A DNA stretch of 61,749 bases, filler included, from Basidioascus undulatus (Eukaryota): the NCBI GenBank assembly GCA_000826855.1. It is 9 parts of 9 records of this genome, joined end to end, with 100 filler letters (N's around TTAATTAATTAA, not from the genome) between each part and the next. Parts side by side here need not be neighbours in the genome. Positions count along the whole stretch, not along the records: positions 43,698 to 48,149 come from JTLS01002153.1; 8 more parts are not named here. One strand, 5' to 3'. Positions 1-61,749 of this stretch are shown piece by piece. Position 1 is the stretch's first letter; each line of letters starts with the position of its first letter. The position numbers and the translations under genes were made by a program. The notes under the pieces are model-generated. The model saw nothing but the letters and a program-made list of their open reading frames with translations, had not been told where the DNA came from and made no database searches.

Positions 1-1563
1 ACGGTTTCGGCCAGTAGACGCACACCTTCATCCGCATCGCTGTTGTACTCTTCGCATGCTGTATTACTAGTTTCATAATGAGCCATCGAAAGCGCTTCGT
101 GGTCTACTCGCTCGTTTGCCTAGTTTGATGAGAGTGAAGCCGGTCTGTGAGTCGAAGCGATGGGCGAGGAAGCATTACGGGCGGTCTCACCCTCGGTGCT
201 GATTTGCCGATAGCATCGCCTCGGGTTTTTGGAAGCGGTCGGAAGGTCTGGGCGGGCTGAGTTAGGCGCGCTGAAGCCATGTATGGCATCGCTGGATGAG
301 CAAGGGCCCGAGACGTCGTTCGATACGCTCAGACAAGAGAAGTGACCTGTGAATGCACATAAGCGAGTTATCGGATAATAAGCATGTGCTTTTGTGCACA
401 ACGCAGCTCTCCGACAAGCGAGGCACCGTCGGAAGGAGAACACGCCACAGCAGTCAAGAAGCAGGAGTGAATGCGGACGCCGGGATTCCACGAAGCAGTG
501 CGTAACTGCATGCCCGACATTTGGGTAGGACGACAATGAGCACAGGATGCACCCAGGCGCGGAGGCGCTAGTCGCCTAAAAAGCAGCCGTCTAGGACCGG
601 GAAATCGCATGATTTACCGGACGGCGGACGCAAGGGTAGAGGAGCAGAGCCGCCGTGCGGCTGGCCGCAACTAAGTTGGAGTGCAGAGGTGTGGCGCACT
701 CGATATACGAGTGATTGGGCGGAAGAGTGAGAGAGGTGGCCGAGCACGGCTTAATTGAGCAGCGGTGCGATGGGGAAGGCGGGAGACGAGCGTGGTTGTG
801 CGGCTGCGTCTGTAGCGTGAATGGCGTGGAAGGGGGTGCGGAAGAGGTGCCGTGAGACTTGGAGGTTAAAGGAAGAGATGTGTCCCTTGAGGATGGAAGG
901 CGGCAAGTCGGGAAGGTTATCGAGCGAAGACTGTAGTCCGCGGCGGCAGAGCCCGACAGAGTGTGATCTGCGGGAGGGACGCGAGGGTGGAAGACGAGCG
1001 TGGCGGTGCGGCCGCGACTTTTGCGCGAGGGGCGGTGCAGAAGGCCCATGGGGTAGCGCGGGGTTTGGGGCGGTGTAAAGAACGAAAGGACAAAGAACGT
1101 CAAGGTAAGGAGGCAAGTAGCCGTCTAGAGATGCATGCTCGAGACGCGGAAGAGGTATCTTGCGAGAGAGGGTCAGGCACAGTGCGGATGTGGATTCGAG
1201 ATGCCGGAGAATTATTGAACGTGCGAAGTGGAGGTAAGCGATGCGGAGGGGAAGAGTGAGGGTGAGCTGCGATGTCTGCGTCGGATTTGAACATGGGGTC
1301 GGGTGAAGCGAAGCATCGCTGGGGAGCGAACATTGTTTAACCGGGTGGAGGAGGGGGCAGATCGGAGAAGACCCGAAACAGCTGTGAGAGTAAGAAGAGG
1401 ATTCGAGCGGCTCTTTGTTAGACGAAAAGAGGTGCAGGCCAGCAAGCATAAGCAGATGCGAGATGCGATATGCGAGTACCTGTGCCCCACCGCAAGCTCA
1501 TCAGTACGGGGGTCGCCCCATCAAAGTGAAGCCAAACTCACAAGAACAACAACCCTTCCCCTC

Positions 1564-2068
1564 TCACGGCACGACCTCGATCCCCAGCGTCCTTGCGCTG
1601 CCCACAATGCTCCTCGCAACGGCCTCCATCCCGAGCGCCTTGAGCTCCTCATCCATGCACTTGATCCGCGCGATCTCGTAGACATGCTTGAGGGAGATGG
1701 TCCCCAGCGTCTCTTGCCCTGACCTTCCCGTGCCTTTCTCGATCCCCGCGGCCTTCTTGAGGAGGTGGCTCGCGGGCGGGGACTTGGTCACGAAAGAGAA
1801 GGACCGGTCCGGGTTGATCGTGATCACTGTCGGCGTGGGCGTCCCCGGCACGAGGTGCGCCGTCCGCGCGTTGAACTCTTTGCAGAAGTCCATTGACTTG
1901 ACGCCGCGCGCGCCGAGGATGGGACCGACAGGCGGGGAGGGAGACGCTTTGCCGGCGCCAATGAGGATGCGCTGTGGGAGGGTGGATGAGAGGGGCGGGC
2001 AAGGAGGGGGAAGCCAGAATGTGCGGACTCACGACGCTCTGCGCAACTCCTGCGGCACCTTTGGACAT
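1564..2068 (-). CDS. MRPL19: Mitochondrial ribosomal protein uL11 (L11/Mrpl19)
   Basis: Exon 1 2068-2033 (MSKGAAGVAQSV), GT-AG intron 2032-1972, exon 2 RILIGAGKASPSPPVGPILGARGVKSMDFCKEFNART...SIVGSARTLGIEVVP*. These are typical L11 motifs. Confidence 0.95.
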
Positions 2069-2287
2069 GATGAGCGAGTGGAGTGTATGCGATTGAAGAG
2101 AGTGGGCTTGTTGAGCAAGGCAACGGCGAGGCAGAGCCGTCTTCCGTCTTCTCCCGTCCAGGACGGTACATCCGCGGAAGTTCCTGCCGATCGCGCCGGC
2201 GCTCCGGCAACTGCTCGCGTGCGTCACCTTGGATACCCTGTTCCCCCTCTTGCCCCCTCTCTTGACCACGAAACACATCTATCAAAC

Positions 2288-4214
2288 ATGCGCACTCTAC
2301 ACTCCATCCCACTCCTCCTCGCCGCCAGTGCCGGCGTTGCCATCGCCCGGCCAGTCTGGGCCAGCGAAGGCGGCGGGTTCGTGAACCAGCTCATGGACGT
2401 CTTGGACGCGGACGTGCCGTACCCCATGCCCGAGGGCTTCGATCTCGACTTGAGTGCGAGGAGGCTCGTGGATCTGGGCGAGGAGGGCGTGAGGGACGTT
2501 AGCGAGGTGCGTTGGGTAGTATGTCGGGCTGTTTTTGGGAGAGTAGCGGGAACTGAGTGTGAGGGGTCGGGGCGCAGTGGGAGAAGATCAAGCTCAAGGC
2601 GAAGGGTGCGTAGACGGACGGGCTTCAGGCAAGGCTGCGTTTGCTTATACGCTGGACGACAACCAGGCATCCCATTCATGGACATCACCGAAGCGCAGGA
2701 GCTCGGCGCCCTCAACGCGCAGCGTGCGTCTCCCTCCCCTCTACCCCTGGCCCCCCTGCGCTCACCACCTGCCCCTTCCCATCCCAGGCGCCTTCGCCCC
2801 CTCCCCCCTCCCCTCCAAGCTCTCGCACCAGAAGACGGTCCACAAGCTTACCCAGAACCTCACGACCGACGAGATGCTCGACGACATCAAGAAGTTCACG
2901 AGCTTCCGCACGCGGTGTGAGTCGCTGGCTCTAGCGGTCCTTCTGATATGTGGGCGACAGCTTAACGCGATGTACGGTGCGGACGACAGATTACCGCTCT
3001 GATGTGCGTGTGCTTAGGCTGGGCGAGCGATGACGCTGTATGTTGATGGGTTGGGGGCGACACAGACCGGCCGCCAGTCTCAGCAGTGGCTCCTCTCCCA
3101 GATCTCCTCTGTACGTCTTATCCTCCTTTCACTTTCCAGATGCTCCTCGAAACACCTTACACACATTCTCTTAACAACAGATCATCAAGAAGCACGCCTC
3201 CCCGACGCTGGCCAAGTCCATCTCGGTCAAGGAGTTCGAGCACACCTGGGCGCAGCGTTCGATCGTGCGTCCTTCGCTTTCCCTCCAGCTCCTCCTCCAC
3301 CGCGGCGCGTAGCTAATCCGCCGATTGGGGCTGCACCAGACCGTCCGCGTCGAGCCGCAGGCGAAGGTCCAGAAGGAGGGAGAGATCACGATACTGGGCG
3401 CGCACCAGGAGTGCGTTAGCCACTCCACTAAACGTCCTGAACCCGCACAAACTGACGGGAATGCTTCCCCCCAAACAGCTCTACCAACCTTTGGCCTTTC
3501 CTCGGTGCCCCAGGAGCGGACGACGATGGTGCTTTTCCCCTCTCCTTCCCTCCTCCCCAAACCCGGTACTGACGCATCCCCCAGGCTCCGGCACCGTGAC
3601 GCTTCTGCACGCCTTCCGAACGCTCCTCCGCGCTGGGTTCTCGCCCGCGGACGGGCCCGTCGAGTTCCACTGGTACTCGGCCGAGGAGGGCGGGCTGCTC
3701 GGCAGCCAGGCGGTTGCGCGCGCGTATGAGGAACGGGGGGAGAGGGTCAAGGGGATGATCCAGGTGCGTTTCATACCCACCCTCCTCTCTTTCTCTTTTT
3801 TGTCTTGTGTGGTTCGTTGGGAGATAGAAGACTGAGATGAGGGTGGGGGTTGGTAGTTTGATATGACTGCTTGGGTGAAGGTGCGTCTCGACGCGGACGG
3901 GAAAAAGCGAGTGGGAAGCTGATGACAGGGCGGGTGGCATGGGGTAGGAGGGGACCGAGGAGGTCGTCGGCGTCGTTAGGGACTTTGTGGACCCCGAGTT
4001 GACGGACTTTGTGGAGACGCTCGTGGACGAGTACCGTGCGTTCCTGTCTCCCTTCTTCTTGTGATGGATCGGTGCAGGATGAATGGGATGTTGACTTGCA
4101 GGGAGGGATGCGCAGTGGACATCCCGTATGCGGAGACCAAGCTCGGCTATGCGGCCTCGGACCACGCGTCGTGGACTAAGGCGGGGTATCGCTCGGCGTT
4201 TGGGATCGAGTCGA
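2288..4214 (+). CDS. Secreted M28 leucine aminopeptidase (LAP1-like), multi-exon, 3'-truncated by contig end
   Basis: Signal peptide [20 protein letters not shown]. Spliced motifs [43 protein letters not shown] and [10 protein letters not shown]. Confidence 0.9.
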
Positions 4215-4319
4215 GTGCGTGCTTCTCAGCCTCTCCTCCTGCGCTTCTCCACTTTGCCCTCTTTCCTCTCCCTTCACCTGCCTCCCCTCTGCACCTTACC
4301 CTCATCCACTCCCACTCCC

Positions 4320-4440
4320 CTCTGCCCTCTGCCCTCTTCCCCATCTTCCCTCTTCCCTCCCCATCTTCCCTCTTCCCTCCCCATCTTCCCTCCCCATCTT
4401 CCCTCTTCCCTCCCAATATTCCCTCTTCCCTCCCCTCGTT
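4320..4440. repeat. Polypyrimidine tandem repeat (CCCATCTTCCCTC-type units) in an intron at the contig end
   Basis: Repeated ccatcttccctc units read directly from the sequence. Confidence 0.85.
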
Positions 4441-4460
4441 GCCTCTGCCGTTTCTGATAA

Positions 4461-4560
4461 NNNNNNNNNNNNNNNNNNNNNNNNNNNNNNNNNNNNNNNN
4501 NNNNTTAATTAATTAANNNNNNNNNNNNNNNNNNNNNNNNNNNNNNNNNNNNNNNNNNNN
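4461..4560. other. Artificial contig spacer N44-TTAATTAATTAA-N44
   Basis: 100-nt linker with stop codons in all six frames; eight identical copies in the window. Confidence 0.99.
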
Positions 4561-4607
4561 CCTTCCTGCGCCTACCTCCCTTCCCTCGCTTATTCCGAAC
4601 ATGACAG

Positions 4608-6007
4608 GCGCCTGCCTCGGCCGTGCGCTCGGCCTCCTCCTCCAGTCCCTCCGCGCGAGCTTCCCCGAGCTCGCCCTCTTCGCTGCGTGCCGCGCGCAGG
4701 ACTCAGTGTGCATCACGCCCGGGCTGTACGCTACCGTCGGGGCGGCTGCAACGCTCGCTGGGATCACGAGGATGACGGGTGCGTGCCCCTCTGCGGAAAG
4801 CGAAGGTAGCGGCTAGGGGGCAGTTTGGCTGATGCGCTGTTTGAACTTTGGGAGGACAGTCTCCCTCGTCGTGATCGTCTTCGAGCTCACTGGCGCGCTC
4901 TCGCACGTCATCCCCATCATGCTTGCTGGTGCGCTGCGCCGTATGACTTTCTCTCCGCCTAGCCACTAACTAGCGTTTCTTTCTCATTGTTCCCGGAAGT
5001 CATGACCGCCAAATGGGTAGCAGACGTGTTCGGCAAAGAGGGCATCGTACGTTGCTGCTTGACAAGTGGGAACGCGTGCACCGCTACTCACTAAATGTCT
5101 AACGCACGCACACCCAACAGTACGCAGCCTGGATCTCCTTCCGCAGGTACCCGTACCTGCCCCAAGCAGAGTACAAGCCGGTCGAGCCCGGCGTGCTGCT
5201 CGCGGAGGACGCCATGACCTCCCGTGTCGTCTCGATCCCAGCCGAAGGAACCGCGCTGTCGGCACTTGGTAAGCAGCTCCATCCCATGCTGGTCCAACTG
5301 TACACGGCAAAGAGATCTGACTCGTCTGCCCAAAAAACGACAGACGACATCCTCCTCCAGACGTCCTTCGCCGGCTTCCCCGTGCTCCGACCAGGCGGCA
5401 TCATCGTCGGGTACATCACGCGAACCGAGCTCCAAGTGGCCCTGCGTGCGTTCCGTTCCTCACACCCACTCCCACTCTTCCAACATCTCCGCTGATAGCG
5501 TAAACCCGGTATGCTGCGTCTGGGCAGAGCACGTCCGACAAATGCAGTCCGCACAAAGTTCGACCTCTTTCTCCTTCCTCTCCGGCTTGCAGCCGGGAAG
5601 CGCGACGGTCGACCTGCACCCGTGGCTAGACGAAGCGCCGCTTGTCCTTCCCTCGCGCCTGCCCGCAGCGGTGGTCGTCACGACGTTTCAGCGCTTGGTG
5701 CGTCTCCTCTTCACAGCTGAGTCTGCTCCACTCCCGGCGCTCTATGCTCATGTTCTCGTCCCGCATTCGCCTTTTCCAGAATCTCGTCCGCGTACTGCTC
5801 GCCTCGCGAGGGAGACTACGCGGCATCCTCACCAAACGGGACGTGGTCAAGCTCGCGAAGCAGAGCGCGCGTGGGCGCGCACGGTTACCGCTGTGTGGAC
5901 TGGAGGAGCTTGCGCGGGGGACGTCCACGGACTTAGAGCTGTTTGAGCTGTTGGAAGACGACGAGGAGGACGAGGAGCGGAGACGAGTAGGCTTAGCAGG
6001 ACGATGA
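4608..6007 (+). CDS. ClC-family chloride channel/transporter (Gef1-like), C-terminal part with CBS domains, 5'-truncated
   Basis: GACLGRALG, ITPGLYATVGAAATLAGITRMT|VSLVVIVFELTGAL, YPYL, CBS motifs FAGFPV..IVGYITR and LRGILTKRD. Confidence 0.9.
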
Positions 6008-6405
6008 AGATTTGCCATTAGAGGCATGATCCGGCTGTCTTACTCGCTTGTGTCTGCGCAATGCCTGCGCTACGGTTTCCACGCGTTCCGGTCGTCCACT
6101 CTCCAGTCTGATGCATGGGCAGCAAAGGCAATGCGATTGCAATGGATCGAGCGAGCAAGAGAGAAAGCGATGCACGTGGATTGAACATGCAAGAGCGGAC
6201 CGCGCTCGAGAACCAAAAGATTGAAAGTAAGGGGACGGGTATGACACAAGACCGTTCGAGGATGTGGAACAAAGAAAGAGCTTGAGGAGATAAAGAGAAG
6301 ATTTTCAACATGGACGAAGAAGAAAAGAAGTATGTAGGACCATGCGACAATCAGGCTTGCGACACCACATATATAAACGTCGCGAGATGACTATCCACGC
6401 TTGAG

Positions 6406-9172
6406 CTAGCGCCGGACGACCTCAGCGTATCGAAGAGGGGGAAGCTGCACCGGGCGGCCCTCAGGGCCCGCTGGCAGGAATCAAAGAGACGTCAGCTACA
6501 GACCACGGAGGGAACGAGACGATACGAGTCGAACTCACGCAGCGTGTTCTCCCCAAGTCGCAACGCAGCAAGCCCGTCGATGACCTGGTCCGTCTCCCCA
6601 GTAACCGGAACGAAGCCGAATCCGCTCGGCGGTGGCGGTGCGCCTCCCGAAGCGGCGCCCGCTGTGCTGGCAACGCTCTGGCTGCGGGCCGAGCTCGCGT
6701 TGCTGCTCGACCGGCTGCGTCCAATCGGCGGCTGCTTGGGATCGAACAGGCTTCCGCCGGACTTCGGCGGCGGGCGCGAGTCGGGGTCCCAGCGCCCAGC
6801 GGCGGCATGGCTGTGCGCGGCCCAGGCACCCGTGGCGGCGAGCGGCCGATGGCCGGCGAGGGGAGGGAAGTCACGCAGGTCGTGCACGGGTCCGCCGCTC
6901 GAGAGCCGCCGCGGTTGCGGGACGTGCGGGATGTCGGGAGGGGACGGCCGCATGCCGATCGCCCAGTCGGGTCGCTGCGGCAGCGGATGTTGGCCGGCGC
7001 CGGGCGGAGTCACGTTGCACGACGTGACGGAGGAGACGTCCGACTATGTGGCACAGACAGCGCGTCAGTAAGCAGAAACCTCAAAACAGTACCAAAGAAA
7101 AACGCACCGCAACCGAAGCAGTCTCCTCGCGATTCGTCCCCACCTCCGACGAGCGCGAGCTGGAGACGGACCCGAAACATCGGTGCCGCCTGCTGCTGTG
7201 ACTGCTGCTCGCGCTCCCGTAGCTCCACCGCGTCTCCGAGTCAAGCTTCCCGAGCTCAACAGGCCGCTGCGGAATCGCGTTCCCGCGCATGCCTATCAGC
7301 GGCGGCGGGGCGACGCTGCCGTGGCTGCTCGCGCGCGAGCCGGGCCGCGAAGGCTCGGAGGCCGCCCTGTATGAGTCGTGGTACGATCCGTTGCGAGAAA
7401 TTGTCGGGGAGATTTTGTAGGCGGTCGCGCGGGCGGACATGGGAGAGGGAGGGTAGTTCGGGTCGACAGGTCTTTGGTGGGAGGGGACACGCTGCTGCTG
7501 CGCGTGGGTGGGAAAGGGCTGCTGCGGAGGGCCGGGGTACGGGGAATGTTGCATTTGCGGCGGAGCGGACGCGCGCGCGTGGGACGGGAACGGTGAGGTC
7601 TGAGGGGGCGGGGCAGCGCCCGCCGTCGCGGGGATATAGGCGAACGTCGGCTGCGTAGGCGCGACGTAGACGCCCTGCGAGGGAGGCGCATAGGAGTAGG
7701 GCGTCGGGGCAGAGTAGGGAGGTTGCTGTGGCGCGTACGCCTGCTGCTGCTGGTAGACCTGGGCGGATGCGGCCTGGACATAGGCCTGCTGAGGGACAGA
7801 GGGGGACGAGGGCGCGTAGACGAGCTGGGCGGATGCGGGAACAAAGGGCGGAGCGGTGGCGGAGGGCGAGGATTGGTAGCCGTAGTAGGGCGGGCCGGCA
7901 AGCTGAGACGAGGGCCCGGCTGGCAGGTAACCGTACGATTGGTACAGGACCGCCGGACCCGCCGCTGGGTACTGCGGCTCGTACACCGCCCCAGGGGTCG
8001 TCCGACCTCGCCCGTACTGCGGCAGCCGAGAAAGGTCGCGAGGAATATCGTCGACGCCGAACGTCTCCTCCTCCGCCTGCACAACGGCCTCGACCGGCAC
8101 CCTCTCCGGCGCAAGCTCGACTGCAGACGAGCTCGCAGCCACGGTCGCAGCGGCCTCCGCGGCTTGCTTCTCCTTCTCCGCGGGGAAGTCCATAAAGATC
8201 CGATTCCGCGCCTCTTGGTACGCGGCCTCGCGCTCCTCGATCGTCATCGCTGAGCGTGCCTTGCCGCCGCCGTCGCTCGAGCCATCCCGGCTGCGAGGGG
8301 TGGACGACTGCGAGCGATCGAGGTTGGAGCGGCGCATGATCTTGAAAGAACGCGTGGGCAAGTCGCCCTCGTGCGGAACGGCCTCGCCGAGGCGAAGAGC
8401 GGGTCTGGAATGGGCGTGCAGGGAAGGTGAAGGTCGAACGCGAGATGAGGGCGGAGGGCGATAGAGGGGGTGGAGAGGGGACAAGTCAGAGGGCTGTGCG
8501 GAACAAGAATGCGTAGAGAGGCAACGGCCAGAGAACCATTCCCCTGGATCGACCCGACGGAGCGGAATTGCAGCACTCACAGAACGGTGGAGTGGGCCTT
8601 GTAGAGAGTAACGAGCATCTTGTTCGGCTCCGTTTCCGGAAGAAGTCGGTAGTATGCCGCACAGCGATGAATGATCATCTTCTGATACGAGTTGATAGGG
8701 CTGATATCGAGCTTCGTTCTGGTCGAAAGTGCGACCGCGTAAGGTTCATCGCGCGGACGTCCACGTTGGGGTGATCATTAGCGTACCTCTCGCCGTCCTT
8801 CACGAACCGCTCCATCTCCTCTCCCGTCTTGATGACAAACATCCTGTCCTTGGCGCTCTTGAGCGCCTCTACAAGCTCCTCCCCGATCAGGTTGACCGCC
8901 GCGTCCTCGGAACCGACGACGGAGCCCTGGACGCTCTCGGCGCGTGACTTTGCCCCGTCGAGGTCAGTGACGCTCGAGACGGGGCTGCCCGGGGATGACG
9001 CCGGTCTGGACCAAGACGAGGAGGAGGACGGGGGAAGGGATATGGTCGGCGGCGCCGGTTGGGCCGTTGGGGCTGCGCGATGGGGGGACTCTGTGAGCAT
9101 TGGGCCAAGGGAGCGAGAACCAGACAGAATGCGGGACTGACCTTGTCTTGGGGATGATGCTGATGAAGCCAT
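6406..9172 (-). CDS. R3H + SUZ domain RNA-binding protein (Rbs1/ARPP21/encore-like)
   Basis: ALKSAKDRMFVIK; R3H-type NSYQKMIIHRCAAYYRL near 8690-8640; SUZ-type KIMRR...MTIEEREAAYQEARNRIF; P/Q/Y-rich tail; last intron inferred with stop at 6406. Confidence 0.85.
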
Positions 9173-9789
9173 GGCTAGGCCATATAGCTGTGGTGTTGCG
9201 CTACGGAGATGCAGGAGAATGCGCGTGTTCGCCGTTGGGAGTAGCTAGCGCGACGGCGGGGATGGCGACGAGGATGGGGTTGATGGCTGGAGGTTAAGGC
9301 GATCCCTCGCCGGAGCCGAGTCGCTCGCTCACTTCCGCGGGATGTCCGCCAGGCGGGTGCTGTCTGCACCGTCGAGAAACCTTGCAATTGCAGTCGGTAT
9401 TGCTCCACGGCGAATCGGAATAGTCTCCAAAAAGAACCGTATCTGGATCAGAATCGAAGGACAGCGTCGAGCGAACGTGTCACGCAGCGAATCACAGTAC
9501 TTGCCAGCTCTCACTGACCCTGCACATCTCCGGACTCAAGTCACTGATTGAATTCCTTCGTGTATTCTGTTGAGATTTATACACTCCAGATATTACGTTG
9601 GTCCACCCAATTCTACGACGATTCGGTTCAGCGTGCTGATCTGCAAAGCCTCTCTCAGCCGACGATGGTGACCCTTTAATCTTCTGATGCTCCAGAACTC
9701 CTCCAGATCAACAACTGCCTTGCGGCATTCCGTTTCAAGTTAGTTTTGAGTCTGTTTTCTCCAGCCCTTTGGCTAGATTGCGTCGTTGA

Positions 9790-9831
9790 GGAGGATGGTG
9801 TCCTCGTCCAGGAGGATGGTGTCCTCGTCCA
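9790..9831. repeat. 21-bp perfect tandem duplication
   Basis: GGAGGATGGTGTCCTCGTCCA x2. Confidence 0.9.
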
Positions 9832-11369
9832 CGGCATGCACGAGGTTTCACGCCTTTGCCTCGCTCGTGGATTCGTTACAACTGATCGACTGGTATATGA
9901 ATAGCTTCTTTATAAATCCCTACTATTTAATCCCTCATGATATATTCAAACAAGGACGAACTACGGACAAGGCTTACAAGCCTTCGACTGCGACGTTGAT
10001 CGTACTTCTTGCCTCCGTTGACTGCGTGGTGCTGATTGCCTCAACGAGACACGCCAGGGTTCCTACAGGCTGTCAATGGATTTTGTTTTGCTAGGTCGAA
10101 AAGACTGACTGGTCAAATGCATGTCGGTCTTCTTTTACTTCGCGCGGACGCAGCACGGACGGGATCCATATCGACAGAGGACAAGACAGTCCGAGCCACT
10201 TTAGGAGCTAAACAAGTGGCCTCAGTCTGTAAAGAAAGCGCAATTCAAGTGATGGGGGTGTACTACACCCTGCTGCACAGGTTGATCCTCCTTTCTGGAG
10301 AGTTCAAGTGTGACGAATGTGATGACTCTTGAGCGTGCCTCGGTTTACCCAGGCGTTCAGTTGAGCTCTGTCCCTTAGTCTGTATGCTTCTTTGACGCAA
10401 GCCGTAGGGGCATATCCTTAGAACAATCACTTTGTATACCATTGGTGAAGGTGAAGTCCCAATGGGGACTTCCCTCGGAGGCTTTGCAAAGTGGCAGTCC
10501 AGAGTTAACATTGTGAAGGTTCAGTTACGCCCCAGCGGACCTGGAAGAAACAGAGAAAGGACAGAACCCCTTGGGCCTCTAATTCAATGGGGGGAACGGA
10601 TAGGCTTGGATACCGATGCCTCAAAATTCGACAGGCTTACAGTGGCAGCTGTGCTCACTGTCTGGTTGTGCTGGATTCAGATCGCGATCCGAAACATGGG
10701 CCGGTCCTATCTCTCTAGGCTCAAATTCATCTAGTATATGTGCCGTTTATATCTAGCTACATGTACAACGCGTCCCAAACGTCCGCTACTGTCGTACACC
10801 GTCCTCGCGTCCTCTCGCAGCTTGCAGATCTCGAGCGCATTGGAAGGACATGCCCGCGATACGACCGGGTTGTCTTTAGCTTTCAAAATGGAAGCTTCTA
10901 TCATGGGATCTACTGGCTTTAAAGACAGTACTTGTGGAAGTCTAGGGACACTCCCTCGCATCGCGGTCTCTAGACCAAGTCTGGCTGCTTCCCAACTGTT
11001 TTTCCATTCGCGGAGCCGCCTTATTTCGAATGGTGTGCCCTCACAAAGCAGAGTGCGATATGCATTTCAATGTTCAGCATCCAGAAGTATCCTTGGCGGA
11101 TGTCTTTCTGCTAAGCCGACATCTGAGAGACGCAAGGCTTGCAGGGGCTGGCCTGAAGATCTTCAGGCTAAGTCTATGGCCTCGGATCCACGTCCTACCT
11201 AATAACCTACATGAACCGAAACACTGCGGCTAAGAATTCTAGATACGCATCTAACGGTATTTCCGAACGCCGCCGTTTCTGTCCCTCCCGGCCCCACACT
11301 TTCCCCTTCCTTCCTTCCCTTCCACTCATCACATCACTTTACCCTTTAGGCCGCCTTGCGTCGAGTATA

Positions 11370-12602
11370 ATGATGGATGCGAGCTCTCTCCATATCCTTT
11401 CCACCGAGGTTATCTCCAGCATGATGGCATTCGCAACGGCCGGTACCAGCCCGGAATATGCAGCCACTCGAAGCGCTCTCCCGCTCGTTTGCAAAGAGCT
11501 TCATGTGAGATGACCCGTCTCATTCCACAACGTACTTTACTGAAGAGCTTCGTCCAATTTCAGTCTCTAGCTCAAATTCACCTCTGCGCAACAATCGTTC
11601 TGCGATCTATGTCTGCGATTGGGCGTCTCTACGAGGCTCTTCTGCGTTCCGAGCATCGCGCTTCGCCTCTGGGCCCCCTCGTCCGAGAGCTCCGCATCTA
11701 TCTTGATGAGGATTCGGAGCTCAAATTAGTCAGCTCTCTGACAACCCACCTGCCGTCGGTTATCTCTCATATCTCTCATCTTAGCGGTCTCGAGTCGTTC
11801 TTGGCAGGGGGACACGACGACACGTCTTGGGGATATCGTGTTGGCTTCAAAACGTTGGATGCGCTCAGTCGCGCCTGCACCAACAGCCTTGTTCGGCTCA
11901 CCTGCGACATCGAAGTGCTTCCGATCCAAGGCCTGACTCGTTATTTTTGCACTCGGTCCTTTCAAGCGACTCCGTTACCTCGACTAACCCTAGAGCTCAC
12001 AAAGGAACTACCATCGATCGTATTTCCCCATCTCGAGTTACTTTCTCTGAATGAGACTTCACGGACGTCCACAACTCCGGTAGATTTCTCTTTCTCATGC
12101 GACTTTCGCGGCACTCAAGGAGCTGGAGATTGCTGTGGAGGACGCGACAGCAGAGCAATTAATGGACTTCTTGGGAAGACATGGCCGCAATCTGAAACAC
12201 CTAAGGCTCACGATCAATCACGTTGACGCAAATATTGATGGCATCCTAAAGTTTTGCCCTGCTGTACAAATGCTCGACTTTTCGCCAAAGTCGGACTTCT
12301 CAGCAAGATCCTTCGTGGATTCACTTCCATCCGCTTTGACTTTGCTCGACTTCCTGCTCGACCCTCTGGTGATGGCTTTAACAATTTTGAGTCGCTCTTC
12401 GATTATCTCTGTTTGGCGCGTCCTGTCAGCTTGAAACTGTTCTCCTCCTTCCACCCCTGACACGTTCACATGGGAAGGGATAACCGACAACACTATGGTA
12501 CGCTGGACCTTTAGGATGAGCTTGAAGCTTGCACGCTGCGGGATAAGGCTGTGCGACGAGGATTGGAGCGGTGTTTGTCTGACGTTGGAGAAGGAGCACT
12601 AG
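11370..12602 (+). pseudogene. F-box-like/LRR (RNI-like) gene with apparent frameshifts
   Basis: N-terminal LHILSTEVISSMMAF...LPLVCKELH, an intron, then PLGPLVRELRI. LRR-like text (AALKELEI..LGRHGRNLKHLRL..ILKFCPAV) continues in another frame near 12100, and the frame shifts again near 12380-12460 without evident introns. Confidence 0.6.
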
Positions 12603-13045
12603 GCTGACAAGTACTGGGCGGTCCAAAGCGAGATGGCATTCATATATGCTGCTGGTGTTAAAAACATGAACAGATCCCCGACATGCAGACATGAGGAAGA
12701 TGGAGCGTTGTGAGGCTTGTTTCGTTTGCCAAGTTTGCTGTCGGTGCCAATGTTGTCGGCGCTCACTCTTTCCGACGATTCATAGAGTGTGAAAATTAGC
12801 AGCTTTTGAAGCATTTAGTGAGATTCCGTGACTTTTTCCCCATCATGGGAGCACCCAAGAAGAACACCGGGTCATGAAAGGTGGACAGGCCACGCAAGCA
12901 CATTGCGCAGAAGACCGGCTTCCATAAATTCCAGAACAAGAACGCGCCTTTCCTACAAGTAAAGTTCAGAGTATTTCCGTAGCCCAAACCCGGGAGAAAG
13001 ATAGAATGTTCAAAATGATTTCAGAGCGGCATGGCCGCTTCCAAG

Positions 13046-14120
13046 TCAGTTGACGCGGACTGCGATGAAGTCCGCTGCATTCGCAGCATCGTTGCCATAT
13101 CCATAATCCAGGTGGTCGATCAAGTTGAAGCCCCTGAGGAAAATTCAAGTAAATATCTGTCAGCAAGAAGGTATAAAAGTCCGAGGTCATGAATGAAACT
13201 TGCTGAAGGCAGACAGGGTCGTCGTCGTGGCAGATCTTTCCCAGAGCAACACCATGGTCAGCATCATCGCGAAAGCAGAAACAGCAAGAAAGACACACGG
13301 CGAGGACGTCGGCCGGGTTGTTGATCGGCCAGTCGTCGTTCAATCCAGGGGCGATACGGAAGCTGGGCGAAGACATATTTGTCATGAATGCCACATTCGA
13401 TTTGGGTGTTCGTGCGTACGGGTCACCAAAAACGACTACCGCTTTCACGCGGTCCTTCACGTTCTGTGGCAGCTTGGTGACTGTCACGATTAAGACAAGC
13501 CGAAGCGTGGGGATCAGGACCGCGTCAGGGAGTGGTGGTTCGCAAGGCTTACGGTGAACAACCATCGCTCCCTTAGAGTACCCGCTGAGGGCGAACTGTT
13601 GGTCCGGGCAAGCCGCGGCTTGGGCAATGATGTGCTCCTCAAGGTCGTCTGCTCCCTGGCCGGGAGAGACAACGTATTCGACCGTGCTCGGGTAGTCGAC
13701 GGCATAGGACTGCGGTCCGCCCAGCATCAGTCAATCACAAGTCTAAGTATTGAGTTGGGAAATCAACTTACAGTTACGCTGTTTGAAACGAATCAATGAA
13801 GTCGTCAGCAACGGTTTTCGCAAGCTGAGCGACAAGGATTCCCACAGCTTACCCGGGAATCCGCTGCTGAAGCTGAGAGAACAGCGGTCCGCCGATCACG
13901 ACACCCAGACCTGTCGGCTCAAAAGTTCCACGAGCGCTGATGAATTCCAGGCGCGAGCATGCGGCCCGGGCATTCACATCAACGGGCGCAGCGAACGCAG
14001 CAGTAGCAGCACCGACAGCCTGAAGGAAGCGAAAAGGGAACAAGTGAGTGCTCTGGAAAGATTTCTGCAATGTCACAGAGAAATATGACTTGCAACTGCA
14101 GTGACAATTGAGAAGCGCAT
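13046..14120 (-). CDS. Secreted cutinase / CE5 esterase
   Basis: Signal peptide, C..LEFISARGTFEP, YAVDYP, CPDQQFALSGYSKGA, VVVFGDP, ICHDDDPVC, HLDY. The Ser-Asp-His triad motifs are present across several exons. Confidence 0.92.
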
Positions 14121-15722
14121 CGTGGATTCGAGCGGTGTCGCCGAGCAGGGCCCGGGAGTCTGCCGCGGAGATAGGCTGCGTAAGCACAGTTGGGGGTGAT
14201 CACGCCGTGCCAGAGGTCCTTTTATACCGCCATCATTCCGGTCGGAATGAGTTCGGCTACGAATCTAGCCGTCTCCGGCATGACTTTTTGCTGAAAATTG
14301 GCATGGCGAGGGACAGTGCACAGTGCACACACGCACGATGGGCAGGTTGCTGCAGGGAGACGATGGCTGCACCGCGTGGTCTTCTGGAGACGCAGTGCAA
14401 GTGGACAGGGGAGGTTCCAAGCGATCATTGTCGGTAAATGTAGTGACCGTGTTCCGGTTGTACCATCACTTGAAGCAGGAGCACATGAAGATACAAAAAG
14501 GTATGTACCAGCTGGTGTTGTGCGTCACGCTCTTCTGTGTCACGCGACCACCGAGAAGACCCTGCCCAGTGCTGGCACTGGTCTGAAACAGGTACCTGCG
14601 TGTGTACATATTGGCATGCACCGATCAGTGAGAACGGATACAAGAGTATGTAAGGATGAATGTGTCGCATACATCCTGCCGTGGCATTGAAGCCAGCAAC
14701 GCAATGCAACTGCGAATCAGTCCTCCTTCAGAGTCATCTGACCTTGATTGCGGCAGCCGGTATTTTCGAAGGACCAGGTGTCTACGCGTCTCCTTCTGCA
14801 GGGCTGACTGGAAAAGCTTTTCTCATTGATGCACTGCACTATTGCTGACTGAGGCACCATGCAGTAAAAGCTGCCGAGAATTGCAACCGACGTGCAGGCG
14901 CGGCGTGGCGAATTCTTGCGGACCGGCAGAAATGAAGGCGCTGTAAGTATCGTTGAGGATATGATGAGTAGTAGAAATTATTATCCTGATTAGCTTATAG
15001 TAAAGGGCTCAGGTCCGAAAGAGCACAAGGAAATCCCAGGCTTACTGTAGGGGCAGAGAAGGACCTTCCAACACCATTTGCGAGGTCGGCGCACACAAGA
15101 CACAAATTTCGCTTGTATACACCAATTTCCATTGGAGTTTTTCTGACTTAAGTATGCGGCATGATGTCGTACTATTTTCATTGCCTTCACTGCAGGCACG
15201 ACAACATAGAGCGTTCGCGTACAAGACTGCCGCGAACCCGCCATGGACGGGATACTTGGCCTTTGTGTATAAAGAAAAATTACTATAGCACAACCTAAGC
15301 GACCACTTCGGGTGGGGCTGTTATCTGCACCTGAAGATAGAAAGTGAGGAAAAAGGACGACGAGGAGGATGGCGCATAACCATCATGGAGTCAGCTAGTT
15401 TCCTTTCCATCGTTGCCCTTTTCGTCCTACCTCTTTATGCAAAAAACTCTCAATGTATTTCACCAGAGTAGGCTAAACATGAAGCTCGACTCTCGGCGTA
15501 CCCCTCTCCCACGTGCTTTTTGCCCAATGCGCTCAAGCACTTCGGGCACGAGAAGGTCGAACTATTAAACTACGCAAGGCCGACGGGGGTCCCCTCAAGC
15601 TCATACTCTTGCAACCAACGAGTCGACGCTTTGAACTTGTGAAGAAAAGCATCGCCGCGGAACACTGTGACTGCATCCATCAAGCATGGTATTGGCATGA
15701 CTCTCGGCAGCGCAGCGCGTCA

Positions 15723-16989
15723 TTACATTGGGGGAAATTGTCCGGCATCCGCCGTAAAACCCCCGCCGCCATCACAGAGAGAGAGGCTGATGCCTTTCTT
15801 CTGCAGGCTCTCCTTCGCCCATTCGGACCAGACCTCCAGCTCGTCCGAGCCGATGCTGCTGTGTAGAATCGGTGTCAGACCGATCCTTTTGAGGCACGGC
15901 AATCGATCGATTTTGACGGCCTCGAAGCACTCCGAAAGCCGGGCCAAACCATCGCCGGCAAGCAACGCCCCCATGTCCAGAGATTGAATATTCTGGCGTT
16001 GACCCCGGACAGAAATCCTGGAAGCACGATCGGAGCAAGCGAAAGATACTGAAGCTTTGCACAAGATGCCAGGAGCTGAGGGGACACTTCGTTCTCGACG
16101 TTGTGAAGGACAAGTCCGGAAAGCGTAGGTCCGACGTTGCTGATAATCTGTGGTGGAAGTTGATGCAAGCTTAGTCCGGCATCGACTAGTGCTTGGATCA
16201 GAAGGAATCGAAGCGACGGGAGCTGGGCAAGCTGGAGCGCCTAGCTGAAGCTCTTCCAGCCTTGCCACAGACCATCCAGTAGAAGATTGAGAGGCGCGGT
16301 AAGGAAAGACGTGAAGATATGTCCTCCTGAGATGCGCTGCTGGACGCTATGCTCAGGAATTGTAAGTTCGGAATCTTGTTGAGAAGGGGTGTGACCGAGG
16401 CCAAGGGCTCGGTGAAATGAACGTTCGTGACGGCAGTGAGCGATGAGTATGAGTGAGTCACGGCAAAAACCAGAGCAACATCGATGGGCGTAATGGGAGG
16501 AATCGTCTCCAAAGTAGCATCAGGCCTGTCGACTTGGTCGAGAGAACCGCAGATTGCGGTGAGCGATGAAAAGCCGGTGAGCGTGAGGCGGAGTACCTCA
16601 GCCCAAGCAGTGAGGCGGCTGGGCTGGGGATGAAAGACCGTGCGAATGAGAGCTTTGCACGAGTCTCTATGGGGGGTGCCTGGCTGAGCGCTTCGAGGAG
16701 CTTGTGGCAGGTGTGTTCGGAATCGAGGTGGATGGTGCGATAGAGGTGCTGGATCGCCGCGGTCTACGAAGAGCACCGCCACTCAGCATAAAGCCTCTCC
16801 CACCCCAGGCCCAAACGAATGTATCAAACCGAGGTCACCTTCCACGCATTGCACACGAGCGCATATTGGAGCTTCTCCTTCGCTGGGACCAGCCCGTACT
16901 CGAGCCTTTCCATGTTGGGTTGGCTCTGCTGGCGAATTTGAAGATTTCCAGAGCAGTTCGGCGGGAAGATTGGAGGCGGAAGCAGTCAT
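15723..16989 (-). pseudogene. F-box-like/LRR gene, frameshifted
   Basis: MTASASNLPAELL shifts frame into EIFKFAS (F-box start). LRR pieces (LLNKIPNLQFLSI, LPRLSIF, LASCAKLQYLSL, LPCLKRIGL) are spread over three frames. C-terminal WSEWAKESLQKKGISLSLCDG. Confidence 0.6.
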
Positions 16990-17535
16990 TGCGAGGTGTT
17001 CGATGAGTTATCGTAAGGTGAGGAAAGGTGGATGTGGTTGAAGAGAAAGAGGGGCAAGAGGGGCGCCCGCGCAACGCGAGTCTCGTCGGCCAGGAACAAC
17101 TTCCGAGACTCGAGAGCAAACGAGCGCTTGCATCGAACTTTTACAGTTTACGACAGCTCTGTTGGTATTTTCTGGAGAAGACTATATTTTTGAAGATGTT
17201 TGGACGCATCGGCCAAGGCCATGATAGGAAGGGGGGCAGCGTTGTGGTGCACGTCGGAACTTTTGAGTGAGCGGGTCATGCAGCGACAGAGCGGCACGAT
17301 CGTGCATTTGTCAACTACAAGGTCTTATGAACTGCTTACGGAAGAAACTATTCAAAAAAATCTCTAAGAAATTGGGCTCCACGCATGTCTACACCAAGTT
17401 TAGTTACATCCTCCACCTTTCTTTGGCAATTGCAACAATGACGGCGGTCACGTTTCCCAAAAGTTGCGAAGACGTCCAACTGTCTCTCGCCCAGGGATCT
17501 TGCTGAACGACCTTCACTGCCATCATATTCGCCCG

Positions 17536-19355
17536 ATGTCAGCGCTACAGCAATCCGTACTTATCGGGACATCTTCCTCCCAAACTGCCGGCGCAGGCTC
17601 CCTGGCATTGCACGACATCTCCACGGGGACCAACCTCGCGACGTTCAAGCAGTCCTCCGTGCTCCCCAACTGCACCTCCGCCGTACCGACGGCAGATGGA
17701 CTCGGAGGCCTGCTCCTGGCGAGCCAGCAAGATAAAGCCGTCTTGAACGTGTACAGCTGGCAGAAAGTGCATATCTTATAGGCGTAGAACTGGCGCGCGG
17801 ACGCTGACGAGTCCCGACTGTCCAGGATCAACTGCATCAGAAGGTCTTGCTGCCGCAGAAGCTGAGCTGCTTCGCGGCGGACGGCAAGGGGGAGTGGTGC
17901 GCTGGAGGGACGTCGGATGGGCAGATCTATCTTTGGGAGGTGAGTGCTTCTCGCAGAACATCTTGTCGCGGGACGGAGGCGTTGAAACGGCGGCGACGGC
18001 GCAGGTCGCCTCGGGAATTCTCTTCGCGTCATTCGACGCACATTACCGGCGCGTCACCAAGCTGGCTTTCACGGCATGTGGGGGCGCGCTGCTCTCAGCC
18101 TCGGAGGACGCGTCGGTCGCTGTGTGGGCGATGTCACGGTGCGTAGCGTCTCCGTACAGTGCGCGTGGGCGATAATGGCTGAGGGCTGCGCCGGGCACAC
18201 AGATTGCTGAACGAGGACCTCCAAGGGGAGATCCCAACGCCCTACTGCACACTCTCCAACCACACCCTCCCCGTGACCGATATCGCTATCGGCTCTAGCA
18301 TCTTCCCTAACCTCCGCGTCCTCACGTCTTCCCTCGACAACTCCGTCAAGGTCTGCATTCTTTGTTATTCATCAGCACGAGTGGTTTCGCCTGACCGAAA
18401 TTGTTGTATTACAACAGGTCTGGGACCTGAACACTCGGAGCCTCCTCACCACCTTCCTCTTCCCTGCCCCGATACAATCCGTCTCGCTCGACCCTTACGA
18501 GCGCGCCCTCTTCGCCGCGTCCGCGCAGACCGTCCATCAAGTCGAGCTCTTCCGGAGACGAGGCGATAGCACGACTCGGAGAGAGGCTGTCGGCGGCGGT
18601 GGGATGGGCGACATCGTCAGCGTTTCGGCCGAGGCTGACGAGGACTCTCGGGCGATACCTGTCAAGTACGTTCTTTGCGATCATAAGTCCGTATCATGTT
18701 GAAGCTGACCATGAGGCTACAGGGACCCCATCACGGCTGTCTCGCTCTCCCTTTCCGGCTCTCACCTCTTCGTCGGCACCTCGACGGGCTTTGTCCACGT
18801 CTACGACCTCCCCTCGCACCAACTCCTCCGCACCATACAGACGTACAAGGGCTTTTCCATCACGCACCTCACCTCCCTCCTCCGGCCCGCTGACTTGGTC
18901 GGCCACTCTACGCTGTCCGTCCTCGGCGCGACCCAGGCCAGCGTGCCGCCCATTCGGCCAGTCGGGCAGTTCCGGAAGGTTCCGAGCTTGAAGGAGCGGG
19001 AGGAGCACGTTGTGCCGATCAAGGCTGCCCTGCAACCCTCGGTTCGTCTCGCTTCCATCCTGAACTTGCCTGCTTGTGACGTGCTCACCGGCGACCCGCT
19101 TGACAGCTTTTCGACAGCTTCCTCCGCCCCTTGCTCTCTCCACATTCCGCCGCCCTTCCTTCAGCGACTACTTCGGGCGCTCCGACCGACACGGCGAAGA
19201 GGGTGGAGGAGCTCGAGGCGGAGGTTGCGCAGCTGCGGGAGCACCTGGGGCGTGCCCAGGGCGTGAACGACGCTATGTGGGCTGGGATGGTAGAGCTCGG
19301 ACTGCGCGGCCCAAGCACCGACGAGAGTGCAAAGCGGAGGAGGACGGAGGAATAG
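17536..19355 (+). CDS. IPI3: Pre-rRNA-processing WD40 protein Ipi3/WDR18 (Rix1 complex)
   Basis: LALHDISTGTNLATFKQ, LNVYSWQK|DQL, GGTSDGQIYLWE, FDAHYRRVT, LSNHTLPVTDI, and a C-terminal coiled coil RVEELEAEVAQLREHLGRAQGVNDAMW. Confidence 0.88.
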
Positions 19356-20427
19356 AAGTGCACTCGCTATGCCGATCAACGCGTGGTGATGCTGGTTTTG
19401 AGACGTACTGCCAGCTTGACCGGGATCAGCCTCGATGTTGCGAAAGATGATAGGCAGCGGCCCCCCCCTTCCTTTGTTTTGCATCTTCTGGTGATTCATA
19501 TTCTGGTGATTTTACACGCGTTCATAAAACAACCAACGTGAGGCCCTGTACCCGACCACTGCATCAACAACGTCCCAGGCTGCCATTCGTTTCCAACCTT
19601 GCAGCCAACGCCTTGACACCTGGCGTCAGAAACTTGGCGCGCATGCCTCAGGTTGTATCTGTTGGTGCCAAAAGTATCGAACTTTTCAACAAACCTCGGT
19701 ATTCTAGCCGGAGGGCAATCATGGAGAGGGTGAAGAGGCGAAAGCACTGCACATATATATAACTGCACAGATTGATAAGCGGAAGCCGGCCCGGCCGCAC
19801 CGTGCGGCCCGCAGAGTTCCAGAGCAGCTATGGGCAGCAGCTTGTCGGAGATGCGTTCTCTCCTTGCTGTGATCCGACCCGTCCACGGTATTTTTTCACG
19901 TCCTTTGCTCGAAGATGGCCTGGGCGCCTGCAAATGCGGTTGCACGTTGTGACGGTGAGGCGTTGATTGCAAGGAGGGAAACGCGTTACAAGTGCAACTA
20001 CAGCCTCGACGAGTTTACTCATGCTTGGCAAGTCTTGGCTACACCTCGTGCTGGCTGTTGCTTTCCCTTCATTGGTCTGTGTCGCTGTAATTTCAGCATG
20101 GCCTCAGTGACTGCTCCTGAGAAGACGATGCTATCGTGATGATCGCTATCTTGCGGCCGCGGAACTGTGGTGCTTGTGGTATTCGATCAGCATGCTCTGC
20201 TTGCCGGCTTTACGGAGCGCCTTTCGCCGTGGTGCTCCATGTGGCCGAGAAAAGCACTTTCATGGACGCGGAGGCCCCCATTGGAACGTGCGCACGTTCC
20301 TGGACTAAAGTAAGCTGAACTGTACCCCTGGGTGGGAAGTACAAAAAGCAAGGACCGAGTGGGAGGACGATTTCTTTCACGCTCTTCACCTTGTCGCTCT
20401 TTCCGTTTCTCTTCTCCTCTCCGCAAG

Positions 20428-23188
20428 ATGCGCCCTTCGACTGCCACCGCCGCTGTTGCGCTCCTTGCTGCTTCCGCCTCGGCGCTCCCCCATGAGTGGC
20501 GCGAGGGCGACGATAAGAATGGCTGGGGCGGCTGGGGCAAGGACCACGGCAAGGACAACCACAAGGGCCACAAGTCGGGTCGCAAGAACGTCATTTTCAG
20601 CATCTCTGACGGTACAGAAAACATTTTTGCTCCATTGCACCGTTTATGACCCGTATCGTGTGCTGACATTCACACGCAGGCATGGGGCTTTCCGGCCTCA
20701 CGCTGACTCGCCAGTACCTGCGCGACCAGCAGACCGGTGGCAACTTCCTCGACTACGGCTATGAGCTGGTCAGTCGAACATTTCCCAGAATAATGGGCTG
20801 ACTTTTTAACTTACGTCGTTCTCGCTGCAGCCTCTCGACCAGCACGCAAAGGGCACACTGCGGACTACGTCCGCCAACACTTTCATCACCGACTCCGCCG
20901 GTGCTGGTACCGCTCTGGCCACCGGCCACAAGACCAAGAACGGCATGCTTGGTGTGACCCCCGAGGGTGTCCCCGTCGGCTCTGTCCTTGAGGCCGCTAA
21001 GGCCAAGGGCTTCTCCACCGGTGCGACGACAGCACTTTCAGTGCCCTTTTCAGAATTCTTACGGATAGATCAATAGGCGTCGTCACCAACGCTTTCGTCA
21101 CTGGTAAGCATTTTTTTCATTGTTTGAAAGAGACAAGTATGCTGACAGTTTCATATTGTAGACGCGACGCCGGGTGCCTTTACCTCGCACGCCACGGCTC
21201 GTGGTGACTACTGGTACATTGCCGAGCAGCAGCGTGAGACTGATAATCTCATCAGATCAACAATTTCACGATAGCTGACGGCTGGTCTCGCAGTCGGTTT
21301 CCGCGGTCCTCTGGGCCACACCACCGATGTCATCATCGTACGCGCCTTTTGCTCTGCGCAGTTTGACCCGAAAGTAGATGCTGATCATCTGAAATTATAG
21401 GGATCTGGCTTCGTATGTTCCTCCAGGACTTACATTGCCTGCAGCTGGGCTCCGTTCTGATCCAAGTTTCCCTGACAGTGCCCCTTCGTGCCTCAAGATG
21501 CGCCCAACTCTTGCCGTCCTGACGACCGCGACCTCGTAAGTAGAGTGGAGCGCTATTTCTTCCTACTTTCTATAAATTCTGACGCCTCTTGCCAATGTGT
21601 AGCTTGCCGAGGCGACGGCTGCCGGCTGGTCTGTCGCTCGCACGCCCGATGAGATGCGCGCTGCAGACACCGTCCCCCACATCACTGTCTTCCGCCCCCG
21701 CGCGTCGGACTACGAGGTGCGACTGATCTTTTAGTCTTTGAACCGGCATCGGCATGGAATTTACTTTATGTGTCCCTAGATCGACCGCAACGCGACCGAG
21801 GCCCCCGGCCTCGTCGAGATGACCCAGAAGGCGCTCGACCTCCTGACGAAGGACACTGCGGAGAAGGACAACGGCTGTGAGTGTCCTTATATTTCGACCC
21901 ATTCCCAAAAAACTTACTAAATTTGTGCTTGTTTAGTCTTCCTGATGACTGAGGAGGGCATCATCGACTAGTAAGTCTGCCGTCGTCTGTCGTCTGTCGT
22001 AGTGCCTTGTCGACTGTGGATCTCGAGTGCTGATTTGCCCGTCGTTCTCCTTTGCCTTGCGGTTAGCTCGGGGCATGATAACGATGCTGTTGCGCAGGTT
22101 TCGTCGGTTCTGAACCACATGAACGGTGAGCCCCGCTCTTGGATAGGCCCAGCGACGGCGGCTGAGTACCCTCCCCAGTTAACCTTGCCATCATGGAGCA
22201 CCTCAAGGTCCTCGAGGCCCGGGGTGACGAAACTCTGGTCCTAGCGACCAGCGACCATGAGACCGTACGTTTATCGTCCCCAGTTCACAGAAGACGGCTC
22301 AAAAGATTGTTTCGTGTACCAGGGCGGTCTCGGCATCGGTACTTCGCTGGACACCGACAACAAGCTGGGCGACTACTTCTGGAACCCTGCGGCCATTCGC
22401 AACGCCAAGCACTCTGGTGACTACGCTGCTTCCCAGCTCATCGCGGGCTTGAACGGCGCCGCCAACGTTACTCGCGAGGCTGCCGTCGCTGCGTTCGCGG
22501 ACTACTCTGGTATTACCGACGCCACCGAGGAGGAGGTACGTCGTTTCGAGCTTGACTCTGTCTTTTAGAGTCGGAAAATAGTATTTGACTTTGAAAGCCG
22601 CGACCTGACCCATGCTCCACAGATCGCTGCTGTCATTGCCTCCGGCGACGACGCTGCCGACCTCTCGGACACCTTCAACATCGCTGTCTCTGCTCGCGCT
22701 CGCGTTGGGTGGACCTCCAGGGCGCACACGTCTACTGATGTGCCGATTTACTGTTACGGTTCCGAGTACTGCAACGAGTTTTCCGGCTCTTGGGAGAACG
22801 TAAGCATCCCAGCGCTCAGCATCCCCCGCACTCTTTAGCTAAAGTACCCACGTCTTCGACAGGTCGAGATCCCCCAGATCCTTGCCCGCTTCCTCGACGT
22901 GGACGTTGAGTCGGGTAAGAAACAGATCAATGCCTATAAACGAACCATGTGGCTTACCATTCGATGAAACAGTCACCGCGAAGCTTCAGGCCGCCTACAA
23001 CTCCGGCGAGTTTAAGACCAATGCGACCGTTGTTCTCGGGGAGGCCATCACTCAGTACGTACTTATGAGCGTGACTATAAGGGTAACCCAAGCTCATAGT
23101 AATTGGCTTTTACCACAGGGCCGATGCGAACCACCCTGAGCAGTCTGGTACCTCGAGGAAGCGTTCTCTCGAGGGCCTTCTTCTCTGA
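20428..23188 (+). CDS. Secreted alkaline phosphatase (PhoA/Pho8 family), very intron-dense
   Basis: Signal peptide; KNVIFSISDG; TDSAGAGTALATGHKTKNG (catalytic Ser); DATPGAF; EEGIIDYSGHDND; ATSDHETGG; GWTSRAHTSTDV. Stop inferred at 23188. Confidence 0.93.
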
Positions 23189-23787
23189 GCTATCGTTTGG
23201 GGACGGCGGAAAGGAGGACACTGCATATCGCTCTTTCATATACCCCAGAATTTTACTTTACCTCCGGAGATTTAAATGGCCTTGTGCACCGCTGCAGAGT
23301 CGTACGGACAGGATGAACTTTACGTCTGTTTCGGGCCACTGCATGAGCATCAGATCGCTCGTCTTCTACACACGGCTCACCTTTCATAGTTGCCGTATTT
23401 GGGGAGCAAGTCTCTGGCAGGTGTGGCAGTCTGTTAGCGGTTGAGAAAGTACTAATGAGGAAGAGGTTCCTGGAACGCACCTCTGCCACTTCCACGGGAC
23501 AAGTGTCCCATCTCCTACCTCTGAACTTTCGGATACGTTCCCTTTTGGTTCAACATTCAACAGCTCAATTTCTATGCACTCCATTGTATGTCGATTTTCA
23601 ACGAGATTTGAAACCTCGATCGAACCCGTTGCTCCTTCACGCTGTTTCACGTGCTGCGCATGGATCGGCTCCGGCGCCGAATAATTGGCGCGCACAACCC
23701 CGCTTCATTTCGTGTAGTCGAACGAGCACCGCCGCAATCGTTCATTCATGTGTCTTCTTCGTTCCTGACCATCACCACGACCGCCCA

Positions 23788-26548
23788 ATGTCGCTACTTA
23801 CTGCTCCCTATCGCTGGCTCACGACGCCCTCCTGGTCGGAGAAGGCGGAGGCTAAGCGGCATCGGCGCGACGAGGCTCTCAAGGCCGGTCTTGCGCTTGT
23901 GCCGAAGGACGTGACGCTCGAGGAAGACTTGCCTTATTTGCGTGCTGGAGGTGAGCAGCGCGCCGGGAGCGAGCAGGACAAGACTCGGCTACTGACGTCT
24001 GACAAACACTCAGCCCGCGAGATCACCGACCGCATCGCAAACGGGCACTGGACCGTTCTGCGGGTGCTGGAGGTGCGCCTGCCGCTTGAGACTCGTTCAT
24101 GTCGGAAGTGACGCCCATTCCGTGAAAAGGCGTACATCCGAAGCTCAGCTCGCTCGCATGAGCAGACCAACTGCCTGACCGAAGGTTTGTGCACGCACTT
24201 CCAGCACGCCCAGCCCGGCCGACCTGCTCACAACATTGCTGCCGCGGCAGTGCTGTATACACAAGCGTTGGACGATGCTCGAGCACTGGACAAGCACTTC
24301 AAAGAGACTGGGAAGCTCAAAGGAGTGTGAGTTCTATAAGTTCCGCTCATTCGTCGATACCCAACCAAACGAGTTTCTCCCCAGTTTGCACGGCGTGCCG
24401 TTGAGTTTGAAGGACCAGCTGCAGGTATCGTAGGGCATACCTTGGCCTCTTCTGAACGACCAACTCTGAACGACCAACTGATGCTGCAAGCATCCGCGCA
24501 GGTCAAGGGGTTCGAGACCACGATGGGATTCACTGGACGCATCGGCAAGTTCGCGGACGAGGACGCTGCTGTACGCTACTTTCACAGCACTAGTCCAGAT
24601 GTCCACGGCTGATCTATGCAATACAGCTTGTCAAAATCATTCGCGCAGCTGGCGGCGTTCCGTTCGTTAAGACCAATCTGCCGCAGGTATGCTTTCATTT
24701 ACTCATGTTCATGTTGCGTGATCGCAAGCGCTGAGTAACCTCCTACCCAAGGCCGGACTGTCGTTCGAGTGCTCGAATCCGCTGTTCGGCTGCACCACAA
24801 ATCCGCGCAGCGACAAGCACACGGCGGGCGGATCGTCTGGCGGCGAGGCTGCTGTTCTCGCCATGGATGGTTCAGCTGCAGGAATCGGCTCCGACGTTGG
24901 AGGTCCGATCCCATCAAACAACCTGTCTCAGGCATACGTCGCTGATTATCTCTCTGACAGGGTCGCTTCGCATTCCTGCAAGCTATAGCGGTGTATACGC
25001 TTTGAAGCCTGGTTTTGGACGTTGGCCAGCGAAAGGAAGCGTCGGTAAGCTTTTGTGCCTCAGTACCCTTCCTCCGAGTCCATCAGCTGACGCTCTGCGG
25101 GCAGGCCTCGTGCCGGGGTACGAAGGCATCCGCTCTGTCTTTGGGCCTATGGGACGCTGTGTGGACGACCTCGAGCTTGTCGCACGCTCAATTCTCGGGA
25201 ACCCGCTCCATGCTTCTCTTTCGGAGTCGACGCTCATTCCGCTCGAATGGCGCGAGCCCGTGCTACCGAAGCGGGTGAAGTTCGGTTACTACAAAACCGG
25301 CGAGTGGAGTTCCTGTTCAGGATATTCTCCTTACTGATGTAGATGTCGTCCCTCCTTCAGACGGCTTTGCCACTGCTTCCCCGGCCTCTCAGCGCGCAGT
25401 ACAAGAAACTGTCGACGCTCTCCGCAAGCAAGGGCACGAGGTGGTCGCCATCGACCTGCCCGATGGTCAGTCTCATTGTTTCCGTACACCAAAGTCTTTG
25501 TTGACCCGCAATATCCTTCCAGTGAGCCGCGCGATGGAGATCTTTGTCGCTTTGAGCTCCTCCGAAGGCTATCGCACGCTGTTTGCTCACCTCGAAAACG
25601 ATCCTCTTGTGCGCGATGGTGTTCTCTCTGCTGCCATGCTTGTACTGAAGGCCACTTCACACCTACAGGAGCCGAGCTTGTTCCTCCTTTCCGTCACGCC
25701 CAAGATTCCTCGTACGACAGCGCTCACCTTAGCTCCCATGCATCCCTTCCGTGCGCTCTGCTGAAGTCGCACGAGCTTTGCAGCTCTCGTCCGCAACGTC
25801 ATCGGCTGGATGATCCGGACGTTCACGAAGCACCAGACCTTTGCCCGCCTCTTCGCGGCAGCTCGCCCGAAATCCGTGAGCGAGTACTGGCAGGCGACCA
25901 AGGCACGCACCGACTTTGCCGAAGAGTTCAGGGAGGCTGCGAGTCTTTCAATTCTCTGACAACCTACTTGGGATCTGATCGCTATTGATTATTCCGCAGA
26001 CATTCAAGAAGTACGAGCTGGACGCCCTCATCGGCCCGGTGAGCGCGCTACCGGCTGTTTACCATGGCGCTACCAAGAACCTCAGTGTGCTCGCGGCGGC
26101 GACGATCCTCTAGTGCGTGCTTTTGTGAACAGTCAAACGGCATGTCTGACACGTCTTACTTTGTTTCAGCAACGTCGTCGACTCTAGTGTGTCCAGATTT
26201 CCTAAATCTTTCGTGCTGTTGCCTGCGTTAATTACCCTCTCATCCGCAGCCGTCGGCGCGCTGCCCGTCACGGTCGTTGACCCTATCAAAGACGCCCTCA
26301 CGCCTGACTTCCTTGCGGCATGCAACGGCAGCTTAGGCGCCGCCGAAGCGCTGATGTACAAAGGCCCTGCAGCCGTCTACGATGCGGATCGGATGGCGGG
26401 TTTGCCGATCGGGGTGCAGCTCGTCGGACGCGGCCCCTTTGAGGAGGAGAGGGTGCTTGCGCTGATGAAGGTGGTCGACGCGGCGCTCGGTCCGAGGGAC
26501 TTTGCTCCAGGGGCGTGGACTGGACGCTCTATCCAGAAGGAGGCTTGA
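23788..26548 (+). CDS. Amidase-signature family hydrolase (acetamidase/FAAH-like)
   Basis: TNCLTE, LHGVPLSLKDQ, VKTNLPQ, NPLFG, GGSSGGE, GIGSDVG|GSLRIPA, GLPIGVQLVG. Confidence 0.93.
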
Positions 26549-26944
26549 GACCTTTCATTCGTATTTCTGATACCCATTATTCAATGATTGCAACGCGCCC
26601 TGTTTGGCCTGTGCATGCGCCGACAGACGCTTGCGCAGCAGAAAAAAATGTTTGCGCCGCGCCGCGACTTGACTACTAAGAGGATAGTGGCGCAGCGCGC
26701 CTGTGTAGGCAGTCCGGGATATGGAATAAGACGCGAAGAGTGGTAACAACTAGATCACAACAAGTGGCTGAATGACGAACGACGAAAGAATGTAACGGAA
26801 GATTAACCGATGACGAAAAGGATGAGAAAGGGTTCGAAAGCCCGCCCACGAAGACAAAGTCCAGAAAGGAAGGAAGGAGCGATGCAGACTAAGGTAAAAG
26901 GTGCAGGAGGAAATGCAAGAAGGTGTGGGAAAGAACAGAGTGGA

Positions 26945-29900
26945 TCAAGCGTTCCGTGGGTCGATTGGCCGCGGCTGGCGATCGTCCGGCCGCATGAAGG
27001 ATCCGGGTCGGGAAGCGGTGCGACCCGGCGAGCCGGGTGGCAGAGGGGGAGGGTAGTTGGGGATGTAGGAACGTCGGACGGGGGACCCAGGCATCGCGCT
27101 CGGGCCCATCGACCCGATCGGCGGGTGCGCGGAGTGGTGTGAGTGAGGTTGATGCGCGAGGCCCGGATGTTGAGGCGGCGCGAGCGGCGACGTCGGCCCT
27201 CCTGCCGGTCGCGTCTGCGATAGGCCGCTCCCGTTCGGGGGAAGCATCGCGCCGTTGCCGTACTGCGACCAGCTCATCGGGCGCTCACGCTCCTGCGGAC
27301 TCGGCGCGGCAGACGCGGGGCCGCCAAGGTTGCCGGTCGAGATGGTGGGACGCGGTGGGGGCGGACGCATGGACTGCATCGAGCCATTCACCAGGTCCTC
27401 CGCCTCGCGGGGCCGTTGTCCGGGGCCCGGCCGTCGACGAGCAATGATCGCGTCGCAGCGACGGAGAATGTCCTTTCGGGTGATCTCGCCGCTGGCTACC
27501 GAGAAGAGCTCCTGGTCCTGCAGGATGGGGAGGAGCTCCTCGGGCACCTATGATCGGTCGAAACGATTCAGCATGTCAGACGTTGGGAACTGCACAATGC
27601 GAATTGCGCACCGTGTAGTAGTCGTCCTGGTCCTCCAGCAGCTTCTGAACGACCTTGTTGGCCATCATGCTCTCGCCTCGCGCCGCTTGCCCTCCCTTCG
27701 CGTAGAGGATCGACGGCGCGATTGTAATGGCGAGGTTCTGAAGGTCCATCTTGGAGCCCGTCTCCTCGTCGATGTGCGAAAAGGACGCGACCCATTTGAG
27801 GAAGACGAAGAGGACCTCGAGCGTGTCGCGGTTCGGGCGCGGGAGGAGGGTGACGATAAGGTGCAGCAGACGCTTGCGCTGGACCGGGTTCGGCACGGCT
27901 GGGTACGATGGGTGAGCGCCCATTATCTGCGATACCGAGACGTAAAGAACGCACCTTGCGACTGGATGACGAGGCGATACAGCCTGAACGGTATCAGCGG
28001 ATCGGGCATCTCGCGCAAGAACTTCTTGAGCAGCGCGGCGAGCTGGACAGGGCTGTCCTCGCTGAAGTTGACGGACGACGGATCGCGGTCGAGCGTCTCG
28101 GACACCTCCTTGAGCCGCCGGATGTTGCCGTTCTTGCGGAAGATGCCCTCTATGGACATGTCTAGCCGAGGGAGAGCCCATCCATCAGTACGAACGCACG
28201 CCTCGCGCAGACAAAGCACCAACGCACCCATCTGCTTCATCGCCGAGATGACCTCGTCAATGAAGCTCGGCACGAGAAGGCGCCCCGGACTGGAGCCGAG
28301 GAGGGACTCCGTTCCCGAGCGCTCGACGAGCTGATCGATGGGGACGCCGAAGACGCCTGCAAATTGAGAACGCGCCGGTCAGAAACGCCAACATTCGATC
28401 CAAGCACGACGACCAAGGCCACAAATTTACCCTTCTTGACGTCCTTCTTCTTGTCCTTGCCGCCCTTGAAGAACTTGCCCCAGAACGTGTTCTTCTTGAT
28501 CTCGATCATGTCGAGGAGCTCCTCCATCTCGCAGAACTGGGCGAGGGGCGAGCGCTCGATGAGGTAGAGCGCAAAGTGCTTGACGATGACGGCCTCGAGG
28601 CTCGAGAGCTCGCTCATGAGGACGAGGTCGCTCGGCCGGCCGAGCGAGCGGCGCTGCTCGCGCGCCTGCTCGGCCTCCATCAGCTGCGGGATGTCGCCCA
28701 GCGTGATGCCCTCCTCGTCAACGTAGTCCGGTCCGCCCTCGGCGCTCTCGACCGGCGTGTCGGGCACGCCCTCCACCGTCGCGGGGTCGACCGTCCCCTC
28801 GTCGATTATGCGCACCGACGTGTTGTTGCGCGCGAATGGCGGACGGATGACAGCGGATGACAAGGGGGTAGTGGGCGTGACGGGGGGGCTGGACGAAGCG
28901 GAAGACGCCTCGCCTCGGGACGGAGGCGGCCCGAGCTGCGCGGCTGCGAGAGCAGGCGAAGCGCGGCTGTGCCCTTGTGGGCGCGGCGGAGCGTCGCTCG
29001 GCCTGCGGCCATTGGCCGCGTCTGCCGGCGTGGACGGTCGCCGCCCGCCAGACGCATCGCTGGGGACCGCTGACGGTCGTCGGCCAGTCGATACATCGCT
29101 GGGAGCCGCAGAAGGCCGCCTCGAGCCCGTGGCGGGCGCGGCGTGACGGGAATCGCCCTTGCCGACGGGGAGCGCTTCGGCCGGTTGTGCTGTCCGACCT
29201 GACGGACTCTCGACCACAGTCGACCGGCGCGGTAGTCGAGCGGTCGCGGACAGCTTGCGGTCGAGCTGCAGCGGCTTCATGCGCTTGATCTCGTTCGAGT
29301 CGCGGAAGCTCTCGAGCGACTCTGCCGTCGGCTCGGCAGCTGGAAGAACATCGCCTCGTCAGTGCCACCCCAGCCAGAGTAAGGTAACGGAAGAACACAC
29401 CAGGAGGCAACGAGACGACGCCTCGATCCCGCAGGACGGTGTACAGCCGGCAGAGCGCGACGTTGAGAAGGTACGCGTACTGCTCTAGGCGGGTAACGTG
29501 CTCGAAGCCCTGCCGAGCGCTCGCCGTCGCGCACTGCCCGCACAGCACGCGCCCGCGGTCCTTGCCCTCTCCTCGCTCGAACCAGAACTCGTGCAGTGGC
29601 ACCCGCGGCGGCGCGTCCGCGTCGTCTGGGGGATCAGGCGGCTGCTCGGGCTGGGGCGGGGCGGACGCGCCCGTGCCCGTGCCCGTGCCCGTGCCCGCGC
29701 CGCCGTCCGACTCGTCCTTCTTGTCCTTCTCGCGGTCTCGCTTCAGGCGGGGCGGGAGGACCGGGCGGCGACCGCACTCGGCGCACTTGAAGCACCCCGT
29801 CTTCCAGCGCGTCGTGACGCCGTAGCGGATGCAGTCCTCCTCGACAGTCGTCCTGCACGCGAAGCACAGGTCCGTCGGGCTCTCCTTCGCCGCGGCGCGT

Positions 29901-29952
29901 CCGAGGCCGAGCGGGCCGACGCCGCCGCCCGCCTCGCGCGAGAGGCTCTTGT
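26945..29952 (-). CDS. LIM-domain Rho GTPase-activating protein (Lrg1/Rga1-like), 5'-truncated
   Basis: LIM Cys pairs (CFAC..., CLKCAECG, CGQC), VTRLEQYAYLL, GVFGVP, EGIFRKNG (arginine finger), LLKKFLREMPDPL, SKMDLQNLAITIAPSIL. Confidence 0.92.
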
Positions 29953-30052
29953 NNNNNNNNNNNNNNNNNNNNNNNNNNNNNNNNNNNNNNNNNNNNTTAA
30001 TTAATTAANNNNNNNNNNNNNNNNNNNNNNNNNNNNNNNNNNNNNNNNNNNN
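29953..30052. other. Artificial contig spacer
   Basis: N44-TTAATTAATTAA-N44. Confidence 0.99.
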
Positions 30053-30119
30053 CTTTCCCCGCCACGAACGTACCCTGCGAGGACATGATCGCTGACGGTG
30101 GCGGTTGCGCCCGTCGCAG

Positions 30120-31256
30120 AGGACCCGAACGACCTCACCGACCTCGTCTCGCAGCTGCCGCAGCCGTCTTCGCTCGCCGGCTTCCGCCTGACCCCCGTCG
30201 AGTTTGAGAAGGACGACGACACGAACCACCACATCGACTTCATCACCGCCGCGTCCAACCTCCGCGCGCTCAATTATGGCATCCAGCCCGCCGACCGGCA
30301 CAAGACGAAGCAGATCGCGGGCAAGATCATCCCCGCCATCGCGACCACCACGTCGCTTGCCGTTGGCCTGGTGTGCTTGGAGCTGTACAAGGTGCGTCTG
30401 CGTAGCTGGCGGGTCTATGTATGCGCCCGTACTGATGGGGTGTCTACGATGTGAATGGCAGATCATCGGCGGCAAGGATAAGCTCGAGGACTACAAGAAC
30501 GGCTTCGTCAACCTTGCGCTGCCGTTCTTCGGCTTCTCCGAGCCGATCGCGGCGCCCAGGAGCAAGGTGCGTCGTGTCTCGCAGATGATGCCTTCTCGAG
30601 CATCGGAGCTGATAGCAAGGCTCTTTCGATGCAGTACGGCGAGACGGAGTGGACGCTTTGGGACCGCTTCGAGGTCTCGGGCAACCCGACGCTCCAGGAG
30701 TTCATCGACTACTTCAAGAACGAGCACGGCCTCGAGGTGTCGATGGTGTCCCAGGGCGTCTCGATGCTCTACAGCTTCTTCGTGCGTCATCCCTTGCAAT
30801 TCTAGGTGTATGAGGCCTCGTTCGGTGGAGACGCTGACGACGTGTTGCACCCACAGATGCCCCCCAAGAAGGCGAAGGAGAGGCTGGCTATGAAGTTCAC
30901 GGACCTGGTCGAGTCGGTGTCCAGTGCGTTTGCAGCTCGCGTTGCGTTCAGCCGGTCGTCGTATTCTGCTGCTCACCGCTGCTGTTCATGTTTTCCCTTG
31001 CAGAGAAGCCTGTCCCGCCGCACCAGAAGCGGTTGCTGGTCGAGATTATGTGCAACGATGCCGTGCGTTTTTTCAAGCTGATACCCAGATCCGAAGCGCT
31101 GACGGACTCCTTTCGCTGGTTGTTGTTGACTTGTGCAGGAGGGCGAGGACGTCGAGGTTCGTAATATCTCTTACAATGATCCTGGATGTTGTTTACGGGT
31201 TACTGACCAAATGTCTGTGCGCATTTCAGGTTCCATTTGTGGTTGTGTCTGTTTGA
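30120..31256 (+). CDS. UBA1: Ubiquitin-activating enzyme E1, C-terminal part (5'-truncated)
   Basis: [71 protein letters not shown]. Confidence 0.96.
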
Positions 31257-31897
31257 ATGTAGACGTGCTCGTGGGGGACGTGCCCCAGCGGGACTCGATT
31301 GATGAACTGAACTTGATGAAGACTGCCTGAAGTTTGCTTCGCTGGCGGGGCCTTGGCGTAATGGGTGTACACATCCAATTTCAATATCTTGCCGTCGAAC
31401 TGCCGCTTGAAGCTATTGTACAAAGCCCCCTCGTTAGATGACCAACGTTTCGCCTCGCTGCAGCCAACGTTGAGGTCAAACTCCTCCAGCCGAGTACAGT
31501 CGGTAACTGGATGTGTGCGTGTGTGTGAACCAGGTCTTCTCGAGTTCGCTATTCGAGAGCGCAGCCAAGCAAAGGTTAAGGGAACTGCATTCGCGCACGC
31601 AAGGTGTCATCATGACCTCACAACGTCGCGCATTCTCCGCTGTTGGCGATGCGAACTACCCTACGATGCTGAAGACTGCTTTCAGTGTCACGAGCGGTAC
31701 ATGCATTGCAGGATGTGAATCGATCGACGCGGCCGGAAGTGTATGACTTATAGCCGCTTCCAAGCGGTCAGCCAAGTCCGTCGCATCTTCTCATGCTCGC
31801 TCTCCGGCGCACTCTTGTACTCCTTCCGTCACCTCTCGTACCTTCAACGCCGTGCTTTCCAAACCGCTTCATAAAGAGCATATATCCCCAGCGGACC

Positions 31898-33499
31898 ATG
31901 TCCGGCCTTACTGCTCTCGTCAACAATCGCTACAAGCTGGAGGAGATTCCCGATCTCACGGGCAAGACAGCACTCGTCACCGGCGGCAGTGGTGGTTCGA
32001 AGTCCTTTGCTCGACTTTAGATCCGAAGTTACTGAAGGTCCTTTTTACAGCCGGGATTGGCTATCACATTTCTCTTGCTCTGGCTCTACGCAACGCGAAG
32101 GTCATTCTCGTCGCGGCCAAGGATGAGCACGGGGAGAAGGTCGCTCAAAGCATCAACCAGATTCTCCAGGCAAACGACGTCCAAGGGTCCGTTGTCTTGA
32201 TCATCAATTTCCTTGGTTCCATTCCGCTAACAAGCCTTGACTCGTAGGTCTTTGCGTTGGAAGGCTGTGGACTTCGGGTACGCTGTGTCGAGTGGCAGAA
32301 GCCCTTTCCGCTGCTGAAGATGCGCATCGCAGGTCACTGAAAGAAGTGGACACACTTGCGAAGGAGATTCTTCACGAGGAGCCTCGACTTGACGTTCGTA
32401 TACTTCACTCCATGCGTTGAGGCGCTAAGAGTTCCACTAATATATCTTTGCGAGTTGTACAGTTGCTCATCAATAACGCGGGGTTGGGGGTGTCCCCTTG
32501 GGGTTTGACGAAGGATTCGATCGGCAACCATTTCCAGGTACGCAAATTATGGAAGCCAGTCGCGAGGTGCCAAAATTTATTATGCTACTTCTTCCTCAGG
32601 TCAACAACCTTGGTAGTTCTTGCGATCAATCTGGCGATAGCCAGTGGCGCTGACTTCATGCCCGCTGCACAGCTCACTTCGTCCTCACCAATCGCCTTTT
32701 CCCTCTTCTCGCTCAGACCGCAGAGGATAAAGTAATATTGTTTGAGGAACCTTTCTTGCCGGCAGTAGTTGACTTCTCACGCCATGGCTTGGCAGTCAAC
32801 GCCGCCCGGCACCGTCCGCATCGTCAACCAGAGCAGCGAGCTGCATCGCGCCGCTCCCAGCGACACTGCTTTCAAGAGCAAGCAAGAACTTGCCGAAGAG
32901 CGGGACCCCAATATTCTGTATGATTTTGTTCAAATTTCCCGCGGCGTTTCTCAGCTGATGCAAGCGATCTCGAAGCTACGCTCGCTCTAAGCTCGGGATC
33001 ATTCTTCTTACCAACGAGCTCAACAAGCGCAAGCTCTCATACAATCCGCACAACATACTCAGTTGTGTGGTTTTGTCTCTGAATCCTCAACCTGAATCCA
33101 AAATGACGCAGTCCACTACAGCGATTTCTACTCACCCTGGAGTTGTCTCCACGGATCAACAGAAAGGTTTCACGGAGCATGGCGTCCTTGGAAAGCTGTT
33201 GGAGCCCCTCGTCCGCGCCGTGGCCAAGACGCCCGCCCAAGGCGTCGAAACGGCGCTGTGGGCCGCGACAGACCATGCGATCGCTGTTGAACCGGAGAAG
33301 TATCAGGTAACACTTGCTCTTGTCGCTGGCAAGTGCGAAAAGTACTGACACACTCGGTAATTAGTGCAAATACTTCACAGAGCCTCGTGGAAAGCCCGAC
33401 AACGAGTCGTCTCAGGCGAAAGACCCCGCGCTTGCGAGTCAATTCTGGGAGCTGTGCGACAGACTGAGCGAGGAGTTGCTGGGGGAGAAGGTTGCGTGA
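31898..33499 (+). CDS. Short-chain dehydrogenase/reductase (retinol dehydrogenase-like)
   Basis: Spliced TGGSAGIG, LINNAG, FQVNNLAHF, RIVNQSSELH, YARSK, HPGVVST, GVETALWAAT. Confidence 0.9.
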
Positions 33500-34511
33500 G
33501 GTGCGCGGGTTAAATAGTTGAAGAATCTATGATCTGAGCTTGTGAGCTCGCCTAGAAAGACCGATCAACTGTGCCATACTCACTCCGCCGGCCACGCATG
33601 CATACAATAGAAGAGGTGCCAGCAGGTGCATCCGAGTAGGCGACCTCATTCCCAAGGCATGCAACCGTAGCAAGTGACAACGATTAAAGCGAGTGCAAGG
33701 CGCAGAATTTTATTTGGACCAGAGAGGGAGCGAAGAGGACAGCAGAAACGGGGCGTGAAGGGTGCGCACGTTTGGAGACGTCGATCTACGTGAGACGTTT
33801 GCAATAGTCCTGTTTAAAGAGCGCACAGTCAAGTTAGGACGGCCTGGTTGAGCAGTCTTTTGATTCATTGACGTAGTTTCCCTCAGGGTAAAGGGCTAGA
33901 CGATTGGATGTTCTAAGGGTCAGCTATAGGCATCGAATGGACAACGCGGAAGCACGTACCCCAATGCGGGAAGTCAACCGATTTCCCACTTCCCCCCGAG
34001 ACGGCAACTGTTGTACTCAGAGACATTGAGCTCTTCGTATCGCTAAACCATTTTGAGGTGTAAATTACAAGTGGAAACGAAGACCATGACTTGACAGCCA
34101 CCATCCAATGCCGCTGCAAGGAGATACTGTGGCAGTGTCTCAGTTAAGCTCTGTATTCGCCTGAATCTAAAGGAAGAACAAACGTTGCATTTCCGGAAGA
34201 ATGTGGACTTGTAACGCTGAGGCAGAACTGACTGAAAGGGCCAATCTGGGAACCAACGCAGGTCAGCAGGCGCAAGGGCTGTCTCACGAGCTGCAACGCA
34301 CGACGTAGCCCATCTGTTCAACGTCTCTTTGTCAGTATTCCAATCGAGCCATATTCAACCTCCAAGATTTACGAAGACCGTACTATTGATCCTTTCTGAG
34401 AGATATCTAAGGCACCCTGTCTCAACGGGTCAGCCGTCCAGAAACCGTACTGTGAGACTTCGTACAAGGTAGCCACCAAAGGGTAGAAAAGTAGGATTTC
34501 CAAGTCAAACA

Positions 34512-34611
34512 NNNNNNNNNNNNNNNNNNNNNNNNNNNNNNNNNNNNNNNNNNNNTTAATTAATTAANNNNNNNNNNNNNNNNNNNNNNNNNNNNNNNNN
34601 NNNNNNNNNNN
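34512..34611. other. Artificial contig spacer
   Basis: N44-TTAATTAATTAA-N44. Confidence 0.99.
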
Positions 34612-36447
34612 GATTATGGAGACTGACTGAGCGGGACTTGTGGGGGGGAACACAGTTGAAGAAGACCCACAAACAGGAAGTCGAGGCGCTGCTGGAAGAG
34701 CGGATGGCGAGGTTGGAGCGTGCGCTGCTGGTTCCTTCTTCATCATCTCTCAACGCGACTCACCCGACCTCTCCCGCTTGTTGCAAAACCAGAACTCAAG
34801 ACGGGCAAATCCGTCCTGGACGTACGTCCTCCTCCCCTCTTCTCCCTGCTGCGACCTTCGGTTTTGGAGCTTATCTTCGCACTCTCTTGCCCTCCTCCCC
34901 CCTCCGCCCCGCAGCGCGAGCGCACGGTGACGAGGAACGCGATGGCGAATGGGGCGACTGCGTGATCTCACCCCCGCTCCCGCTCCTCTCCTCCTCTCCC
35001 CGTTCCCACCGTCACGACTCACGATCACACTACGCTCTTTCACTCTTTCTTACTTTTCTCCATCCACTAGTATATACCCCACATTCCTTGATTATTTTCC
35101 TAATGCTGCAAGGTCGATTCGACCCTTGGAAACGCATAATCGCTACGCTCCCTTGTCCTTGCTCTTGCTCTTCTTTATTTGGGTCCAGATGTAGTGCTGA
35201 ATAGCTTGAAAGGGCGGTCTTGAATCTTTATTGAATAATTGGATTGCGGTACTTTGTTACGTTGTCAAGCCTCTGTGCCGCAGGACTGCAGCCGCGAACA
35301 GAAAGACTCAGCAGCGCCTTGCGCACGCGATAGTATCCTGCATCGGATTCTGCCAAGCAAGGGGGCGGCAGGGAACCGCGTCTGTTTCTGCATCTGCTGG
35401 AGTGGCTTTATGAAGGGATGAACAATAGTGTACGAATGAGACGATTCTGCTGGAACGCACTGCAAGCTGCAATAAATCTGAACGTGCTCGTCGCGGCAGC
35501 AGAGTGCGCGTAAGACCTGATACTGACTGTCTTCCACCTGTGATTGAAAATACTCCTTCCCACCCTCGAAGCTCCAGACAGGGGGGAGCGGCCAGTTTTC
35601 ATGCGATGGTGACAGCGGGAGAAATTGCTCGCAGTCCCAGGACGAAGGGGAACTGCCACCGCACAGCTTCGCCAACGGCCGTAAACAATCCCCGAGACCG
35701 AGAGAGCAAGAGTAATAGTAGGTAAAAGATTGCCTGGGGTGTTTGAAGAGTTTCGTAAACGGGGATGAAGCGTGCATGCGAGGATGACTATGGCGATGAG
35801 CTGATGTCTACTGCATCTAGCTGAAACGCCTCGTGTCGGAAACGCAGCAACATCGATAAAAGTGTACCTATCGAACTCCCCACATCTTCTTTTTCGCAGT
35901 CGAGGACCGGGCTTTGGGAGAGGAGATCTGGTGAGAACGATATGGAACGACGCAGCAAGACGAAGAGCCGCAGCTCTAGCTGCCACACCCCTGCCATCGA
36001 CGGGCCTTCGCGAAATTGGACAGTCCCCAGTTTCTAAGAGGCCTTTTTGTGCCGTGGACCAAAGAAGGCAGGGTACGAGTACGCCCACTGAAAGGAGGCC
36101 GTAGCGGCGCCTGCTGGGAAGAGGAGGGAATAAGAAAGAAGACATCTACGCAAGTAGCAACAGCGCTACACTCTTCCAGAAAGGGACGAGAGTGGCGAGA
36201 AAGCAGAAAGTGGAGAAAGCTCGAAGTGGCCGCTTATTCAAAAAACTGGCAACAAAGTAACTTGAGTGGACAAAATGGGCGCGATGAACATAGTCTGGCG
36301 TGGGCGGCTGAAATCCGACGCTCCGTCTCACGCTCCGTCTCAGAGGGATCAACCAAGGAATTATAGCGTAGCCTCGCATGACAGTCACCGACGTATCTGT
36401 GCAAGCGGAATACAATGTGCACGCAGCCGGGAGTCTGCACATTCCTC

Positions 36448-37198
36448 TCAGGAGCCGGGCAGCAGCGAGGCCGAGTGTCGGTGAGGGCGTCGCCGACGGA
36501 TGGAGCCGTCAAGGGGAGAAGGGAGTTTGAGAGTGGTAGAAGGGGTATACGGGGGAGGAGGTGGTAATGATGATGGAGTGGGCGGAAGTGACTCGGACAG
36601 AGAACTCGAGTGTGGGGGGATGGCAGTGTGCCGAGACGCGAGGGGTCGCACACGTCGCACCCGGTGGGGGTCGCCGCGCTGGCGGTCGCGTCGGATAGCA
36701 GCGCCTGAAGGGAAGAAGTTCCTGCTTGAGTACGGCATCAATGGGCTAGTAAGAAGAGGTTGACCATGGCGTGCGTCCGCCTCGTTCCGCTGTTGGATCG
36801 AGCTCAAGTGAGTGTCGGCGAAGTAGCGCAGGCGGCGTAGGACGTCCTCGTCCGTCTTGGCCGTCCCTTGCGCCTTCTCGAAACGGAAGTAGGCTTCTCT
36901 GGCAAAGTACAATCCTTGTTTCCCCACCCCTAAAAGGTCCTTGTCAGTCCAGCCCCGGCGCCAACCAACAGACCAGCAACTCACCTAGCACCTCCGCGTT
37001 CCGCACCAGGATCCTGTAAAACATACTCTCGTACGTGACGCCATCTTTTCGAATCCAGCCGTCGTCCAGGATCTTTTCAGCGAGCGTACAGTCCGCGTCG
37101 TACGCGGACAGGTACGGAGACGGGCGAGAAGAGGTGCTCGAGCTCGAGGGACAAAATGGGTTCAGGGTGGCGGAGGTGGAGGGTTGAGAAGTTTCCAT
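36448..37198 (-). CDS. Hypothetical protein
   Basis: ATG at 37198. ORF pieces join through a phase-compatible GTGAGT...AAG intron (EVL G|G LYFAREAYFRFEKAQG). Coding-like codon usage; no family recognised. Confidence 0.5.
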
Positions 37199-37637
37199 AT
37201 AGCGTTGGCACTAGGGAAGGGGGGATGAGGCGGAGGGTGAGTGCAGCAGATATGATGAGGACGGTTGCCAGTGAGCGAGGTGACCGTGAAGAACAACTGG
37301 AGCTACGCTGGTCTTTCCGCACGCGAAGCGATTCATGAATGTTCCGAGTCTCAAACAAGTTGTTGTTCGCATCCGAGGCAAAGACATGTGGTTTGAGACG
37401 TCGACAGGTTGAAAGCCCGCGCACCTGATAAACACTCGCAGAGACTTGTTTGGCGCTCCGGCAGTGAATGCACTCCGAGTGCAATTTGGCTTACTCGCGA
37501 CCCCGACGCGTCGGCGCCGCCCCTTCGACGTCCACAGCGCTTTTCTTCGGTGCCACCCGCCTACAACACCCACAAATCCGCATTGCTTCGATTCGAAAGA
37601 GGGACCCACCATTCGTCGAAGTGGGCGAGTATTCACG

Positions 37638-39002
37638 ATGGTCCACTACCGGTAAGTGAGGACAACCCGCTTTGGAGTGGAGCGGCGGCTGGGAGCGTGA
37701 ACGTGAGCGTGAGTTGGCGTGAGCGTGAGAGCAGGGGGTTGGGAATGATGGGAAGGACCTTGAAGCTGGAGTACAAGGTATACACGCAACTCTAAGCTTC
37801 CAGAGTCAAAGCGATCCTTTTGAAGCTTGGACCCATGCATGCCTGCTGCACATCGGACTCCGATCGCCTGGCGTCCACGCCCTGACCTGACCGACCCGGC
37901 CCGCCCTCCTCCAACCCCAGACTGAACGAGAAGCAAGCGAACCCGAACCCGCACGTGAACTTCATCAACGCCCTCCCTGCGCCATCGCAGCACGCCCCGA
38001 CGGAGGAAGAGGCGCTGGAGTACGTCCCTTGCGCCGTGCCCTGCGCTCCCTCCCACGCTGCCCTCCTGATACGACCTGAACTTTCGGACCGGAAGGTACA
38101 TGAAGGCGCTCGCGGCGCAGGTCAATCCTGTGATGAAGAAGCACGGGTTCAGCGTGAACAGTTTGGAGGAGTACGAGTATAATGGGGTGTTTGGGGGTGC
38201 GTGCTGCCTTCCTCTCCTCAGTCCTCGCCCGGAGGATACTTGCTGAGGGGTGTGTGGGTGGAATAGGAAGAAACTGGAACGCGGGTGAGACGATCGGTAC
38301 GCGTAGCTACGCAGAGATGAGGACATGGGGGTGGGTGCTGAAGGATGTGCCGGGCGAGGAACAGAAATCGTTCTGAGGAGGCCAGACGGGTACTTCTACC
38401 CGACTAGTGCGTCTCCGACTTTCATGTATAGAAGACACGCGGGTGCTCATTCTCCGCTGTGCGCGGTACCCAGACTGGCTGATGTAGGCTTGTCTGCCTG
38501 AGTCGGCGCGCCGTCTTCCTTGCTGACCCAGATTTCCACTTCGCAGTTCCGTAATGGCGCACGAGCTGGCACACGTTGGCACTCTCCGCTCAAGCTGAAA
38601 CTCTCCGCCATGACTGAAGCTGTATCGAGGGCGGATGGTAGATCAAAGAGATGAACCATTCCTCAGCGTTCTGGGCTGTGTGTACCTCCCAATCCCCCCA
38701 CTCTCCCACTGCTACAGCGAAACTGATTTTTATGTGTGCATCTCGCAGGTCAACAACATGCTCAAAAGCGAGATCACCGCCCTCCGGAACCGCGGGTATT
38801 TCGGCGACGGTTGGTCTCCCGTCTCCTGTCTTTCCCCCCTCCCGTTCTCCGCCTTTCCCTCCCGTCCCCCTCACTCATAGTAATGCATTTTTACCGACTG
38901 TGAATTTAGGCTTCTGGTCGTCTGGCCAACTCCTCGAGGACGGGACGCCCGTCCACGGGGACACGCCGCTGCAGCCTGGCGATATGGCGGAGTACATCTG
39001 CG
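37638..39002 (+). CDS. WLM-domain zinc metalloprotease (Wss1-like), 3'-truncated
   Basis: MVHYR|LNEKQANPNPHVNFI, MKKHGFSVNSLEEY, GRNWNAGETI, spliced VMAHELAH|IKEMNHSSAFW (HExxHx5H), GYFGDG|FWSSG. Confidence 0.88.
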
Positions 39003-39067
39003 GTGCGTCTCCCTTCCCTCACCTTCCCACACAACCCAGGTCCCCCCTCCCCCTCCCCCTCCCCATC

Positions 39068-39167
39068 NNNNNNNNNNNNNNNNNNNNNNNNNNNNNNNNN
39101 NNNNNNNNNNNTTAATTAATTAANNNNNNNNNNNNNNNNNNNNNNNNNNNNNNNNNNNNNNNNNNNN
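39068..39167. other. Artificial contig spacer
   Basis: N44-TTAATTAATTAA-N44. Confidence 0.99.
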
Positions 39168-40983
39168 ACCTCCTCAGCGACCACATACCCTTTCCGAACT
39201 CCCGTCCTCGGTTCCCACCCCACTTACCGCGAGAGCACACGCCCTCGCGCCCCTCGCGGCGTTCACGATCGCCGCCGCGTTGGTTGCAACGCCGGGGAGC
39301 GGGGTAGTCTTCAAGCCTGAATTCGATCTCGGCAAGGCGCTCAAGAGCGCTGCGGGTGGAGGGGTTGCCGGCGCAATGGCAATGGTGCTCCAGGTCTTGC
39401 TGCTCATGCCGTTGCGGACGGTGATGAATACGCAGGTTCGCGTCGAGTCCTCTCCCCAGCTTCCAAGCCATCGCAGGGCTGATAGTGCGTGCGATGGCGG
39501 GCAGTACCGCTTCGGAGGCACCCTCAGCGAAACGTGGAAGACGCTCCACGCCGACGGCGGTGCACCGCGCTTCTGGGTTCGCCTTCTCCCCCCTCCTCCC
39601 CCACCTCCTGCATCCCACCTCACCACGCCCACCCGCACCACAGGCCGGTCTCCCCGCCGCCCTGATCCAAGGCCCTGTTTCCCGGTTCGGTGACACAGCG
39701 GTGCGTCCCCCTTTCGCTGTAAAGGCTGGGTGGAAGGCTGATGCGGGTGGGTGGGTGCGGGAAACAGGCTAACGCGGGCATCCTCGCCCTGCTCGAGAGC
39801 GTCGACTTGCCGGTGCTAGTTAAGACTATTGGGGCGAGTGTGGCGAGCGCGCTTTTTAGGATGTGCGTCTGCTTTGCTCTTCTCCCGCCCTGCCTCCCCC
39901 CTTCCCACGGACACTGACTACTGAACCCCTCGCTGCGCGCAGGACCCTCACTCCTGTCGATGCGCTCAAGACGACGCAGCAGACCGCGGGCGGCGCGCGC
40001 GGCCTGCGCCTCCTGCGCGAGCGCGTGCGCGCCGAGGGCGTCGGGTCGCTGTGGTACGGCGCGTGGGCGACGGCGGCTGCTACGGCTGTGGGGTTCTGTG
40101 CGTCTCAGCTCCTTCCCTCTTTCCCCATTCCCCCACTCCTCTCTTTTCCTTCCTTCTTCGCATTCATCCTACTCTCTCTTTATCCACCGTCTTCCTTCCT
40201 CCTTCCCACTTTCCCTTTCCCCCTCCTTTCCCCCGAACGCATCTCGCTACTATTGCTTTTCGTCTAGGAGAAGCAAATGCTGAAGAGTGTTGGGTGAAAA
40301 GACCCTTGGTTCGCAAGCTACAACTTCCTCCAGGACGTCCTGCCCGAGCCGCACAACGTCGTGCAGAAGCTGTTGGTGCGTTGCTCGTTTTGGTCTGTAG
40401 TACCCAGACCCGGTGGGCTGCGGTGCTGATGCGATGGTTGCGTGGGTGGTGGGCAGCGCCAAGCGCTCATTGGCTTCGTCGCGTCTGTCGTGTCGGACAC
40501 GATCTCCAACTCGCTGCGGGTGATTAAGGTGCGTTCTCGCACCGCCCCCTTCCTTCCCTTGCCCTTGTCCTCCCTCTCTCCTCTTCTCTTCTCCTGTTTC
40601 CCGCTCCCCTCGCCCTTTCCTCCCCTCATTCCGCTTTACTCTGCTGGACGCTAACGCCTCAACCCGACGCCGCAAGACCTACCGCCAAGTGCACGAGTCC
40701 GAAGTCGGGTACACGGACGCCGCGAAGGCGATCATCGAGCAGGACGGGTGGCGCGGCCTGTTTGGGCGTGGGCTCAAGACGCGGATCTTGTGCGTTGCTC
40801 TATCCCTTCCTCCTTCTTCCTCCTCCTGCATCATTCCTTCTGTCCTCGAATTGTTAGGGCTGGGGAACGTGTGCTAATTGGATGTGCTGCGGTGGGGGAA
40901 ACAGGACCAACGGCCTCCAAGGCGTGCTCTTCTCCGTGCTGTGGAGGCTGTTCCAGGACTTGTTGGCGCGGAAGACGAAGTGA
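39168..40983 (+). CDS. Mitochondrial carrier family protein (5' end uncertain or truncated)
   Basis: GGGVAGAMAMVLQV..LMPLRTVMN.QYRFG, QGPVSRFGDTA, TPVDALKT, SDTISNSLRVIKT, DGWRGLFGRGLKTR. These form three carrier repeats. Confidence 0.88.
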
Positions 40984-41694
40984 TCTCGCTCGACTTTTCT
41001 TCTGTTTCTTGCTGTATATAGAGAGACGTTGCTAGCCAGGTGTTACCTGTGTTTAGGGACTTTCGAAGGTTGTTCGTCGTGCGTGTTTGCAGTGCTGCCT
41101 GGCTGAGGGAGGAAGGAGGTTGGGCTACAGTTCGAACTGGCGACGTAGTTTGACTGCGGGGTGGTTGTCAAAGAATGCAGGCAACGCAGCTGATGTGCCA
41201 GTATTCGCTCGGACGGCAAGATGGTGATCAGGTTGTGTCCATCCAATGAATTACTTGCGCGCCAGCGATAGTACTTATCTTGTTACTGTAGTCTGGTGTG
41301 CTTGTAACTCTTTCTGAGCAGTGTTGGCTTCGCTCGGAGACAAAAGCAGACCGTCCCGCTCGTGTCCGCAACGGCGCAAAGAACCGCAGACTTGACCGTT
41401 CAAGTTCTCCTCAAGTTCACGTTCAGGAGGTTGACGTTTATCAGCACGGACCTCCCTTCTGGCAGTCGGCTGTGGGTGGGCTACGTCCCAATCGAATCAG
41501 CTACATCATCCGCGTGCTGACTTCGCCGAGCGAAGAACAACGCCACCGCAACCACCCGACCGAGCGCACCATGTCCCACAGCTCCGCACACTGTCCATTA
41601 ACCGTTCCTCACCAATACCTAATATTCAATAGTCCATAGTCCGTCCTCCTTCTCCCCCTTTCTCACCTTTCCCCTCCAACCCCTTTCCCCCCAT

Positions 41695-43466
41695 CTAAGC
41701 CCTCACCTCCTCACCACCCAAAAGCCGCCCGCCCACCTCCACCCGCTCCGCCCACTCCTTCTTCTCCCCCTGCCCCACCTCCTCGCCATCCTCGAAGCTC
41801 CGCATCCCCCGGAGACCGAGGCGCGAAAGCATCGCGCCGTCGGTTTGCCATGAGCTTTGGTGGTGGAGAGGGTGGGGGTGGAAGGCGGGTTAGTGGGTGT
41901 GGGAGGGAAGGGAGGAGAGGGGAGAGGGAAGACGAGAGGGGAGAAAGGGGAAAGGGGAAAGACGCACTTGGTGGGGGTCGTCAGCATCCGCTCGCCAGTG
42001 AAGATCGCGTTTGCGCCGGCCATGAAGCCTATTCCCCCATCCCATGTCAACACACACCCAGTCAACGGAACCCATGAGAGAAGGAGAAGAGGGAAGGAGG
42101 GACTCGGGCGCGCGGAGAAAGGGAGAATGGGGGAACGCGGAAAGGGGAAACGGGAAAGGGAAAGGGAAAGGGGAAAGGAGAACGGAAGGGAACGCACACA
42201 TCCCCTGCTCCATCTCGGAGAACATCGTCCGGCCCGCGGCGATGCGGATGATGGACTTGGGAAGGACGAGGCGCGCGGTAGCGATGGTGCGGACGACGTC
42301 GTGGATCGGGACGGGCTGCGTTCCGGACACGTTCAGATTGGGTCAGTCGGTATGCTCCGCTTGTCAATATACGGTCTTGGCGGGAGGCAGGGAGGGAAGA
42401 AGAAAGGGAAAGGGCAGGAAGGAGAGGTCGGAGTGTGGGATGGGAAAGATAAAAAAAATTTAAAAGAAAAACCAAACCCTCACCTCGTTCCCCTCCAACG
42501 GCGTACCCTCAATCGGCACCAGCGCATTGACAGGGAAGCTCTCCGGGTGCTCCTCGAGCTTGCTGAGCTCCCAAATGAGGCCGACGCGGTCCTCGCCCGC
42601 TTCCCCCAGGCCCAAGATCCCACCGGAGCAGACCGAGATCCCCGCGTCCCGCACGGCCTGCAGCGTCGAGAGACGGTCGTCGTACGTGCGGGTCGTGATC
42701 ACCTAAGGAGAGGGGCGGGAGTCAGTGGGCGGGTGATGAGAGGGGGAAGAGAGAAAGAGAGAGAGAGAGAGAAAGGGGGAGGAGGGAAAGGGCAAAGTGC
42801 AAAATGATTATGGGGGACAACGGGAGGGAAGCGAGGAACAAGGAAAGGGGACGGGAAGGAATGCGAGGAAGGGTCGATAGGAGACGGGGACGAGGTTGGG
42901 GACAGAAGGAAAAGGGGGAGAGGGGGAACGTGGAAAGAGGGACGGGGAAGAAGAGCGCTGGGGAGAGCGGTGCACGCACAGAAGGATAGAACTCCCTGCT
43001 CGTGTCGAGGTTGTGGTTGTACGCGGTGAGGCCGGCGTCCTTGAGCTGGCGCGCCTGCTCGGGCGTGAGCATCCCCAGGGTGGTGCACACTTCCATGCCC
43101 ATGCCGCTGTCATCCTCCTCTTCACATCAGTATCTTTGCCCCTCGCACTCCCGCCAGCGCAGCTACAGCGGGAATAGGTCGTCGGGAAAATGAAAGAAGG
43201 AGAGGGGGAGAAAGAAAGGGAAGGTAAGAAGGAAAGCGCACTGACCGGATCTCCCTAACCATCGCCAAAATCCGCTCGAACCCGCGCTTCCTGCCACCGA
43301 CGTCGCGCCACGCGGCGCCCATGCAGAAGCGCGTGCTGCCCATCTCCTTGGCCCGCCTGGCCTCGACGAGCACGGGTTCGAGCTCCAGCAGCTTGGACGC
43401 GGAGGTGGGGGTCGAGTAGCGCGAGGACTGAGAGCAGTAGGAACAGTCTTCGGAACAGCCGCCGGT
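41695..43466 (-). CDS. BIO2: Biotin synthase (radical SAM), 5'-truncated
   Basis: [17 protein letters not shown] (CxxxCxxC), [67 protein letters not shown]. Confidence 0.96.
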
Positions 43467-43597
43467 CTGTGGGCGGGAAGGAGAGCGTCAGCTCGTCTTT
43501 CTCGGCTGACAGTGCGAGGGGGGAGAAGAAAGGGGGAGGGGAGGAGGGGAGTATAGGAAAGTGAGGAGGTGGGAAACAGAGAAAGGAGTAAGGGACG

Positions 43598-43697
43598 NNN
43601 NNNNNNNNNNNNNNNNNNNNNNNNNNNNNNNNNNNNNNNNNTTAATTAATTAANNNNNNNNNNNNNNNNNNNNNNNNNNNNNNNNNNNNNNNNNNNN
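43598..43697. other. Artificial contig spacer
   Basis: N44-TTAATTAATTAA-N44. Confidence 0.99.
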
Positions 43698-43833
43698 GAA
43701 TGTGACAGGGGAGGTGACAAGGGTGACAGTTGTCAATGACAGAGGCTCCAGCGATGCTGATGCTCAGGCTTTCAGCATGCTAGCAACAGAGCTTGTTCAG
43801 AGTGGTAAGGTTGAATGCTAGAGTCAAATTCAC

Positions 43834-45119
43834 TTACTGCTCCAAGCATGACCTTAGAGCAGATTCTTTGGTGAAGAGAATGCACTCTTTGTCCAGGAGT
43901 TCCCTTTTCTGAACCTCCAAGTTCTCCATTTGCTTGCATAAAGTTTCTTCCTGTTCAGCAAACTCTGCAGTACTAGGACATAGTATGTTACAGCCTGCAA
44001 GACTCTGCAACAGCCCAATGTTACTCACTGAGTAAGGCAGCATGACATGTTTGACCATGTCCACGATGCAATGAGCGGCTTTGCTAGTAGATGGGTTGGG
44101 CCACTGGTTAGGCTATGTTTTCATAATTCTAATCAGCACACACTGAAAATGTGCTACTACTACTGCAAGACTTTCGACCCACTTCCTGTGCAAGCAGCTT
44201 GTGTATGAATGTTTCTATGTCTACTGAAATGTGGGTGGAAGCAACAGTACCATTGCACACTGCACATCCCAAAGGTTATAGTCAGGCAGTTGCCTGGGAG
44301 GCAAAGTGTACTAAGTTCGAGTGCTCCTTGGCCATAAGCAACTGTATGCTGCTTACTGTACAGTGCACATCTCAAAAGCAAGACATCCTAAGCCAAAAAT
44401 GTCTGCCTTCTGGTCATGGCCAATGTGAGTTCATGGTGACAAAGTCAAACTCATAAAAACTCCTTGGCCACATTTCTGCATTCAGTGAAAGCTTACTGGA
44501 GCCAAATATCCAGGAGTCTATGGTTCCATTGAGCTAAATCAGAAAGAGTACCTTAACAATCCTCTTGTCGACAGACTCCTATGAGTGAAATGGCATGTGT
44601 TGTTTCTTCCTCGAGGGCTTTCACCAGTCCGAAATTGGCAAGTTTGACTGTACTGTCACGCTTCAGAAGGACTACAGAGCTTCCCATGAGCATGCAAGAA
44701 GCAGTGATGACATGCCAATAGACCCACTGTTTTCTGGCTTGATATCATGATGCAGAATGGGACGGTCTCCATTGCCACTTGTAGTGAAGGGCTGATAGAA
44801 CCTGGCAGAATATTGATCCTAGGCAGCTTTCCGGAATGATTCATTCTGGAATCCTATATCTTAGTGCAGTTTGCATTGAGGGTGTAAACTTGGTGGTGTG
44901 TTAGTGCATACCTATTCTCATGATGGTGTTCCAACAAAGAGCAGAGGTCCTCATTGTCACAGAACTCCATCATGATATGCAGCCGCTGATGACTCTGGAG
45001 ACTTATTCGAAAGCTATAATGTTTGGGTGTGAGAGCTGCTGCAACAGCTGTATCTCTGCAAGAAGGGCCTCCCGAGATTGACGGTGACTGCTGTTCTTGG
45101 TAATCTTGACAGCAAACTC
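43834..45119 (-). pseudogene. NimA/NEK-like Ser/Thr protein kinase pseudogene (introns retained, CpG-mutated)
   Basis: Kinase subdomains in order across exons: EFAVK, EIQLLQQLSHPNII, LHIMMEFCD, ILHHDIKPEN|ILLKRDSTVKLANFGLVK, IG|TPGYLAP|E, DQKADIFGLGCLAFEMCT, then a coiled coil. In-frame stops and frameshifts are present. Confidence 0.85.
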
Positions 45120-47284
45120 CTGAGCGAGTGGCAGTCAGTCAACATTCAATGATAAATGAATAGTAGAAAAAGCGATGGTTCACCGTTTTGTCCAAAATGT
45201 GTTGCTGACTTGCGGATGCCTGCATATGGAAATCACATGTGCATTGGAAGGAGTGGGCACGCAGTGCCTATGAAGAATTGGCAAGAGGGTAGAAATTCCA
45301 GGAGCAGATTACAGGTTTTGCAGCCCCTCATCTCGGACCGTGTCCAGCAGCAGTAGCAAGTGTCAGCCTCTGCACCAAACAGGCTTTCGAGATGAAAAAT
45401 GGGATGCACTAGCAATTCTGAATGTGCTCATGGAGAAAAGCGGTGAGAGCTGGTCTGTTTGTTTGCTAGAGTGATGTATCCTTTGAGCTTTCACGATCAT
45501 TTTTCTGTCATAAGCTGCGCTTTGCTGCCTTTTTCATTGTTTGCCCTCTGCTTTCAGCTTTTCAAGCTGAGACCGTAAGGTAAGCAGTAGAAGGATAAGC
45601 AAGCATGGAAGATGTGAAGGCAAATAGAAATAAGAAGGGAAAAGGAAAGGCAATACATTTGTTGGTTGTGTTCAAGCTTCATGCGTAGCCAATAACCACA
45701 ACTGTAGCCATGACTGTGACTCTGGTTCGTGACAACATAATACATGAAGCGACGATTATGTCCTGAGCCCACCTGAATCCAGCCAAGTCACAACACATCA
45801 AATACTATTTCTTTCAAACAATATTCCGAAGCGGTTGCGTAAAGCCTCAGTCCAACTCCCAAGATTTGATCGTGAAGCATGCCTTTATAGAATGCCTTAT
45901 GTAGGACAAAACATTCCTCGTCTCGTCCACTGCTGCCCCATGCTCAACACTTCCTTTTCAGTGATGGGACTTTAGTCTCAAGAGTGCGAACTTTTGAATA
46001 ACAAAGAGATACTAGCTCTCAGCTGCTCACTGGAGCTTTTTAGGTCGCTGCACCGTCACCTTCTGCCAGTGCTTATGCCATTGCTACTTTAAGTATCGCT
46101 GCATCTGTGGAGGGCTACGCACCCACTCCACCGCCCCAGCATCCTTCAGACTCCACGGACTCTACCTACGGAATGGGGATTGGGAGCACAGATGGCTGGC
46201 AGCCAAAGATGCCCAGCTGCACAAGGCTGGTATTTCTCTTGAGGAAGGGGACGGCTACTGCTTCCAGGTGATCTCGAGAGGCGGACGTGGGAAGATCTGG
46301 GAGGAGCAAAGTATTGGCAGTCTCAATAAACAGAATGTTCTCTGCTTGTGTGTTTGCGTGTGTGTTTGATGACCCTCGAGTTCCACAAGTGCACGCAAGC
46401 TGCACATTCCGAATCAGCATAAATATCTGTCATGAACCAAGCTGACGACATCACAGGATGGGTCACACCCTCAGGCTGATAATCCAGTTGCCACAGTCTC
46501 CATTGCTTTCCGCTCCGCGTCCCACCTGTTTACCCAGTTCCGCTCACTTCCGCTCCACCCTACTTTGCCACAGTTTCCACGAGTTTCCGTCCCCCTCTGC
46601 TTCCGCCTTGTTCTCTTCCTTTCTGCCCCTCTGCCTATAAAAGCCCCATTTGCTAGCCTTGCCCCTCATCCGGTCTTGCTCCTCCTGCCCCTAGGCCGTG
46701 CTCTGTCTCTAGTCTTTGCTGTCTTGCCCCGGTCCTCGCTCCAGTCATCTCATACCTTGCCATCCGTCCTGCTGGTTGTCCCCGTCGTGGGTCTGCCTCC
46801 GCCAAGCTCCATTTCGACAATATCTTTGTATATGTACAAACGGCACTTGTCGACGACCCCTGTTTGCATGAACCCCACCCCACAACGTTTTGAAGCACAA
46901 AATAGTAAGTGGACCAGTGCCGTCCTTTTCACATTGTCCCGTGTCTCCACAGCTGCATCTCTCACTATTGGTCATCCCCAATCCTCCCATCTCGCTTTCC
47001 CCGCACTTTATTACTGACGCACACATGCGTTGTTGGGCATACTGATGATTTCCTATGAGTGTGCGGGGTCTTTTTTTCCCCTGCTGATTAGTCCTGAAAA
47101 GGCGCGGAAAAGGCAGGGTCTGACAACGGGATAGACCTCCAGCGCGGTACACGTTTAAACTTAGGTGTGGAGCGAAAGATTCAGATCATGGGCATAGAAG
47201 TGGTTGAGCGTGAGGAACACACAGGCCGGCTCCATGAAGAGTGTGAACATGCAGCAACTTAGCATTGCGCAGTAAACCGCTGCA

Positions 47285-47417
47285 TCAATGATGCTTCTCC
47301 TGTTCCTCCGCACTCTCACTCTCACTCTCCTCCTCCTCTTCCTCCCCCTCATCCACAGCCAGTGCCGCGAACGCGCCTCTACCCACAGCCACCCTCGTCC
47401 TCACCTTTTCCTCCTCC

Positions 47418-47449
<32 letters not shown>

Positions 47450-48128
47450 ACTGACCTCTTCCTCGCTCTCCTCCTCCTCCCATCTCCCGTCGCTATCCTC
47501 GCCCTCCTCTTCCTCCCCATCATGCACCATCGGTGCGAGACCCTCAGGACCAAGCCAGATTCCCCGCCCCTGGCGCGCGCGGACAAGGTCTTCGAGCGCC
47601 AGGTCCGGGTGGGCGTCGTGTGAGGGCGGGAGGAAGGACCAGGGGATTTGGGAGGTCGCAAGGTGGCGGAGGACTGTGCGTCGAAGCTATCAGAAGACAC
47701 GAAGGAAGGAATGAAAGAAAAGGGGACCGAGACGCACCCATGTTGGCCGCGCGGTTCACGTCCGGCCTCCCCGCCTTGGCGGTCAAGAACCCCATCTTGA
47801 GCGCGTACCTCTCCAGCACTTCCCGCACTTCCGGCACCTCCCCCTGCCCCTCATTCTCCCTGCGCGGTCGCATGCCCTCCCTCCACGTCCTCCGATCCTC
47901 CACCCCCGCCCCTGCCTGCTCCTTCATCGGCGCGAGCGGAAGGACCTCCTCAAGCGGCATGCGCGTCCCGATAGCGCAGAGGATGGGCAGTGGCGCGCGG
48001 AGCTGCGAGATGGGCAGCGTCGCGCCGAGGACTTGGACCCAGAGCGGCGTGGACGAGGGCGCGACGAGCCCGGGGCAGTCGGCGAGCCGGAGGGTCGGGG
48101 AGAGGTAGAGCGTTTGGAAGTGCTTCGT
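47285..48128 (-). CDS. Circularly permuted large-subunit GTPase (LSG1/GNL1-like), C-terminal part
   Basis: TKHFQTLYLSPTLRLADCPGLV (G2/G3 motifs), YALKMGFLTAKAGRPDVNRAAN, and a long acidic tail. Confidence 0.85.
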
Positions 48129-48149
48129 CTAAAGGGCAAGGGGTGGGAT

Positions 48150-48249
48150 NNNNNNNNNNNNNNNNNNNNNNNNNNNNNNNNNNNNNNNNNNNNTTAATTA
48201 ATTAANNNNNNNNNNNNNNNNNNNNNNNNNNNNNNNNNNNNNNNNNNNN
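48150..48249. other. Artificial contig spacer
   Basis: N44-TTAATTAATTAA-N44. Confidence 0.99.
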
Positions 48250-48803
48250 TTGTCATCTTTATTTTTGAGCGCGGCCGGCGCCGTCCCTGCTTGCACACGG
48301 CGCCGGCGCGATGGCCTTGGGTTGCACCACACCACGTGCCGTCAACGCATATCTGTTTCCTTTGCTGTAACCCTAACCCTAGACCAGAATGCTACCCTAG
48401 ACAGAATGCTAGAATGCGGGGTTTCAACAATTGGTGCTGCATACACTATTCGAACAGTAACCAGCTCGTCTAAGGTATACGTATCCTGTTGGTAGCAAGA
48501 TGCCAAGTGCCGGCTGTCGCATGGCAGTTACTTGTCCGGCTGCAATCAGACTTGATCGAGTCCATATTGAGCCTACGAGGAAGCCTGCCGAGATTTGGGA
48601 ATCTATTGATGGAAAACGGCCCAGAAAAGCATCGTTACAGTCAGTTTCGTGAAGAATCCGCGAGGTTGGGTGCCGTCCGCCCGCCCGGCCGCCCGCCGAG
48701 CCGGGAAGCCTCCGCGTTCTGTGCCTTTCATAGCCAGCCAGCCTCGCCCCTCTTCCACTAACTCTTTCCATTCCCTCCTCCTCGCCGCCGCCCCCCGCCC
48801 AGC

Positions 48804-49726
48804 ATGTCGAGCCAGACCAGCGAGCCAGAGTCGACGATCACGTCGGGCACGAACAGCAGGAGCGGCACCGCCAGCGGGTCGCGCACCGGCAGCAACAGAA
48901 GCTCAAGCACGACCATTTCGATCCCGTACGCGCTGCGGTTCCTGGCTGCCTGGCAGGCTCCCCCTGCTGCGGTATGCTGCTCGCGCAATGAGGGCGCGCT
49001 GACGTTGGACTGGCGGTGGGTGTGTTGTTTGTAACAGGCAGACCGCTGCGAATGGAGGAGTCACGATCACCGATCCGCCACAGACGGCGACTTCTTATTG
49101 TGCGCCGTCCACCCTTCCCCCTGAGCGTCCCCTCCGACTCGCTCACCCGCCCCCTCCCGCTCCCACAGACAAGATCTTCCCCTCCTCCGCGCTCACGTTC
49201 AAGTGGAACCATACCTCGCTGTACATTACCCCGACGTCCCTGACCGTCGACGCCGTCGCGACCCAGTACGGCAACACGTACTCGATCGGCTCCGTAGCGG
49301 GCGACGCGACTGAGATCACCTGGGACGCGTACGCGTACTCGACCGAGGGCAACTCGCCTCCACTCGCCGTCGCGACGTACCAGCTGCGTGTGTACGATGA
49401 GGAGGGCCCGCAGGGCACGGGCGGGCCGGGTTTGTTCAGCCCCAATACGCAGCTCAAGTTCGCACTCTATAGCCCGGGCGCGGCGGTACCTCTCGAGAGT
49501 GAGTAGTCTGGCCTGCCTGCGGCTTTTGGATTGCGCGATGGGATGTATGGGGCGATGGGAGAGGACGGTGCTGACGATGCGGTGATGGCCCACAGGCTGG
49601 ACGTGCCCGAACTGCTCAGCTGCCATCCGCGGTGTCTCCTCTCCGGCGGGTATCGGGCTCATAGCAACGGCAGCGGTCATGTTCCTGAGCGGATGGCAAC
49701 TTCTCCGTCGGCGCACGGCAGCATAG
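48804..49726 (+). CDS. Uncharacterised fungal protein: Ser/Thr-rich N-terminus, beta-rich domain, C-terminal TM helix
   Basis: Spliced ISIP|QTAANGGVTITDPPQTATSYY|KIFPSSALTFKWNHTSLY...FALYSPG|GWTCPNCS...IGLIATAAVMFLSGWQLLRRR*. Confidence 0.75.
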
Positions 49727-50294
49727 CGCGCTGCGTTCCTCTATCCCCACGCCTTTCGCTTCGCGCGACTCTCGTCACGATACCGCATCCCTCAGTCTCC
49801 CTCTCTCTTAGACTTTGTGGCCTCCTGCATAGCTTCTCTCCGGACTTTTCAACTTGACGCTTTCGAAGCACAGCCTCTATAATATCTGTTCGACCTACCG
49901 CACATTCGGCGGCATGCGTATCTTCTTTCTTTCTATCGCTCGCTTCTCGCCATGCCGCTTTACCACCACCATCGTTGCTTTTATCCCATCCGCATCGCAT
50001 GCACTGTCACCCTGCATTTCGCATCCTTATTCTTTGTGTGCTGTGTAGTGATGTAGTGACTAGTGGCGATGGGGAGGCAAGCCATCACGAGCTCAGTCAC
50101 GTGCGAGAACGCGGGGGCGCGCTTGTTTTCCCAAGTCCCACCTCCCTCCCATCACCCTTCAATTCCTTAACTTGCCCTTCGACTGCTTCAACTTCCTTCA
50201 ACTCACACCGACACCGACAACTCCCTACCACCTGAATCCAAAATACCGCTATCACATCGCGCATCACCCCTCGACCTGCCGACACCCCCCGCAG

Positions 50295-52696
50295 ATGGTC
50301 CGCCAATCCGCCCCACCCTCAACGCACACGCCCCTCGCAGCCCTCCCACCTTTCCCAGCCGCCCGCGCACGCACGACATCCGCACGCAGCAGCACCAGCA
50401 ACAACGAAAACCATCCTTCCCCGAAGATCAAGCACTCGTCATCGACGACGGGCATGGCCGCGACCTCGAGGCGCGCGCTCGGTCACCGTGACAACGACGG
50501 GTTCGTCACGGAGGACGAGTGGGAGGAGCGCGCCGGGCGCAAGGAGCGCAGGTTTGGGACGCCGAAGGGGGATGTGAACCCTAGTGGGAGCGAGGGGGAC
50601 AGCAGGGCGAAGAAGGGAAAGGGGAAGGTGAGTCGGACGGGAGATTGCGAGCGTGGGCGGCATGCGAGGGTATCTGCTTTGGCAGGCTCTCGCCCGGCTG
50701 GGAAGATGGATCTGTTGGAGTGTATAGGGGATGTTCGAATTGCTAGGGACTCTGGCGGCGAAGCGCTCGTTGTTGATTGTTGAGGACAGGGCGGCTGTCA
50801 GACACTCTTCCGCTGCGGGCCGGGTGCACGCCCGCGCTTGATCTCCCTTTCTGCGACTGACCACCATCTGCCCCTCATCCCTCTAGGCCCGCATCTCTGT
50901 CCCGCCCTCCTCCACCCACTCGCACCGCACGCCCCTCCCGCCTTCTCCTCCCCCGACCCAGATCGCCGCCCCGTCCAACTCGCACACCCCGCGGCGCGTC
51001 TCACGCACGCACATCCCCACGCCGACCGCCATCACAGGCCGTACGAGCGTCTCGCCCTCGCCCCAGCGCCCGGCCCTCCAGCGCGCCCGCAAGCGCAGCC
51101 TCGCCGTCCGCGCGAGCATCGGCAGCCTCGCGGGCGTGACGGCGGAGAGCCCGAACCCGCGCGCGAAGAAGCAGCAGCGTAGCTCGACACCCCGCGCGTC
51201 AGCGTCGGCTTCGGCATCCAGCGCTGCTGCTCCTGCACCCAAGACGGAGCGTGCCCCGCGCCGCAAGAGCGTCTCCGTGAAAGTGAAGACCGAGTCGAGC
51301 CGCCGCAAGTCTGCCCCTCTCCCGCGCGCGCTAGCCGCCGAGCCGTCCATCCACCCCGCGCCGCCCGCGCCCGCCTCGCCCTCAGACGACCCCCTCCTCC
51401 TCGTCGGGTCCGGCCCGCGCCCAAGTCGCCGCAAGTCCTCACGCGGCCCGCTCACGGCCGACTCAAGCTTCGCAACGCAGTCGAGCGGCCTCAGATCCCC
51501 CACGCCTCGTCGACGCCTCGCGACGCCCCTCGCAGTCTCGGACGACGACGCGGACGAGATCGACTCCCTCCCTGCGCGCTCGCCGCGCCTCACCTTCTCC
51601 CCTGCCCCCTCGCACTCGCAGCACAACAATAGCCCGAGGCCATTCGACTTCTCCCCCGCCGCGTCGCAGGCGCGCCGAAGTGCGAGCCCGTCTGCGGGGC
51701 TCTCCGTTAAGCGCCCCGGGAGGGAGCGCAAGAAGAGCCCGCTCGTGCCGCGAGAGGAGGAGGAGGAAGAGAACGCCGAGATTGAGGACAGCTTCGATGC
51801 TGGGCCGCCGGACGACATGTTCGCCTGGCGCCCGTCTTATGGCGGCGCCGACGACGACGTGCAGGACGCGCAGGACATCTTCGACGCGGCTCCGATGCTC
51901 GGCGGCCTGCAGTCCGACTCGGACAACGACGGCAATGACAACGGGGTCGACCTTCTCCCCACGCCGCCTACAACTCAGCCCGCCGTTTTGTCCCCTAGCC
52001 AGCCCCCCGCCGGGGAGGCACGCGCCGCTCCTGAGCCTGCTCTTCCCGCTTCCCCTCCGCCAATCACACCCCTCGCGACCGCCGACCCGGCAGAGGAGGA
52101 CGACACCAAGGACGGGGCGGCCTCGCCCGAGGCTCCCACTCCGGCAGCGCTCGATGCGCCGCCGGAGATCGTCAAGCAATCGCCGCCTGTCGAAGAGCAA
52201 GAGCAAGGGCCTGCGCCCTCCCCCTCCCCCTCCCTCGCAGAGCCTTCACCGGCACCCGAACCGGCGGTGCCAGCCGTTGGCGCCTTGCCCTCGCCTTCGC
52301 CCGTCCGCGAAAGCAGCCCCGCTGCCCCCGCTGCGCCTGCTGCGGTCGAGTCCGACTCTGCCGCCCTGCCCAGCTCGCCCATGCGCGGAGTCGTCCGCGC
52401 CGAGTCCACCGTCCCTACGCCCGCGTCAGCCGCGAGGTCCGTACCTGCATCGGCACCGTTGTCGCACCACCGTGCGCCGCGCTCTGCTTCCCCAGTCGTC
52501 AAGATCTCGAGCGCCGACCCGCGCGCTGCTGCTCGCGCGGCAGCGATTCTGAAACTCGTGCGTCGAATCCTGTTTATTTCTGTCCAAGATCTTCATGTTA
52601 AATGCTAAATCAGCTTTTGTACATACATAGCACCACGATTATGTCGAGCACAGCACGCCGCACTCGCTCTCTCCCCGCAAGTCGCGGCGCGGCTCC
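50295..52696 (+). CDS. Large low-complexity (P/S/A/E-rich) hypothetical protein, 3'-truncated
   Basis: Long open frame 51136-52557 with coding bias; ordered-looking motif VVKISSADPRAAARAAAILKL|HHDY; 5' exons uncertain. Confidence 0.6.
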
Positions 52697-52796
52697 NNNN
52701 NNNNNNNNNNNNNNNNNNNNNNNNNNNNNNNNNNNNNNNNTTAATTAATTAANNNNNNNNNNNNNNNNNNNNNNNNNNNNNNNNNNNNNNNNNNNN
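52697..52796. other. Artificial contig spacer
   Basis: N44-TTAATTAATTAA-N44. Confidence 0.99.
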
Positions 52797-55700
52797 TCCC
52801 CGCTCTCCCCCCCCCCCCCCCGCCCCTCGACCCCTCCGCGCCCCTCGACCCGCGCCTCGCGACCGAGGCGGAGCTGCGGGACTTTATAGCGCTCATGCGG
52901 CCCTCGGACTTCGACACGTCATCGCCCGCGTTCCGGACGCTGCCGACCGAGGTGCAGTACGAGATCATCGGCGACCTGAGGCTCCGCTCGCGCCAGACGT
53001 CCTACGCCCGCCTGGAAAGCATGCTTAGGAGCAGCAGGACCGCGATCGACTTTAGCAAGGCCCAGATTAGGAACTTGATGCAGCGGAATGACCTCACGCA
53101 GAAGCTAATCTCCCACGCGGAGGGGATGGGGAGCAAGGAGGGCGAGCAGCCGCAGCAGCAGATCGCAGTCCGCGTCGCGAGCGAGCGGAACAAGGAGTAC
53201 GTCCTTGTGAGGAATGGGCATGCCGAGGGCGCCGGGTGGGTCCTTGGCGTGCGGGATAGGAGGGGACTGCCGGGCGAGAAGCCGATCGAGATTAGCGATG
53301 AGGAGGAGCCGGTGGAGGAGCCGCCGAGCGCGGAGGACAGCGACTTTGAGATGGAGGAGGTTGATATCCCTGCCGAGTGCGTTCCATCTCGCTCTTCACG
53401 CGACAATACCCAAGGTTGCTGAACGATCTCCAACCGCCAGCGTCCCCCCCTCCCCCGCCGACAAAGACGCCGACCTCCGAAAGCTGCACCGCGTCCAAGC
53501 GCTCGAAGCGCTCTACGCGCGACACGCGCCTCGCCCTCCACCCAAGCCCGCGCCGTCCGGGCCCGTCGCCCCGACATCCGGGGTGCTGCGCCCGCGGCCA
53601 CCCGGCTCCCGCCCGCTGTTCACCTACGCCGACGCAGCGAATGCCAAGATGCGGGCCGGGATCCGTAAGGAGCTGGACGAGCTCCGCGGCGCGGAGGAGG
53701 AGGACCCGGAGCTGCAGTGGGCGCTGGACCTGTCCCGGGCGTGGGTGGACGATGGAGAGGGAGAGGGGCAAGACGCCCAGCTGCAGAGAGCGCTGAGGGA
53801 GAGCGAGTGCGAGTGGGAGGCGAGGCGAGCCCGCGCACTCGACTCGGATGGGGAGGAGATGGACGAGGAGGACGTTTCGGCGCCGGCCGCACCGTCGAGG
53901 GAGAAGCTCAAGGCGAAGCCGATTGAGGTCGACTCGGACTCGGACCTCGATCACGTCGAGATGAGCCCGGAGACGAGGAGGCGGGCGCTGGCGGCCAGCA
54001 CGGCATCCATGGCACTCGCAGCACCCGCACCGTCCACGACGCCAATGGGCTGGACGTCCACCGGCCTGCTCGACGAAGATAAGGCGGACGAGCTGGCCGC
54101 ACCCGCTCCGCCTGCGCCTGTGCCTCCCGTGCAACAGTCGACCGCGGCCGCCCGACTGGCTGCGAAGGCGCGTCGCCCGCCTACATCCCCTCTTCGCGCG
54201 TCGCCTGTCCCCGCGGGGTGGGCGTCGACCGGCCTCCTGCTGGATGAGGACCAGATCGACGCAGACGACGAGGAGGCTTTTGGTCTGTCTCCAGTCGGCC
54301 CCTCGGCACCGGCACCGGCACCCGCCTCCATCTCCCCTGCCGCAACCGCACCCGCATTCGCACCTTCACCTCCAGCACCCGGACCCTCGACTGCCGCTGC
54401 ACGGCTCGCCTCCAAGTCGGCGCACCCGCCATCTCCTCCCCCTCCTGCTCATCCCCAGCCCCTCCCCACCGCATCTACCGCCTCAGCCCGCCTTGCATCC
54501 AAGTGCATCTCCCGTCCTCCCAGCCCTGCCCCCGCTTCTCCAGCGGTTGCTCGCGCGATCTCCACAACCAGTCACACTGCCGCGTTCGCAAGCGAGGACG
54601 AGGACGAGTTCGAGCCGGTCGAGATCGCGACTGCCCACCTCGTCGCCCCTCCCGAGCCGCCCGCCGCCATCCCCCCAGCTTCTCCTTCTACTGCCGTTCC
54701 CGACTCTCCAGTCGCTCGCGCTTCCTCGTTCGCAGCACCGCCTTCCCCAGCGCCGGCACCGTCCACCGTCCAATCGTCCCCAGCCCCAACAGCCGCCCTG
54801 GACGTGCCTGCCGAGTCTCGCCCAGCCTCTCCCTTCCAGGACCAGGACCAAGCTGAGCGACTCTCGGACGCGCCCTTCAGCGACTGGAGCCGCTCGCCGA
54901 CACCAGCGCCGCGCTCCGAGCGTGCCTGGTCCCCGCCGCCGGACATCGACCAGTCGGACGAGGAGCAGGAGGCCGACTACGGCGCGGAGGAGGAGGAGTA
55001 CGCGCGCTTCGCGTCCGACCTGCGCAACAAGCGGCTTGACGACATGGAGAAGGAGGTCGACCAGGAGGTCCGCACGCTCCAGAACCAGCAGCGGCATGCG
55101 ACCGGCGGGTCGGACGATCCGACCCAGCAGATGACAGGGGAGATCCAGGTGCGTGGCGAGAGCACGTTCTCTTTGTCGGACTGTTGCACTGACAGTGTAC
55201 CGCGACATCGCACAGCGTCTCCTCCGCCTCTTCGGCATCCCGTACATCACCGCGCCGATGGAAGCCGAAGCGCAGTGCGCGAAGCTGCTCGAGCTCGGGC
55301 TCGTCGACGCGGTGATCACGGACGACTCGGACGTGTTCCTGTTCGGGGGCACGCGCGTGTTCAAGAACATGTTCAACGACAAGCAGTTTGTCGAGTGCTT
55401 CCTCCTCAACGACCTCACGCGCGAGCTCGGACTTGACCGCGAGCGCCTCGTCCAGCTCGCGTTCCTGCTCGGCAGCGACTACACGGACGGCATCCCCGGC
55501 CTCGGGCCCGTCGCGGCCATGGAGCTCCTCGACGAGTTCCACGGCGAGGACGCGCTCATCCGCTTCCGCGAGTGGTGGCTCAAAGTCCAGTCCGGCAGGG
55601 ACACCGAGGAGGAAAGCGGCACGAAGTGGAAGCAGGCTTTCGTGAGTTTGACTGAATACTCGCCCGGTGGGCGCGCTGGACTCAACGCTCTCCTTTCAGA

Positions 55701-56722
55701 AAAAGAAGCACAAGGACCTTTTTCTGACAGAGGACTGGCCGAATCTCCGTGTGGTACGTGCGCCCTGGTGTCTGAACTCAACTGTGTCTAACGATGTGTC
55801 GACTTCCCAGAAAGACGCGTATTACGATCCGCAGGTCGACCCGTCTGACGAAGAGTTCGTCTGGGGCATCCCGAATCTAGACGAGCTGCGCGAGTGCGTC
55901 TGTGTCGTTCCGTGAGATGGGCAGCGTCTGACTTCATACGCTCCTCCCCTTGTGCAGGTTTCTGAGAGAGTTCCTGGGCTGGTCGTACAACAAGGTCGAC
56001 GAGACGATTAGTGCGTGTTCGCCCTCTCCACGTTGGACAACCATGGCTAACGCTCGCAATTTGACAGTCCCCGTGATCAAGAACCTCAACAAGAAGGTGC
56101 GCTGCCTCTCCTCCTTTATTCGTCACATCCTCTTACCCCGCCGAACATACAGCGCGTCGCCCCCCAAACGACGCTCGACGCCTACTTCGACCATACCGCC
56201 GGTCTCGGCGCATACGCCCCGCGCAAGCGCGCCGAACATGGTTCGGCGCGCCTCCAGAAAGTCGTCAAGCACTTCCGCGCCCAAAACGCGCGCAAAGCCG
56301 CGGACGGGGCATCCGGGTCCGGGTCCCCGAGCTCCTTTGCCTCTTCCTCCTCCGAGGACGAGACCGCCCCGCCAGCGAAGAAGCCCAAGCGCGCTGCTGC
56401 TGCTGCGCCTGCGCGCGGGAGGGGCCGCGCGCGCAGTGCGCGCGGTGGGAGGAGACGCGGACGCGGACGCGAGGGCGCTGCTGCCGCGAAGAGGGGGAGG
56501 AAGAAGAAGGCGGAGGAGGACGACGAGGCTTATGGGGAGGAGGCGGACGGTCCCGAAAGCGAGGACGACCCCGCTGAGGAGCCGCGCCCGCCGTCCCCGA
56601 TTAAGCCGCGCCCGCGTCCGAAGCCGAGGCCAAGGGCGTCGGCTAAGGCGGCTGCTGGTGCTGCTTTGACGGATCCGTCCACTGCGTCGCAGAGCGTCGA
56701 GCTGAGCTCAGACTCCGAGTGA
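52797..56722 (+). CDS. RAD2: XPG/Rad2 structure-specific endonuclease, 5'-truncated
   Basis: FRTLPTEVQYEII, DFSKAQIRNL, FGIPYITAPMEAEAQCA, TDDSDVFLFG, LLGSDYTDGIPGLGPV, WGIPNLDELR, QTTLDAYF (PIP-like), basic C-terminal tail. Confidence 0.95.
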
Positions 56723-57224
56723 CGGGGCTTCGCAGTTGATTTCGATGTACTCCGCATTTGTTCGTAGGACCTGTACCTGTACCGCACCTTGGACCTTTTT
56801 TATTGCATATCTTTCGCACGTTTGCGTCTCCGATGCGTCTGCGCTGCGACAGAGCGTGCACTAGACATCAACGACCAGCTCGGCAACGCACGTCATGCTA
56901 AGACATGGGAAACGTCATAATGCAAAGATGGACCCAACGAAACAAAACAAAGCGGTGGACGGTATACAAAAGCTTCAGCGTCACTCTGCGCGTGATATGG
57001 TGTGGTGCGTGGACCGTGTTATGATAAGATGACGGAGACGACGAGGATGAAATGCGAGATGGGTAAACATGCGGATTGTGTGGTGCGTGGACAGAGCCGA
57101 GAGCCAAAGACGGAAAAGAAGAGAAAGAGGAAGAGGCAGATGTGGGGTACATGGAGAGGAGATGGAGACGGAGACGGATAATAATGCGGGAGACGTTCGT
57201 TGCAAATAGCATCACCCATGTTTG

Positions 57225-57324
57225 NNNNNNNNNNNNNNNNNNNNNNNNNNNNNNNNNNNNNNNNNNNNTTAATTAATTAANNNNNNNNNNNNNNNNNNNN
57301 NNNNNNNNNNNNNNNNNNNNNNNN
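57225..57324. other. Artificial contig spacer
   Basis: N44-TTAATTAATTAA-N44. Confidence 0.99.
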
Positions 57325-57764
57325 CCGCCCCCTCCGCCCCCAGAGCGCGCCGTGGCTTGCTGCTTGTCGAGCGCGGCGACGCGGTTGCGGTAGACTGTGA
57401 TGAGCGCGTGTGTGGTCTCGAGCCAGAGCGCGTTGTCGGCCGAACGCGAAAAGTCGGATGTCGGGTGTATGAAAAGCAGCTTCAAGCAGAGCGAGCGGAT
57501 CCTGAGGAAGCACGACAGCCAGGGGCGGATGTTCAGGTGGATAGAGATGCTCGTCTATGGTGTACGGCGACGTACCGCTGCCGCTGAAACTCAATCTCCT
57601 TATCCCAAGGATCCCTCCTCTTCAGACTCTCCTTGAACCCCGCCGTAAAGCTCTTGATCTCCCTATTCCCCGTGCAGCCGCCCTTCGATCAGTCTCTGGG
57701 CCGGTCCACCGAAGCGCGCACCGCGGCGCACGCACTTGCTGATGTGCTCGGCCGGGTCGGCCAT
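57325..57764 (-). CDS. EST1/SMG6-like protein, N-terminus only
   Basis: Spliced MADPAEHISK|EIKSFTAGFKESLKRRDPWDKEIEFQRQR|IRSLCLKLLFIHP...ADNALWLETTHALITVYR. This resembles the start of an EST1 helical domain. Confidence 0.65.
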
Positions 57765-58189
57765 TTGGCGAGCTGTAATCGTGTATAAGTGGAAAGCTGG
57801 GGGGTTAGTGCATCGCCGGGGGTGCCGAGCGACGCGGCGGGAGGCGGGAGGCGAGGATGGTGGAGGGTCAAGAAGGACGACCGGGCCGCAGGCGCGTGAA
57901 TGCGCGAGGACGTCTGCGGTCTGCCCCTGCTCGCCTGCACCAGACTCGGACATCGTGCCGGTAGCTGCACTCATTCGCATGCGATGTCGGCTGCAACGCA
58001 GCGTTGTTCAAGCACACTGGCAGCCTGGACAAGCAGAGTTTGAAAGAATGCCATGCGAAATATAAAGAATGCGCTGGTAGTTGCAAATGGAATAAGGATG
58101 CAGGCAAACAGGGGAACGAGCTCCAGGCCGACGCATTATAAACTGGAAGTTCCGGATACACAAAAGCGGAAACCAGGAACATGACAGAT

Positions 58190-59262
58190 CTAGAGGGCGA
58201 GAACGGCGAGGACCCCCGCGAACACGGCGCCGAAGGCGGGGAGCGCCAGGGAGCCGGCGCCGCTGGTCGGAGACTCCGTGGCGTTGGCCGCAGCGGCGTC
58301 GGCCTTGGTCGTGGAGGCGGCGGTGCTGGGGGGGGGCGGTATCAATCAGATGGGGGCTCAGCCGATGGAGGCGGCGGGGCCAATGAAGTACTCACGAGGA
58401 CGACTTGGTGGCTGCAGCGGTCTTGCTGGCGCTGGCCGCCGACGTCGACTCGGCGGCGGCGATGTCGGCGAGCTGCTTCTTGACCTCGTCGGAGAACTCA
58501 CCAGACATGTTGTTCAGGGTGAACTGCCCAGGCGACGTCAGCTTCGTGGACACCCGGGCGAGATATCGTTCGGATGAGAATCGCTATCGTTCGGATGAGA
58601 ATCGCACCTTGGCGGAGTACGCCTGGTACTGGTACTGGTCGTTCTCCGGGTCCTTCAGGGACTTGGACTGGAAGCGGATGAAGCTGTGATAGAATTGGGA
58701 TGAGAACAAGTCTGTCTACTTGACCCCGGCGAGACCACGCACTAGACGTTGCCGTTGGGCCCGATGGACGGGTCAACGGTAGCCTGGACTTCGCCGACGG
58801 TCTCGGCGTTGACGTTGGTCTGGAGAGTCTGCAGCAGAGTCTCTGTTGAGTCGCCCAGACAAAGGTTAGCTAAACGCCATATGTCAGTTCCGGTAGTCGA
58901 GATCGTCTTACGCTGCTGAACGGAGCCTGCTCGTGTAACAGCGGATCAGCGCTCGCCTCGAGCTCCTGATCTTTGCATGCGAACCCACCAGTGAAGATGG
59001 CAATGTCAATAAGGCCGACGTCCTTGAGGGTCGGCTTCTCGCCGTTGTCCTCCCACTTGACGGTGATGGTGGAGCCACCGTTAACGGTGGTTGACTCGAC
59101 CGGGTTGGTGATGTACTACGGACGGGGGTACGCGCTCTCAGCCCCTCCTAATTCCTTCGCCATCCGCGGCTCTGCGCGCCGAGCAAGGGAGCAACTCACG
59201 ACACCAGCCAAGACCGAGGGAGCGGCGGCGACGAGAGCAAGGGCGGCAGCGGCAAACTTCAT
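58190..59262 (-). CDS. Kre9/Knh1-like N-terminal domain, Ser/Thr-rich GPI-anchored cell-surface protein
   Basis: Signal peptide MKFAAAALALVAAAPSVLA, YITNPV...ITVKWEDNG, VDPSIGPNG..YFIRF, YSAKFTL, S/T/A-rich stalk, hydrophobic C-terminal tail. Confidence 0.85.
58564..58605. repeat. 21-bp perfect tandem duplication inside an intron
   Basis: TATCGTTCGGATGAGAATCGC x2. Confidence 0.9.
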
Positions 59263-60174
59263 TTTGATAGGTGAGATGGCGTGGGTGGTGGGTGTAGGGG
59301 GTTTATAGGGTACAAGAGAATGTGAGAATTGAAAAGAGTGTCTGGGGTCAGAGCGTTGGTGAATGGACTACTGCGGGCGAGCTTGAGATGGAGATGGAGA
59401 TGGAGAGAGAGAAAGAGGGCGCAAAGGGGCGAGATCAAGTCAAGGCAAGGCGACGGTCAGAAGCAGACGGAGACATGCTGTGCCAGGCGTGCCGCACGAT
59501 CAAACGCGCTCGAGCCCCTTCGACGGTGCCTGGCTTCGATTTGGACCGCTCGCACACAAACTCAAGCGCGTGGCCAGGCGACGCGTCTTGGCTTTCACAC
59601 TTGGATTTTCAGCCACAAAATTTCAGACAAGTTTCCCAATATCCTCTGCAAGATGGTCTTGAACACCCATACTATCAGTGCCAGTCCGACTGGCGAGCTG
59701 ATCCTCACCGAGTCGACCCGCCGTGCCGGGCTGACATCTTCAATCGGCGACGAAGACACGGAGGGCACGAGGCGCCTGTCCACTCCGCTTCTTCGGGCAA
59801 AGCGAGCATGAGCCATGTCGTATCGTTCTGTGGCCAGTCCGCCGGCAGTTGGCCTCGCGAATCGAATCGGGAACACAAAGAAACAACCTCGAGTCGCACT
59901 CAACAGCGAGAAGGACGAAGAAGCAAGAGTAGGAGCACGAAAATATTCTGGGCTTGACTTCTCGAAAAGGGGTATGATGGCCTTTGAAATAGGCACTTCT
60001 ATCTATAACGCGCAAGCCGCAAAGCTGCAAGGCACTGGCGCACCCGTCCGAAGGACGTCGTCGGTAGCCGCAGTGTGAACCTCCTTTCAAACTTTTCTAG
60101 TCCTCAACCTGCGAACGCTCACAATTGAAGCCCAGGACCAATGCAGTCTAAAATGTTTCAATACGGCCTTCCCG

Positions 60175-61749
60175 TCACAACTTCAACCTCCGCTTCCTCA
60201 GCGCCCAGGCCGCCCCAAGCACAGCGGCCGCGTACAACCCAAGCACTACAAGGGCGCTGCCGTCGCTCGCGTACATCGTTTGCATCGACATGTTCACCAA
60301 GCCTGTCAAGAGATTGGCCTGCCCCGGTCGGATTGCCCAGTCAGCGAACGAACAAGACTCTGAGATGCGGAGTGGGAGACGAACGATGAGAAAGACGGGC
60401 AGGGCGTTCGCGTTGATGGCCTGAAAGATGCGCGGCGTGGCAACGGGAGACGAGGGCGAGTTGGGGAAGAAGGATAGATCGGGGAGGAGGAAGAGGAGGA
60501 GGAAGGTCATGTTGAAGGCCGTCGTCCACAAGACGTAGGGCAGGTTCGCCTGTTTCGCAGACATTCAATCTGTCAATCAGCGCTCCATCTTCTAGGACCG
60601 CTGACCAATCGGATCGCTTACCAACCGGCGGGACACTTCGCCTTGTGCAAGATAGACAACGCCGAGTGCGGTCCACCAGAGGATGGCGTAGCTGAGGAGG
60701 ATCATAGCGAGCTTGTCGCGCTTGTCGGTCTTCTTGGACGGGCGGCGCCGGTTCGAGCGGAACGCGAGGTACGGGTCGGCGGGGAGGATGTAGAGTCCTG
60801 CGTCGAGGCCAATGAGGAAGATCGAAAGGTAGCCTGCGGGCGGGTTGGGATCAGTCGAGCGCGGATAGAATTAAAAAGGCGTAGAAACACTGACCAGGGA
60901 AGGAGACGAGTCCTTCTTTATTTTCGGAGATGAGCGAGGACGAGTCCCGGGAATTCGTAAGCGCCCACGGCTGGAGCGTTGTGGAGGAGAGGATCATCTG
61001 GTGCACTGTGTGCCGTCGAAAGGACGGATGAGTGGCTAGGCGAACGCGCTGAAGGTTCAGGAGCTTACTGCATGAGAGCACCAGACCGAGAAGTGAAAAT
61101 TGAATATTCAGCATCTTCTGAACAGGCGCTATCAAGACCGCTGCGATCGGGAGGAGGCCGAGCGTGAAGAAGAAGTTCCAGTGCACGCCGTACTCGGTGA
61201 CATGCTCCTGTGCTCAACGATCAGTGAGCGCGGACAACAACAGGAAGACAATGTTAAGAAGACGAACCGGATACTCAACACCTTTGACAGCCCACACGCG
61301 AATCAATCCGAGGGCAAGGACCGGCGCGCACTTCTTGGCTTTGTTGATCAGCTCCGACCTCAGCGGCTTGCGCTGCAGGTCGACGCGGAGGAACGGCCGA
61401 GCAGAGACCAGTCCCATGGAGAAGACGAAAGAACCAACGCCCATGTCCATCTGACGCCCCGACTCCAGGTCAGCATCGGAGCTCACCAATAACGCGTTTG
61501 GCACACGCACCAGCGACGTTCCCCAGCTCTCGGTCTTCCCGAGAGCACGCGGAAAGGCCGGAAAGTCGACAGCGAGAATAGCCAGACAGGTGACGAGCAT
61601 CATGCTCGCGCGGTAGGTGGTGAGGAAAGACTTGGTGGGCGTGGGCGGAGGCGTGCGCTGCGGTGGGGGCGGTCCGAGGCGGTGGTTTGGGGAGTCGGGG
61701 GAGGTGGGGACGAGGAGGGAGAGGGAAGAGTGTAAATATGAGGGGCAAG
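60175..61749 (-). CDS. GWT1: GPI inositol acyltransferase (PIG-W), 5'-truncated
   Basis: [90 protein letters not shown]. Confidence 0.95.

Follow-up and report, generated by a model that had tools for sequence, protein, structure and literature searches.

The window analysed here, a stretch of 61,749 nucleotides from Basidioascus undulatus, consists of nine contigs joined end to end, eight of them about 4.4 kb each; it is not a single locus, and no feature is to be followed through a joint. A 4452-nt contig at 43698-48149 carries on its minus strand, from 45119 to 44132, a broken copy of a protein kinase gene in which subdomains II-XI follow one another in the correct order. The left end of the contig cuts this gene. 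Exons, introns and surrounding features are listed in Table 1.

Table 1. Features of the kinase relic, its contig and the joints of the window, by position in the window
Feature	Position	Strand	Remarks
CpG-depleted island, single copy	43711-46427		CpG o/e low, TpG/CpA in excess
Predicted helix, 44 residues	43840-43971	-	AlphaFold2 single-sequence model
Exon, subdomains X-XI	44132-44293	-	...ISVDIETFIHKLLAQEVGRKS; HMM nodes 229-250
Intron 5, 63 nt	44294-44356	-	GTAAGC...CCAG, frame kept
Exon, subdomain IX	44357-44462	-	KADIFGLGCLAFEMC; Pfam Pkinase positions 173-192
Putative intron 4, 34 nt	44463-44496	-	GTAAGC...CAAG
Micro-exon TPGYLAP, 21 nt, activation segment / P+1 loop	44497-44517	-	HMM nodes 172-178
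Intron 3, 59 nt	44518-44576	-	GTCTGT...ATAG, frame kept
Exon, subdomains VIb-VIII	44577-44671	-	ILLKRDSTVKLANFGLVK...SLIG; HMM nodes 141-171
Intron 2, 56 nt	44672-44727	-	GTGGGT...GTAG, frame kept
Exon, subdomains VIa-VIb	44728-44853	-	HMM nodes 106-126 and 130-140
Intron 1, 58 nt	44854-44911	-	GTATGC...ATAG, frame kept; joined model aligns across
Exon, subdomains II-V	44912-45119	-	EFAVK ... HPNIIAF, then ...HIMMEFCDNEDL...
Dispersed repeat, about 360 nt	46428-46789		Diverged copies elsewhere; borders the island
Joints between contigs	4461-4560, 29953-30052, 34512-34611, 39068-39167, 43598-43697, 48150-48249, 52697-52796, 57225-57324		Each 44 N + TTAATTAATTAA (stop-codon linker) + 44 N

A sequence-only reading of this DNA had proposed that a series of motifs on the minus strand, in the order of a kinase domain, belongs to a hidden, intron-bearing copy of a NimA/NEK-like kinase gene. 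Each motif lies where that reading placed it, accurately to the base. With codon positions checked, EFAVK starts at 45119, ILHHDIKPEN occupies 44758-44729, NFG 44636-44628, TPGYLAP 44517-44497, and KADIFGLGCLAFEMC 44409-44365, all on the minus strand. With X at stops, the single-frame read-through P0004, which spans 44556-45134, passes the curated cut-off of the Pfam Pkinase model, scoring 34.0 bits against 31.7 with an E-value of 2.7e-8, while the frame-1 read-through (P0005) has no Pfam match. Among the first 15 ORF pieces, three match kinase models in Pfam, and the matched positions are colinear; the exon for subdomains II-V covers Pfam Pkinase positions 25-63 at E 4.4e-6. A kinase profile of 271 nodes, built from 110 panel proteins, was then applied to the whole 61.7-kb window, in which 1894 ORFs reach 15 aa. 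Only four match at E<=1; all of these are minus-strand ORFs of the relic and follow the order of the profile. The seven best ORF matches in the contig are colinear from node 30 to node 250, and nodes 30-68 and 75-114 fall in the exon for subdomains II-V.

Joining of the exon blocks was scripted from coordinates, with X placed at each break. The joined model scores 137.3 bits over nodes 32-249 of 271. The earlier reading would have been refuted by a reconstructed protein with no kinase HMM match, and the match is there. With a score above the curated cut-off and its subdomains in order, the relic belongs to the protein kinase domain family PF00069; it has neither the open frame nor the intact HRD and DFG motifs of an active enzyme. 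A profile search of contig ORFs detected no glycine-loop exon upstream of 45119. Searches with single pieces returned little: a word-index protein search with a 43-aa exon query gave 31 candidates, none of which scored; a metagenome scan with a 63-aa ORF gave 598 pattern matches, none confirmed; and the plain 43-aa ORF found kinase-fragment clusters only in a Protein Atlas search. Against solved structures, the piece containing HHD (44675-44818) found no match, and exon C alone found weak matches only.

Across four GT-AG introns, of 58, 56, 59 and 63 nt, the reading frame is preserved exactly. Since these introns are in place, the relic is a genomic copy and not a processed retrocopy, and the hidden gene with introns that the earlier reading described is there. 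The 21-nt exon encoding TPGYLAP is real; its HMM match is weak when it is taken alone. Putative intron 4 is doubtful, being short at 34 nt and needing a 1-nt frameshift just 3' of it, at about 44460.

The kinase copy is a pseudogene and non-functional, as had been claimed. Frameshifts occur near 45008-45006, followed by TAA in the old frame, in the exon for subdomains II-V; near 44780 in the exon for subdomains VIa-VIb; and near 44256 in the exon for subdomains X-XI. A further frameshift probably lies near 44460. In-frame TGA codons interrupt the exon for subdomains VIa-VIb (44843-44841) and that for subdomain IX (44433-44431). The catalytic loop reads HHD rather than HRD (44752-44744), and the magnesium-binding motif reads NFG rather than DFG.

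The earlier reading had named assembly error as a result that would overturn it. Two read sets, X1 and X2, are runs from different studies (2014 and 2025) that were assembled independently, and both assemblies come to about 35 Mb. In each, one unitig spans 43711-46513 with 0 differences from the window. Its depth is 17.3 and 36, compared with 19.2-19.6 and 40.7-40.8 in the flanks. Because X1 and X2 each carry a flag as a possible source of the assembly, the independence of this support is uncertain. The frameshifts and stops are genuine rather than assembly errors, on support that is good and not fully independent.

As to the family of the kinase, two segments of the domain rank closest to NEK structures. 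The frame-0 read-through, which covers subdomains V and IX, matches NEK2 among solved structures at E 4.2e-4; NEK2, NEK7 or NEK1 is the name in 15 of the top 16 rows, and the best kinase outside the NEK family is GCN2, at E 0.2. Taken singly, the two pieces give the same NEK1/NEK7/NEK2 ranking with non-significant E-values of 0.03-0.15. A search of 1.84 billion representatives with a 99-aa read-through found no close protein relative. Its sole match was P0002, at E 1.5e-4, which is itself closest to NEK1 and NEK2. The 99-aa query is so short that ordinary NEKs fall below the threshold, and the result therefore leaves room for NEK membership.

The comparison panel, 118 mixed kinases, came from a search with P0002 and is thus seeded by a NEK-like match. 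Within it, the joined relic scores highest, 95.3 bits, with a Giardia protein named NEK, followed by STK36 at 75.2, PAK-type kinases at 61.5 or less, and CDPK-type kinases at 57.4 bits. The Giardia protein is itself NEK2-like (263 bits, against 136 for the best non-NEK). Among family profiles run on the relic, the NEK-like profile scores 120.8 bits, CDPK 91.6, PAK 63.5 and AGC 50.1, a lead of 29 bits over the next family in a panel seeded from a NEK-like match. The longest exon (exon A) counts against NEK, its best matches being CDPK/CAMK kinases. NEKs carry LKPAN and MSPE-like motifs, whereas the relic reads IKPEN and LAPE, and the joined model aligned to the profile has about 10 extra residues inserted between APE and subdomain IX, a further difference from NEKs, besides its breaks and lost catalytic motifs. 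NEK affinity is thus moderately supported by these comparisons and quite probable, with a leaning that is not clean. The NimA/NEK assignment of the sequence-only reading finds support in the NEK2 structure match and the NEK-like profile, and none in the longest exon.

NEK2 and NimA have a coiled coil or leucine zipper after the kinase domain, and a comparable element is predicted downstream of the relic's domain. In the AlphaFold2 model, the helix comprises residues 48-91, with pLDDT of 77-97 in blocks and above 90 over most of its length. Phe or Leu occupies six of six positions spaced seven residues apart. The predicted helix looks like a coiled coil of the leucine-zipper type, in agreement with the coiled coil that the earlier reading had noted after the domain. 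It ends at a splice donor, CAG followed by GTAAGT, and the gene therefore ran past the contig end at 43711.

The relic lies in an island from which CpG has largely disappeared. CpG o/e is lowest at the left end of the island (0.14-0.27): the exons have 0.27, the introns 0.15 and the 3' tail 0.14. Upstream of the gene the ratio reaches 0.52; the adjacent repeat has 0.63, and the right-hand part of the contig 0.84. Over exons, introns and tail alike, TpG/CpA o/e is 1.47-1.54, and it falls to 1.03 in parallel with the recovery of CpG. In a sliding profile the depletion fades smoothly into the flanks over about 3 kb, as far as a neighbouring gene of normal composition that is apparently expressed. 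All four NCG contexts are depleted (o/e 0.15 for ACG, 0.20 for GCG, 0.30 for CCG and 0.40 for TCG), and TpA, at 0.44-0.78, shows no excess. The other eight contigs have a median CpG o/e of 1.07 and a minimum of 0.54 in 209 windows of 500 nt. CpG decay of the relic is strongly supported: over an island of at least 2.7 kb, about 75-85% of CpG sites have been lost to TpG/CpA. Loss in every context, with gain of TpG/CpA in coding and non-coding sequence, is the pattern left by deamination of 5-methylcytosine. Exons have lost CpG as deeply as introns, so nothing points to purifying selection. GC content drops from about 58% to 45% in the relic, more than CpG loss alone accounts for, so other neutral decay has also occurred.

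Elsewhere in the window, a single 500-nt stretch of the remaining eight contigs, 10251-10750, falls below a CpG o/e of 0.6 (0.54, GC 0.50). The dip is mild and sits inside a 25-kb contig.

A codon test bears on the same question from the protein side. Each possible CpG-loss transition in the exons (TG>CG, CA>CG) was reversed, and the result was scored on the kinase profile. Gains of more than 1 bit came from 17 of 78 CpG-restoring changes, but from only 7 of 152 matched T>C/A>G changes outside CpG (p = 1e-4 by Fisher's test and 3e-5 by the Mann-Whitney test). The difference is weaker, at p about 0.01, when all forward transitions and transversions serve as the comparison. Most of the signal comes from changes that restore Arg, and without them the contrast with the matched control is not significant (p about 0.08-0.1). 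The sequence-only reading had explained four departures from consensus motifs by one CpG transition each, and all four reversals are among the gainers. Two of them top the list, N to D at 44636 (AAT>GAT, +5.35 bits) and H to R at 44748 (CAT>CGT, +4.71 bits); V to A gains 2.07 and S to G 1.34 bits, again by single CpG-restoring transitions. Both in-exon TGA stops revert to Arg codons, which agrees with their proposed origin from CGA. Together with the CpG o/e values, the codon test upholds the claim that transitions from CpG to TpG/CpA dominate the damage. The relic is also rich in His (15 of 235 residues, or 6.4%, where the panel has 2.3%) and in Cys (3.8%, panel 1.7%). A change of CGN codons to CAN and TGN would have this effect, in a comparison confounded by a panel of AT-rich protist kinases.

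Our reading, which we consider probable, is that the relic is a non-functional NEK-type Ser/Thr kinase gene decayed at CpG sites in a repeat-associated and probably methylated region. The locus would have ended up in repeat-associated, CpG-methylated chromatin, been silenced and so freed from selection, perhaps in that order relative to the decay. Spontaneous deamination of 5-methylcytosine would then have turned CpG into TpG/CpA in exons, introns and flanks alike; Arg codons would have become His, Cys and stop codons, with the HRD and DFG motifs destroyed on the way, and small indels would have added the frameshifts. CpG methylation of the locus is here deduced from base composition. The equal depth of loss in exons and introns, its independence of context, its gradual fade and the adjoining repeat together fit a repeat-associated methylated domain.

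Comparable decay has been described in related fungi. Horns et al. (2012, PMC3318451) ascribe the excess of CpG transitions in Agaricomycotina repeats to deamination of methylated cytosine. For Pleurotus, Borgognone et al. (2018, PMC6191308) place CpG methylation on transposons and describe genes within 1 kb of transposons as mostly methylated and silent. The relic locus matches both the deamination pattern and the spread of methylation to genes: CpG has been lost to TpG/CpA in all contexts, beside a repeat. It differs from the decayed repeats of Agaricomycotina in being a single-copy gene of host type rather than a transposon.

A duplication-triggered, RIP-like hypermutation that actively destroyed a fresh duplicate of a cell-cycle kinase gene is a rival account; the sequence-only reading had offered a RIP-like process, second to methylation-driven deamination, as what silenced a DNA-level duplicate. 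CpG loss is very strong and local, and the region adjoins a repeat. As under RIP, in its Neurospora form (CpA to TpA) or that of Pucciniomycotina (TpCpG), C-to-T transitions are concentrated, stop codons appear and the gene is destroyed. A CpG-biased RIP-like process that also affects genes has been proposed in another Agaricomycete, Rhizoctonia solani, by Hane et al. (2014, PMC4014442). The parent, however, should be about 90% identical if CpG loss alone separated the copies, by our estimate, and no second copy of at least 80% identity occurs among the contigs of the two genome read sets; nor did searches with 43-aa and 99-aa queries find a close protein relative. The unitig is single copy and TpA is not in excess, in contrast to ascomycete-type RIP. 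The earlier reading had suggested comparing CpG with TpCpG contexts, and there is no TpCpG preference of the Pucciniomycotina kind, TCG being the least depleted context (0.40 against 0.15-0.30 for the others). Sharp edges are missing too, as the depletion runs gradually over 3 kb, fades into introns and flanks, and does not stop at a duplication boundary. Horns et al. (2012, PMC3318451) report no RIP-like pattern in three Agaricomycotina species. Neither the duplicate nor the RIP-like process is borne out, and we regard this account as unlikely.

The composition of the relic (GC 45%, CpG-poor) is sharply unlike the rest of the window, and could be foreign rather than decayed in place, the relic then being transposon cargo, a transposon remnant or horizontally acquired DNA. 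At the left end the unitig stops, and so does the assembly contig, as would be expected beside a repeat, and one could lie there; to the right is a dispersed repeat; and the nearest protein matches are protist NEKs rather than fungal ones. Those matches, however, reflect the manner in which the panel was collected. Pfam searches of all 84 ORFs of at least 35 aa and one 25-aa ORF in the contig found no protein family of mobile elements, transposases and reverse transcriptases included, and none occurs in the 127 window ORFs that reach 135 aa, so the cargo idea of the sequence-only reading is without support in the available 4.4 kb. The island has the same depth as its flanks, intron lengths of 56-63 nt agree with the 64-nt intron of a neighbouring expressed gene, the shift in composition is a gradient rather than a step, and the excess of TpG/CpA shows that CpG was converted in place. 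A foreign origin thus seems quite unlikely. It would take still more to read the locus as a live gene, perhaps a pseudokinase, with breaks that are errors or are spliced out in an unusual way. The introns are well formed, and the order of the domain and the C-terminal helix are kept; yet at least three frameshifts and two in-exon stops fall inside conserved subdomains, contigs from the two read sets agree at every base, and exon CpG loss is as deep as intron loss. We give a live gene hardly any credence.

Decay of a NEK-type gene in a repeat-associated, probably methylated region also has bolder versions. Rather than a spare paralogue, the relic might be the NimA/NEK2-type gene of the fungus itself, or some single-copy gene, that was killed as methylation spread from neighbouring repeats; or it might point to an active mutator directed at CpG that works on unique DNA in this subphylum. 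We think either improbable. Were the former true, the loss of a host cell-cycle-type kinase to the spread of heterochromatin would be documented in an Agaricomycete.

The relic is a clean, small example of CpG-directed decay erasing a host-type gene in an Agaricomycete, with both catalytic motifs lost through single CpG transitions and the same decay in introns as in exons. Annotation based on ORFs misses relics of this sort, which mark probable methylated domains. The decay process has already been described for this fungal group, so the relic is one more case of it and establishes no new principle. Its weight would be greater if it were the only NEK-type gene of the genome, or one of many single-copy genes hit in this manner.

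Contamination by a CpG-methylated organism was also considered, and was rejected on the equal depth, the introns of fungal size and the gradient without a sharp boundary. A single unitig that passes from the island into the fungal repeat further counters it. Summed contig depth rises 5- to 12-fold over this repeat (46428-46789), and several contigs with 7-39 differing letters end at 46428 and at 46785-46789. The repeat has no Pfam, Rfam or tRNA match, and no copies of it or of the island occur elsewhere in the window; Rfam and tRNA scans of the whole relic contig returned nothing. A 25-nt direct repeat, at 46488 and 46565, lies within it.

In the right part of the contig, ORFs at 47481-48128 on the minus strand are acidic, with low-complexity runs of Glu and Ser and no Pfam match. 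A contig of a third read set, X3, omits 64 nt there (47674-47737), whose CT..AC ends correspond to a GT..AG intron on the minus strand. Since X3 skips this intron it looks like RNA, and the gene at 47481-48128 would be spliced and expressed. X3 contigs are absent over 43711-46078, and this carries no weight on expression of the relic. Next to the gene, at 47303-47480, is a CT-rich low-complexity tract of imperfect CCT/CTC repeats with eight overlapping 47-nt copies, at which the read-set contigs break.

Of the 127 window ORFs that reach 135 aa, 11 have Pfam matches, and no kinase is among these. The other contigs carry fungal-type genes, including those for a cutinase, GWT1, a DUF7137 protein and mitochondrial L11. 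The DUF7137 piece groups with fungal clusters. The mitochondrial L11 reaches at most 76% identity to database proteins, and its named matches, among the 120 matches listed, are all from Agaricomycetes; the host is therefore an Agaricomycete, and the searched collection contains no close sequenced relative of it. On the contig preceding that of the relic, at 41700-43500 on the minus strand, an intron-split gene resembles biotin synthase, with a BATS domain match and exons like those of radical-SAM proteins, and its composition is ordinary (contig CpG o/e 0.91).
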